From: Leucoraja erinacea
Lineage: Eukaryota
Direction: 5' to 3'
NCBI RefSeq assembly: GCF_028641065.1
Contig: NC_073393.1
Span: 19,840,001 to 19,904,000 of the forward strand
DNA length: 64,000 bases
The notes beneath the pieces were generated by a model, which was given only the letters and a program-made list of their open reading frames with translations, did not search any database and was not told the DNA's origin. Position numbers and translations under genes: made by a program. Shown here piece by piece: positions 1 through 64,000 of the stretch (position 1 is its first letter; every line of letters begins with the position of its first letter).

Positions 1-165
1 ACCCAAGATCAAGAAGATAATGATCGACTTCAGGAAGCGAAGTGGTACACATACCCCAGTATACACTGACGGCACAGAAGTAGAGATGGTTGAAAGCTTT
101 AAGTTCCTAGAAGTAAATATCATCAGTAACTGCCCCGAACCAGTCATATCAAAGCAATGGCCAAT
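1..165 (+). mobile_element. Rex1/Babar-type LINE fragment (continues at 1030 after a CR1 insertion)
   Basis: Translates to ..IDFRKRSGTHTPVYTDGTEVEMVESFKFLEVNI.., the post-RT region of these LINEs. Confidence 0.7.
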
Positions 166-180
166 AACATTGCTTTGAAA

Positions 181-1029
181 GGCATTCTTGCCATAGAGTA
201 CAGATAAGGTTCACCAGACTGATTCCTGGGATGTCAGGACTTTCATATGAAGAAAGACTGGATAGACTTGGTTTGTACTCGCTAGAATTTAGAAGATTGA
301 GGGGGGATCTTATAGAAACTTACAAAATTCTTAAGGGGTTGAACAGGCTAGATGCAGGAAGATTGTTCCCGATGTTGGGGAAGTCCAGAACAAGGGGTCA
401 CAGTTTAAGGATAAGGGGGAAATCTTTTAGGACCGAGATGAGGAAAACATTTTTCACACAGAGAGTGGTGAATCTCTGGAATTCTCTGCCACAGAAGGTA
501 GTTGAGGCCAGTTCATTAGCTATATTTAAGAGGGAGTTAGATGTGGCCCTTGTGGCTAAAGGGATCAGGAGGTATGGAGAGAAGGCAGGTACAGGATACT
601 GAGTTGGATGATCAGCCATGTTGGAGACCCCTTCCACCCCTGCAACGGACTGTTCCAGCTGCTACGGTCAGGCAAACGCCTCCGTTGCCATGCGGTGAGA
701 ACGGAGAGGTTGAGAAGGAGTTTCTTCCCAGAGGCAATTCGGACTGTAAACGCCTATCTCACCAGGGACTAACTCTACTGAACGTTTTTCCTTCCATTAT
801 TTATTATGTAAAAGAATATGTGTGTTTTGATTGTGTTTATAATTTGTTTGGTTGTTTTGTTGTTTGTCTTTTGCACTAAAGTCCGCGAGCATTGCCACTT
901 TCATTTCACTGCACATCTCGTATGTGTATGTGACAAATAAACTTGACTTGACTTGATGATCATATTGAATGGCGGTGCAGGCTCAAAAGGCCAAATGGCC
1001 TACTCCTGCACCTATTTTCTATGTTTCTA
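181..1029 (+). mobile_element. CR1 LINE 3' end, itself split by an insertion at ~619-956
   Basis: ORF 231-602 LSYEERLDRLGLYSLEFRRLRGDLIETYKI...FFTQRVVNLWNSLP; 3'UTR ends tttctatgtttcta. Confidence 0.9.
619..956 (+). mobile_element. Rex1/Babar-type LINE 3' end
   Basis: Translates to HPLQRTVQLLRSGKRLR..RTERLRRSFFPEAIRTVN-like sequence; AATAAA followed by an (ACTTG)n tail. Confidence 0.7.
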
Positions 1030-1810
1030 AAGCACACTAACACCTCTACTTCCTTAGAAGGCTTAAGAAGTTCGGCATGTCCCCAATAACTCTCACCAAC
1101 CTCTGCATATTGCATTGGAAAGCATTTTCTCGGGATGCATCACAGCGGAACATCTCCATCCAAGACCGCAAGAAATTGAAGAGAATTGTGGATGCAGCCC
1201 AGACCATCACACAAACCAACCTCCCTTCCAATGACTCCATCTATACTTCATGCGGCCTCTGCAAGGCCACCAGGATAATCAAGGACGCGACTCACAGCAA
1301 TCACCCCATCCTCTCCCCTCTCCCATCAGGCAAGAGGTATAGAAATGTGAAAACGCAAACCTCCAGATTCAGGGACAGATTCTTCCCAGCTGTTATGAGG
1401 CAAATGAACCATCCTATCAACAACTGGAGAGTGGCTCTGAGCTATCATCTACCTCATTGAAGACCCTCGGACTATCTTTGATCAGACCTTACTGGCTTTA
1501 CCTTGTACTAAAGTTTATTTCCTTTATCATGTATCTTCTTCTTCTTCTTGAGTACGGCGTGCACAGCCTAAAGTTGTATGACAACTTGTTCTATTTGATC
1601 TTATTTGATTGTGCACGCCGGGTTGATTGCATTCATCAAAACAGGTGAAGGTTGAAGGTTGCAATCTTCCACCCCTATCATGTATCTGTAGACTATGGAC
1701 AGCTCGATTGTAATCATTTATAATCTTTCCGCTGACTGGTTAGCAAGCAGAAAAAAGCATTTCACTGTACATGAGTACACGTGACAATAAACCACTAATT
1801 TAAACTAAAC
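1030..1810 (+). mobile_element. Rex1/Babar-type LINE 3' part
   Basis: LYFLRRLKKFGMSP...LSPLPSGKRYRNVKTQTSRFRDRFFPAVMRQMN; tail aataaa..(actaa)n. Confidence 0.8.
1537..1675 (-). mobile_element. Short structured (AAG)n-tailed retroelement
   Basis: 12-bp TSD tatcatgtatct at 1525-1536 and 1676-1687; related copies at 11658-11764, 8955-9000 and 13089-13135. Confidence 0.75.
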
Positions 1811-2134
1811 TATTCATGGACTGGCATTGCATGAAAACAGGCCATTCGGCCTACAAAATCCACACCTATGAATGAGCACTCATCCATGTTAATTCCATCA
1901 CCTAGCACTGTACTTTAAGGCTAAGAGATTCATGGGCTCATCTGAACATTTATTAAATGCTGTCAGCGACTCTACCTCCACCACTCTCTAATGCAGCATA
2001 TTCCAGATATTGAGCACTCTCTGAGTGAAACAAATATCCATCGGATCCCCACCAAAATTATTTCCCCCTTCCCCTCAATCTATGTTCCCTAGTTTCATCC
2101 GCTTCTGATGCAGGACCTCCCACAGCACGCCCTG

Positions 2135-2360
2135 TGTACAGGAAGGAACTGCAGATGCTGGTTTAAACCAAAGATAGACACAAAAAGCTGGAGTAACTCA
2201 GTGGGACAGGCAGCATCTCTGGAGAGGAGGAATGGGTGATGTTTCAGGTCGAGACGCTTCTTCAGAATCTGAAGAGTCTCAACCCGAAACGTCACCCATT
2301 CCTTCTCTCCAGAGATGCTGCCTGTCCCACAGTTTGTCCAGCTTTTTGTGTCTATCTTCT
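2135..2360. mobile_element. Palindromic Penelope-derived short element (degenerate hammerhead cores)
   Basis: Inverted arms agacacaaaaagctgga..gggacaggcagcatctctggaga / tctccagagatgctgcctgtccc..tccagctttttgtgtct around cttcttcaga..tctgaaga..cccgaaacgtc. Confidence 0.7.
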
Positions 2361-3539
2361 ATTTATAACCCACACAATTTGATGTCCCCTTGCTGCTGCT
2401 GGTCTCGACTATCCACCACACAGTGACATGTGAACACCTATTGTGGCTGATTACTCCTCAAATCTTCTGTTAGATTAATCCATTGGCCTGTTCTGTGTGT
2501 TTCCTTCCTCCTCTGTGTACTGAGCCTGATTAACCCATCACTGTATTCTTTCTGAGCAATTTCTAAGAATAGCAGAGTCTTATTAATATCACATAATCAA
2601 CATTAAAAGCAATTTTCCGCAGGAGTTAAACAATGAGCAGCTGGAGGAAGAGGTGGGTTGATTACAGAAAAGGAAGGTGATCTCTGTACACAGGCAGGAA
2701 TAGCAGATGAGTAGTTCACCCTGATCTCTGCTAATGCGCTGATCTCTGATACTACCTGTGCCCCACGGGAAGGAGAGTCAGTGGAGGTGATAAAAGAGTA
2801 GTGGAAAGGCCAGTTAATGAGTCAGCTTCAGGACAGGGTATACGCATGAAGGAGGGAGTGGGATGGAAGTGTGATGAGATTTGACCAGTAACTGAGGGCC
2901 GGTCAGTTTAACCTTGGATCTGGGACAACTTTTAGAAACTACACAGGGGAAAAGAGAGCTTGAGCTGATAAATGCGAGTCGGTGTGAGTTTGTGAAAGGC
3001 AAGTTGTTTTGCCTAACCTGACCGAATTCTTTCTTTGGTGAGGTAATTGACAAGGTTGATGAAAGGAATAGAGTAAATGTCACAAAGCTGGGCTTTCAGA
3101 CAACACGGGACAGAAGGCAGGTTGGTGACGCTTTGGCCCATGAATGAGGAGAATTGTTCATTTTGGAGTAAACTGTGGCATTTTAAGAGCCAGCAGTGAC
3201 CTCACCCAAAGTTAAATGACCAGAAGTTATACAGATAGGAAATAATTCAAGAAGTAGGCAGATAGTGGTGGTAACGGCAGGTGAAAAATGATGTTGGTCC
3301 CCAGTGTGGTCACTGATGGCTCTTACATTGCAACAGTTCACCACAAAACCCCAATGCATGAGAGTCTCAACTTTACATAGCTCACAGCCAAACATTCCAT
3401 GAGCTACCTGTACTGAGACCTGCTGACACAGGGTAGCAGCATTGAGTCGCCAGAGCAATAAACCTCAGTCACATGAGAGTCGCCACAGAGCTAAATTAAG
3501 TGCACAGTATTCTGTCAACATCTGCAACAGCATCCCTCC

Positions 3540-3775
3540 GACAACAGATGGAAGAGTGCCCCTCTAACTACATCTGGAACAGTGCCCCTCTGGCAAGAGC
3601 TTGAACAGTATCCTTCACAAACAGCAGGAGCAGTCCCTGACAAAACAGCTGGAACAACTCCCCTTACTGACAGCAACAGGAACAGCAGCACTCACAAACA
3701 ACTGGAACAACACCCTCTCACAAACAGCCGCTGGAATTTTTCTCATGGACAGCAGCTGGAACAGTGTCCCTATCA
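3540..3775. repeat. Degenerate ~25-bp tandem repeat
   Basis: About nine variants of acagctggaacagtgcccctc. Confidence 0.6.
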
Positions 3776-3825
3776 ATGAGTGTAATAACTCGGTTTATCT
3801 TGGCATAACTTTTCAATAGAAACAT

Positions 3826-4370
3826 TGAAAAGATGAACATAGCACAGGAACAGTCCTGCCCATAATGTCTGTGCCGAACATGGTGCCAAGACCATATCTT
3901 AGCTGCCTGCACATAATCCATATCCCACCATTCCCTGCATAACCATATGTCTATCCAAAAGTCTCTTAAATGCCACTATCATATCTGCCTTAACCACCGT
4001 GACAGGTAGGGCATTCCAGGCACCTCAGTGTACAAGACTTGCCCTTCACATCTCCTTTAAACTTTGCTCCTCTCACTTTAAAATTATGCTGTGCAGTTTT
4101 GGATTTTTCCACATGGGGAAAAGATTCAGACTATCTACTCTACCCATGCCTCTCTTAATTTTATGTACTTGTATCAGGTCTCCCTGCAATCTCCAACATT
4201 CCAGAGAAAGCAATCCAGATCTGCAGCCAATATCCCCTAATCCAGCATCCTTCTTGTAAACCTCCTCCACGCTCTTTCCAATGCTTCCACATCTTTCCAG
4301 TAATGGGATGAACAGAACTGCACATGATACTCCAAAAGCCGCCTGGCCAGTATCCCATAAAGCTACATTG
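3826..4370 (-). mobile_element. CR1 LINE 3' end, decayed
   Basis: GLLSLECWRLQGDLIQVHKIKRGMGRVDSLNLFPM on the minus strand; a further older CR1 piece follows at ~4530-4760. Confidence 0.8.
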
Positions 4371-6027
4371 ACTTCATAATGAAGGATGAAGGCAGTGGAC
4401 TTGAGAACATAAAGGAATTCTGACTGATTTACCTACATTATCTTTAATTTTCATTCAGAGGGTACAGGCTCAGCATATTTACTCACTGCACTAACCCTGT
4501 AATCAATGTGGCAAACTTGCATTGTACACACTTCACATCCTTAGGTAGGGAGATAAGACCAATACGTCAAACTCCAGATTTGGTCTCATCAGCACCCTGT
4601 ATATTTGGAGTAAGATGTCTCTACTCAAGTCTTGCAATGAAGTCCAACATGTGGCATGTCTTCTCAGTTGCTTGCTGCACCTGCAACAATATCCAAATCT
4701 CTGTGAATGCCAATGCCTTTCGATCACTTTTTTAATTATTCCCCATCAAAGTGGATTACTTCATATTTCCACGTCACCTGGCCCATCTGGCGGGTGGTTC
4801 CCCAGTGACTCAGCCTTGCTCCAACTTCAGGAAGCTGCTTTGTATTCTGTTTATAGAGTCCACACAACTGCCTAGCTTGATATCATCGGTAAACCTGCAC
4901 ATGTAAAATGTCACACCCCTCCATGCAACCATTTCCATAGATTGTGAGGAAGGGTTCCAGCACCAGTCACAACTGTCCATCCCCAAAATGATCTGGTTAT
5001 TGTGTTCATTATCCGAGGCAGTTCCTCGACAGTGAAGGTGACCTGCTTCCTCTCAGGTGCAGTGATTTTGAAATGTCTGTTGAAGACATTGTGGGAACTG
5101 CACTCCTCCATGGCCAAGTAGATGGTGTCTGATGGGGCCAGTGGATAATGCGGGAGATGGTGCCATCCCACCTTGATTTATGCTGGGATTCTGCGTTCTC
5201 CTAATACATGAGCCTGAGGTTCTCACTAATGTCTCCCCTTCACTTTGAGTGACCATGGGTCATCGATTCCCAGGAGTCAATCAGGATGTCACATTTATTC
5301 ACAGAAATTTTATATAAATCCGTGGACTTTTTTCCGCTATCCACCTCTTCCCACTATGGAGCTCCAAGCTGGATGGCTGACCTGCAAATGACATGCCCAG
5401 CCCAAGGTAATCAACTGGGAGTAACGGGTTTCTCAGTGCTGGGGTGCTGGCCAGTAGACTCAGTTTGCTGATCCTTCCCTGTGGAGCATTCTGTGCAAGC
5501 AGAATGTTATTGTTCTGGTGCATAGAGATGTTTGCTGTGGGTAATCCAGAAACAGAGCACGGTAGGGATCACTGCTGCTCATTGCTGCCCAGTAGATCAT
5601 TAGCTCGGTGCCAGGTTTAACCTTTTAATCTTCCAATATCCATATGTAGTCTTATGATCCATTGTCTGCCTTCATGGATAGACAGCTCCCAAGATTTTGG
5701 AAATGCTGCTTGTACGGTGGGGACCAGATGTTGAGGGACATTGTTTTCAGAACGCTAAGTGTAAGGCCATCTTGTCACCTGCTTCAGAGATGAAGGCGAC
5801 GGTGATTTGGAGCTTGGCATCTGATCGTGCACTTAAGGTATTGCCTGTGTGCGAGAACTCTGCAGCTGACCCTCCTGCAGGTCCTGGCCCAAAATGCCAC
5901 TTGTGCATGTTCTCCAAAGATGCTGCCTGACCCGCTGAGTTATTCCAGCACTTTATCTTTTATCATGGTGCTTGGTGCTGCTGTCTGCATCTCTCGTGGT
6001 GTTGCATATATAAGGAATGCATATATC

Positions 6028-6303
6028 GTGGAAACAGGGCTCTCGGTCCACCAAGTGCACGCTGACCAGTGATCACCCGTACACTAGTTCCATCCTACAT
6101 ACTCGTAACAATTTACAGAAGCCAAATAACCTACAAATCTGCACATCTTTGGAATGTGGGACAAAACCCGAGCACCCAGAGAAACCCCACACAGGTCACA
6201 GGGAGAAAGTACAAACTCTGCACAGACATCACCCATAGTCGGGATCGAACCCGAGTCTCTGATGCTGTAAGACAGCAATGCTACCGCTGCACCACTGGGC
6301 TGC
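6028..6303 (-). mobile_element. HE1-type tRNA-derived SINE
   Basis: Minus-strand head gggcagcccagtggtgcagcggtagcattgctgtcttacagcatcagagactcgggttcgatcccgac with A/B boxes, followed by the shared central gggtttctctgggtgctcgggttt core. Confidence 0.85.
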
Positions 6304-7704
6304 CCTTGCCTTGATGCAACTTTCCATAATGCGCCCATACCATGAATCAAGAAATGTGAAATGAAAATACAACAAAAGTTGACATAAATTCCTTGGCAGC
6401 CAATTTATATTCCATGTCTCAGATATTTTGGTAGTTATTTGTGAATTCAGTCAGGGTAAAACTTTGTTACCCAAACAGAGTAAGGCACCAGTGGGTACAG
6501 GTAGATAGTTCCTTGAAAGTGGTGAAACAGGAAATCAGGATGGGGGGGGGGGGGGGAGGGTTTGGTGTTCTTGCCTTCCTTGGTCAGGGCATAGACCAAT
6601 TTTGGATGATCAGCCATGATCATATTGAATGGTGGTGCTAGCTTGAAGGGCTGAATGGCCTACACCTGCACCTAGTTTCTATGTTTCTTTGAACCAGGGA
6701 GTACAGCAGCAAAGTAATCATGAATTTCAAAGGAAGAGGAACATCTCCACATATTCCTGAAGGTAAAGAACCTGCGAACTGCAGAGCACATGGTGGACAT
6801 GGTGGAAGAACCTGGAGGCAAGGCAGCTGATGCACAGACATGACATGACCGAGAGCCAGACATGACCGAGAGCCAAGAATGGGGATTAACCCACCAGGGA
6901 AGTTATCAACTCTGATTTGAGGGCCCTTGGCTCCATTCCTCAGCAGACTGCGGCTCAGCCTGTTGTGCCAACACACAGCAGTTGATTTGAAACCTTCTTA
7001 CTGAGCCTTAGCTGTGGCTGCCCGCAACCTCGGGTGCCCGTGGAGAAACGATGGAGAGCAAGTGTCGGGGTTCCCACAGAACTGTGGCTGTCTTATCCTT
7101 GCTCATTCTCTTGGGAGCGCAGTGGTGGAGACAGCCGGGTGCCTCCTGTTAGAAGGGTAGCTCTTACCCTGCACGTCATTCCAAAGCTCCCTTCCACCCT
7201 GATTCTTCAGGTCTGGGGTTCATGGGTCTCCGCTGGACCCGTTTGCACAGGGGTTCTGTGGAGATGCCTTGGTGGGTGGGAGGTGCTATAGGAGGTGGTA
7301 TTGTTTCCCAACCACTACCCAGTGGCTCCTGTAGGGGGCGAGGACTGACAACACCTCCCCTCTACCCTTCAACATTCCGGTGAGAAGGGGCGATGTTGTA
7401 GCTGGAGGCTCGGCAGATCAAGACCTTACCTGCTGGGGCCGGGCACCGAGACAGCTGCTGTGCATAAGGCTGGGCTCCCCAGCTCACAGTCTGGCACCAC
7501 ACTGCTCACTCCCGGGATTCGTGACAGTCACTGGAGTTAACATAGGCTTCAGGAGCAGGGCGGAGCCTGAGCAGGGGGGTGGGTCGGGCAAAGCTGCTGA
7601 GAGAGCGTGACTCGGCACAAATGAGCCGGGAGCCTGCAGTGTCAGGAGAGTATCAGAGGGCTGGCCGACAGAAAAGAATGGGACACATGCCTGAACATTA
7701 ACCC

Positions 7705-8300
7705 TGCACACTCTGACCATTCACAGTCTGTCCCCACATACTCTGACCTCACATGACTTGGCACTCACACTCTGTCCTCTCACACTCTGTAACAGGCAAT
7801 CTTTAACCCCTTACATTCTTGATGTTTTACATTTCCGTCTCACACTCTGTCTCTTTACACTCTGACTCTTCACATTTGCACCCCTCTCTCTGACCCCTCA
7901 CACTCTGGACCATCACGTTCTGTTTCTTTACACTCCTCACACTCTTACCCCTTCACACTTTCACCACTCACAGTTTGACCCCTCACCATCTTGACCTCAT
8001 TCTAACCCCTCACTTTCACCATTGAAACTGACTGCACACTTTGTCCTTTCACACTCTCACCCCTCACACTCTGACTGCTCACACTCTGATAACTCGCACT
8101 CTGATAACTCAGTCTGACAACTCACACTCTGACTCCACATACCCTGTCCCTTCTCACACTGACCCCTCGCATTCAGTGCCTTCACACTCTGACAACTAAT
8201 TCCTCACTCATTTCTCTCACACTCTGATCCCTTCTTCTGTGAGCCTTCACGTTCACCCCTTCACACCGAACTTTAATGCACTGACCTTTCATTCTGCAGC
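7705..8300. repeat. Low-complexity (CACACTCTGAC)-like tract
   Basis: Degenerate ctcacactctgac units; part is duplicated at ~11560-11940. Confidence 0.75.
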
Positions 8301-9532
8301 CCTCTGGCCAAAGCATACTTTGAACCTCACAACCTGAACCAAAGTCACTCCAACCCTTCAGGTATTTACCAAAGCACACAATTTGTGCTCTCTTTGCAAA
8401 CAATTGCTGTATTCATGTCATCATATTGAAAGGCTGACCCCACATTCAGTGGCCAGTCTGACCTGTCAACCTTGAGACTGACCTCTCACCTCAGAGTTTG
8501 TTGCTCCCATTCAAACATCCTTCACACATACAGACTCAGCCATCGCACTGATAATCAATGTCACCTTAGACTCTAATCCTATACACAAGACCAGAAACCA
8601 ACCATTATGCCCTGTCAGTCCACGTGGCTCTACTTGAACGGTTCCCTCCCTCTCTAATCCCCAGGCCTCGGCGTGACCCTTTATACCCATCCCATGCCTC
8701 CCCCATTCTTCACTTCCATCAGTTACTCTGGGCATGAGTTCCACAGCCTCACCCCTCTGTTGGTAAAGACGTTTCCTCTGAAATTCCTATCGGTATCCTG
8801 GAGACCCCCGATCACTGACAGCCTTTGGTGATGCTTTTCCCCACAATGGTACCACTGAGATAAAGAATGTTAGCTTTTCAGTGTTCCCTGTTCAGCCTCC
8901 AGCTTCAATTTCCAAAGAGAAACCAAGTCCAGTGGGTCCATCGTTTCCCAATGCATCTTTTTCATCTTGCATATGGCGTGAACAGCTTAAAGTTGTAGGA
9001 TAATCAATGTCACTTTAGACTCTAATCCTATACACAAGACCAGAAACCGACCATTATGCCCTACCAGTCACCCCCCACCCCCCGCACCCCAATGAATAAA
9101 CACTCACATCTCCAACATCCTTGTGAACCACATCCACACTCTCTCATGTGCTTCTGCATTTTTTCTATGGCACATCATGCAGAGCTCCACTGAGTGGTCC
9201 AACCAAGGTTTTTATACAAGTTTAGCATAACTTATTTACTTTTCATTTCTACTCCTTTTAAAATAAACCCAAGTATTTGGTTTGCTTTTTGCATAGCCTT
9301 GCTAACGTATCACGATGGGTTCATTAAACTCTATTCCTGATTCTTTACCCTATTCAGGCACAGTTCCCGAATAATGTAATCTTCAAACACCTCCCACTAA
9401 TTATTTGCCCATTCTATGCTAATCCATATCCTTTTGATTGTAGTTCCCTCAGCATTATCCACCTCATTGACAGACCATGTCCCAGTACTAATAGTGGATG
9501 ATGAGGGTGGGGGAGTAGGGGAACAAATGCAG

Positions 9533-9990
9533 AAATATCGGCGAGACCAAGCGTAGACTTGGGGACCGTTCCGCTGAACACTTACGCTCAATCCGCTTTG
9601 GCCTATGCGATCTCCTAGTTGCCAAACATTTTAACTCGCGTTCCCATTTCCATACTGACCTTCCTATCCTGGGCCTCCCCCACTGTCAGAGTGAGGCCAC
9701 AGGCCAATTGGTGGAACAGCACCTCTAATTTCAAGTAATTTCTGTATTTTGTCCACCCCTCCCCCCGTCATCCTACTAGTTCCACTGTTTGCAATTTTGT
9801 ATCCCTGTCATTAGCACATCTTCCCCAGCCAACAACAGGCTATAATGGACTCCTCCCTTCCTGTTGTGATCTGTTGCTTGCCCGGTTTGATCTAGTCTCG
9901 TCTATCTTTCAGTCTGAAGAAGAGTACCGACCCAAAACGTCACTTACTCCTTTTCCCCAGACACACCAGCATTTTTGGTCTATCTTCAGA
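9533..9990 (+). mobile_element. Penelope-like element 3' remnant (GIY-YIG endonuclease end plus terminal repeat)
   Basis: IGETKRRLGDRSAEHLRSIR..LLVAKHFNSRSHFHTDLPILGLPHCQSEATGQLVEQHL, followed by gtctgaagaagagtaccgacccaaaacgtcac (degenerate hammerhead) at ~9912-9943. Confidence 0.8.
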
Positions 9991-11195
9991 ATACAATCAG
10001 ATCAGCAGTAATTTTACTGAACTCAACTTTACTGTCTCCACGTTCCTGTCCGAATAGCCTTCAGTCTATTGATGAATCAATATTTAAAAGCAAGAAGCTC
10101 AGACCAGGTTCAAAATATTTAAAAGCAAGAGCTCAGACCAGGTATAAAATGCATGGCCTACCTAGCAGACTGATCCACACTCTTCTCGTTGGCTCCAACA
10201 CATGGATTTCGTACAGCAGGCCCACAAGGCACTGGAAAGATAATTCCCCTTCCTCTTAAAGATGTGCTGGGAGGAAAAATTGGATTAGTGTAGCATAACT
10301 GTAAATGTGTGCTTGCTGTTTGGTGGGTTTAATAGGGCAAAACGCCTGTTGCATACCATGCGAGTCGAAATTAAATTGGGTTAAAAAGCCAATTTCAACA
10401 GTGGTGATCATAATGCCACCTGATCCTAGCAAGGATCCATCTGGAAGCCTTGTCCAAGGAAGGAAAATTGCTGTCCTCATCCCCTCATGCCTCTCTATGA
10501 CTGTCTTCCGAAATGCCCTGGAGGGTCTTGTCAGGAAAGTCACACCCCAAAATAAATATGAAACAGCAGAGGAATTTCAAGAGACTAAATGTAGGAATCC
10601 CAAGTTAAAAACCAATTGCTGGAGGAATTCAAACAACACACCTCTATTTCCCCAACCCTCCCCACGGATACTACCTGACCGTTGAGTTCCTCCAGCAGTT
10701 TGGTTTATGACAGCAGAAGAGACTCGATATGCAAATTGGGAAATTACAGGAAGGGATGTGGAATGTTGAACTCGCCGAATGCAGAGAATGGAAGGGGAAA
10801 TGCATTTTTGAAATCTTGATAGTTTTGGGAAGATTGTAGTTATTAGCAAAGAGATTAGAAGATTTTAAGCGTTTGTTTTAATTACGTTTATTTAAACCAA
10901 GAAGATTTTGTAACTAAGCTGCGTCTTTCGCTGAAATGGCCAGGCCTAGGGACCTTGAGACAATCATAAATCGTCTTCTGTCCTTACAAAACCCTACGGG
11001 TAATTTGCAAGAGCACAGTCAGGAAAAAGCATTTGCCTAAAAATAATCTCAAGATTATCTGAGATACTCAGATGTTTTGCCTGTGCTGTGGAGAGTGGGT
11101 AGTACCGTTGGTTATCCCCAAGACAATTGCTTAAACATATATTTATCACCATGACTTTGCAATATGTAAGCTAGTTGCTGTGTTTCTAGCTTTAA

Positions 11196-11473
11196 GACGC
11201 TACAGGTCTCTCCATTGCCGGACTGGCAGGTTCAGGAACAGCTTCTACCCTGCGGCTGTTACACAATCTAACTCTGCACCTTGGTGATTGCCAGTCACTG
11301 CACCCGGACACTCCTTCCCCCAGAAAAATTGCACTACTGCTACTGTATGTACATATATATATTAATGTTCCATTATTCTGTGTTCGCTCTTCTGGGTGAG
11401 ATGCTAGCTGCATTTCGTTGTCTCTGTACTGTACACCGCACAATGACAATAAAGATTCAATCCGAATCTGAAT
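11196..11473 (+). mobile_element. Rex1/Babar-type LINE 3' fragment
   Basis: RRYRSLHCRTGRFRNSFYPAAV; aataaa plus a (tgaatc)-like tail; absent from the paralogous copy at 11952-12203. Confidence 0.75.
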
Positions 11474-11657
11474 GCATTTAAAACAGGACTTTGAAAGGCA
11501 AAACATTCCTGCTCTTCTGTTACACTACTCACACTCTTATCCTTTGACCCCCTCACTGTACTGACCTCATTCTAACCAAATACTCTAACCCCATTACATT
11601 TTCACCACTCAAGCTGACCCCTCACAATTTGTCCTTTCACACTCTCTCCCCTCGCAC

Positions 11658-11764
11658 TGGAAGATTGCAACCTTTACGTGATCGGCCCTGTTTCGACGAA
11701 GGCAATCAAATAAAACAAGTTGTCCTACAACTTTAGGCTGTGCCTGCCATACGCAAGAAGAAGA
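11658..11764 (+). mobile_element. Short structured (AAG)n-tailed retroelement, second copy
   Basis: Same 5' end (tggaagattgcaacctt) and 3' end (ctttaggctgtg..caagaagaaga) as 1537-1675; imperfect TSD cccctcgcact/cccctgacact. Confidence 0.7.
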
Positions 11765-13135
11765 CCCCTGACACTCTGTTCACTCAAACTCTGATAACTC
11801 ACACTCTTAAAACACACATTCTGACAACTCACTCTGACTCCACATGCTCTGCCCCCTCTCACACTGACCCCTCACACTCAGTGCCTTCACACTCTGACAA
11901 CTCATACTCTAATTCCTCACACTCAGTTCACTCACACTCTTACCAATAACGTTTTGTAACTAAGCTGTTTCTTCCGCTGAAATGGCCGGCGCTCGAGGCC
12001 TTGAGCTAATCATAAATCGTCTTCTAAATTCCTAAGGGTGATTTGCAAGAGCACAGATTGAGCTGGTTATCTCAGAGTCAATAAATTAAACATATTCATC
12101 ACCATGACTTTGTAATATGTAAACCAGTTGCTGTGTTTCTAGCTTTAACGCATTGAATGCATTTCAAAAAGGACTTTGAAAGGCAACATTTTCCTGCTGT
12201 TCTTAGCCCCCCACTGGTTTTCATTGTTTTTTTAAACAAGAGATTTAAACAGGTTTCGGAATATTTACAATAGTTCTCAAATTAAAACACGACCTTCCCA
12301 ATCTAGGATACAATTCGGCTTTCTACCACGCTCGGCATCGTGTGGGAATCCCGGGCAGTTTCACTGCAAATGTGCTGAACGTCCCGGCGAGGCGGCGGGT
12401 TGCAAAAGACAGTTCCGCTCTGTCCCCGTGACCCGGGGGACAGGCTGGCGGTCTAAGCGGATTTAGTGTGGGAGAGCTTTTGTATTTTTCTAATTTGTAT
12501 TTAGCGTGGAGCGGTCACCCCTCTGTGAAAGCAGCGTCCTGCGACAAGCAACTGGGGCAATCAATCAGTGCTAATAATTCATACTCTAAAAGCGTCCATG
12601 CACCCAGGCAGCGCCGCCACTGTTCCCTGCCTGGATTGTGACGGCAAATCAATAAAGGGAGGAGACAAGCAAGCGTATCCGCACCACCAATGGGGTGTGT
12701 GCACAAGTCATTTCGTTGACAGGAATCATTAACATCCTGTTCGTGTGCAGGCACATTTGTTTGCAGTTCTGTGCGGAAATCATCATTGCACGCTCCGAGT
12801 AATTTTCCGCACATGAACTCATTGCGTAAGCAGGTCTTTGCTCTTGCTTGCCTGCACGCGAGCTGGTTGCACGGCAGTTGTGGCTAGTAACCGGATTTAA
12901 TATAATTTATTTGGCCTGCTTTCGGTCGACCCTTTGATCTGCAGGTGCAATGTGTTAATGAAACAAAACACAGAAAAATGCCACTTGCCCACAGTCGAGA
13001 TTAAACCCACTGGCGGAACACTAGCATATCTGCCTGCCAGAATATTGGTTCCACTCCAGTTCGCTCAACCCATCTCTCTGTCACGAAAACAATCAACCCG
13101 CCATGCACAATCAAATAAGATCAAATAGAACAAGT

Positions 13136-14543
13136 TTCAAACCGGCTAGACTCCGAAAGGCGATACTGCAGTCTCCTAAGAGTGACGGCGGTTTGGCACA
13201 TCCTGACTTTAGGCGATACTATTGGGCAGCTAACTTGCAAAAACTCCTGTATTGGATGAATGATGATTGCGACCACCTACCGACGTGGGTACACATGGAA
13301 AAGGCGAGTTCACATCTCCCGTTGCGGTCTGTCCTATGCTCCCAATTCCCCCTTCCTATAACATCTGTGGGTGCAGGCCCAATTGCGTCCCTCTCGCTCA
13401 AGCTATGGAGTCAACTTATGAAAAACTTTGGTTTACAAGGCCCTTCCATCTTGACCCCACTGCTTTAAACCAAGTACAGACCACGCATTCAAAACCTGGC
13501 ATAGCAACGGTATCAGTAGTATCAAAAACCTATACAAGGATGGCATATTTTCGTCTTTTGCGCAGCTCTCGTCCAACTATAGCCTCCCAAGCTCCCAACT
13601 TTTTAGTTTTTTCCAGATTAGGGATTTTGTGAAGAAGACATTCCCCCATTTCCCAAATCGCCCCCTGAAACCCTGACCGATACCATCTTAGCTCTAGATC
13701 CCAACCGGAAGAAATGCATCTCAGTTTTGTATAACTTGTTAGGGTTGGTTATATTGAAACCTCATACCTCATTAAAAGCTGCGTGGGAGGGTGAGCTGCA
13801 TACGAAACTAACAGACCAGCAATGGGACTCTGCCTTGGATTTGATCCATTCTTCCTCCATATGTGCCCGTCATGGCCTAATCCAATGCAAAGTCCTTCAC
13901 AAAGTCCACTACACAAATGCAAGATTATCTAGAATTTACCCCGCTGTTAGGGACACCTGCAACAGATGTAATCAATCTCCTGCCATATGTTTTGGTCTTG
14001 CCCTAAACTAGCAGCCTTTTGGAGGAGTGCTTTCGACTTGATAAGCAGAGCCTATGGCCAGACTATTCCTCCAAACCCACTGTCAGCCATTTTCGGTACC
14101 CCTCCCAACACCAACCTCTCTGTTGCGGTGAAACGGGTTCTAGCTTTTACAACCTTGTTAGCCCGGAGACTGATCTTGCTTAATTGGAAGCTCACCTGTC
14201 CCCCGACACACGCCCGCTGGATTAAGGAGGTGCTTTACAATTTAAAGCTTGCAAAACTTAGGTTCTCTCTCAAAGGCTCTACCAAGACATTCCTAGATAC
14301 ATGGAACCCTTTCTTGGAACTTGTTAACTCTCTCAACTTGTCCCTGGACTCGGAAGAGGACTGAGTGCTCTCCACCATTGTTCTGCTCTACTGCAGCTGC
14401 TCTCCCCTTAACCCCCCCCCATCCCATCCCCACACTTATTTATTTAATTACTTATTTATTTATTGTTATTAGTGACCCCCTTTTTTAATTTTTTTAATTA
14501 ATTAATTTATTTTTTAGTACTTTTTGTATCTGTCCCTGTATTG
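13136..14543 (+). mobile_element. L1-clade LINE, 5'-truncated ORF2 C-terminus, frameshifted
   Basis: LQSPKSDGGLAHPDFRRYYWAA, SSICARHGLIQCKVLHKVHYT, TCNRCNQSPA..MFWSCPKL (CCHC-type zinc region), WNPFL. Confidence 0.9.
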
Positions 14544-14872
14544 TTCACCGCATCTCCCCGGGGAGAGAGAGGGGTGGAGCCGGGGCTGTGTGCGTGAAGC
14601 ACTGTGATTGGAGGGGCGGGAGCGTTGCCCTTGGACCGTGAGGGACCTCTCCCTCACCCCCTTCTCCATTCCCTCTCACACCCCCCTCCCCGCCTACCCC
14701 TTTCTTCTCTCTCCATCCCTCTACTCTCTCTCCAACCCGCTCTGCCCCCTCCACCCGGGGTAGATCTACCCGAGCCAAGAGTAGATTACTCCAAAGATCC
14801 TAGAGCGGGGCCCAATTGGGAGCAAATCGGCCAATCGGCAAGGTAACCACCATCCTGGAGTCTCGATTGCTG

Positions 14873-15020
14873 CCACATCTTTGGGATGTGGGAGAAAACT
14901 GGAGCATCAGGAGAAAAGCCACATGATTACAGGGAGAGTGTGCAAACTCCACATAGACAGGGTCCAAATTAGAATTGAACCTGTATCTCGAGTGTTGTGA
15001 AGCTGCAGCTCTACTAGACG
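14873..15020 (-). mobile_element. HE1-type SINE fragment
   Basis: acatctttgggatgtgggagaaaactggagca...aaactccacatagacag core. Confidence 0.7.
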
Positions 15021-15379
15021 TGTTGCTGTTGAGCCCAAGGTGGTGATTGCCCTTCTCAGGTAAGCCAAGGCATGTTAAATCATCCCACTGAAGGTTCCTC
15101 TGCCTTGCTAAATGGCACTCAAAGCTGTATTGGTTTGAGAGTTTCAGTTTACCAATTGAAATAATGGGATTTTTTTCAAACTCATTACTGATTCGGCAGC
15201 CCTTAAAATCACTGAAGATTTTTTTTTTTAAATTCCAGTAGACACTGGCCAAGCTGTGACTCACTATTTCAGTAAAACTGTAGTGCAATGTATGGTGCCA
15301 GGCAGAGCTCAACTCACGGATTGTAGGACTGATGGAGCAAAGATTGTTGAATTATGTCTCACTGATGGGCAATACAGGG

Positions 15380-17091
15380 TGAAAAGAAGACGTACAAAGG
15401 TAAGCTCGCCAAGAATATAAAGAAAAATAGTTAAAGCTTCTTCAGGTATGTTAAGAGAAAAAGATTAGTAAAGCCAAATGTGGGTCCCTTGAAGGCAGAA
15501 ACAGGTGAAATTATTATGGGGAACAAGGAAATGGCCGAAGATTCGAACAGGTACTTTGGTTCTGTCTTCACTAATGAAGATAAAAACAATCTCCCAGATG
15601 TACTAGAGGATCTAAGGAGATAAAGGATCTGAAAGAAATTTGCATAAGGTGAGAAATAGTATTGGGTAGACTGATGGAATTGATAAATCCCCAGGGCCTG
15701 ATGGTCTGCATAGGATAGGTTCCTGTGGATTGGAGTCTAGCTAATGTTATCCTACTTTTCAAGAAAGGAGTGAGAGAAAAAACTGAGAATTATAGACCAG
15801 TTAGCCTGACATTGGTGATGGGGAAGATGCTGGAGTCAATTATTAAAGAAGTAATAATAGCACATTTGGATAGCAGTAAAAGGATTGGTCCAAATCAGCA
15901 CGGATTTATGAAAGGGAAATCATGCTTGACTAATCTTCTGGAATTTTTTGAAGATGTGACAAGTAAATTGGATGAAGGGGTGCCAGTCGATGTAGTGTAT
16001 CTAGACTTTCAGAAAGCTTTTGATAAGATCCCACACAGGAGATTAGTGGGCAAAATTAGAACACATGGTATTGGAAGTAGGGTATTGACATCGATAGAGA
16101 ATTGGTTGGCAGACAGGAAACAAAGAGTAGGAGTAAACTAATCCCTGTCAGAATGGCAGGCAGTGGCGAGTGGAGTGCCACAGGGCTTGGTGCTGGGGCC
16201 ACAACTATTTACAATATATATTCGTGATTTGGATGATGGAATTAAAAGTAACACTAGCAAATTTGCAGATGACACAAAGCTGGGTGGCGGTGTGAACTGC
16301 GACGAGGATGCTAGGAGGTTGCAGGGTGACTAGGACAGGTTGAGTGAGTGGGCAGATGCAATAAAATGTACATAGATGTGAGGTTATCCACATTGGCAGC
16401 AAGAAAAAGGAGTTAGATTATTATCTCAGTGGTGTCAGATTAGGAAAAAGGGAAGTGCAACGAGACCTTGGTGTCCTTATACACCAGTCTCTGAAAGTAA
16501 ACACGCAGGTACAGCAGGCAATGAAAAAAGCTAATGGCATGTTGACCTTCATAATGAGAAGATTTGAGTATAGGAGTAAAAAGGTCCTTCTGCAGTTGTA
16601 CAGTGCCCTGATGAGACCACACCTGGAGTATTATGTGCAGTTTTGGTCTCCTAATTTGAGGAAGGACATTCTTGTTATTGAGGAGTGCAGTGTAGCTTCA
16701 CGAGGTTAATCCCCGGGATGGCGGCACTGTCATATGAGAAAAGATTGGAAAGACGGTGCTTGTATTCACTGGAATTTAGAAGAATGCGGTGGAATCTTAT
16801 AGAGACATATAAAATTGTAAAAGAACTGGACAAGCTAGATGCAGGAAAAATGTTCCCAATGTTGGGGGAGTCCAGAATCAGGGGCCACAGTCTAAGAATA
16901 AAGGGGAGGCCATTTAGAACTGAGATGAATTTAAAAGAGAGTTAGATAGAGCTCTTGCTGCTCGTGTAATCGAGGGGTATGGGGAGAAGGTAGGCACGGG
17001 TCATCAGCTGTGGATGATCAGCCATCATCACAATGAATGGTGGTGCTGGCTCGAAGGGCCGAATTGCCTCCTCCTGCACCTATTTTCTATG
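15380..17091 (+). mobile_element. CR1 LINE, 5'-truncated, decayed RT
   Basis: NYRPVSLT, QHGFMKGKSCLTNLLEFFE, YLDFQKAFD, GVPQG, KFADDTKL; several frameshifts. Confidence 0.92.
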
Positions 17092-18399
17092 ATGGTACTG
17101 AAATACTGAATGTGCTCTTTTCTCCCCCTTCTCTTATTCTCAATTTGACAGGGGGAAACATTCAATCTGCTGGTAACCTCGTTGCTATCTCACTCAGGTG
17201 GATATTTTCCATGGGTGATCTTGAGCAGCTGTTGATTCCTTGAAGGTGTTACTGCCCAAGCTGACCACTCTCATTGCCATTCGCCTCAGGGTGACAGGGA
17301 AGTGCTTTTGTCTGTGGGCACAAAGCTCAACTCCCTTGGATGAAACTGGTGCCCCTGTTCCCCGTGTTACCTTGGAGCTGGGGTCTTGCTTGTCAGGATA
17401 GTTTGTAGCCACAAAAATAGAAAATGCTAGAAATATCCGCTGAAAAATAGTTATCTGTGTTGCTCCAACCTCATTTGCTGTCTGACCTGCTGAGCATTTA
17501 CAGCATTTACTGTTTTTTCCCCCCATATCCAACATATGCAGATTTTTTATAAAGCCATATTTGACAACCCTAATTGCTGTGAAAAATTGCTTAATTTGTA
17601 AATTAAAGTATTCTGCTAAATAGAAAGTACCTCCGCAGAAATCAACCCACTTTCTTCCGTTCTGCTACTTTTATTTCCTCCTCCCTCGCCTACTATGCTA
17701 ATTTGTTGCTTCCAAAAGCACTTCTTCTATTGCCGATAACTCCCTACCGACCAGCCCGCCTTCTGCGCCTCAGTGCATCCTTCCGCCACTGAATCCCCAA
17801 CAGCAGGGGACAGCAGAGACCTCTCCATTACCGCACCGACCATCAACCCTATTTACATTCATCTTAGAATAACTTTTTAGTTTCTCGCCACATTCATATA
17901 AACTTACCCAAATTCTCCACTCAAATTGCCCCCCCCCCCCCCCCCCCCCCCCCCCTCAAAGGCATCCCTTCCTCGGCCCAGCTGTTCAGTAGTTTAGTTT
18001 TGAGATGTGTCGTAACTACATTCCATGCCGCAGTCCTGCTGCCACAGACCTTGTTTCTGCCTTCCCATTGAACAAGTCTCTCTCCCACATCTCCCTGACT
18101 AATGTCTAAGGGAAACAACTCCATTACTTTACTGCTACAGAGGTTGGAATACCTGCTCAGACGATTCCTTCATTTCATACGCTGAACTGTTTGGTGATTT
18201 TAATTTACTCCTCTTTCAGCTTCTTGCCATCGATATGGAGGCTGCACCCAGGGACCATTGTCTATTCCCTTACCCCCTCCAATATCTCTTGAATTCTCCC
18301 TCTTTCAATTGCTTTCCCACCTCCTACATCCCCTTGACAGTCCCCTTGCCCCCTCACAACTTCTCACCCACTCACCTCCCCACAGTCGCGGAGAGGTGT

Positions 18400-19260
18400 T
18401 GATGAAGGCCTGTGGCTAGTGGTGTGCTGTTTGTCAGCTCTATCAATCATGAGAACTTGCATGGCATGATTAACAAATTTGAAAATGGCACGAAAGGGAG
18501 TGACAATGAAGTTGGTTGTCAAAACTTGCAGCAGGATCTATATCGGTTGGGCACGTGGGCTGAGGAATGGTTGATGGAATTTAATACAGAGAAATGTGAG
18601 GTGTTGCAATTTGGGAAGTCTAACGTGGGCAGGACTAACACAGTAAATGGTAGGGCTTGAGTATTGAGTATGGAAGTTGGGAGGTCATGTTGCAGTTATA
18701 TACTTGGTGAGGCCAGATTACGAGTATTGTGTTCAGTTTTGGTCACCATGTGACAGAAAATATGTTGTCAAACTGGAAAGGGTGCAGAGAGGATCTACAA
18801 GGATTATACCAGGACTCGAGTCCCAGAGCTTTATGGAGAGGTTGGGCAGGCTAGGACTTGATTCCTTGGAGTGCAGGAGAATGAGAAGTGATCTTATAGA
18901 AATGTACAAAATCATGAGAGGAATAAACAGCGTAAATGCACAGAGTCTTATGCCCAGAATAGTAGAATCGAGAACTAGAGGACATGGGTATAAGGTGAGG
19001 GGGGAAAAGATTAATAAGAACCCAAGGAAAAACTTTTTTACACAAAGGGTGGTGGGTGTATGGAACAAGCTGCTGGTGGAGGTAGTTGAGGTAGGTACTA
19101 ACGCAAAGATAAGAAACATTTGGACACATACATGGATAGGACAAGTTTAAAGGGATATGAGCCAAACATAGGCAGGTGGGACTAGTGTAGTTGGGGCATG
19201 TTAGTCAGCATGGGCAGTGTGGGAAAAATGGCCTGTTTTAATGCTGTATGTCTATGACTC
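18400..19260 (+). mobile_element. CR1 LINE 3' part
   Basis: WAEEWLMEFNTEKC, YCVQFWSP, FFTQRVVGVWNKL; tail ctatgactc. Confidence 0.88.
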
Positions 19261-19269
19261 ACTCGTTCC

Positions 19270-21330
19270 TTGATCATTAACCTCACTACTGTCCACAACC
19301 CCTCACCACTCTCTTCATCTCTGCACAATTTCCCTCATTCGCTTTCCATTCTCCTTATCCCGACACCACTCACCACTCCACCCCTTTCCCCACTCCACTC
19401 AACTCCATTCATCCTTCCTCACTTCCACTCTATTCCTCACCCCTCTCCCCTCATTCCTTCCCACTCCCATCCATTCACCCCACTGCCTTTCCAACACCCC
19501 TTCCCATACACCTCTCCAATCACCCTCCACCCACTTCACTCCCTTCACCTCAACCCTCCCCACTCCCCTGTCCATTTACCTCCCCTCCCCCTTAATCCCC
19601 CCATTCTCCTCACACCTCTCCAATCCCCACTGGCCTCACCCAACTCCCTTTCTGACTCCCCACTTGCCACCCTCCACTCCCCAATCCCCACTCCACACCC
19701 TCACTCCCCACTTCCCTCACCCTCCACCCAATTCCCTTTCCAACTCGCCATTCCCCTTCTCCACTCTCCACTGCTCCTCACCACTCCCCTCATTCTTCAC
19801 CCTGTCCATGCCCCCCCTCCCTTCAGCTTCCCCCACTCCACTCCTTTTAACACATCCCATTCTGCTTACCTGTGCCTGATCTCCATTCCCCCCGCCCTTA
19901 CTACTTCGCAGTCCCCCCACTCTTCAACACTTCCTTCACTACTCTCCACTCCCTTTACCCATCTTGACTCCCTGCCACACCCTCTTCACCCCTCCCCAAT
20001 CATCACTCCCTGCACCCTCCCTCACTCCTCACTCGCTCCCCTCTGCACTCCCTTCCCCACTCTCCACACCGCTCACCATTCCACGCTCCCCTCCCCACTC
20101 TTATTACCCCTCCCTTCACACTCCCCTCACTCCTCCATTCAACCCCTGTTTCTCTAAACCACCAAACCTCTCACTCCACCAAATCTGTCACCCCCACTCC
20201 CTTCAATCATCCCACTCCCCTCACCATACCTCACTTCCTGCAGCGCTTCCCACTCCTTTCAACTATCCTCTCCCTTCACCTCTTCACCACCAAAACAGTC
20301 CTCACCAATCCCTCCTGACTTTCCATCCCGTCACCCATAACCACTTCCTTCACTTTGCCCCTTCCTACTCCCCACTCCCCTCAACCTTTATATCTCTCCT
20401 GCCTCAAGCCTCCTCATCCCCACCACCTCCCTGCTCTCTACAATCACCACTGTTTTCACACTTCAACCCATCCCATTCCACTCACCATTCCCCTGCCCAC
20501 TCACCTCTCTCTCCCCATCCCCTCCTGACTCCCCACTTCCTTCCTCACTTCCTACCCCTGTCCACCTTCCACTTCCCACTCTCCCTCCCCTCACCTCACC
20601 CCTCATTCCTCCTCACTCACCCCCTCCCCGCAACCCTCCCCGCTCACTTCACTCCTCCCCATAACCCACTCCCCTTTACATCGACCAGTCATCATTGCCC
20701 TATCCATTCCCCACATCACACACTTTGACACTCCCAATCTCCTCATCTCTTCCCGTTCCCTCGTGCCTCCCCACTCCTTTCTTTCCTCTTGTCTCCCCAT
20801 GTCATTCACCAGTCACCTCTCACTGATCGTCTCACAACTATCCTGAACACTTACCTCTTCCCCCTTGCCTCTTCTCTCCCCACACCACTCTCCTCTTTCC
20901 TCATCACTTCCCTAATCCCTCTAATCCCTCATCCCCTCATATCCAGCCATCTTACCTCAGCACCTTCACTCACATCCTCACTGGCTTTACTAACATCCCA
21001 CCCTTCTTACTGGTCCCTTTTCCCCTTATCCCCTCATCTCCACTTACCTCAATCCACTCGCACTTCACTTTTCCCATTTCCCGTTTGCATTGCCCTCACC
21101 TCACTGATTTCACTCACCCTCCTCAGTGCTGCACTCGCCTCCCCCTCATTGGCTTCCACCCTCTTTCTCTCCTTAATTCATGCCTTCTGCCTCTACCCCT
21201 CAGTGACTCCATCATCCTTGGCTCTTCCCACCAACTTCCCTCTTCGCCAACTGCTCTAACCTTCCTCATGGTCACCTATCGCTATTCTCAAGGACTCCCA
21301 TCATCTTATTTACCTCATCAACCCTATCAA
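19270..21330. repeat. ~2-kb C/T-rich low-complexity tract
   Basis: Plus strand is nearly devoid of G, made of ccct/cact/ctcc units; it produces the spurious Pro/Ser/His/Leu ORFs. Confidence 0.9.
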
Positions 21331-21451
21331 CTCCAGAGACCTCTCCATTTCCACACCGCCCATCAACCCCATTTACACTCGTCTTAGAAGAACTTTTTTG
21401 TTCCTCGCCACATTCATATAAACTCACCGAAATTCTACCACACATCTATAC

Positions 21452-21636
21452 ACTGGGGATCAATTTAAGTGGACAATTAACCTACCAACCCTCATGTCTT
21501 TGAGACATGGTAGAAAACCACAGTGCCCAGAGAATCACAGAGCGAGCCCGTGCACACTCCGCACAGTCAGCGCCCGAGGTCGGGATTGAACCCAGGTCCC
21601 TGGCGCTGTGAGCAAGGGGCTATACCAGCAACACTA
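21452..21636 (-). mobile_element. HE1-type SINE
   Basis: caattaacctaccaacc..gtctttg..gtcagcgcccgaggtcgggattgaacccaggtccctggcgctgtgag. Confidence 0.8.
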
Positions 21637-21874
21637 CTCATTGTGCAAATGGCAGAGATTTAGTGTTTTTCCTTTAGTCGCAAATATAACCTATTCACAT
21701 AAGTTTTCAAACAAATATCGTTTGAACTCCACAGCTGAATATTTGTCTGCGCTTGGTTCGAGGAAATTTGCCATTTAAATACTTTCCCTGGAAGTCTGCC
21801 AGCCTACCTTGCTCTCCTCAGTCCTTTGTATTTAACACCTGAAGGCATTCCTTTCTCGGCCCAGCCCAGCTCAG

Positions 21875-22157
21875 TAGTTTAGTTACGAGATACAGTGCGT
21901 AACTTCGGCCCACCAAATCCGCACCGATCAGCGATCCCCCGTACACTAACACCATCCCACACATTAGCGCCAATTAACAATTTCTACTGAAGCTAAATTA
22001 ACCTACGTCTTTGGAGTGTAGTGTGAAACCAGAGTACCTGCAGAAAACTCATGCGGTCACATGGAGAACGTACAAACTCCCTAAAGGCAGTACCCGCAGT
22101 CAGGATCGAACCTGGGTCACTGATGCTGTAAGGCAGCAACGCTACTGCTGTGCTATC
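21875..22157 (-). mobile_element. HE1-type SINE
   Basis: agtttagt tail, ttcggcccacc, ..gtcaggatcgaacctgggtcactgatgctgtaaggcagcaac. Confidence 0.85.
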
Positions 22158-22842
22158 ATGTTATAACTGCACTCCACACTGAACAAGTCCCTCTCTCACA
22201 TCTCCCTGACTACTGTCTAAGGGAAACAACCCCATTACTTTACTGCTACAGAGATGGGAATACCTGCTCAGACGATTCCTTGATTTCATACGCTGAACTG
22301 TTTGGTGATTTTAATTTACTCCTCGTTCAGTTTCTTGTCTTCGAAATGGAGGCTGCACCCAAGGACCAGAGTCCACTCCCTCACCCCCTCCAACAACTCT
22401 CGAATTCACCCTCTTTCAATTGCTTCCCCACCTCCTACATCCCCTTGATTCTTCACATTCCATTCTCTGTGCACTATTGTAACACAGTGTCTCTGATCCT
22501 CCGCAGCCTAACTTCTTCTGAGTTATGCGCGGTTCCTTCTATCGGTTATGAGCGGTTGCTCCCATCCCTCAGTGCCAGAACTCTACCCTGAAAGCCATTT
22601 TAAACACGTCCAGTGATTTGTTTCATAACCGAAGAATTAGCACGCATTGCTTTGCAATGTCCCCTCTGCACTGTCAACCGTGTGTGCTTTCAATTCCCAT
22701 ACAGACCAGTATCTTATCTGGCACTAGCCAGACAGTAATAAGGAAGTGCTGCTCTAATGGAAACAGTGCAGTTTGGACAGCACTTTAAATTTACCCTCTC
22801 AGGGGTGCAAAAAGGCATCTGTAATACAACATCAAGTAAACT

Positions 22843-22944
22843 GTGGGAGGTACACAAAAAAGCTGGAGAAACTCAGCGGGTGCAGCAGCATCTATGGAGC
22901 GAAGGAAATAGGCAACGTTTCGGGCCGAAACCCTTCTTCAGACT
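22843..22944 (-). mobile_element. Penelope-derived short element with an intact minimal hammerhead-like core
   Basis: Minus strand of 22911-22944 reads agt-CTGAAGA-A-GGGT-TTCG-GCCC-GAAAC-GTT-gcc. Confidence 0.65.
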
Positions 22945-24091
22945 GTGGGGAAACTGTGGGAATTGGCCCTAGGAGCAGGTATCGGGTAACTTATCACATT
23001 ACCCTTTACAAATAGATTGCTATGCCTTTGATACCAAATTGTCATGTCTTCAATAGGCAGTATTAATTGGCAGTATTAATTCAGAAGTATTAATTGTAAC
23101 ACTATTTATGTGTTAATAGGCAATATTAATTGCAATGCTAGTTGTCGTATTAATCTTAATCGCCACTGTTGTACCTGCTTCTATCACCATACCTATGCTA
23201 TGGCAGCACATTCCAGATAAACACCATTCTCTGTGTAAAGGAGAAGAAGGGGGAAGAGCTGGTTGGGGAGGGGAAGGAAGATGAGAGGGTGCAGAGGTCA
23301 TAAGTGCAGAAAATTGTGGAAATTGTCAGGTTATACCTTCTTGAAATGGAACAAATTATAATGGCATCAATCAAATGAGGACCAGGATGACAGAGAGAGG
23401 TCGGACAGCGGAAAACCCTTCTGTTTATGGAATTCCATAGAAACGGGCCATTATTCACTGCCTGCTTTTGTCCATCTCACGTTAATAGATCTTTTCTCCT
23501 CTATTTAATTGCACCATGATCGTGTCAATAATGATTATCTTTAGAATCAGAGTATCAAACACTGACCTCAATGGGGACAAAAATTTCCAATGACGAAATT
23601 CAGAAACTGAAGATGTTGTTTTGCTCATTCAGTGAGATGCTCTGCAAAACCTGACCATTAACTGAGGGAAGGTAATGGAAACTTATTTCATTAGAAATGA
23701 CAGCTTTTGTTTTAATCTAACAGATCTAGATGCAATTATTCATTGGCAACCAGCACCTTTTGGAGCCGCAAAGATGTGGTTGCACAGACAGGTTTGGCCT
23801 GTTCTTAAAAAATGTTTTGCAACTGCTTTCTGCAGAAATGGGAGGTAGGTAACAAAGTGTGGGGGTGTATTGCAAGACACAGGCCAGAGTCTAGTCCAAT
23901 AAGTGCCTGTTCCAAAGGAAACATTTGTGGTTTGCAGGCCAGATTGTTATCGTGCATTTATGTTTCTAATGAATGTTGGTTGATGTGTGATTAATTAGTT
24001 CTTAGTTTTGCACATTGTTCTGCAACTTATGCGAGTAAACAACATGACCTCACGCACCTTCTATTTTTGGAATGAACAGAAAATATTAAGT

Positions 24092-24583
24092 GAATAGAAT
24101 AGAATAGTTTCTTTATTGTCATTGTAACATGAACCATGTTACAACGAAATTTAAAAATGTCGGCCAGTCAGTGCCCCATCCAAACATTTCTAAAAGCTAA
24201 CGATACATACAAGATAAAATATTAAAAGATAAACAACTAAAATAAATATCATGAAAATAGCACGCATAAACACCCAACCCTCCATCCTTCTGTCGGTTTC
24301 ACAGTGTACCACAGTCCCTTAGTATGTATCGCCCCTGCGTTCCTTGGCGGCTACATTTAGTGCTTTTATAGCAGTGGGGTAAAAACTGTTTTTTAGTCTG
24401 TTCGTCCTTGTTCTTGTAGATCTGTACCGTCTGCCTGACGGCAACAGTTCAAACAGGGAGTGTCCGGGGTGGGAAATGTCCTTTATAATACTCTGGGATT
24501 TTTTAATGCAGCGGGAACTGTGTAAGTCCTCCAAGGTAAGGAGAGGGCAGCTGACAATCCTCTGGGCGTTGTCAATGGCCCTA
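24092..24583 (-). mobile_element. Rex1/Babar-type LINE 3' end
   Basis: SIIKDISHPGHSLFELLPSGRRYRSTRTRTNRLKNSFYPTAIKALN; (ctatt)n tail. Confidence 0.88.
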
Positions 24584-25556
24584 TGGAGAAAAGCAAAATT
24601 TCTGAGCTTCATTGAATAAAAATGCCCCCAAGCATTGGAGCAAGTGATGCAGCTCCTACTGATTGAGATAGGTAAAATTGGAAGGTCCATGCTAAAAAAT
24701 ATTATGTCCTCAGTTAATGTTCTCTGTAAAAATATTTATTTGGTCTTAGTTACCGTCTTTACTTAATTGGATAACACATTTCCAAGAATGAGACAAAAGC
24801 TGGGATATGCCTGAAGGATTATTTATAATGCAACACGTGGCCAGAAAAATATGGAGCAGAGATCAGATGGTTTGCATGTGAAAGAACCAGCTGATTTACA
24901 TGTGATAACATTGGCGCTGAAGCAAGTTGTTAAAATGGAAGTTTCTCTGTCCTTGCTTCCTGCTCTGTCACACATCACTTCCCTTGGAATTTGGCCACAG
25001 GAGAAATCAGTGACTTGAAAAGATGCCAAGAACAAGCTTGTTGCGAATGCAGTGTTAGACCAGTGCAAACATTTGGGACATAGTCCCAGTTTGATCCCAT
25101 TGATTATAACTCCCTGGCCCTTTGGCCAATTCAAGCCAGCTGTTCAGACAAATGGTCATCACTCCACAGACCACATAGAAGATCCGCAGGAGGAAGTGCA
25201 AGAGAGCATTCCCTTTTGAAATATAATCTTTCAGTCTGTCTGTCAATAACTCAACCTGCACAAAGGAAGTTTTGGCATATTTACCTGATTGTTGTTGTGC
25301 AAGTTTGCTGTGCATCAATTTACTAACATGTTTCTTCATGATAATAGTAAAGATTCTTCACAACTAATTGTCTCTTGGGCAAACATGCAAACAACATAGT
25401 CATAGAGTAATACAACATGGAATCATGCCCTTCACTCAAATTACCTATGCCAACCAAGATGCCCCATGTATGCTAGTCCCACCTGCACGCATTTGGCCAA
25501 TATCCTTCTAAACCTTTCTAACTATATATCTATCCAAATGACTTTTAAATCTTTTT

Positions 25557-25868
25557 GGGGCAGCACAGTGATGCAGTGTTAGAGCTGTTGTGTTAGTGCC
25601 AGAAACACAGGTCCGATCCTGACTTGGGGTGCTGTCTGTGCGGAGTTTGTACTTTCACCCTGTGACTGCTTGGGTTTTCTCCGGGTGCCCCGGTTTCCTC
25701 CCACATTCCCAAGATGTGCAGGATTGTAGGTTATCTGCTCCGGAAAAAGTAGTAAATTATCCCAAGTTTGTAAGATAGTGCTAGTGTATGGGATGATCGC
25801 TGGTCAGTGCAGACTAGGTGCTCTGAAGGGCCTGTTTCCGTGATGTATGTCTAAACCTAAGTAAACTA
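25557..25868 (+). mobile_element. HE1-type SINE (inserted in a CR1 3'UTR)
   Basis: ggggcagcacagtgatgcagtgttagagctg..gtccgatcctgact..gggttttctccgggtgccccggtttcctcccacatt..gggcctgtttcc..ctaaac tail. Confidence 0.88.
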
Positions 25869-26142
25869 TAGTATAATGTCAAAACTACCTTCTCTAGCAG
25901 CTTCTGTCATTTACCCATCACTCTCTGTGTGTGATGAAGTTGCCCATGAGGTTCCCATTACATCTATCCCCGTCACCTTAATCATGACTTTCATACTTCA
26001 AATTCTTCATCAAAAAAGAACAAACTGTGACTCAATATTGCATGAAAGAGCCGAGGTTGGGTCATAAGATCCTCGGATTGAAATGAGCAGGAGGAAGTAG
26101 GGATACCAGCCGGGGATAGGTGGGGCTCAGAGACTGAGTTTT

Positions 26143-26640
26143 ACAGAACATTGAACAGTACAGCAGAGATACAGGCCATTCAGCCTACAATATCGGTGCC
26201 GAAAGTGATGCCAGGATAAACTCAACCACTTAGCCTGCATGCGATTCAAATCCATTCCGTGCATATCCATGTGCCTATCTAAAAGCCTCTTAAATGCCAC
26301 TATCATATCTGTTTCCACTACCATCTCAGGTAGTTTGTTCCATACATTCATCACTCTCTGTGCGAAATACTTGCCCCACACATCCCTTTTAAACATTACC
26401 CCAATCATGTTAAAGCTATGTCATCTAGTCTTTGATATTTCCATCCCAAGAAAAAGGTTCTGACTGCCTATCCTATCTATGCCTTTTATAATTTTATATA
26501 CCTTTATCAGGTCTCCCCATTCTTTCTAAAGATTCAAAGAAAACAATCTAAATTTGTCCAACCTCTGTTTATAACTAATACCCTCTAATCCAGGCAATAT
26601 TCTGATAAACGTCTTCTGCACCCTCTAAAAGCCTCCTGCT
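26143..26640 (-). mobile_element. CR1 LINE 3' end
   Basis: YFAQRVMNVWNKLPEMVVE..FKRLLDRHM. Confidence 0.85.
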
Positions 26641-26767
26641 TTGAACAGAAGTGCTGGAATGCCATTCGCCCCGCCAGTCTCGGGTGCACCCGTATCAATG
26701 CTGGCAGTTGTAAAATTGGCCTTCCTGAGAGTGAATCTGCAGAAAGTAACTGTCCCTGTCAATCACC

Positions 26768-27156
26768 AGCTTTGCCCTCCCCACCGTCAAAGAGATCTAT
26801 CATAGTCGCTGCCTTAAAAAAGGCATCCAAAATCATCAAAGACCCACACCATCCTGGCCACACACTTGTTTCATCATTGCCATCAGGAAGAAGGTACAGG
26901 AGCCTGAGAACAGTAACGTCCAGGTTCAGGGACAGCTTCTTCCCTACAGCCATCAGGCTATTAAAGACAACAGCGAATAAGATCTGAGCTCTGAACTGCA
27001 AAAGACTATATTATAATTGCAGTAGATTTGTTATTTATTGAACTTTATCTGTGTTTTTCTCTCCCCCGTTATGTACTATGTTTACATATTCACATTTTTT
27101 GTTTTCCTGCAGCAAGTAAGAATTTCATTTGACAATAAAACACTCTTGACTCTTGA
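26768..27156 (+). mobile_element. Rex1/Babar-type LINE 3' end
   Basis: KIIKDPHHPGHTLVSSLPSGRRYRSLRTVTSRFRDSFFPTAIRLL; (ctcttga)n tail. Confidence 0.85.
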
Positions 27157-27159
27157 ATA

Positions 27160-27330
27160 TCCTGCAGTCTGCTTCATTTGGTGCTCTCAGTGTGACTTCC
27201 TTTACATTGGCAAGACCAAACATAAACTAGTCACCAGTTTCACTGAATATTTGCACTGAGGCCTGCTGGATCTCCTTGTTCCCAATCATTTTAGCTCTCC
27301 TTCCCATGCACATACATATCAGGTTTCTTA
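27160..27330 (+). mobile_element. Penelope-like GIY-YIG remnant
   Basis: VCFIWCSQCDFLYIGKTKHKLVTSFTEYLH matches the VY-x-I-x-C-xx-C-xxx-YIG-x-T pattern. Confidence 0.75.
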
Positions 27331-28831
27331 CATTGCCTCCATTTGTGGTGATGTTTCTCCAGTTCTTATGTTTTGTACACAAACTGGAGAAATACCACCA
27401 CAAATTCCACAAATGAACTGAGTTTTCTAACCGAGTGATACCTTTTAGACTCTTTTTCATTCCTCACCCCCATAATACTGCACTCCCAATTCTCCCACTG
27501 TATCCCACCTCCCCCAACTTACCTTGCTCCTTTCCCCTCTGTATACTCATCTCCCATCCCCGAGTCCTCACTTCCCTTTACGCATCCCGCCTTCCCCTCC
27601 TCTGAACTGCAAAAGACCATGTTATTATTGGAGTACATTTGTTATTTATTGAACTTTTTCTCCTCTTTTCCCTTCCATCCACATTTCTCCCTCTGGCTGT
27701 AAATTTCACTCCTCCTCACCCTTTTGTCTCCTTTTCACCTCTGGCCAATGTCACTTTCTGTACCTGTCTGCCAATTTAACTCCCCCACCTGGATCCACCC
27801 ATCTCTTGCACATACTTTGCATATAGGCAAATTCTATGTGAGAATAATTCTCGCAGAGAATAATTGACGTGAATTTTTGACACAAGCGACATTTAGCATC
27901 AGAATGTAATGTGAGGATCACATTTTACATTCACTCTTGTAGAGAGATGGAGTTATCTATTAATCAATAACTCAGCAGTCTATGGCCTGTACCTGCACAC
28001 AGTTCAGTTCTCCCTGAACCTTCACTCCCTGGGTGTGCCCGTGGTCATGATGCCACATGCTCTGCACAGGGTGAAGCTATTTCCATCATCGTGCCAAGGT
28101 AATGTGGTGTAGCTTGTGATCTGCAGTGATGTCAGTAAAGCCTCCCTATGATGCTAAGCATGTCAGTGTCTGTGTGACCTCCATTGCATGGCCAGAGCAA
28201 CCTGGACAGAGTCCATGGTCGGAGCTCTGCCCATGGCAGGTGGCCTTTCCAGGTGCTTGGAAACTCAGCCCCAAGTACATTGCTTCTCGGAGACATGGAG
28301 TTAGGTCTGCTACTTCTGGGGGGGTGGGAAGCCCTCCTCACCAGAGGTTGTCTCTCCCTCTATCCATCATCTCCCTATATGGAAGCCTGTCCTCAGAGTC
28401 TCACCTGAGCTCAGTGAAGATAAAACTAGTAAAGACATCAAGCTGTGCCTCAGTGACAAATCCCAATGTCTCTGCTGGGAAGAGGAAATGCTGCATCCAC
28501 TCAGCAAGCCAGAGAAGGGCCAGTGGGCCACGTTACTTGATAAAGCATCTTTCAGTTCTGATGGAAGGCCACTTTAACTTTTAATGCTTGCATGGCAAGA
28601 GGGACATAATTGAGGGTGGAGCTTGTGTTGCTCTGGTAGAGAGTTGGTCTGGACATGATGGGCCAAATGCTCCCCTCTGCTGTAATCAACCACAATTGTC
28701 ATGTGACCTGCCCAACACCAGCAACATTTCCTGTGTGTATTTCAGATTCCAGCACCCCTCTGTATTTCACTTCAGTCTTACAATCTGACTTTAGTCTGCC
28801 TAAAAATAACAATTAAATATGCCAGTGAAAC

Positions 28832-29112
28832 TGGGCACCGTGATGTATCTAGCAGAGCTGCTGCCTCTCAGCAGGAGAGACCCTGGTTAGATGCTGGCTT
28901 CAAGTGCATTATATGTGGAGCTTCCACGTTGCTCTTGTGATGGATGGGGTTTCTCCAGGTGCTCCAGTTTCCTCCCATAGACATGCGGGTTTGTAGGTTA
29001 ATTGGCCTCTGTAAATTTTGTGTATAGAGTGGATGCGAAAGTGGGATAACATGGAACTATTGTGAATGGTTAGTGTGATGGGTCTATTTCCATGCTTTAC
29101 CTTTCAATCAAT
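28832..29112 (+). mobile_element. HE1-type SINE, diverged
   Basis: gcagagctgctgcctctcagc..ggggtttctccaggtgctccagtttcctccca..gtttgtaggttaattggc. Confidence 0.8.
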
Positions 29113-29934
29113 TGAAACAAAAAAATGTCCAATGTCACACCAATGACTGGCTCAAAGGCAAATTAAATTCAGCCAGTGAAATTAGTAATTAAATGACAAA
29201 TGACTGCAGATGAGGAAAATCTAAAATATCGACAGAAAATGCTGAAAGCACTCAGCAGGTCAGACAGCATCTGTAGAAAAACGGAGTTAATGTTCCTGGT
29301 TGATGACTGTCTACAGGCGATGAGCACCCAGGCCAACAACCTGGCTGCTCAACACCTGGCTTGAGACCTAACTATTCCTTTGGTTTATGTTTCATTCGCA
29401 AGAAGAAGAAGAAGAAGATGAAGAAAAAGCATCCGTTTATTAAAATGTCTGAACTTTGCTAGTTAACCACCAGAGGCCAGTGTTGTTCAACAAATGTTAG
29501 CTGGTAACATAAGAGACTGCAGATGCTGGAATCTTGAGCAAAAGCGAACTGCCAAAGGAAATCAGCTGGTCAGGCAAAATCTGTGGAAGTAAAGGACTGG
29601 TTGATGTTGTGGGTGAAGGCCCTGCAAGGGAGGATTAGGGCAGGGCTGTTGATATTGTAGAAGTTGATTTCAGCAAGGACTGGGAATTTTGAGGGAATAT
29701 AGCCAGTATAAAGTTAGAATGAGGGGTAACATTTGGGGCTGGTTGGTGTAAGGTGGAAACAGGTGGGGGAGGGGGATGATTGGCAGGTGGAACAAGGTAG
29801 GGGTAGGGAGGAGTGAGGTAGAGATAGAGGTCGGAAGGTTTTAGATAGAACCAGATAATTGTAGGATGATGGCATCAGGTGAACATGGGATAGGAAGTGT
29901 AGACAAGGAGCCAAGAAACTCAAGAGGATAGATA

Positions 29935-32450
29935 AAGTCATACCAGGCCCTTTGGCCCAAATAGCTTCACATGCCCTTCTACACTAATCCTACCTGTCTG
30001 CATTTGGCCCATATGCCTCTAAACTCATCCTACCCACGTACCTGTCTAAATGTTTCTTAAACATTGTGATAGTACGTGCCTCAACTGCCTTCTCAAGCAG
30101 CTTGTTCCATATACCTACCACCATTAAAAAAAAATGCCGCTCAGCTTCCTATTAAATTTTCCCTCCATCACCTTAAAACCTATGCCCTCTGGTTCTTGTT
30201 TCCTCAACTCAGGGTAAAAAAAAAATCTGCATTTACCATGCTATCTATTCTGCTCATGATCTTATACACCTCTATAAGATCACCCCTCATCTACCTGAAT
30301 TTCAACAGAATAAAGTCCTAGCCTGCTCAACCTCTCCCGATAGCTCAGTCTCTCGAGTCCTGATAACATTCTTGTAAATCTTTTCTGCACCTTTTCTTGT
30401 TTAAGAACATCTTTCCTATAACACGATGATCAAAATTGAACACAATACTCTAAATGTGGCCTGGCCAATGTCTTGTACAACTGCAACGCGACCTCCCAAA
30501 TGACATACTTAATACTCTGATAGATGAGGGCCAATGAGATGAAAGCCTTCATGACCACCCTATCTCCTTGTGAAGCCATATTGAAGGAACTGTGTACCTG
30601 CACGTTTAGATCCCACTGCTCTTCAATGCTCTGCAGAGCCCTGCCATTCACTAATTAGGTCCTTCCCATGTTCGACTTCCCAAAATACAACACCTCGCAC
30701 TTCTCTGCATTAAACTCCATTAACCATTTCTCAACCCACCTCCTCAATGGATCAAGATCCTGCTGCAATCTTTGACAACTATCTTCGCTATCTTTACCAC
30801 GCACTTTGATGTCATCTGCAAATTTACTAATCATGTTTTGTACGTTTTCATCCAGATTATTGATGTAGATGTCAACACTAAACAGCACTAAACCCTGAGG
30901 CACACCACTGGTCACAGAATGACAGTCCGAAATAACAACCTTACACCATCACCCTTCCTTCCATGAAGCCAATTTTCTATCCAGTCGGTGAGCTCTCCTC
31001 AGATCTGAGCTAACTTGCCAGAGCAGCCTACCACGTGGAACCTTGTCAAATACTTTGCTGAAATCCATATACACAACATCCAACAGCTCAGCCCCATCAA
31101 CCGTTTTGTGTCACATCTTCAAAAAGCTCAATCAGATTCATAAAACATGAACTCCAACATACAAAACCATGCTGACTATTACTATTCAGCTCCTGTACAT
31201 CAAGATGCCTGTATATCTTTTCCCTTAGAATAAACTAGTAACTATCTGACCAGAGATATTCGACTCACTGGCCTGTAATTCCCTGTTTTTCTGTGCAGCC
31301 CGTTTTAAAAAGAGACACATTACTAGACACCCTCCAGTCTTCCGGCACCTAACCCTTATTTAATGACTCATAAATCAAAGCCAGGATACCTGCAATTTCC
31401 ACTAGCTTCCCACAGTGTCCTTGGATATATCTCATCAGGCCCATGAGATTTGTCTACCTTCATAAGTGTTAGGAGCTTCAGCACCTCCACGACCGTCATA
31501 TTGACTGTCCCCAAGACACTTTCATTGACTGACCTAAGTTCTCCGATCCTCATACCTTTCTCCATGGTAAAACAGAGCAGAAATACTCATCAAGGACCTT
31601 TCCCATCTCCTGTGTCTCCATGCAGAATTTACTGCTTTGATTTGTGAAGGGCCCATTCTCTTGCTGGTTACCCTTTTCCCTTAATGTACATACAATCTCT
31701 AGGGATTATCCTTAATATTATCTGCCAGAGCTATTTCCTGTCCCCTTTTTGCCCTATTAATTTCTGGATTTCTTTTTTTAATGTGCTTCTCAGTTCCCAA
31801 AACTCCTCCAGGGATACACTTGATCCCAGCTGCCTGTATCTGCCCCATACCTCCTTTACTTACTTTTGACTAGAGCCTCAATTTCCCACATCATCCAAGA
31901 TTCCTTGCACCCACCTGCTTTGCCCTTCACTCTAACAGGAACATACAGATCCTGGACAGTGTAACACCTCACACTTGTTCGGATTACCTCAACAGCAGAA
32001 ATGTTGGTGTTGACTACAAACTTACTAACCAACACATCCATATTTGTGTCCAAGTCATTTACGTATATCACAAATGCAGGTCCTAATGAGGTCCTAATGC
32101 AGATCCCAGCAGAACACTACTGGTCACAGACCTCCAGCCAGCATCTTGCCCTTACACCACAGCCCTCTGTCTTCTATAAGCTAGTTCCAAAGACATTTGA
32201 TCAACACCATGGATCCCAAGGCCTCTTAATGCTCTGGATCAACCTCTGGACCAGAGACTTAATCAAATGCCTTACTAAAATCCACCACCCTACCCCCATC
32301 AATCACCTTCCTCAGCTCAAAAGCTTGATCAATTTAGTAAGACATGACTTGCCGCGTACAACAACATGCTGACTGTCCCTCATTAGGCCAACCAAATGGG
32401 ACTAAATCCTATCCCAAAGAATCCTCTTTAATAGCTTCCCTCCAACTGAC
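29935..32450 (-). mobile_element. CR1 LINE fragments (main copy ~29935-31960 plus an older piece)
   Basis: TSGVPQG, ISKFADDIK, WLMEFNAEKC, RPHLEYCVQF, KVDKSHGPDEIYPRTL on the minus strand. Confidence 0.9.
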
Positions 32451-32578
32451 ATGACACTCTCCGCCCATTACTTCCCTGAGTGTGTGAGGGATCACTCAAA
32501 TGATTCGGGTATCAGAGGTGCTGTTGGAACGGCCTGTGTGTATGCCTGCAATGCATTTTGTGTATGTTACTCACTAAT

Positions 32579-34463
32579 TGGCCTGTCCCACTTAGGCGAT
32601 TTTTTAGGCGATTGTCATAGTCGTAGCAGGTCGCCAAGAAACCAGCGACTAAACCCCCTCCATCCCCAAAACAATGTCTATGACAAGCTACAACAATCTA
32701 CCACCTAGCTCCCACCAACCACAATCACCGCGACTAGGACGTCCACCTACGACAACCTTCGACGACACCTACGACAACACAGACAAAGTGAACAAGCTAC
32801 AACAAGCTAAGATCCTGTCGGCGACAAATGAAGCCTCTAAAACAATGGAATCTCAATTTTCCTATAATTTTCAATGCAGTGCAATGCTTGTGTTTGTGTT
32901 ATTGATGAAAATATATGAAAAGAGTCTGCTTTTCAATGCAGTGCAATGCTTGTGTTTGTTTTATTGATCAAAATATATGAAATTTAAATATTCGAAAGTA
33001 ATTCCACGAGACACTAATCTGAAATATAATATCTTCATACACCAATTTGCTGTCAAAATGTCAAGCATTTCTTTTATTGATATTGAAACAAACAAAAGTT
33101 TTTACAACAAAAAAATTTGATTAAAAAAGTCCATATAAAAATATTATAATCACATTAAAATTGAAATTATCTATAATAAATCTAGGAAGAATAAATTTAA
33201 CAACAAAGAAAGTTTGATTTATTATTAGATTATAAAAACTGTGCATACAAAGATATTATAATCACATAAAATTGTACTCCCATACCCCAAAAAGTGTTGT
33301 TGTGTTTCAATAAACTTCAAAATTTTAATTTAAACTTCAAACATACTACAAGTACAAAATCATACAGGACTTCACATAATTTATGGACACATTACACTTA
33401 TGTGTGATCTGTGTCCATTAATCCTGTAGAATCCAGACTCAAGTGTCCACTTGCGTCCTGGGTCTCTGTTGTGGGGGTACCCCCTGTTGTCACTGGTGCT
33501 GATCTGGGCATATCAAGGATGGGGTAGTCTGTGAATGTAGATGGGAGTGCAGAGCAGCCACTAGATTTTACAGGCTGCCAGCAAGTGTATGTGGAAGTAT
33601 TGGCTACCTGCTATGCTTTGGAACAGGGTGACCTTGCTGTTGGTAAGGTGGCCATCGGTGAGCATAACATCACTGGTGGTGGCATCTGTGGTGGTCCCAT
33701 CAGTGACTATGGCTGCAACACAGAAACATATCAATATTAAGTGGAAGGTAAATAAATGAAAACTTTTCACAAGCTGTGTGTGACAAAGAATTTCAAGTCC
33801 AATTCACAAAAAGTATTATGAAATTAGATACCTGGTATGCCTGCTGATATGGTGGTCCCATAAGTGGCATCTGTTGAGGTGGTCCCATCTGTTGCTGTCC
33901 TATGTGTCCCATCAGCTGCAGAGTCTGCAACACACATTAATTCATTGTGAATATTTCAATCAAAAACATTAATTTAAAGGTAAAATATTAAAGTCCAATG
34001 TTCCTTAAATTCCACAAAAATTGCTTAATATATTTAACGGCTGGGAGAAGTTATAGACCATCGTCATGGTGGCCATGGTGAAGTTGGACCACAATAGTAC
34101 CTTCAGCAGCTCACTATTCAAGAATGCCAGGAAGTTGGCAACAGCCCTCTCATGTGGTGTCTGGCGCTGTGGGTTTTTCCAATGTGCCAACGAAATTTAC
34201 CAGTCAGCACCATCGGGAACATACATCACTGGCGACAACCTACAATAGAACCTACATCATGAGAATTCAAGTTACGCTCATATGGGTCAAACCCACTGTC
34301 GCTGAATATTTCTCAACAGGTTAAAAAATTTGCGGCGACCAGAAAAACGCTACGACTCTTTGCGCGACTGAGGAGACTACTCACGACCATACAGGCGACA
34401 CCCATGTGGCGACAGCCAAGTCGCCTGCAGTTGCCTAAAAAATCGCCGAAGTGGGACAGCCCC
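32579..34463. mobile_element. PIF/Harbinger-like non-autonomous DNA transposon
   Basis: ~30-bp TIR: tggcctgtcccacttaggcgattttttaggc vs reverse complement ggggctgtcccacttcggcgattttttaggc; 3-bp TSD AAT (32576-78, 34464-66); cgac-rich subterminal repeats. Confidence 0.85.
33398..34190 (-). pseudogene. Decayed spliced gene inside the Harbinger-like element (probable Myb/SANT/MADF-type accessory protein C-terminus)
   Basis: Exons ~34190-34101 (..ERAVANFLAFLNSELLK|gtac), 33924-33832 (31 codons) and 33712-33398 (105 codons to TAA), all phase 0; two in-frame TAG codons. Confidence 0.65.
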
Positions 34464-35562
34464 AATAGTTACATTGTGCTATTGGTGGAGGGAATGCTTG
34501 GCTAGGGCAGTGGCTGTGGCACCAATCAGATGGGCTGCTTTGACATGGATGGTGTTGATGTCTTTCACTGTTACACCCACCTGAGAAACTACCTGGGGAG
34601 GGGGTGGTTTGGGTGGGAAGTGATGACCGAGCCAAAGAATTGTGGAGGGAGCTGTCTCTGCTGAAGGCGGAAATGGGTGGAGATGGGAAGATACTGTTCC
34701 AGTATTGGGTGCTTATCTATTCATTAGATAGTCAGCCCCACTTCAAAAAAACTCATAAAATGTGAAAAGATAAAAGAACTGCGGTTCCCAGAGTTATGGA
34801 GTCAGACAGCACAGAATGAGTATAGATATGGTGAGTGGAATGCCCTGTTTCTGTACTGAATGGGTATGATTATATGAACAGATACATTTTATCCTTCTGT
34901 TCATCCAGAATCCTTCTCTTACCCTCACTGATAATTTAGAATTCTGATACTGACCCCCCTCAGTTTTAACCAGTAGTTCAAAGGGCAAATTTGTTAGTGA
35001 AATGTCAGAAATATATCTCTTTTCCCTCCCTGCTCTCTTCTCTGCCCCAGACCAACAACAATATTCGTTGACAGTTTGGTACAAGAGTTTATGTGAAATG
35101 TTAACCTCCTGTTTTCTTTGTAAACATCACAACACATTTCCTGAACTGCTGTTTCCTGTCTATCATCATTTGTTCATTGTTTTCTGATAGTTGGCTCCTT
35201 TCTCTTAATTTCCAATTAATTATTTCACCTTTGCAATTGTTCTTTTTTTTCTAACTTGGATATTTTTTCTACTTGCTATTGCTGCATTCCAAGAGCTGCT
35301 GTCTGCTCTCTAACTGTTCTTGCAACCCTCACCTCAATTGTTGTGTGAACTCTCCTGAATCTAGATTGCACATTTCGTGCAGTTCATCATTTTAGGAAGC
35401 AGATGCTTATTTTGCCCAATGTGCTCACCCAAGCGAATTAAACTTTCCTTCACCAGATTGGAAATTCTAGCAACATCTGCGACTGAAAACTGAACAGATA
35501 TTATAGGTATCTCACAGATATATGTTGACTGTGACAGCAGCACATTGACCTCATAAACAAAA

Positions 35563-35782
35563 GAAACACACTAAGTGCTGGAGTAAACCATCGGGTCAGC
35601 AGCATCTCTGGACTACTCGGATAGGTAATGTTTCAGATCGGGATGTTTCTTCAGACTATTTTTGGTCCCGACCCAAAATGTCACCCATCAATGTTCTCCA
35701 GAGATGTTGCCTGACCCGCTGTGTTAGTCCGGCACTTTGTATCTTTTTTTGGAAACCAGCATCTGGGGTTCCTTGTTTCTAC
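35563..35782. mobile_element. Palindromic Penelope-derived short element, diverged
   Basis: gtgctggagtaa..cagcatctctgga..tttcagatcggg..ttcttcagact / cccgacccaaaatgtcacc..tctccagagatgttgcctgacccg. Confidence 0.65.
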
Positions 35783-35982
35783 AAACCTCACAGAGGTTTG
35801 TTTTAAAAGCAAGTCATTTTTAAAGAATGGAACAAATATTTATAATGAATCTCAGGAATGGTCACAAGATGTTGAAACAAAGATCATAGATTTTGTGATG
35901 ATTAATTGTCAGTATATATGGATAAACCAGCCCTTTTGAAGAAGCTGATACATTTTCAACCACCAGGAGGCAGCAGAAACCA

Positions 35983-36236
35983 CCGACCAGCAATCCCCGC
36001 ACGCCAACACTACGCTACACACATGAGGACAATGTAGGTTACATTTATAACAAAGCCAATTAACGTACAAACCTATCTGTCTTTGGAGTGTGGGAAGAAA
36101 GCGAAGATCTTGGAGAAACCCCACGCAGTCACGGCTAGAATATACAAACTCCGTACAGATAGCACTCATAGTCAGAATCAAACCCGGGTCTCTGGCGCTG
36201 TAAGGCAGCAACTCTACTACTGTGCCACCATGTCGC
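35983..36236 (-). mobile_element. HE1-type SINE
   Basis: gtcagaatcaaacccgggtctctggcgctgtaaggcagcaactctactactgtgccacc head on the minus strand. Confidence 0.85.
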
Positions 36237-36638
36237 CACTGTGTTCTCCAGAGATGCTGCCTGTCCAGTTGCGTTACTCCAGCACTTTGTATCTTTTTTT
36301 GAAAATCAGCATTTCCAGTCCTTTGTGCCCAGATAGGTGTTCTGAATGCACACAGCTCCACCTTGCAAACTCACATACTCTGTCCTCATATTAGTTGCTT
36401 GTTATTTGTTCATGGATGAGCTCCATTTTTCCATTAGTTCAAAAGTTCAATAGTTATTTTATTGTCATGTATACCTAGATTCCATGAAATGTTCTATTTT
36501 GCATATGATTGAGTGAAATAATACTAGACCTAACTAAATCATACACAATTGATAGAGCGTAACAATTGTAGTGTAAAAAAATTGAAGGAGATTAGAGATT
36601 GTGGATTTTGCAATCGTCTACCCTGAATTCTGCAATAT

Positions 36639-37538
36639 AGGGAGGTTTCACGGCAGTAGGGTGACGACCCATGACCCGTACTGTTGCTAGGCTACTCCAA
36701 ATGGATTACACGCGATGTACTGCAGGTACGCATTTACCATTGTTTCCAGCGTAGCGGGCCCGTTAAAACCCGCCGAAAATGTCCATTTTTGCGCTGCAAA
36801 TAATTATGGAAATCGGGATAAGCGTGTGAGACATTTATCCTACTTTAGAATTCCAAAAGTGAGGAGAAATGACAGTAGATACAAGTGAGAGCTGAAGGGA
36901 CAACACCAGCCAGAGTGCTTGGCGAACATTGGCCGTTTGCTCACTGCATTTCATCAACTAAGGCATTATTTGTGTTTTTTCTTGATTTCTTTGGCATCTA
37001 AAAGGTTTCAGAAGTGATAAAACTGGCTGTAATTTTTTTAAATCGCCCATAGTTCTCAAGTGGGTTTTTACATACAAAATAAAAACGCGTCTGAAGAAAA
37101 ATTTACAGCCAGATTGATCACTTCTGAGACTTTTTAGATACCAAAGGAATCAAGAAAATACACAAATGATGCCTTACTGTTGATGAAATGCAGTGAGCAA
37201 ACGTGATAATTCCCAATATTTTCAATTACGATATCTGCACGGCCAATGTTCGCCAAGCACTTTAGCTGCTGTAGTTCCTTCAGCTCTCGCTTCTCTTTAC
37301 CTTCATTTCGCTTCACTTTTGGAATTCTAAAGTTGGGTACATGTCTCTCACACTTACCCCAACTTCCACAATTTTTTTCAGCATATAAATTCAACATTTT
37401 GGCGGTTTTTAACAGGTAGGAAAGTACGCGTTTCTAGCATTAATAACATATACCGGAAGTGACGGATGTCCTCCAGCTGGATTGAGCGGCTCCGTGCGTC
37501 AAGCCCTATGACCCAGTGACCTTACGTGCAAACCACCT
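36639..37538. mobile_element. ISL2EU-like fold-back DNA transposon derivative with THAP remnants
   Basis: Termini agggaggtttcacg / cgtgcaaaccacct flanked by AT on both sides; internal inverted arms ~36760-37039 and ~37097-37415; ORF 37134-37397(-) has ..NCG..FRIPKV..LANIGR..VCSLHFI. Confidence 0.75.
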
Positions 37539-39260
37539 ATATCGTCTTTATATTTCCCACAGCAACAATTTGCCGGCAGCGTTTGACTGCATCCTCTGCA
37601 TGGAGGCTCTCTGAGATGACCGTCGCGTCAGCATGAAGGAAATACAAACAGAAATGAGGAATATATTTCCAGGGTTTTCAGTTGTTATTTGAACTTTCTT
37701 GTTAATGTAGATGTTCCACGGTAAAATATAATTGTTTTCCCTGGATTCTCAGAACATCAAAGGAAGCATCAGATGGTGTGTTTGGAAGCTGGTTCTACCC
37801 TCCCATAACTATTGACAAGCCCGCAGTCAGCTTGCACTAGTCAGTAAATTCACAGGAGATTAACTAATGCCTGCACTTTACATAGAACATAGTTCAGCAC
37901 CGGAACAGTACATTCAGCCTACAATGTCTGCACAGACAATGATACCAATTCAAACTAATCCCATCTGCCTGTACATGGTCATATCACTCCAATTTGTGCC
38001 TGTTCATATGCCTGTCTTGGCTAATGCTGGAGGTGTGGCTGCTGGACATTTGAATTACAAGAGGTTGAATGGTATGGGGAGACACTAAGGCAGCTGTTTT
38101 GAGGCCAAGATTGATTCAGCCTCTGTCTGTCTGTCTGTATGTCTATATATACATAATATATCTATATACATACTGTAACTAAAACTCTGATCTTGTGGTC
38201 TTCCAATTTGCGCGTTTTTCCTATTTGCGCAAAAACGGTATGCTATAGCGCTACGATTTTTCACCACCTCACTCACCGTTCTCCTGTGTTGCGAGTGCAA
38301 CATGTTTCGTTTCGATCAGTGGTTTATTGTAAAAGTTAACGAGGTTTAAAATCTTAAAATTAGTCTCTTCACCTGTCACTGTCCGGGACGGTCCGCCCCT
38401 TCCTGCGCCATTAAATCTTTACTGGAGCTGAGGGGCGCTGTGGGTGGCCGGCGGAAGTCTCAAACCACACATCATTTTCGGAGGGACCGGAAGCGGCCAG
38501 GCCTGGTTCGGCCCGGGAGATGTCGCCAAACGGAAAGCGGAGAATCTGATCCCGGTACAGGATAGCATCCAGTGCCTGCTGTCAGTCCCAACCGCACAGC
38601 CATCATAACGCCATGCAGCTCCAGCCCTTTCCCCTCTGGTCCCCCTCGCTGGCTCCTGTCCCCCTTCCCCATGATACTCCCCCTCCCCCATGGCTCTTTC
38701 CCCGTCTTTTCTCCGAGCTCTCCACCCTCCCCTTCCTCCCCCCACACGCCAGCGTGGCCGTAGCTGCTGGTGCTTCCGGGACAAGCCGAGGGTCCACGCC
38801 AACGGCTGATGCTCCTCCGGAGCACGCAAGAAGGGAGAGGAGCGGCAACCTCGAGATCCTGGGGAGGGAGAGTGGGGGAGGAGAGGGGATAGAGGGAGAG
38901 AAGGGAAGTAGGGATGGGGAGGAGTTATGGAGGGAGGGAGGGAGGGAGGGAGTGACTAAGGGTAGGGGAAAGGAGAGGTGAGGGAGGAATTGGGGAGGGT
39001 ATGAGGAGAAGGAAAATAAGAGGGAGGAGGTGAGGAGGGAGAGAATGGGGAGTAGAGAAGGCGGGATGGGGGAGATATGGAGGGGGGAATAGTCAATAGG
39101 TGCAGGAGTAGGCCATTCAGTCCTTCAAGCCAGAACTGCCATTCAATATGATATTGGCTGATCATTCCCAATCAGTACCCCGTTCCTGCCTTCTCCCCAT
39201 ATCCCCAGACTCCGCTATTTTTAAGAGCCCTATCTAGCTCTCTCTTGAAAGTATCCAGAG

Positions 39261-40244
39261 CAAAATTTAAATTGAATAACAACCAATAATTTAAATATCT
39301 ACAGGTATGTGATTTTATGAAGAAATATATGCCAAGATTTCAAAGTATAATTTTAGATCCACTGGGAGAAGCAATGAATATCAAGGCGGTAAAAAAAAAA
39401 TAATATCATACCTATATAACAGTATTTTAAACATAGAATTACCATCAATAGAGGCAATTAGTGAAGACTGGGAAAAATAATTGATGACAAAAATCTCAAA
39501 AGAAACATGGGAAAAGTATTTGATATATATACATAAATGTTCGATCAATGCTAGACATAATTTAATTCAATTTAAAATATTACATAGATTATATTATTCA
39601 AAAACTAGGTTGAATAAATGTTATCCAAATATTTCTCCCATCTGTGATAAATGTCTTTCTCAAAATGACAATATTACACACTCATTTGTTGCTTGTACAA
39701 AACTTTATAAATTTTGGTGTAACATATTTGATATATTCTCAAAGCTATTTAAGATTTTAAAAAATGGAACCTAATACTGAAATGATTATATTTGGAGTAA
39801 GTGGAGATGGGAACAAATTAAATATACACCAAAACTCATTCTTCAATTATGGGTTAATAATAGCAAAAAAACTCATACTTAAATTTTGGAAAAATGCTAA
39901 TATACCAACATTTAAAATCGTGAAAATTAAAAGCTTCATGTATGGGTGAAAGACGATCTAGAACATAAAAAATCATCTCCTTGTGGCGATTGAATAAACT
40001 CCCTCCTGCTTTCCTTCTTCACTTATTTATTTTCTTCACTTTTTTCTCTATCTGCCTTTCACTCACGCTCACTAGCCTATCCTTTACTTTCTACAACCTC
40101 TTTTTCCTTTTCCTCTTCTTACTTTTCTCTTTAAAAAAAAAGGAAGTCGTACAGAGAATGTAATATGTTAACATAATTTTGGGTACTTGTAAAAAGGTAC
40201 CACTGTATTGTACTTACTTCTAATAAATAAAACTATTAAAAAAA
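39261..40244 (+). mobile_element. L1-clade LINE 3' fragment
   Basis: CSINARHNLIQFKILHRLYYSK..CDKC..HSFVAC; AATAAA plus A-tail; 14-bp TSD gaaagtatccagag (39247-60) / gaaagcatccagag (40245-58). Confidence 0.92.
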
Positions 40245-42574
40245 GAAAGCATCCAGAGAACCGGCCTCCACCAATCTCTGAGGCAGAGAATTCCACAGAC
40301 TCACAACTCTCTGTGAGAAAAAGTGTTTCCTCATCTCCGTTCTAAATGGCTTACCCCTTATTCTTAAACTGTGTCCCCTGGTTCTGGACTCCCCCTACAT
40401 CGGGAACATGTTTCCTGCCTCTAGCGTGTCCAAACCCTTAACAATCTTCTATGTTTCAATAAGATACCCTCTCATCCTTCTAAACTCCAGAGTGTACAAG
40501 CCCAGCCGCTCCATTCTCTTAGCATATGACAGTCCCGCCATCCCGGGAAACCTACGCTGCACTCCGTCAATAGCAAGAATGTCCTTCCTCAAATTACAGG
40601 ACACAAACTGCACACAATACTCCAGGTGTGGTCTCACTAGGGCCCTGTACAACTGCAGAAGGACCTCTTTGCTCCTATACTCGACTCTTGTTATAAAGGC
40701 CAACATGCCATTCGCTTTCTTCACTGCCTGTTGTACACTGCCTGTTGTACCTGCATGCTTACTTTCATAGACTGATGAACAAGGACCCCCAGATCCCATT
40801 GCACTTCCCCTTTTCCCAACTTGACACTATTTGGATAGTAATCTGCCTTCCTGTTTTTGATACCAAAGTGGATAACCTCACATTTATCCACATTAAACTT
40901 CATATCCCCCAACCTGTCGAAGTCACCCTGCATTCTCATAGCATCCTCCTCACAGTTCACACTGCCACCCAGCTTTGTGTCATCTGCAAATTCGCTAATG
41001 TTACTTTGAATCCCTTCATCCAAATCATTGATGTATATTGTAAATAGCTGCGGTCCCAGCACCGAGCCTTGCGGTATCCACTAGTCACTGGCTGCTATTC
41101 TGAAAGGGACCCGTTAATCCCTACTCTTTGTTTCCTGTCTGCCAACCAATTATCTATCCATGTCAGCACTCTACCCCCAATACCATGTGCCCTAATTTTG
41201 CCCACTAATCTCCTATGTGGGACCTTATCAAATGCTTTCTGAAAGTCCAGGTACACTACATCCACTGGCTCTCCCTTGTCCATTTTCCAAGTTACATCCT
41301 CAAAAAATTCCAGAAGATTAGTCAAGCATGATTTCCCCTTTGTAAATCCATGCTGACTTGGACCGATCCTGTTACTGCTATCCAAATGTGCGGCTATTTC
41401 ATCTTTCATAATTGATTCAAGCATCTATCCCACCACTGATGTCAGGCTAACTGCTCTATAATTCCCTGTTTTCTCTCTCCCGCCTTTCTTAAAAAGCGGG
41501 ATAACATTAGTTACCCTCCAATCCCCAGGAACTGATCCTCAGTCGATAGAACATTGGAAAATTATCACCAATGCATCCACGATTTCTAGACCCACTTCCT
41601 TAAGTACCCTGGGATGCAGACCATCAGGCCTGGGGATTTATCAGCCTTCAGTCCCATCAGTCTACCCAACACCATTTCCTTCAGTTCCTCCCTCACCCCA
41701 GATCCTCTGGGCACTACTATTTCAGGAAGATTGTTTGTGTCCTCCTTAGTGAAGACAGATCCAAAGTACCTGTTCAACTCAACTGGTCTTCAAGGGTCCA
41801 TCTTTGGTCTTATCTAATTTTTTCCTCTTCACATACCTAAAGAAGCTTTTACTATCCTCCTTTATATTCTTGGCTAGCTTACCTTCATACCTCATCATTT
41901 ATCCCCATATTGTCATTTTAGTTATCTTCTGTTGCTCTTTAAACATTACCCAATCCTTTTGTTTCCCGCTCATCTATGCTACATTGTACTTCTTCCCTTT
42001 TATTTTTATACTGTCCCTGACGTCCCTTGTCAGCCACGGTCACCCCTTACTCCCCTTGGAATCTTTCTTTCTCCTAGGAATGAACTGATCCTGCACCTTC
42101 TGTATTATTCCAAGAAATACCTGCCATTGTTGTTCCACTGTCATCCCTGCTAGGTTATCTTTCCAGTCAACTTTGGCCAGCTCCTCCTCATGACCCCATA
42201 GTCCCCTTTATTCAACTGTAACACTGACACCTCCGATCTACCCTTCTCCCTCTCCAATTGTAGACCTGACCATATTATGGCCACTGCCTCCTAATGGCTC
42301 GTTAACCTCAAGTTCCTTTATCTAATCTGGTTCATTGCATATCACTAAATCCAGAATTGCCTTCTCCCTGGTAGACTGCAATACAAGCTGCTCTATGGAT
42401 CCATCACAAAGGCACTCAACAAAGTCCCTTTCTTGGGGTCCAGTACCAACCTGGTTTTTTCAGTCTACCTGCATGTTGAAATCTCCCATAACAGCACAGC
42501 ATTACTTTTGCTATATGCCAAATTTAACTCCTGATTCAACTTGCACTCTATGTCCAGTCTACTGTTTGGGGGCC

Positions 42575-44174
42575 TATAACCATATAACCATATAACAATT
42601 ACAGCACAGAAACAGGCCATCTCGGCCCTACAAGTCCATGCCGAACAAATTTTGTTCCCCTTAGTCCCACCTGCCTGCACTCGTACCATAACCCTCCATT
42701 CCCTTCTCATCCATATGCCTATCCAATTTATTTTTAAATGATACCAATGAACCTGCCTCCACCACTTCCACTGGGAGCTCATTCCACACCGCCACCACTC
42801 TCTGCGTAAAGAAGTTCCCCCTCATATTACCCCTAAACTTCTGTCCCTTAATTCTGAAGTCATGTCCTCTTGTTTGAATCTTCCCTATTCTCAAAGGGAA
42901 AAGCTTGTCCACATCAACTCTGTCTATCCCTCTCATCATTTTAAAGACCTCTATCAGGTCCCCCCTTAACCTTCTGCGCTCCAGAGAATAAAGACCTAAC
43001 TTATTCAACCTATCTCTGTAACTTAGTTGTTGAAACCCAGGCAACATTCTAGTAAATCTCCTCTGTACTCTCTCTATTTTGTTGACATCCTTCCTATAAT
43101 TTGGCGACCAAAATTGTACACCATACTCCAGATTTGGTCTCACCAATGCCTTGTACAATTTTAACATTACATCCCAGCTTCTATACTCAATGCTCTGATT
43201 TATAAAGGCTAGCATACCAAAAGCTTTCTTTACCACCCTATCTATATGAGATTCCACCTTCAAGGAACTATGCACGGTTATACCCAGATCCCTCTGTTCA
43301 ACTGTATTCTTCAATTCCCTACCATTTACCATGTACGTCTTATTTTGATTTGTCCTGCCAAGGTGTAGCACCTCACATTTATCAGCATTAAACTCCATCT
43401 GCCATCTTTCAGCCCATTTTTCCAAATGGCCTAAATCACTCTGTAGACTTTGGAAATCCTCTTCATTATCCACAACACCCCCTATCTTGGTATCATCTGC
43501 ATACTTACTAATCCAATTTACCACACCTTCATCCAGATCATTGATGTACATGACAAACAACAAAGGACCCAACACAGATCCCTGAGGCACCCCACTAGTC
43601 ACCTGCCTCCAACCCGATAAACAGCCATCCACCATTCCCCTCTGGCTTCTCCCATTCAGCCACTGTTGAATCCATCTTGCTATTCCTGCATTTATACCCA
43701 ACAGTTGAACCTTCTTAACCAACCTTCCATGAGGAACCTTGTCAAAGGCCTTACTAAAGTCCATATAGACAACATCCACTGCTTTACCCTCGTCAATTTC
43801 CCTAGTAACCTCTTCAAAAAATTCAAGAAGATTAGTCAAACATGACCTTCCAGGCACAAATCCATGTTGACTGTTCCTAATCAGACCCTGTTTATCTAGA
43901 TGCTTATATATATTGTCTCTAAGTATCTTTTCCATTAATTTGCCCACCAATGAAGTCAAACTAACAGGTCTATAATTGCTAGGTTTACTCTTAGAACCCT
44001 TTTTAAACAATGGAACAACATGCGCAGTACGCCAATCCTCGGGGATATTCCCGTTTCTAATGACATTTGAAATATTTCTGTCATAGCCCCGGCTATTTCT
44101 ACACTAACTTCCCTCAATGTCCTAGGGAATATCCTGTCAGGGCCTGGAGACTTATCCACTTTTATATTTTTCAA
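42575..44174 (-). mobile_element. Young CR1 LINE, 5'-truncated, with an uninterrupted 449-aa RT ORF
   Basis: ORF 42661-44010: NYRPVSLTS, YMDFSKAFD, GVPQGSVLGP, YADDTK; (atggttat)n tail. Confidence 0.95.
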
Positions 44175-44854
44175 TGTAGATGTTCCATTAGGGTATTTTT
44201 ACCCTTACAATTCCTTAGTTCTATCCATACTGACTCAACTTCTCCTGTTCCAATGTCACCCATTGCATGGGACTGAATTTCATTCCTCACCAACAGAGCT
44301 ACCCCACCCCCTCTGACCCTCTGCCCACCTGTCTGTCTTTTCGATAGGAGGTGCACCCTTCAGTTCTCCAGCCCTGGCCCTCTTGCAGTCATGTCTCTGT
44401 AATTCCCACAACATCATACTTGCCAATTTCTAACTGAATAGAGGGAGGGGAGGGCAGTGGGGGGCGTGAGGAGGGATAGTGGGGGGATAGGGCATGTGAG
44501 GAGTGGGGGAGGTGGGGGATAGAGGGACATGAGGGGGGTAGGGAGGGGATAGGGGTTATGGGAGGGAGGGAGTAACTGAGGGTGGGGAAAAGAGAGTGAG
44601 AGAGAGGTGAGGGAGGGATTGTTGGAGGGTAGGAGGAGAGGGTAAAGGAGAGGGAGGGGGAGAGAGTGCTAGGGATGAGGGGAAATGAGCTGCGCCTGTG
44701 CAGTTGGGTGCTATGGGTGAGTGGTGGAATAATATGCTGGGGGACCAAGTCTCCTGTGTGAAAGGGACCCGTTGGGACCCACTTAGTCTAGTTTTATTTA
44801 AAGGCAGACCTGGTTCAAGGAGTGAATTGGTCTTTGCCTCCTGTTTCTTATGTT

Positions 44855-45245
44855 ATGTTGCCAAGATTTGAGGACCTGAGCTTTAAGAAGGTATAAGGAG
44901 AGGTTGGGAAGGGTAGTTTTGGAATCCTCTGAGCATAGGAGGATGAAATGTGTATGAGATCATGAAGGAAACAGGATAGATGCACATAGTCTTTTACTCA
45001 GAGCAGAGGAATCGGACAAGCGACTTTTTCACTGAGAGCGGTGGATATATAGAATGAGCTGTGGAGGAGGTAGTTGAATCAGAAAATATAACACCATTTA
45101 AGAGACTTTTGGATAAGCACATGGATTGGAATGGTTAGGAGGGATATGGGCTAAAGATAGGTGGGACTAGTGCAGGTAGGGTACATTGGTTGGCAGGGAC
45201 AAACTGGGTCAAAGGACCGCTTTCCATCCTGTATGACTATGACGC
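44855..45245 (+). mobile_element. CR1 LINE 3' fragment, old
   Basis: tttttcactgagagcggtgg..gaatgagctg..gggatatggg..tatgactatgac tail. Confidence 0.7.
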
Positions 45246-45949
45246 TATAAATTCCTGAGACACAATCTCCCTTGTACAAAACCAACCTTTAATCAACCCA
45301 TCTCTCTCAATGCATGTATATCTTATCTCGCAGAATCCTCTCCTGCAAATTTCCTGCCAAGGAATGTTACACTTAACCCATCTGTAGCTGAACAATTCAA
45401 TAAAAAGGATCAGGAATATTTACAAGCAAAAAATCCTGTATGAATGAAGCAGAAGATCACCGAGGATTGAGTGGAAACCAGCACTCAGATTGGAAGTTCT
45501 GCAATGTGTGCTCTTGTATGTGTGTATTTTTGGCTGTGTTGGGAAAGACGGGAACTTGAACTATAAAAGCGCTGTGCTGGTCTACTCCAAAGTGGAGATA
45601 AGCTACAAAAAGATAGGAATTTCATGTCACAACCACTCTCACCTTGCAAGCTTAATGATCATTCCAGGTTGTTGCTCTTGATCGCTGCCGCTGCTCATAA
45701 TTGGGTACTCACTGCTGCATTACTGAGGTTGCCTAACCCCAGGCTCATTGAAAGGAGACAATAGGCTTCCCCATCAGCCCCCAGAGGCAGGGAAATTGAC
45801 GTGCCTGCATCGCAGGCATCCTAAAGGCAACATTCAGAATTAACAATTTTGCTCTCACTGAAACCTTCCTGAGAGCATCCCGCTGTGGGCGACACCACCA
45901 CAGTGGGCCACATATCAAATAATTACATATAATTACAATAAAAAAGAGA

Positions 45950-46250
45950 TAGTGATCAACCACAAGAAGCAAAGTAGTATACATTGATGGCACCAAAGTA
46001 GAGATGATTGAAACTTCAGGTTTCTAGGAGTAAATATCATTAGCAACTTGGCCTGGATTAGCCATATCAAAGTCATGGGCAAGAAGGCACACCGAGCCCT
46101 CTACTTCCTCACAAGGTTTAGGAAGTTCAGCATATCCTCAACAATTCTCACCAACCTCAACAGATGTGCTGTAGAAAGCATATTATCGGGGTGGATTACA
46201 GCATTGTTTGGGAACAGCTCCTCCAAAAAATTGCAAAGATATGTAGATGC
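45950..46250 (+). mobile_element. Rex1/Babar-type LINE internal fragment
   Basis: KKAHRALYFLTRFRKFSISSTILTNLNRCAVESILSGWITALFGNSS. Confidence 0.8.
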
Positions 46251-48676
46251 AGGCATTTGGCCTATCTAGTCGGGACTGGACTATTGCCCCTCTAAAATGT
46301 ATCTTTCCCCCTCCTTTGCTTGTCCTCGATATAAGACATCCCCTCAATTTCCCCCACCCTACTTCGCATCTTGAATTGGTCGATTCTACGACCTTTACAG
46401 ATAACATGAAAGATTATAGCCAACTCATTGCTTTTATCCTTTAAGATGACCCTGAATAGACACTTGCGAGAAAATACGTTTCAAGGCTTTCAGATAGCAA
46501 CAAAGGGTGGAATTAGAGGCATTACGTTATTGGAACCGACTTAGATTTGGTAGGATTCCATTTTCCTCGTGACCAGAAATTTGGGATAATTAATTTTACT
46601 CATTGATTTTATATGTTGTTGATTCACTGCAAGGCCCATTTCACTGCCCATCCCTAAACATCAAGGTCAGCTGCGGGAAGCGCCCGCGGGTCTGGCGAAG
46701 GGAGGGATGTCGGTTCACGACCAAACCCGTCAAGGGCAATGGAGGAGGCACTGCAACAGATTGGGGCACACTTCGCCTCATCTGGATCGGGTGCGCTCCC
46801 ATGCATCCAGCATGTGGACTTCCGGCTTTTTCTTTTTGTAAGAGGCGCCAAAACATGGTGACTGTGTGTGTGTGTGAGATGTGCAAAAATAATTTGACTG
46901 TGCAATGCATACGTGAAAATAAAGAACAATTGAACCATTGAAACACAAATCACAACTGGCCTGCTAATAGCGTTGTCATAGTGTTATTGGGTGCTCCAGC
47001 AATTAGATATAACGACAATGGGCTAATCTTAATCTATTTCCAAATTACATATTCTGTGGTTTGCAGAGGTGGATGTGACGTAGTCAGCCCAGCACAGGCA
47101 AGTAACGTTACGTACGTTATAGATGGTATACGCTGTTTGGGAAACGGCATATTGAAAACCGACCAATGAGCAGAATGGATGTGTTTTCAAATTGGAAGGT
47201 AAATGCAAGTACTTGGCTGCACAGATCTGCAATTTAATTCAAAATGTAATTAGTTCCAGATTACAAATCCTTGGACTGCAGACTGGATGTTTTCTGGTTC
47301 CTCATTCTTTGCTCCATCATGTGCACTAAACCTTTTCTTTAGATCACGCAGAATGATTGGGATTGTCAGGTTGTCGAGGATTTCAGAAAGGAAATTAAGG
47401 TGGACCATGCGCTGGCACCACTGACGAAGCCTGGTTGTAGATTCTTTAACATTCAATTCTGCATTCACCTCCTTGCTTCAGCCATCCTTGTTATTGGTTC
47501 TGTTCTTGAACCCTTCTCCATTAACCAATCATCACCTGAAGAACGTGGAACTGATCCCAGAACCCACCACATCAATGACTCACGACCTAAAACAAGACAC
47601 TGGGAACTTTGCTTTTAAGGCTGACTACGCCTCCGGATTCAAAGAAGCATAGGACATAGAGACATAGAAAATAGGTGCAGGGGTAGGCCATTCGGCCCTT
47701 TGAGCCAGCACCGCCATTCCATATGATCATGGCTAGTCATCCAAAATCAGTACCCCGTTCCGACTTTCCCCCCATATCCCTTGATTCCCTTAGCCCCAAC
47801 AGTTAAACCTAAGTCACTCTTGAAAGCGAGCACATGAGAAGCAAAAATCTGCGAGGGAATATATGACCACTGTTGGTGGAAGATAGTTGTGAGGGCAGAA
47901 GGCACCAGATAACATTGGCGCCGTTTTCAACAGTTCCCTTATTTTCTTGAGAAATGCCGGTGTCTGGCACGAATTGGAATGTAATCCAGTGGTGACATCG
48001 CAAATGATAACCCTTGCAATTTACAACGCCACTACGCCGCATCATTCAATATAACAGGTCAGCGTGAACGATCAAAGGCTCTACATCTCTGAAGATGGGA
48101 ATTCTGCTCCCCGAAATCGAACAACTTGCGTCTTGCGTATTAGCATAAATTATGTTTGAACTAATGGAAATAAGTGACTGGTTGTACAACTTTTCTCTAA
48201 GACCGTAAAACACAGAAATGTACATCTCAAGAACAGCTCTCGACTCACAATTTCTACACCGAACAGATTGCCATGGTTGATCACCACCTGTCATCACGAG
48301 AAGAACGTAGAATTCAGCTCTGAACCAGTCACAACAGTGACCCGGGATCCAAAGCAAAGGTAAACTCCCTTGCTATCGTATCTGCCTCCACCACCCCACT
48401 CAGCGCATTCCAGGCACACACAACACCTCCTCCTTTTTCCTTTCTTCTTCCCCTTAAATCTCATTTCCCCATGGAGTTATGAAGGTAGATTATTGAAAGT
48501 CTTAATGGGATGACCGATATTTGGTTTGATATATCAGGGGATGGAAGTCTATGGGGAAATGACATAGAAGGAGAATTCGAGGCAAGGGTGGATTAAGCAA
48601 TTGCTGAAAGGTGGGGCAGCCTTGAGTGTTCAGACGGCATATTTCCTGTTCCCAACGTTTTGATTTTGCGGAAGAT

Positions 48677-49007
48677 AGGCACAAAGTAAATCAACGGGAC
48701 AAACAGCCTCTCTGGAGAGAAGGGATGGGTGACGTTTCGGGTCGAGACCCTTCTTCGGACAGTTTTATTCCTTCAAAGTAGACATACCTTGAGGAGATTT
48801 CGCAGTGGAGCGGACAAAATGTGTCAGAAAGAACTGCTGATGCTGGTTGAAATCGAAGGAAGACACAAAATGCTGGAGTAACTCAGCGGACTTGGCAGCA
48901 TCTCTGGAGAGAAGAAATGGGTGACGTTTCGGGTCGAGACCCTTCTTCTCCCTAGAGATGCTGCCTGTCCCGCTGAGTTACTCCAGCATGCTGTGTCTAT
49001 CTTCAGT
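48677..49007. mobile_element. Two adjacent Penelope-derived short elements
   Basis: gggtgacgtttcgggtcgagacccttcttc occurs twice (~48727, ~48919); the second copy has inverted arms agacacaaaatgctggagtaactcagcgg / ccgctgagttactccagcatgctgtgtct. Confidence 0.7.
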
Positions 49008-49840
49008 TCTATTTCTTGTTCTTTTGACTCCTGACGTAGTTCCGGAATCGAAAGCGATCTTTTTTGTTTAATTCTGTGACAACGGAGAAATAGGGATGAC
49101 GTTATATTGGTCCCATCATCCAGGCGAATTTATGGTTGATACCCCACTCCTCCCTCAGTTCGGATCGACGCGGACGATCGCAGAGCTGTAAATCTTGCCG
49201 ATCTGAGGTCTGTTTGTATGACAGATAAATACTCTCTTATGTACATCCTCGATGAATCGCCAATCACGAATGACCCTTTCAATTCGCAAAGAACTCAGCA
49301 GTGTGATCCTCTGGCGCATATCATGTCATACGGCAGTAAACTGCAGCGAAGGCTGGGCATGGGGTGGAGGAGGAGGGGGCTGAACGGTGTCTGGAAAGGC
49401 TCCATTTACTTGCTGGTGATTCAACTTGCTTAGCATCATGGTGTGTTGAATGGAAAGTATTGGCGCAATCAAAGCAGGGCGCATCTGCGAAACGTCACTA
49501 TATTTTCACATAGGTCGACCTTGGACACCACATTCGCGACGATCAGTACGGGGACATTGCTCAATAGATTACATAGATTACATGGCAGCAATTTCTAGCT
49601 GCATTGAATTTCTGTAGTTGTTCAGCAAATGCTTTGTGAAGTTTTCGGAAACGTGTGAGCGGCCACTAACTTCACCTTTGATCCGCGTCAATGCGCAGAG
49701 AGGCAGCTCATGCATGAGATGAGCATGAGCAGACTCACTTTCCGGCACACCCACTGAACCCAAGCATACTCGCGGTATTCCTCGCTCACTATTTATTCGA
49801 CACTTGTTTCAGTCGACTGTTCTCTGCAGTTTTGCCGTGA

Positions 49841-49892
49841 ATGATGACACGTATCTTACTGCAATTGATTGTTCTTCACATCAGCTGCGCCG
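49841..49892 (+). CDS. Exon 1: signal peptide
   Basis: ATG ATG ACA...GCC G|gtatat; MMTRILLQLIVLHISCA is a hydrophobic leader with a phase-1 donor 171 bp upstream of the V exon, the typical IgSF leader arrangement. Confidence 0.85.
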
Positions 49893-52800
49893 GTATATTT
49901 TACTCTTGCTATAGACAGTCCGACCGAAAGTTAATTATCAATTTATATGTTTGCTGATCCTTTATCTTTATTTATTTTCTCCTTTCGTGCAATTTTCAAT
50001 TAATTTGGTCAATACCTCGCTTTAATCCAAAACCTTATAGTTTGATTTTTCGTTTCCCGACAGCTGGTGGCGATGGTCCGTTGACCGTAACACAAGTTCC
50101 AGAAGCAGTTTTGATGCGGGGTGACTCGGCAGTGCTTTACTGCATTTATCCAATCTTCTCAGACAACAAGCCGTACAAAGTGCATTGGTGGAGAGATGGG
50201 GATAATAGATTCCTGGATGAAAGTGCAGATAGACGAATCCAGTTTTATTTCCTGAGAGGGGGAAGCGCTGTCTTACGGGTGAAGGACGTGACAGTGAAGG
50301 ACGCCGGGCTCTATTTCTGCAGCTTGACACGTTCCAAAGTTTTAAACGGGACTGGTACAAAGCTGGTAGTTTACGGTGAGTTTCGGGGAGAGGAGTGAGC
50401 CAGATCGGTCAACTTCAACTGTTGGAGGAAAACAGAACCAGGGGCCACAGTTTAAGAATAAAGAGTAAGCCATTTAGAACGGAGACGAAGAAATACTTTT
50501 TCACACAGAGAGTTGTGAGTCTGTGGAATTCTCTGCCTCAGAGGGTGGTGGAGGCCGGTCCTCTGGATGCTTTCAAGAGAGAGCAAGATATGGCTCTTAA
50601 AGATAGCAGTCAGGGGATATGGGGAGAAGGCAGGAACGAGGTACAGATTGGAGATGATCAGCCGTGATCACATTGAATGGCGGTGCTGGCTCAAAGGACC
50701 GAATGGCTAACTCCTGCACATACTGTCGTCTACTGTCTATTCACCAACTAAAAGCGATTAGCTCAATCAAGTTAAAGAAATTGCGCTTTCTTCATCATCT
50801 GTGTGCTTTGAAATAATATGATTTTTGTGATGGGTTAGATAGTATTTTTGACGCAATTACCAACGAATCCGAATAGACGTATTGAGAGAGTAAATGATGC
50901 CTTCCACACCTTCTGCTTGACAGAATTAAAACACCTTTCGCGTATATTTTAGAATTGCTTCAACGCCGAGGGAAGGTTGTTACTGAAACCAACAACACAC
51001 GATACAGGTGGTTGAGAGTGACAGTATGCAGGGTTCCGAATGTGGTACTGATCGAGGAGATTTTTTAATTGATTTCTTTGGACCTGTCATATTTTTTTTA
51101 ATCTAAATTGTAAGGAATTACAGAATTATAGAATCATACAACACAACAACTGGCCCGTTCTGCCCACGTCGTCTCTGCCGACCGTGCTACTTATATATGT
51201 TGATGGCGTTTGCCTGCATCAGGACCATATCCCTCTATAACGTTTCTCCGTAATTACCAGTCTAACGCGATTTAAATGTTATTACTGTACTGCACCCTCT
51301 TCTGTGGCAGATGTTCCAAGTGTGCAAACCTTCCTCGTTTACATTTTCCACTTTTACCTAAAAACCGTGCCTCATAGTGCGTGATTCCACTATTCTGGGG
51401 GGGGGGGGGACTCTGTCTGTGTGGCCCCGATATTTAAAAAAAAAAAAAAACTTTTACAAGGTTACTCTTCTGCCTCCTATGTTCTACTGAGAATAAACCA
51501 AGTTCACCAAATGTCTCATTTTTTATTCATCATCTGTGTCTCGTTATAACTAGGCCCCTCTATTTCAGTCAACATTCTGGTGAACTTCCTTTGCACTTGC
51601 TCAATTGGTACCATGTTAATCCGTAGTATAAGTTTGGTCACATTTCTGATTGTTCCGGATGCTACTTGAAATTATATAGGAGCCGTGAAGCGAGTCAGTC
51701 ATTGAGGGATAAAGATCTGCATTGTTACATTTAGTCTGAAGAAGGGCCTCGACCCGAAACGTCAACTACTCATTTTATCCAGAGATGCTGTCTGACCCGC
51801 TGGTTACTACAGCTTTTTATGTCTACCTTCGGCTTAAACCAGCATCTCTAGTTCCTTCCTACACATTGTTACATTAACATGTATTTTCCGTTAACTTTCC
51901 ACTTATGGTTGTAGCAATAGCAGCATTGGAAATAGAATTAAGATCATGTAGGTATTGAAAACGGTTTGTTTTTAAATGGTGCAAATGTACTTGTAGTTTG
52001 AATCTCCAGCCTACATTTTGGGCGGCTTACGCAGACGCTGATCACTGTTTGAGCTATTGTAAATGGACGGGGTAGTGACATTTTCATGTATGAATGTCAT
52101 TGATATCGTCTCAGAGGCCTTTACATACCATCCGACATTCTTAAGGCAATGTGATGGTGCTGGGATAATTGTGCTCGAAGTAATGCAATACTTTCTTCTG
52201 TGCTTAATGGAACTCTAAATAGCGAGCTGTTCCCTCTGGTCCAGATGTACAATATGTTTTCACACATTCTTCTGACCTTGTAAAGTAAAGCTTTGTTTTT
52301 TAACCTCAAATTACTTCTGAATAAACCTTATGCCCGAGTTAGTCATTTGAACAACGAGAAAGAATATATTTGTAAAATAGTGATAGTCGAGCGCTTATTA
52401 TTGATTACATTTTGTACAATTAACACAAAATTATAATCAAAATCGCGAAGACGATTAAAAAAAATCAAGTTAATGCTTTGGCTCCGAATGTCCCTGCACA
52501 GAGCGGAACGCATCATTTACATGCGCTGCGAGTAGTAGCGGAAGCGCCATATTTATGAAGTAAGGTGTTGTACAATATACCACAATTGTAAAATCAAGGC
52601 ATACGACAACGAGGATTAAAAGGAAGGAAATTAGTCGTTAGATAATACAAGGAAAATACTTAACAGTTTTAAATCACTGTAAGTGCATTGGTTATAAAAC
52701 CAGGCTGAAAACAAATATAATTCAATTAAGATTTTTTTCGAGGTTGCAATGAAATTTGATTCGTCACGAAAATTGCGGTGAAATTAAAAAAAATCGTTTT

Positions 52801-55506
52801 ATTTTCCAGACCCCCCAACTCCTCTGAGCTTGACCACCATGCTGCCGGAGAACACATCGGTTACTCTGATTCTCGTTTGTAAAACAGCAACGTTCTTTCC
52901 TCTTGATCTGAATATTACTTGGTACAAAAATGGGTCAGATATTATACAGAAGATTGAGCCAAACAAAACGCAGACATCAGCAGGACTGTACGAAGCTTGG
53001 AGCTGCCTGACCGAGATAGACGATGTGGAGAGCGGGACAGTTTATACCTGCCAGGTGTCTCATATTTCTCTTCCGAATCCAACCAATATCAGCTACACTT
53101 TCTACAGCCGAGGTAAGAATAACGATACATTTTCAATGCAATTTGGCCACATATCCATTATTACCTCAGGAAAAGGTGTGGTTAATAAACCATATTGTCC
53201 ATTTAGCACCGTTGTATAACCGTTGACACGTGTGTACCACAACAAAGGGCGATGTTGGGACAAACGTCCATACTTGTGTGTGTCTCATGAACCTTATACT
53301 CATGAAAGTATATTTTCGTGCCAAAACACCACGCTATGGTAAGATCAGGAGTAATTGGACTTACATATTCTGGAGACAGAGGTGGTTGGCTGGGCATTGT
53401 TTCCCTTAGTGTACAGGAGGCTGAACGTAAAACATACAATAGTACCGCACAGGAGAGGGCCCTTCATCCGACAATGATTGCACACAACATGATGCCTCAT
53501 CTGCCTGTAGATGATCCATATCCCTCGATTCCATGTGCCAACTGCAGATGCTGGTTTACACCAAAGATAGACACAGAATGCTCGAATAACTCAGCGTGAC
53601 AGACAGCATCTCTGGGTAGAAGGAATGGGTGACGTTTTGGGTCACGATCCTTCCTCGTGTGCCTGTCTAACAGCCTCCTAAACTCCACTACAGTATCTGT
53701 CTCCACCACCACCCCTCGCAATCCGTCCCAGGATCTCAATACACTTAGTAAAAGTCTTGCCCCGCACATCTCCAAGAAACCTTCCCCATCTCAGCTTATA
53801 GCTATGCAGTCTAAGGATGACAATGTCAAGCCCTGGAGAATGAATCTGATGGTCTACCATATCTACGCCTCCTAAAGTTATTCAGGTCGACCTTTTGCAT
53901 TCCGTAAAAACCTCTTAAATGTCATTATTGTTCCTTTGTATCTTGGTATCTTTATCCACTACCAGGTCTGGCAGTACATTCCAGGCACCAACTACGCTCT
54001 GTGCATAACACTTGCCCGGCATCTCTTCTTTAAACGTGTCCATCCAACCTAAACCTACTCTAGTCGTTGTCCTTTACACCAATAAAGGCTGTGACCAGTT
54101 GTGCCACTCATAATTTTATATACTTCCATCCAGAATCCTTTCAGCCTGCACTGCTCTGGAAAAGACAATCAAATCTGTTCTAACCTCTCCTTGTACCCAA
54201 TACCCTCTAATCTAGACAGCATCCTGGTTGAAGGCAGCATTGTGGCGCTGATGATGGAGGGAGCTGTCGACGGAGCCAAGACCCGTTTGTACATCAATGC
54301 TCATCTACGTTTACATCCAAGTCATTCATATAGAAATCACAAACATTGATCCTGGTAGAAGTGCACTTATCACAGAGCTCCAACCATAATAACACTCTTC
54401 TACCTCAACTCTCTGTCTTGTTTGAGTAAGCCAGTTCTGAATCCATACCACCAAGTCACTCTGAATCCGATCCATCTCAATTTTCTGGATCAGCCTGTCC
54501 TGCCGTGGACTAAGCCAAGGTGACTGACCGTAATTAATCAATTTTCTGCCAATAAATCCAATCCTGAATTATACTCTTCAATAAATTCCCTTTCACTGAC
54601 GAACCATTCCCCATGTTATTATGCTTCCCAACCAGCCTTGTATATTTCGCTTAGCCGTCTACAATGGAATCTACGGTTAAAACTCCAAGATTTTCCAGCA
54701 TATCTTAATGGATGGACAATAATTATTGATTAGACAAGACAACTACGAAAACAGAAATGATCGCATTGGAATTTGCAAGAGCTTGCTTTGTTGAAACTGC
54801 GCGCTTCCTTCCCCGCTACACATCACGTACTTCTACATTCTTCATATGGCCTCGCCTATGGTACAAATAACCTCCTGCCATATTACGTTGGATTCACCCG
54901 GCCTGTAATTTACTCTTCCAATGGATTCCTCCAGATTTGCACTGGAATTTATTCTCCCCATGCGACCAAGCCGATCAGCACCCAGCGAGATTCTTTAAAC
55001 TTTACAAGTGATTCACTCATGCCTGTTGAAGGATTTCTAAACTTGTCGAGGTAAAGGGGGCGGTGGATGACACCATTTCACGGAGTGCTGCTGTGTGTCC
55101 TTCGCTTAATTGCCATTATTCTTGATCCTTTATCCTCTCCATATTTTACTTTTTACATCGAGCCTTAATCCCAAGCATGAAGATTTCGCAGCATTGGTTA
55201 TAATCGACATTTTAAAATGAATGATGGTCCGCAATTGCAAGATCACTGACACTATTTGTTAGAATTCAATTTGCAATGAATTCCAATGTACTTTGCAAAA
55301 AGATGGCAGGTTCCGCCCACGCGTAAACGAATCTATAAAATGGTTTCAATTTAATAGATTCTCTGAGACATTTGAACATTTATTTTGTCATGGTGACCTG
55401 AATCAAGTACACAGGACAAGATGTTAAGAAGTCCCTTGTGCCAATAGGTGGGGAGCATTTCACGACATTCGTTGACTGTTGAGAGGAGTAGACGCTCAAC
55501 ATCGAT

Positions 55507-55541
<35 letters not shown>

Positions 55542-58500
55542 GGGTATATCTTGGCCTGATCTACCATTGGCATCATTTAAGAAAAATAACTGCTTTAGAA
55601 AATCAATGACAGAATTTTTGCAAATATTTTGAGGACACGCTGTTTCCTGCCCGAATAATGGACATTGCTTGTACATTGGAAACTCTTGTATATAATGGAG
55701 ACAGTCTAACAACCAAGTTATAAAATTAAAGATAGACACAAAAAGCTGGAGTAACTCAGCGGGACAGGCAGCATCTCCGGAGCGAAGGAATGGGTGACGT
55801 TTCGGGTCGAGACCTTTCTTCAGACCCGACCCGAAACGTCATCCATTCCTACTCTCCAGAGATGCTGCCTGTTCCGCTGGGGTGCCTCAGGGATCTGTGT
55901 TGGGTCCTTCGTTGTTTGTCATGTACATCAATGATCTGGATGAAGGTGTGGTAAATTGGATTAGTAAGTATGCAGATTATACCAAGATAGGGGGTGTTGT
56001 GGATAATGAAGAGGATTTCCAAAGTCTACAGAGTGATTTAGGCCATTCGGAAGAATGGACTGAAAGATGGCAGATGGAGTTTAATTGCTGATAAATGTGA
56101 GGTGCTACACCTTGGCAGGACAAATCAAAATAGGACGTACATGGTAAATGGTAGGGAATTGAAGAATACAGTTGAACAGAGGGATCTGGGAATAACCGTG
56201 CATAGTTCCTTGAAGGTGGAATCTCATATAGATAGGGTGGTAAAGAAAGCTTTTGGTATGCTAGCCTTTATAAATCAGAGCATTGAGTATAGAAGCTGGG
56301 ATGTAATGTTAAAATTGTACAAGGCATCGATGAGACCAAATCTGGAGCATGGTGTACAATTTTGGTCGCCCAATTATAGGAAGGATGTCAACAAAATAGA
56401 GAGAGTACAGAGGAGATTTACTAGAATGTTGCCTGGGTTTCAACAACTAAGTTACAGAGAAAGGTTGAATAAGTTAGGCCTTTATTCTCTGGAGCGCAGA
56501 AGGTTAAGGGGGGACTTGATAGAGGTCTTTAAAATGATGAGAGGGATAGACAGAGTTGATGTGGACCAGCTTTTCCCTTTGAGAATAGGGAAGATTCAAA
56601 CAAGAGGACATGACTTCAGAATTAAGGGACAGAAGTTTAGGGGTAACATGAGGGGGAACTTCTTTACTCAGAGAGTGGTAGCGGTGTGGAATGAGCTTCC
56701 AGTGGAAGTGGTGGAGGCAGGTTCGTTGATATCATTTAAAAATACATTGGATAGGCATATGGATGAGAAGGGAATGGAGGGTTATGGTATGAGTGCAGGC
56801 AGGTGGTACTAAGGGTAAAAAGTTGTTCGGCATGGACTTGTAGGGCCGAGATGGCCTGTTTCCGTACTGTAATTGTTATATGGTTATATGGTTAATGCAG
56901 TTTTTTTTGTGTCTATCTTCGGTTTTATCAAGCATCTGTACCTCTTTCTTATAAGAGTTATAACATTAATTCGCGTTTGTCTATATATTGGATAGACTTC
57001 TTTTGTAGAGGTAACAAGACGTTTTGAGGAATGATTGCAGTAGCTGACGTCAATGAAGAGTTTTGAATTAAAAAGATTCGACAAAGCTTCAATCAAAATG
57101 TTGGTTATTAATGCTGTCGCTCATAGAATTAAACCAGTCAACTAATCAATAAACAAGCTTTCAAGAAGGCATACGAAGTAATGAAGAGAGTTTTACAGAG
57201 AAAAAGCTGGATATAGGATGTTGCTCTTCAATTATCGGATGGGAAAGCGTGGGTGGAATAAGATTCAGTGCAGTAATCTGTTTATGATTCTTACAAAACT
57301 TGTAACCAGACATAAAAGCTGACCCATGTAAGTTGCCATTTGATGCATTTGAAGTAAAATCAAAAGACAGGCCAGAAAGTGATATGTGCGCGTCCTTTCA
57401 CTAGAGCTGCGCGTTGTGCCGTCCCAAACCATTGCATATTTTACGTGTTAATGGGCCTCTTGACAAATTTAATCGATTCGTTACCGCAAATCAATAAAAC
57501 CATTCATGGAATGTTTCTTGTGTTTGAGGAAGATATCGTGAATCTGCTGCCATGCCTAACCCCTCCAGGTTGTTCACTGACATTCTAAGTCAAAGGAGCA
57601 TTTTCGTCTGTGTTCTGTATGGATTTTCGATGGTCGCCGTGCCATCCTGAATACAGCGGACGTCAATTCGCCTTTGGAAGTAGACTACGGGGTCATGCAC
57701 ATCATTAGAATGGACGGTTCCAAAAAAATCGGGTTCCATCGATACTCTGGATTTAAAAAAACAAATGATTATGTGTTTCTGTGTTGTACAGCACATCATT
57801 TGTCACGAATGGTATTTCCACTGTTCAGTCACAGCGAGCGAAATCTACCTTCGATTTTCCTACCACTCTCTTGAAATTAATTTTTATTTGGGATCGGACT
57901 TCACAGCAAAATTCAACTTCCATAATTACATCCCCAATATTCCATGAATACTGCATCGTCTATAATTCTGCCTCGAGCACACCAGGGTCGCCAAAAAACG
58001 TAATGACGGTAGAGATTTTTTTCTAGCCACACTGTTGAATCACAAGGTGAAGAGTATATAACTTTTATCCCTTCCCATTCGTAGACATTCCACAAAATGT
58101 CTTGTTGTACCGACACAGCTATAAATCACTACTTGTTACGCTCTGCGACCTATCCAAGCTACATACTTATATACTGTTTAGAATTGGTTGCAGGCAAATA
58201 TTTGGTTCTTCTGCGCCTCAATGATTCTTTGATCATATGTTATTTACACACAACTAGCATGAGACAAAATGAAAAAGACAGCAACTGCGTTCATGGGCAA
58301 TGTTCATGTGTGTTTATTCCCGTCGACGTCAACTCGATATAAACAACGACAGAATTATGCTTTTGAAATAGCAGCCTGTCCTATTATTAACACTATAAAT
58401 ATATTACAACTGGCCATTATTTTATTGTTTACAGTTCCATTACCCGATAATACATTTCATAACTGGATTTTTGGTTGCATCGGAGCAGGATTGATACCTC

Positions 58501-60287
58501 TCATAATCATTATTTTCATCGTGAAACGGAAAGGTAAGGCTCCTAAACTTTTTGATCTCGAGATTGTTATAAAATTAACCAATCAAAATTCAGCAATACT
58601 TTAGTTAGAAATACAGCTCGGAAACAGGTGATTCGGCCCACCGAGTCGGCGCCGACCAGCGACCCCGTCATAGTCACACTATCGTACACACACTAGGGAC
58701 AATTTACAGTTATACCAAGCCATTTAATCTACAAATCTGTACGTCTTTGGAGAGTGGGAAGAAACGGAGATGCAGGAGAAAATAATATTGGAGAGTTATA
58801 TTGGATCGGACACTGCATGCGTTAGCTGGTCTGTGGTACACACGCCCCATCTCACTGAGTGCGTCGTTTCTCGGAAGCTAACTTTTGAGTTAGTCACCGA
58901 TTTGTTCATGCAGGATAGATGCTTGGTGTTTTGGGGCAGGTTGTGGGATAAGGGGTTGAGTGTGAAAAATGGGTCGGTGATGCAGAAACACATTCTGTAA
59001 TTGAATGTGCTCCGACTCGAAGAGGACTAATATCCTGTAGATTTTTAACAATTGGTATCGTGATATTAGTTTTGCTACATACATGTATACAAGCTCAAAA
59101 GTTAAAAAAAATGTATATGCTGCCAGATTTACTGGCTACTACGATTCTTTGTAATGGCCAAAAGTTTTGTATTCAAAATTACCTCACTCTAGGGACGTGC
59201 AGAAAATCGAAAGGACGTGCAGCGCATACAACGAAGGTAAGACGTGTATAATACTGCAGAGACGTTCAAACAGCACTCGGACACCCTCCCAATTATTACC
59301 TTCGTTTGGATAATTACAAAATTCTCCAAGTCAACGCGTGATGAAATTGGAGCAAAATGAAATTCCTCAGTAATGCCTTCAAATGCAAACACAGCTACTG
59401 CAGGCCCATGTGTGTACTTGAATTTGTTAATGGAAGCATGGCGATAGAAACGTAGAATTGGGAGAAGGAATACGCGACATGGTCCTTCGACCTTTCTTGG
59501 TCGTTCAATACTTTCTCCCATTGTCCCTTGATCCCTGAGACTTGTTTCGCGCTGTAGTTCTCTCTCATATTATAACAATGTTCACATCATTTTGAATAAA
59601 TGTCATAATTTGGATTCCAGTGATTTGTGAGATAGATTTTCTTCTCTCCTGGAGAAGAACGCTGTCCCCATTACAGTTTGAAATCGCTTTTCCCGTATTA
59701 TTTTACAATGGTTCCTGGTACTGGGTTTCCCATCAATGGGAAATGACATTACTCCATCATATCTCTCCTATGCCGTGGATTTGTAAACATTTGTCTGGCT
59801 GCCTTCTCATGCGTCCAAATTTTAGTGAAATTACCTCAATTTAACCCAATGCATACGTTAGACTTGACACAGTCTATCAGTCTGTTGAAATCTCACTGAG
59901 CTCACCCCATCATAGGAAGATCTCGTCACAGTCAAAGAGACCAAAGAAACGCACGCCTCTCAAGGAGACCAGTCATCAAGGTCTATGCAAGCCGATACAT
60001 TCCTTTTCCGATAGCTTTTTTCATCGGAATTTGGCATGCTGCTGGAATGTACGATGTTTAATTTTGACTATTGTGGTAAATGTATGGAAAATATTTTGAT
60101 TGGTAGGAAATAATTCTAACAAAATACTGTTTTTTAGACTAAGCATTTGGAACCCAATGAAGCAATTGTTTACAGTGATTTCCGTATCGCTGATGCAAAG
60201 CGATCTGCCGAAGATAAATATGCAGAACCGAGCACAATATATACCCAGGTATATGCAACATGCGCCATTTCACGGAGCAGCGAATGA
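49841..60287 (+). CDS. Non-rearranging VJ-C1 immunoglobulin-superfamily type I receptor with ITIM-like/ITSM tail (SIRP/NITR/NKp30/VJC1-like); join(49841..49892,50064..50375,52810..53112,58435..58533,59193..59236,60138..60287)
   Basis: Six exons with GT-AG sites and compatible phases (1,1,1,1,0) sum to 960 nt = 319 aa + stop, with no internal stop: MMTRILLQLIVLHISCAAGGDGPLTVTQVPEAVLMRGDSAVLYCIYPIFSDNKPYKVHWWRDGDNRFLDESADRRIQFYFLRGGSAVLRVKDVTVKDAGLYFCSLTRSKVLNGTGTKLVVYDPPTPLSLTTMLPENTSVTLILVCKTATFFPLDLNITWYKNGSDIIQKIEPNKTQTSAGLYEAWSCLTEIDDVESGTVYTCQVSHISLPNPTNISYTFYSRVPLPDNTFHNWIFGCIGAGLIPLIIIIFIVKRKGTCRKSKGRAAHTTKTKHLEPNEAIVYSDFRIADAKRSAEDKYAEPSTIYTQVYATCAISRSSE*. Orthology cannot be assigned from sequence alone. 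Confidence 0.85.
50064..50375 (+). CDS. Exon 2: V-set Ig domain with germline-joined J-like G strand
   Basis: ttcccgacag|CT...TAC G|gtgagt. VTQ-P start, B-strand Cys (VLYC), C-strand Trp (VHWWR), DAGLYFC and G strand NGTGTKLVV (GxGTxLxV) all lie in one exon. Confidence 0.95.
50420..50741 (+). mobile_element. CR1 3' end in intron 2 of the IgSF gene
   Basis: RTRGHSLRIKSKPFRTETKKYFFTQRVVSLWNSLPQ; begins only ~45 bp after the V-exon donor. Confidence 0.88.
51732..51863 (+). mobile_element. Penelope-derived 132-bp element beginning with a hammerhead-like core
   Basis: 12-bp TSD cattgttacatt (51720-31, 51864-75); tagt-CTGAAGA-A-GGGC-CTCG-ACCC-GAAAC-GTC. Confidence 0.75.
52810..53112 (+). CDS. Exon 3: C1-set Ig domain
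   Basis: ttttccag|AC...CGA G|gtaaga. C1 signatures LVCKTATFFPLDLNITWYKNG and YTCQVSHISL; phase 1-1. Confidence 0.95.
55878..56894 (+). mobile_element. Young CR1 LINE (same subfamily as 42575-44174) in intron 3, inserted into a Penelope-derived palindrome (~55729-56945)
   Basis: ORFs 55882-56091 and 56102-56812 are nearly identical in protein to ORF 42661-44010; one 1-nt frameshift (tttaattgctg); same tail. Confidence 0.95.
58435..58533 (+). CDS. Exon 4: connecting peptide and transmembrane segment
   Basis: ttgtttacag|TT...AAA G|gtaagg. VPLPDNTFHN-WIFGCIGAGLIPLIIIIFIV-KRK: 20-aa hydrophobic span followed by a basic stop-transfer motif; no charged TM residue. Confidence 0.88.
58601..58785 (-). 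mobile_element. HE1-type SINE 3' half in intron 4
   Basis: ttagttag..ggaaacagg..ttcggcccaccgagtc..acactagggacaattt..gtacgtctttggag. Confidence 0.8.
59193..59236 (+). CDS. Exon 5: short basic cytoplasmic exon
   Basis: cctcactctag|GG...AAG|gtaaga. Encodes GTCRKSKGRAAHTTK; phase 1 to 0, which exactly bridges the TM exon and the last exon. Confidence 0.7.
60138..60287 (+). CDS. Exon 6: cytoplasmic tyrosine-motif exon
   Basis: tgttttttag|ACT...GAA TGA. TKHLEPNEAIVYSDF...STIYTQV...SSE*; this frame is not reported by the ORF track. Confidence 0.8.
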   Translation, partial: TKHLEPNEAIVYSDFRIADAKRSAEDKYAEPSTIYTQVYATCAISRSSE

Positions 60288-61518
60288 ATCACAGTTGAAT
60301 GGAATTTCAAGATGTAACTGAGTGCTTCGTTCGTAGCTTTGTCTAATTGCAATTAACAAAATGCACTCAAAAAGGGGGGAAATCTAATAGAAACGGCAGA
60401 ATTGAGGGCCTTTGCTTTAGTTTAATTTACTTTTCGTGAATAAGCGAGGCTATAATCCATAATACACCACTAACTGAAATTCAGGTGGTGATTAAAGGGC
60501 ACAATCTTGAATCTCTCTCGTGCTTCAGATAAAGGTGCTGTCATATTGCTTCGTGTAGAAGCTTGGGGGATTTGGACCCAACGAGGAGGGAGGACTGGCA
60601 ACCAATTTCTAAGTAAAGAACGTGTATGACTCGGAGAGGAACCTACACGTGGCAGTGATCCCATTCAAACTTTGTTCTCTAGGAGTGGAGATCAAAAGAT
60701 TGCTTTGCGCTTATGCAATGGATGGGATGAATAGCTGCAGTGTACGTAGTAAATAGTACACTGGTGAAGGGAATAACTGCTTACGGTAGCTGGGTTGGTA
60801 ACCAAATGCACCGATTTGACCTGCATGGTGTCAGTTGTCTGGAATTGGAACATTTGCTGGAACTGCACTCAGCTGGCCAGATGAAAGTCATTCTATCACA
60901 TGCTCAAATTATGCTTTGACGATGAGAAACTGTTTCGGAGTCAGTTATTGGAGTAGCTTTTCGCAGGATACACCGCCTACTCTTGCAGCTCTACTATTTA
61001 TGAGGCTAATCCTCGTGCATTTGTGATCTATGATAAGTACTAAAGAGTTGATGTTGGAGGATTCAGTGACCGCAATGCCACTGATGTTCAGGGTAATCGG
61101 TTGGACTAAACATTTTGTGGTGTCATCCAACACCTTTAGTCTATCCGGTCGTGAAATTGCCAACAGGGATGGACTATTTGAATTTCTGAGAATTTGCAAG
61201 CGGAACGGAATAACACCCCAGATGTGATTTAAGATGGACGGGAGGTCATTTATGAGCCATTCAACATGTATGAGCCTACGATACAGCCCAGAATATTTCC
61301 CATGGTGATGGTAACGCTCTCGGATAGTTAATCTGGAGCAATAACAACCAGTGCACCGCATGATTCCAGTTATACAGAACCCAATTATACTGTAATTGGA
61401 ATATACCCGTGATAGAAATAGTGCAGGGAACATTCGCCTGATTGATCTTTGCGGTTTTGCTACATGGGGAGATGTTAGGAACATATATTGGAGAAGAGAG
61501 AATAAAGGATGGTCACAA

Positions 61519-61791
61519 NNNNNNNNNNNNNNNNNNNNNNNNNNNNNNNNNNNNNNNNNNNNNNNNNNNNNNNNNNNNNNNNNNNNNNNNNNNNNNNNNN
61601 NNNNNNNNNNNNNNNNNNNNNNNNNNNNNNNNNNNNNNNNNNNNNNNNNNNNNNNNNNNNNNNNNNNNNNNNNNNNNNNNNNNNNNNNNNNNNNNNNNNN
61701 NNNNNNNNNNNNNNNNNNNNNNNNNNNNNNNNNNNNNNNNNNNNNNNNNNNNNNNNNNNNNNNNNNNNNNNNNNNNNNNNNNNNNNNNNNN
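61519..61791. other. Assembly gap (273 N)
   Basis: Run of n. Confidence 1.
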
Positions 61792-62751
61792 GATAACTGA
61801 CAACCCAGACACAATGAATAATCTGACAAGATATGATGTCATTATTATATTAGGGAAGCAATGCATTTGGGATTACTGCATGGTAAGTTTTTTATGTACA
61901 GTGTAGTGTGTTTGATATCTGTAACATACTGTCAGGGGAAGTGCTAGAATCAGATACAATTGCAATGTTTAAATGGCTTTTATATAGATACATCCACAGG
62001 CAATAGTTTCCAAAACTGGTCATAAGTATAGATGGGCATAAGCTCGGTATTATGTCCTTGGCAGAAGGATCTATTTTTGCGCTGTCCGACTCTTTGACTG
62101 CAAAGCACACGAGATAAAGATTAGTGGTAATATTTCAACACTGCAGTAGAGACACTAGAAGGCATTCCTGATGCTATTGTTTATTTTTGTTTAAGTTCTG
62201 GGCATTAGCCTGAGTGTGGACGCTGATATTGCTTTGCTCACACTGCCTGGGGGGTTCGATGATTGATAGCATACTTCTCCACATATGCTCATTGTCTGTT
62301 GTAGGTCGATCAATTCTCAAATCACGGCTTTATGGAAAATAATTTGGGGGGGGGGGGGGGGGGGTGGAAGCCTGGTTCAAGGCCTTGTCTTTACTTCAAA
62401 GCCTGTGCTGTCACATCTAAAATGGATCTAAATATCACCATTATTATTTGACTTAATTCAGAAATAACATCAGGTAACGAGTTGGATTGCATTTACTGCA
62501 GAATTCTTAAGACTCCTCAGTGACAGTGGTCGGATGTTTTGCAATGCCCGGGCATCCCAGCTGCTGAAGGGGACTTTTGGGAGGTGATGTGCAGCACAGT
62601 GACTGAAAATATTGAGAAAGTTGCTGGGGTTACCACGCAATCTTTCTGGGTTTGGTGCTCTTATGAATGTTAGATTTGTGGGTTTCATTTTGTAGGTAAT
62701 GTAAACTGGGGACCATTTGCAAGGGTAGTTAAAACTGAAAATAACTTCGTT

Positions 62752-63118
62752 CAAGTGAGTTTATTGTCATGTGTCCCTGTATAGGACAATGAAATTCTTG
62801 CTTTGCTTAAGCACACAGTAAAAAAATAGTAGGCATTTACCACACAACAGATAAATGTGTCCATATACCCTGATATAAATATATACACACATGAATAAAT
62901 AAACTGGTAAAGTGCAAATAACAGAAAGTGGTTAATAATAATCAGAATTTTGTCCAAGCCAGGTTTAATAGCCTGATGGCTGAGGGGAAGTAGCTATTCC
63001 TGAACCTGGTTGTTGCAGTCTTCAGGCTCCTGTACCTTCTACCTGAAGGTAGCAGGGAGATGAGTGCGTGGCCAGGATGGTGTGGGTCTTTGATGATACT
63101 GCCAGCCTTTTTGAGGCA
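62752..63118 (-). mobile_element. Rex1/Babar-type LINE 3' end
   Basis: CLKKAGSIIKDPHHPGHALISLLPSGRRYRSLKTATTRFRNSYFPSAIRLLN. Confidence 0.88.
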
Positions 63119-63230
63119 TTTCCTCATTAATAGTTGTCGTGTAGCTCTTGAAGTAGAAGTGTTTGAGGACTGTTCTCATTATTTTCTCTGCGGCATGTAT
63201 TAGGGAGCCCCGCGTATTCCATTACATGAA

Positions 63231-64000
63231 ATGAAAGAGATTAGTTAAAACAAATGTAGGTCCCTTGCAGTCAGAAACAAGTGAGTTGGTCATGGGGAAC
63301 AAGGATATGGCGGACCAATTGAATAACTACTTTGGTTCCGTCTTCACTAAGGAAGACATAAATAATTTGCCGGAATTAGCAGGGGACCGCGGGTGAAAGG
63401 AGTTGGAGGAATTGAGTGAAATCCAGGTTAGCCGGGAAGTGGTGTTGGGTAAATTGAATGGATTAAAGGCCGATAAATCCCCAGGGCCAGATAGGCTGCA
63501 TCCCAGAGTACTTAAGGAAGTAGCTCCAGAAATAGTGGATGCATTAGTAATAATCTTTCAAAACTCTTTAGATTCTGGAGTAGTTCCTGAAGATTGGCGG
63601 GTAGCAAACGTAACCCCACTTTTTAAGAAGGGAGGGAGAGAGAAAATGGGGAATTACAGACCAGTTAGTCTAACATCGGTAGTGGGGAAACTGCTAGAGT
63701 CAGTTATTAAAGATGGGATAGCAGCAAACTTGGAAAGTGGTGAAATCATTGGACAAAGTCAGCATGGATTTATGAAAGGTAAATCATGTCTGACGAATTT
63801 TATAGAAATTTTCGAGGATGTAACTAGTAGCGTGGATAGGGGAGAACCAATGGATGTGGTGTATCTGGACTTCCAGAAGGCTTTCGACAAGGTTCCACAT
63901 AAGAGATTAGTATACAAACTTAAAGCACACGGCATTGGGGGTTCAGTATTGATGTGGATAGGGAACTGGCTGGCAAACAGGAAGCAAAGAGTAGGAGTAA
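63231..64000 (+). mobile_element. CR1 LINE, runs off the window end
   Basis: KSPGPDRLHPRVLKE, WRVANVTPLFKKG, NYRPVSLTS, YLDFQKAFDKVPH; contains in-frame stop(s). Confidence 0.92.

Follow-up and report, generated by a model that had tools for sequence, protein, structure and literature searches.

A little-skate gene of six exons lies at positions 49841-60287 on the plus strand of the 64-kb window, i.e., the whole stretch of DNA that was analysed; all features described below are on this strand unless the minus strand is named. The exons encode a leader, a V(J) domain, a C1-set domain, a transmembrane (TM) segment and, in the last two, a cytoplasmic tail. All introns run from GT to AG with compatible phases (1,1,1,1,0), all six exons are open, and their summed length of 981 nt corresponds to 326 codons and a TGA stop. 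Exon 1 (49841-49892) provides the start codon and opens a split leader; it comprises 17 codons and one further nucleotide (phase 1), has a GT donor and is followed by a leader intron of 171 nt. The 17-residue peptide of this exon aligns from residue 1 with the N-termini of orthologues, with z-values against shuffled sequences of 7.6 (P0158), 5.3 (P0157) and 3.5 (P0001). The end of the leader and the whole V domain including a J-like G strand are located on exon 2 (50064-50375), the C1-set constant domain with the motifs TWYKNG and YTCQVSH on exon 3 (52810-53112). Exon 4 (58435-58533; AG and GT sites, phase 1) encodes a short stalk, a transmembrane helix free of charged residues and, as stop-transfer signal, KRK; local alignments with the TM segments of P0001, P0157 and P0158 yielded z-values of 9.9-14.2, and none of 200 shuffles reached the score. 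Exon 5 (59916-59980), a basic juxtamembrane cytoplasmic segment of 21 codons, is the least certain exon. It has canonical AG and GT sites and the length class (2 mod 3) that a change from phase 1 to phase 0 requires; its similarity to relatives is weak (z at most 1.7), while the orthologues have 11-16 basic residues at the same position. Exon 6 (60138-60287), which holds the tyrosine motifs of the cytoplasmic tail and the TGA stop, aligns colinearly with the tail module of P0001, P0158 and P0157 (TK-H/Q ... x-x-Y ... S-T-I-Y; z 6.0-10.5, reached by 0 of 200 shuffles). By alignment, exons 1-4 and 6 are supported by homology to the orthologues, whereas exon 5 is weakly supported, by its splice signals and composition. 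The original prediction of an intact spliced open reading frame of 319 residues with a tyrosine-motif tail of 67 residues proved right in the integrity of the frame and the presence of the tail, but with the exon boundaries given here the protein has 326 residues and the tail about 74. The gap of seven residues between 319 and 326 probably lies in exon 5. In the 64-kb window, neither a second V or C1 exon, nor another C1-like stretch, nor a flanking gene was found.

The searches were run exon by exon, with the database proteins P0159 and P0158 in place of the joined chain. Pfam assigned exon 2 to the V-set (E 1.4e-8) and exon 3 to the C1-set (E 5.6e-12). The V-set match reaches position 109 of the 109 profile positions, so the G strand is included. 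The J-like motif NGTGTKLVV (50345-50371) fits the pattern GxGTxLxV, with an asparagine in place of the usual phenylalanine that creates an N-G-T sequon. The two glycines of the motif, residues G95 and G97 of the peptide encoded by exon 2, do not vary across seven V-domain sequences, and in an alignment of 34 family members the columns of the motif are invariant or at least 90 % present. Matches of exon 2 in the PDB, the V domains of antibody light chains (VL), T cell receptors and VNARs, extend through the J region; those of exon 3 were IgM constant domains, the alpha3 domain of MR1 and MHC-I, and domains d2 and d3 of SIRP. Judged by these matches, the V domain is most like the V domains of antigen receptors. 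No heptamer/nonamer resembling a recombination signal sequence (RSS) was present within 25 kb of the gene, the lone weak match in the 64 kb being on the minus strand at 24522. A rearranging V segment is ruled out, as J is fused to V and an RSS is missing. Exon 2 and the window-wide RSS search thus bear out the claim that V and J are fused in a single germline exon, and the Pfam assignments agree with the proposed plan of one V domain with a J-like G strand and one C1-set domain. RefSeq already carries a partial model of the gene (P0159, 223 residues, "tapasin-related protein-like") that comprises neither leader, TM segment nor tail, and the join from V to C1 is the same in P0159 and in the six-exon model. 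The AlphaFold model of P0159 has two confident Ig domains (mean pLDDT 86.7; C1 above 90), and its best structural matches were antibody light chains over about 200 columns. A predicted homodimer of the ectodomain of the Mobula orthologue scored 0.00, which gives no verdict for or against pairing.

The hydrophobic stretch of the TM exon contains no charged residue. In the tail, the ITIM-like motif IVYSDF (60165-60182) is followed by the canonical ITSM TIYTQV (60234-60251), with a spacing of 23 residues from tyrosine to tyrosine. The orthologues have LTYVTL, LTYLTL or LKYVTL at the first position and TIYAQT or TIYSET at the second. Exon 6 hence contains the tail module of the family, an ITIM-type tyrosine, a spacer of about 22-23 residues and T-x-Y. 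Of the ITIM/ITSM pair originally predicted, the ITSM is canonical, but IVYSDF with its phenylalanine at +3 is not a canonical ITIM; compared with the orthologues, the first motif appears to have degenerated. The receptor is probably inhibitory, as predicted from the tail motifs. In the mechanism that we propose, the V domain would bind a ligand, probably a conserved one, and Src-family kinases would phosphorylate the two tail tyrosines. The paired phosphotyrosines may then recruit the tandem-SH2 phosphatases SHP-1/SHP-2, or SAP-type adaptors, which would damp cell activation; RAG rearrangement would not be required. SIRPα and PD-1 signal by the same kind of route, from tail phosphotyrosines via SH2 phosphatases to damped activation. 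Expression of the skate gene in NK or myeloid cells is pure conjecture.

The skate gene has close relatives in other cartilaginous fishes. The V exon matched P0001 at 2.5e-32 and P0002 at 1.6e-29; identity to the orthologues was 55-57 % for exon 2, and exon 3 shared 71-73 % identity with the Mobula and Hypanus orthologues. In a tree of 54 rows, in which P0159 stands in for the skate gene, P0159 grouped with Mobula and Hypanus (SH-aLRT 99). These three joined the sharks Heptranchias, Heterodontus and Chiloscyllium and the chimaera Callorhinchus in a clade that is likewise supported by 99 and follows the species tree. The end branch of P0159 (0.47, median 0.44) is ordinary. By its place in this tree, the skate gene is an orthologue in a lineage that chimaeras, sharks and rays have all retained as a single copy. 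This lineage is nested, according to the sequence comparisons, in a large, clustered and so far unnamed VJ-C1-TM family of cartilaginous fishes with many lineages and many members per species. Where several members of one species are on record, they share one chromosome, often with consecutive accession numbers. The V domain of the skate gene carries the family motifs WW-R/K-x-G and, in the G strand, N-G-T-G-T/S-x-L-x-V; its C1 domain opens with the family motif PPTPL and further carries TWYKNG and YTCQVSH. In most relatives the TM segment is uncharged and the tail carries LTYxxL and TEYxx[IVL] motifs. All 40 representatives that were looked up by name belong to cartilaginous fishes, as do the cluster members listed with them. 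The homologue searches, a weak test because of a word prefilter and a length window, retrieved no relatives from bony vertebrates. The RefSeq names within the family are inconsistent (SIRPα-like, tapasin-related-like, Ig lambda-like, NCR3LG1-like). With such names, spanning tapasin-related, light-chain and B7H6-like proteins, and with the truncated skate model, the RefSeq annotation of the family is unreliable.

Taken together, we favour an intact type I receptor gene that encodes a split leader, a VJ domain, one C1 domain, a TM segment and a tail of about 74 residues, belongs to a single-copy lineage and would act by the inhibitory mechanism outlined above (probability roughly 0.7). Exon model, domains and relatives uphold the original prediction of a chondrichthyan germline VJ-C1-TM gene with a tyrosine-motif tail. 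The expectation of a singular novel system has to be given up: a partial RefSeq model and orthologues in chimaera, sharks and rays exist, and the family has multiple members. The locus is a real, conserved receptor gene, a new member of an existing family and not a one-off. The family itself may be uncharacterised; a literature search, with several key shark and PRARP papers beyond its reach, returned no description of it. Recent shark work focuses on UrIg and UrIg2; the much larger membrane-bound family goes unmentioned there. Tentatively, the family can be seen as a third lineage of cartilaginous-fish VJ-C1 genes that resemble antigen receptors but do not rearrange; it would be new to the literature and, unlike UrIg and UrIg2, membrane-bound and inhibitory, although we consider this clearly less probable than the reading of the single gene. 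Such a lineage could be sister to SIRP or lie near the stem of the Ig and TCR chains. Research on germline-joined VJ-C1 genes treats them as relics of the receptor split by the RAG transposon on the way to antibodies and T cell receptors. From a third lineage one could learn what role a light-chain-like VJ-C1 receptor has in the absence of RAG, and its conserved single-copy member would have a ligand that can be found. That the present lineage has remained a single gene from chimaeras to skates implies that its ligand and function are stable, which makes it a practical starting point for a search for the ligand, for tests of SHP binding and for mapping the cell types.

Among the other explanations, co-orthology with SIRP ranks first, yet we regard it as unlikely: the gene would be a cartilaginous-fish co-orthologue of SIRP that has kept or was reduced to one C1 domain, a myeloid 'don't-eat-me' receptor for a CD47-like ligand. 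Many family members are named SIRPα-like in RefSeq, and a comparison of protein-language-model features placed SIRPα clusters closest among the named neighbours (0.96). The family profile matched SIRPα (2wng) at 3e-31, in a colinear V-C1 (d1-d2) alignment of profile positions 24-214 with chain residues 3-205; however, antibody heavy chains and UrIg2 scored equal or better against the same profile. A V-only profile of the family had VNAR, VL and TCR Vα domains, J region included, as best PDB matches instead of SIRP. The tails of the family have paired tyrosine motifs about 23 residues apart. The tail of SIRPα is similar. A paralogue in Amblyraja (P0091) has the SIRP-type layout V-C1-C1, but the skate gene has a single C1 exon, and the relatives looked up by name included no protein of a bony vertebrate.

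Membership in the shark NCR3 (NKp30) family, which would make the skate gene an already known one, is improbable. Kinlein and coworkers are said to have described such a family in the nurse shark in 2021. The V domain of the skate gene is a germline VJ as in NKp30, human NKp30 matched the V exon over its full length (E 7e-4), and some genes of the family yield V-only, NKp30-like isoforms (P0118 compared with P0126). Local motifs that we take to be NKp30-like are W-W/F-R-D, Y-x-C-R-V in relatives and the N-G-T sequon in the G strand. Against this, NKp30 was absent from the best 60 PDB matches of the family V profile, and the name NCR3 did not occur among the 40 representatives or their listed cluster members. 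On the MHC chromosome of sharks, the NCR3 genes are flanked by DDAH2 and AIF1 (Veríssimo 2023), which is an MHC class III location. None of the RefSeq names of the family appeared in the MHC gene tables checked. The white-shark member P0061 is on a sequence of 193.5 Mb, but on the MHC chromosome 19 the genes extend no further than 115.6 Mb. P0061 probably lies off this chromosome, which carries the NCR3 cluster. In shark papers of 2023 and 2025, NKp30 counts as a VJ gene, and the novel VJ-C1 gene is UrIg.

Slightly less probable still is a skate locus in decay or without expression, or one whose main product is the secreted, TM-less read-through form modelled by RefSeq. RNA reads on exons 3 and 4 had zero depth in three runs, but these runs are of unrecorded tissue and 5-25 % of each was sampled; between 52780 and 58560, with a DNA-like contig run included as well, coverage was confined to intronic repeats, which is no evidence either way on transcription. 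The degeneration of the ITIM to IVYSDF would fit decay, yet six open exons with canonical splice sites, the conservation of leader, TM segment and tail with the orthologues and the ordinary branch length argue against it. P0159 lacks the leader and stops in intron 3, using a read-through of the exon-3 donor (53113-53219) with a predicted TM-less product. Its C-terminal 35 residues are translated intron 3, have a pLDDT of about 50 and find no counterpart in the orthologues, which go on into the TM segment instead; the read-through probably reflects an artefact of the model or else a minor form. Tapasin and TAPBPR are ruled out by the absence of the N-terminal tapasin domain, the RefSeq name being an automatic best match, and B7H6 by the VNAR, VL and TCR Vα matches of the family V profile. 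To our knowledge, B7 V domains have no J motif, a further ground against B7H6.

The favoured type I receptor combines features of several known systems. It resembles NKp30/NCR3 as a non-rearranging VJ receptor with V-only isoforms in some paralogues. NKp30, however, has a single VJ domain and no C domain, whereas the skate gene joins a C1-set exon to V; mammalian NKp30 has a charged TM residue for pairing with CD3ζ/FcRγ, the skate TM is uncharged, and the specific similarity between both is weak. We know of no C1-set domain in NITRs or PRARPs. Teleost NITRs and the PRARPs of bony vertebrates have germline VJ domains and ITIM-bearing tails (PMC11599192). With Ig light chains and TCR chains the skate gene shares the leader-VJ-C1 plan. 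These chains have separate V and J segments with RSS, whereas VJ is germline-joined without RSS in the skate gene, which also lacks the membrane-proximal interchain cysteine and has its own TM segment and inhibitory-type tail instead of CD3 or CD79 partners. UrIg and UrIg2 are non-rearranging VJ-C1 genes of sharks (Flajnik et al. 2023, 2025), UrIg2 having a single-exon VJ with a split leader (PMC12227049). Like the skate gene, they are genes of cartilaginous fishes with split leader, single-exon VJ, C1-type domains and no RSS, and the UrIg2 structure 9dmx was the second-best PDB match of the family profile and was also among the structural matches. UrIg is secreted and has three C domains and UrIg2 has 9-11, whereas in the skate gene one C1 is followed by the TM segment; an ITIM/ITSM tail has not been reported for either (the term 'ITIM' does not occur in PMC12227049), in contrast to the signalling tail of the skate gene. 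The closest characterised analogue is SIRPα (PTPNS1), which shares the N-terminal V domain with a J-like G strand, the C1-set fold, the uncharged TM segment and the paired tyrosine motifs, in the skate gene putative sites for SH2 phosphatases. The skate gene differs in belonging to a family seen only in cartilaginous fishes, in having one C1 domain where SIRPs have two membrane-proximal ones (V-C1-C1), and in a tail with one ITIM-like motif and one ITSM, compared with the four tail tyrosines of SIRPs that form two ITIM pairs binding SHP-1/SHP-2.

The skate gene belongs among the germline VJ-C1, probably inhibitory, receptors of the immunoglobulin superfamily. Exon-by-exon translation yielded six open exons on the plus strand (49841-60287): leader (49841-49892), V (50064-50375), C1 (52810-53112), stalk and transmembrane segment (58435-58533) and two cytoplasmic exons (59916-59980 and 60138-60287), the last closing with TGA. 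All exon boundaries were AG...GT with compatible phases (1,1,1,1,0). The exons sum to 981 nt or 326 codons; the original prediction had the gene right, but its open reading frame of 319 aa and tail of 67 aa were both 7 short of this count, a discrepancy probably located in exon 5. Pfam profiles identified a V-set (E 1.4e-8) and a C1-set domain (E 5.6e-12). The V-set match reached the final profile position, thus the G strand is included. The last residues of the V exon, NGTGTKLVV, conform to the J consensus GxGTxLxV, which makes V and J a germline fusion. When the complete window was scanned for RSS (heptamer, 12 or 23 spacer, nonamer), the one match was poor and lay on the opposite strand at a distance of 25 kb; together with the one-exon VJ this agrees with the earlier claim of a V-J fusion without RSS. 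A second V-like or C1-like stretch was not present in the 64 kb, the remainder being mostly retroelement debris. Downstream of the stop, candidate polyA signals were located at 60491 (ATTAAA) and 61501 (AATAAA), so the transcript has no single defined 3' end. A run of 273 N lies just 3' of the gene (61519-61791).

The gene's own RefSeq entry is P0159, a "tapasin-related protein-like" partial model of 223 aa. Its first residue is a Met inside the V exon, and its V-to-C1 junction is identical to that of our exon model; it lacks the leader and, because translation continues past the exon-3 donor into intron sequence, also the transmembrane segment and the tail. Each exon peptide was aligned singly to the orthologues and scored against shuffles. 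The leader exon matched the orthologue N-termini from residue 1 (z 3.5-7.6), the transmembrane exon their transmembrane regions (z 9.9-14.2), and exon 6 aligned colinearly to the tail module of these proteins (z 6.0-10.5). Exon 5 showed weak similarity (z at most 1.7); with its splice signals, a length of the required class and a basic composition it is a probable exon. An AlphaFold model of P0159, based on a 44-sequence family alignment, showed two Ig domains with good confidence (mean pLDDT 86.7) and an unstructured read-through tail (pLDDT ~50). The top Foldseek matches of this model were antibody light chains over ~200 columns, and shark UrIg2, a non-rearranging VJ-C1 protein, was also among the matches.

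The predicted tyrosine-motif tail was found in exon 6, with the ITIM-like IVYSDF and the canonical ITSM TIYTQV, their tyrosines 23 residues apart. IVYSDF deviates from the ITIM consensus by a Phe at +3; its counterpart in the orthologues is LTYVTL, LTYLTL or LKYVTL. As the transmembrane segment carries no charged residue, pairing with ITAM adaptors appears unlikely. By analogy with SIRPα and PD-1, ligand binding would lead to phosphorylation of the tail by Src kinases, and the phosphorylated tail may recruit tandem-SH2 phosphatases or SAP-type adaptors.

Sequencing runs containing words of the V region were of unrecorded kind. One of them, X3, covered exons and introns evenly at low depth with ~2 % difference from the window and therefore behaves as DNA; the divergence suggests that it stems from a different individual or a very closely related species. 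Its contigs over 52864-58560 had a depth of 2-5 on exons and introns alike, differed by roughly 1-3 % and included three C1-exon differences at 52976, 53004 and 53017. Three raw RNA runs (tissue unrecorded, 5-25 % sampled) placed no reads on exons 3 and 4 and covered intronic repeats hundreds to thousands of times, a result that speaks neither for nor against expression. The repeats so covered in all three runs were a LINE-type copy in intron 3 (55790-56990) and a shorter repeat (53360-53740), so the LINE-type family is transcribed at a high level from some part of the genome. Further copies of this reverse-transcriptase family, whose longest open reading frame has 449 aa, lie on the minus strand (42661-44010 and 40449-41424) and on the plus strand (15725-16141, 18677-19150 and 231-602). 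About 2 kb of pyrimidine-rich low complexity (19270-21400, GC skew -0.65) yield long spurious open frames rich in Pro, Ser, Leu and His.

The database search was performed exon by exon with unjoined exons. Among 1.8 billion cluster representatives, the V exon had two strong single-domain matches, in Heptranchias (368 aa, 56 % identity, E 2.5e-32) and Mobula (55 %), and dozens more proteins of 220-490 aa with one N-terminal V match. All 40 representatives whose names were checked, with their listed cluster members, came from cartilaginous fishes, and the skate's P0159 was recovered apart from these. Their genera were Callorhinchus, Heptranchias, Heterodontus, Chiloscyllium, Hemiscyllium, Scyliorhinus, Mustelus, Carcharodon, Cetorhinus, Mobula, Hypanus, Hemitrygon, Narcine and Amblyraja. 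These VJ-C1-TM receptors are a clustered multigene family: where a species has several recorded members, these share a single chromosome, and their accession numbers are often consecutive. RefSeq names were inconsistent (SIRPα-like, tapasin-related-like, Ig lambda-1 light chain-like, NCR3 ligand 1-like, uncharacterized). A maximum-likelihood tree was computed from 54 family proteins, without those that have several V domains, isoforms that are near duplicates, or fragments with C1 only. In it, P0159 grouped with Mobula and Hypanus (SH-aLRT 99), joined by Heptranchias, Heterodontus and a Chiloscyllium fragment, with Callorhinchus outermost in the clade (support 99). The branching matches the species tree and the skate branch has an ordinary length; the gene therefore represents one conserved, apparently single-copy lineage older than the chimaera-elasmobranch split, and it is nested among many other lineages of the family.

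Domain plans vary within the family. P0091 of Amblyraja radiata, from a paralogous lineage, has two near-identical tandem C1 domains (V-C1-C1, the SIRP-like three-domain plan), either a recent exon duplication or an assembly artefact. The Heterodontus isoform X4 (P0118) has the V domain and tail motifs of P0126 without the C1 domain, an NKp30-like V-TM form, whereas isoforms X1-X3 (e.g., P0126) are V-C1-TM. P0060 and P0094 of Mobula birostris present the same contrast under different RefSeq names and are either one gene or adjacent paralogues.

The structural reading of the original prediction was right; its claim of a novel system was too strong in view of the partial RefSeq model, clear orthologues and membership in a large family already classed as SIRP-like by automatic annotation. 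The literature searched contained no paper naming or analysing this family, which also goes unmentioned in the papers of 2023-2025 on non-rearranging VJ-C1 genes of sharks, so a real gap in the literature is possible, though less likely than not.

In white shark, catshark and sawfish, the MHC chromosome carries the NCR3 (NKp30) genes, with DDAH2 on one side and AIF1 on the other (Veríssimo 2023). None of the relatives whose names were checked was named NCR3, the MHC gene tables searched contain no RefSeq name of the family, and the white shark member P0061 belongs to a 193.5-Mb sequence, in contrast to MHC chromosome 19, whose last gene ends at 115.6 Mb; by names and chromosome placement the family is thus probably distinct from the MHC-linked NCR3 cluster. 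In the Veríssimo 2023 supplement, the catshark MHC chromosome carries just after NOTCH4 (NC_052158.1, 17.80-18.30 Mb) a run of ~20 genes without labels, almost all of them plus-strand and in most cases 8-15 kb long, which look like an unannotated tandem multigene family. The V-only family profile matched best shark VNAR, VL, TCR Vα and CD79b, and human NKp30 was absent from its top 60 matches. UrIg and UrIg2 share with the skate gene the split leader and the single-exon VJ, but have three (UrIg) or 9-11 (UrIg2) C domains (PMC12227049); a text search of that paper for 'ITIM' had no hit. Antibody heavy chains and UrIg2 scored equal to or above SIRPα against the family profile. SIRP is the nearest characterised analogue of the skate gene: the family profile is colinear with SIRPα d1-d2 (3e-31), SIRPα clusters are the nearest named neighbours in language-model features (0.96), and RefSeq often chose this name for family members, although SIRPs have two C1 domains and the skate gene one.
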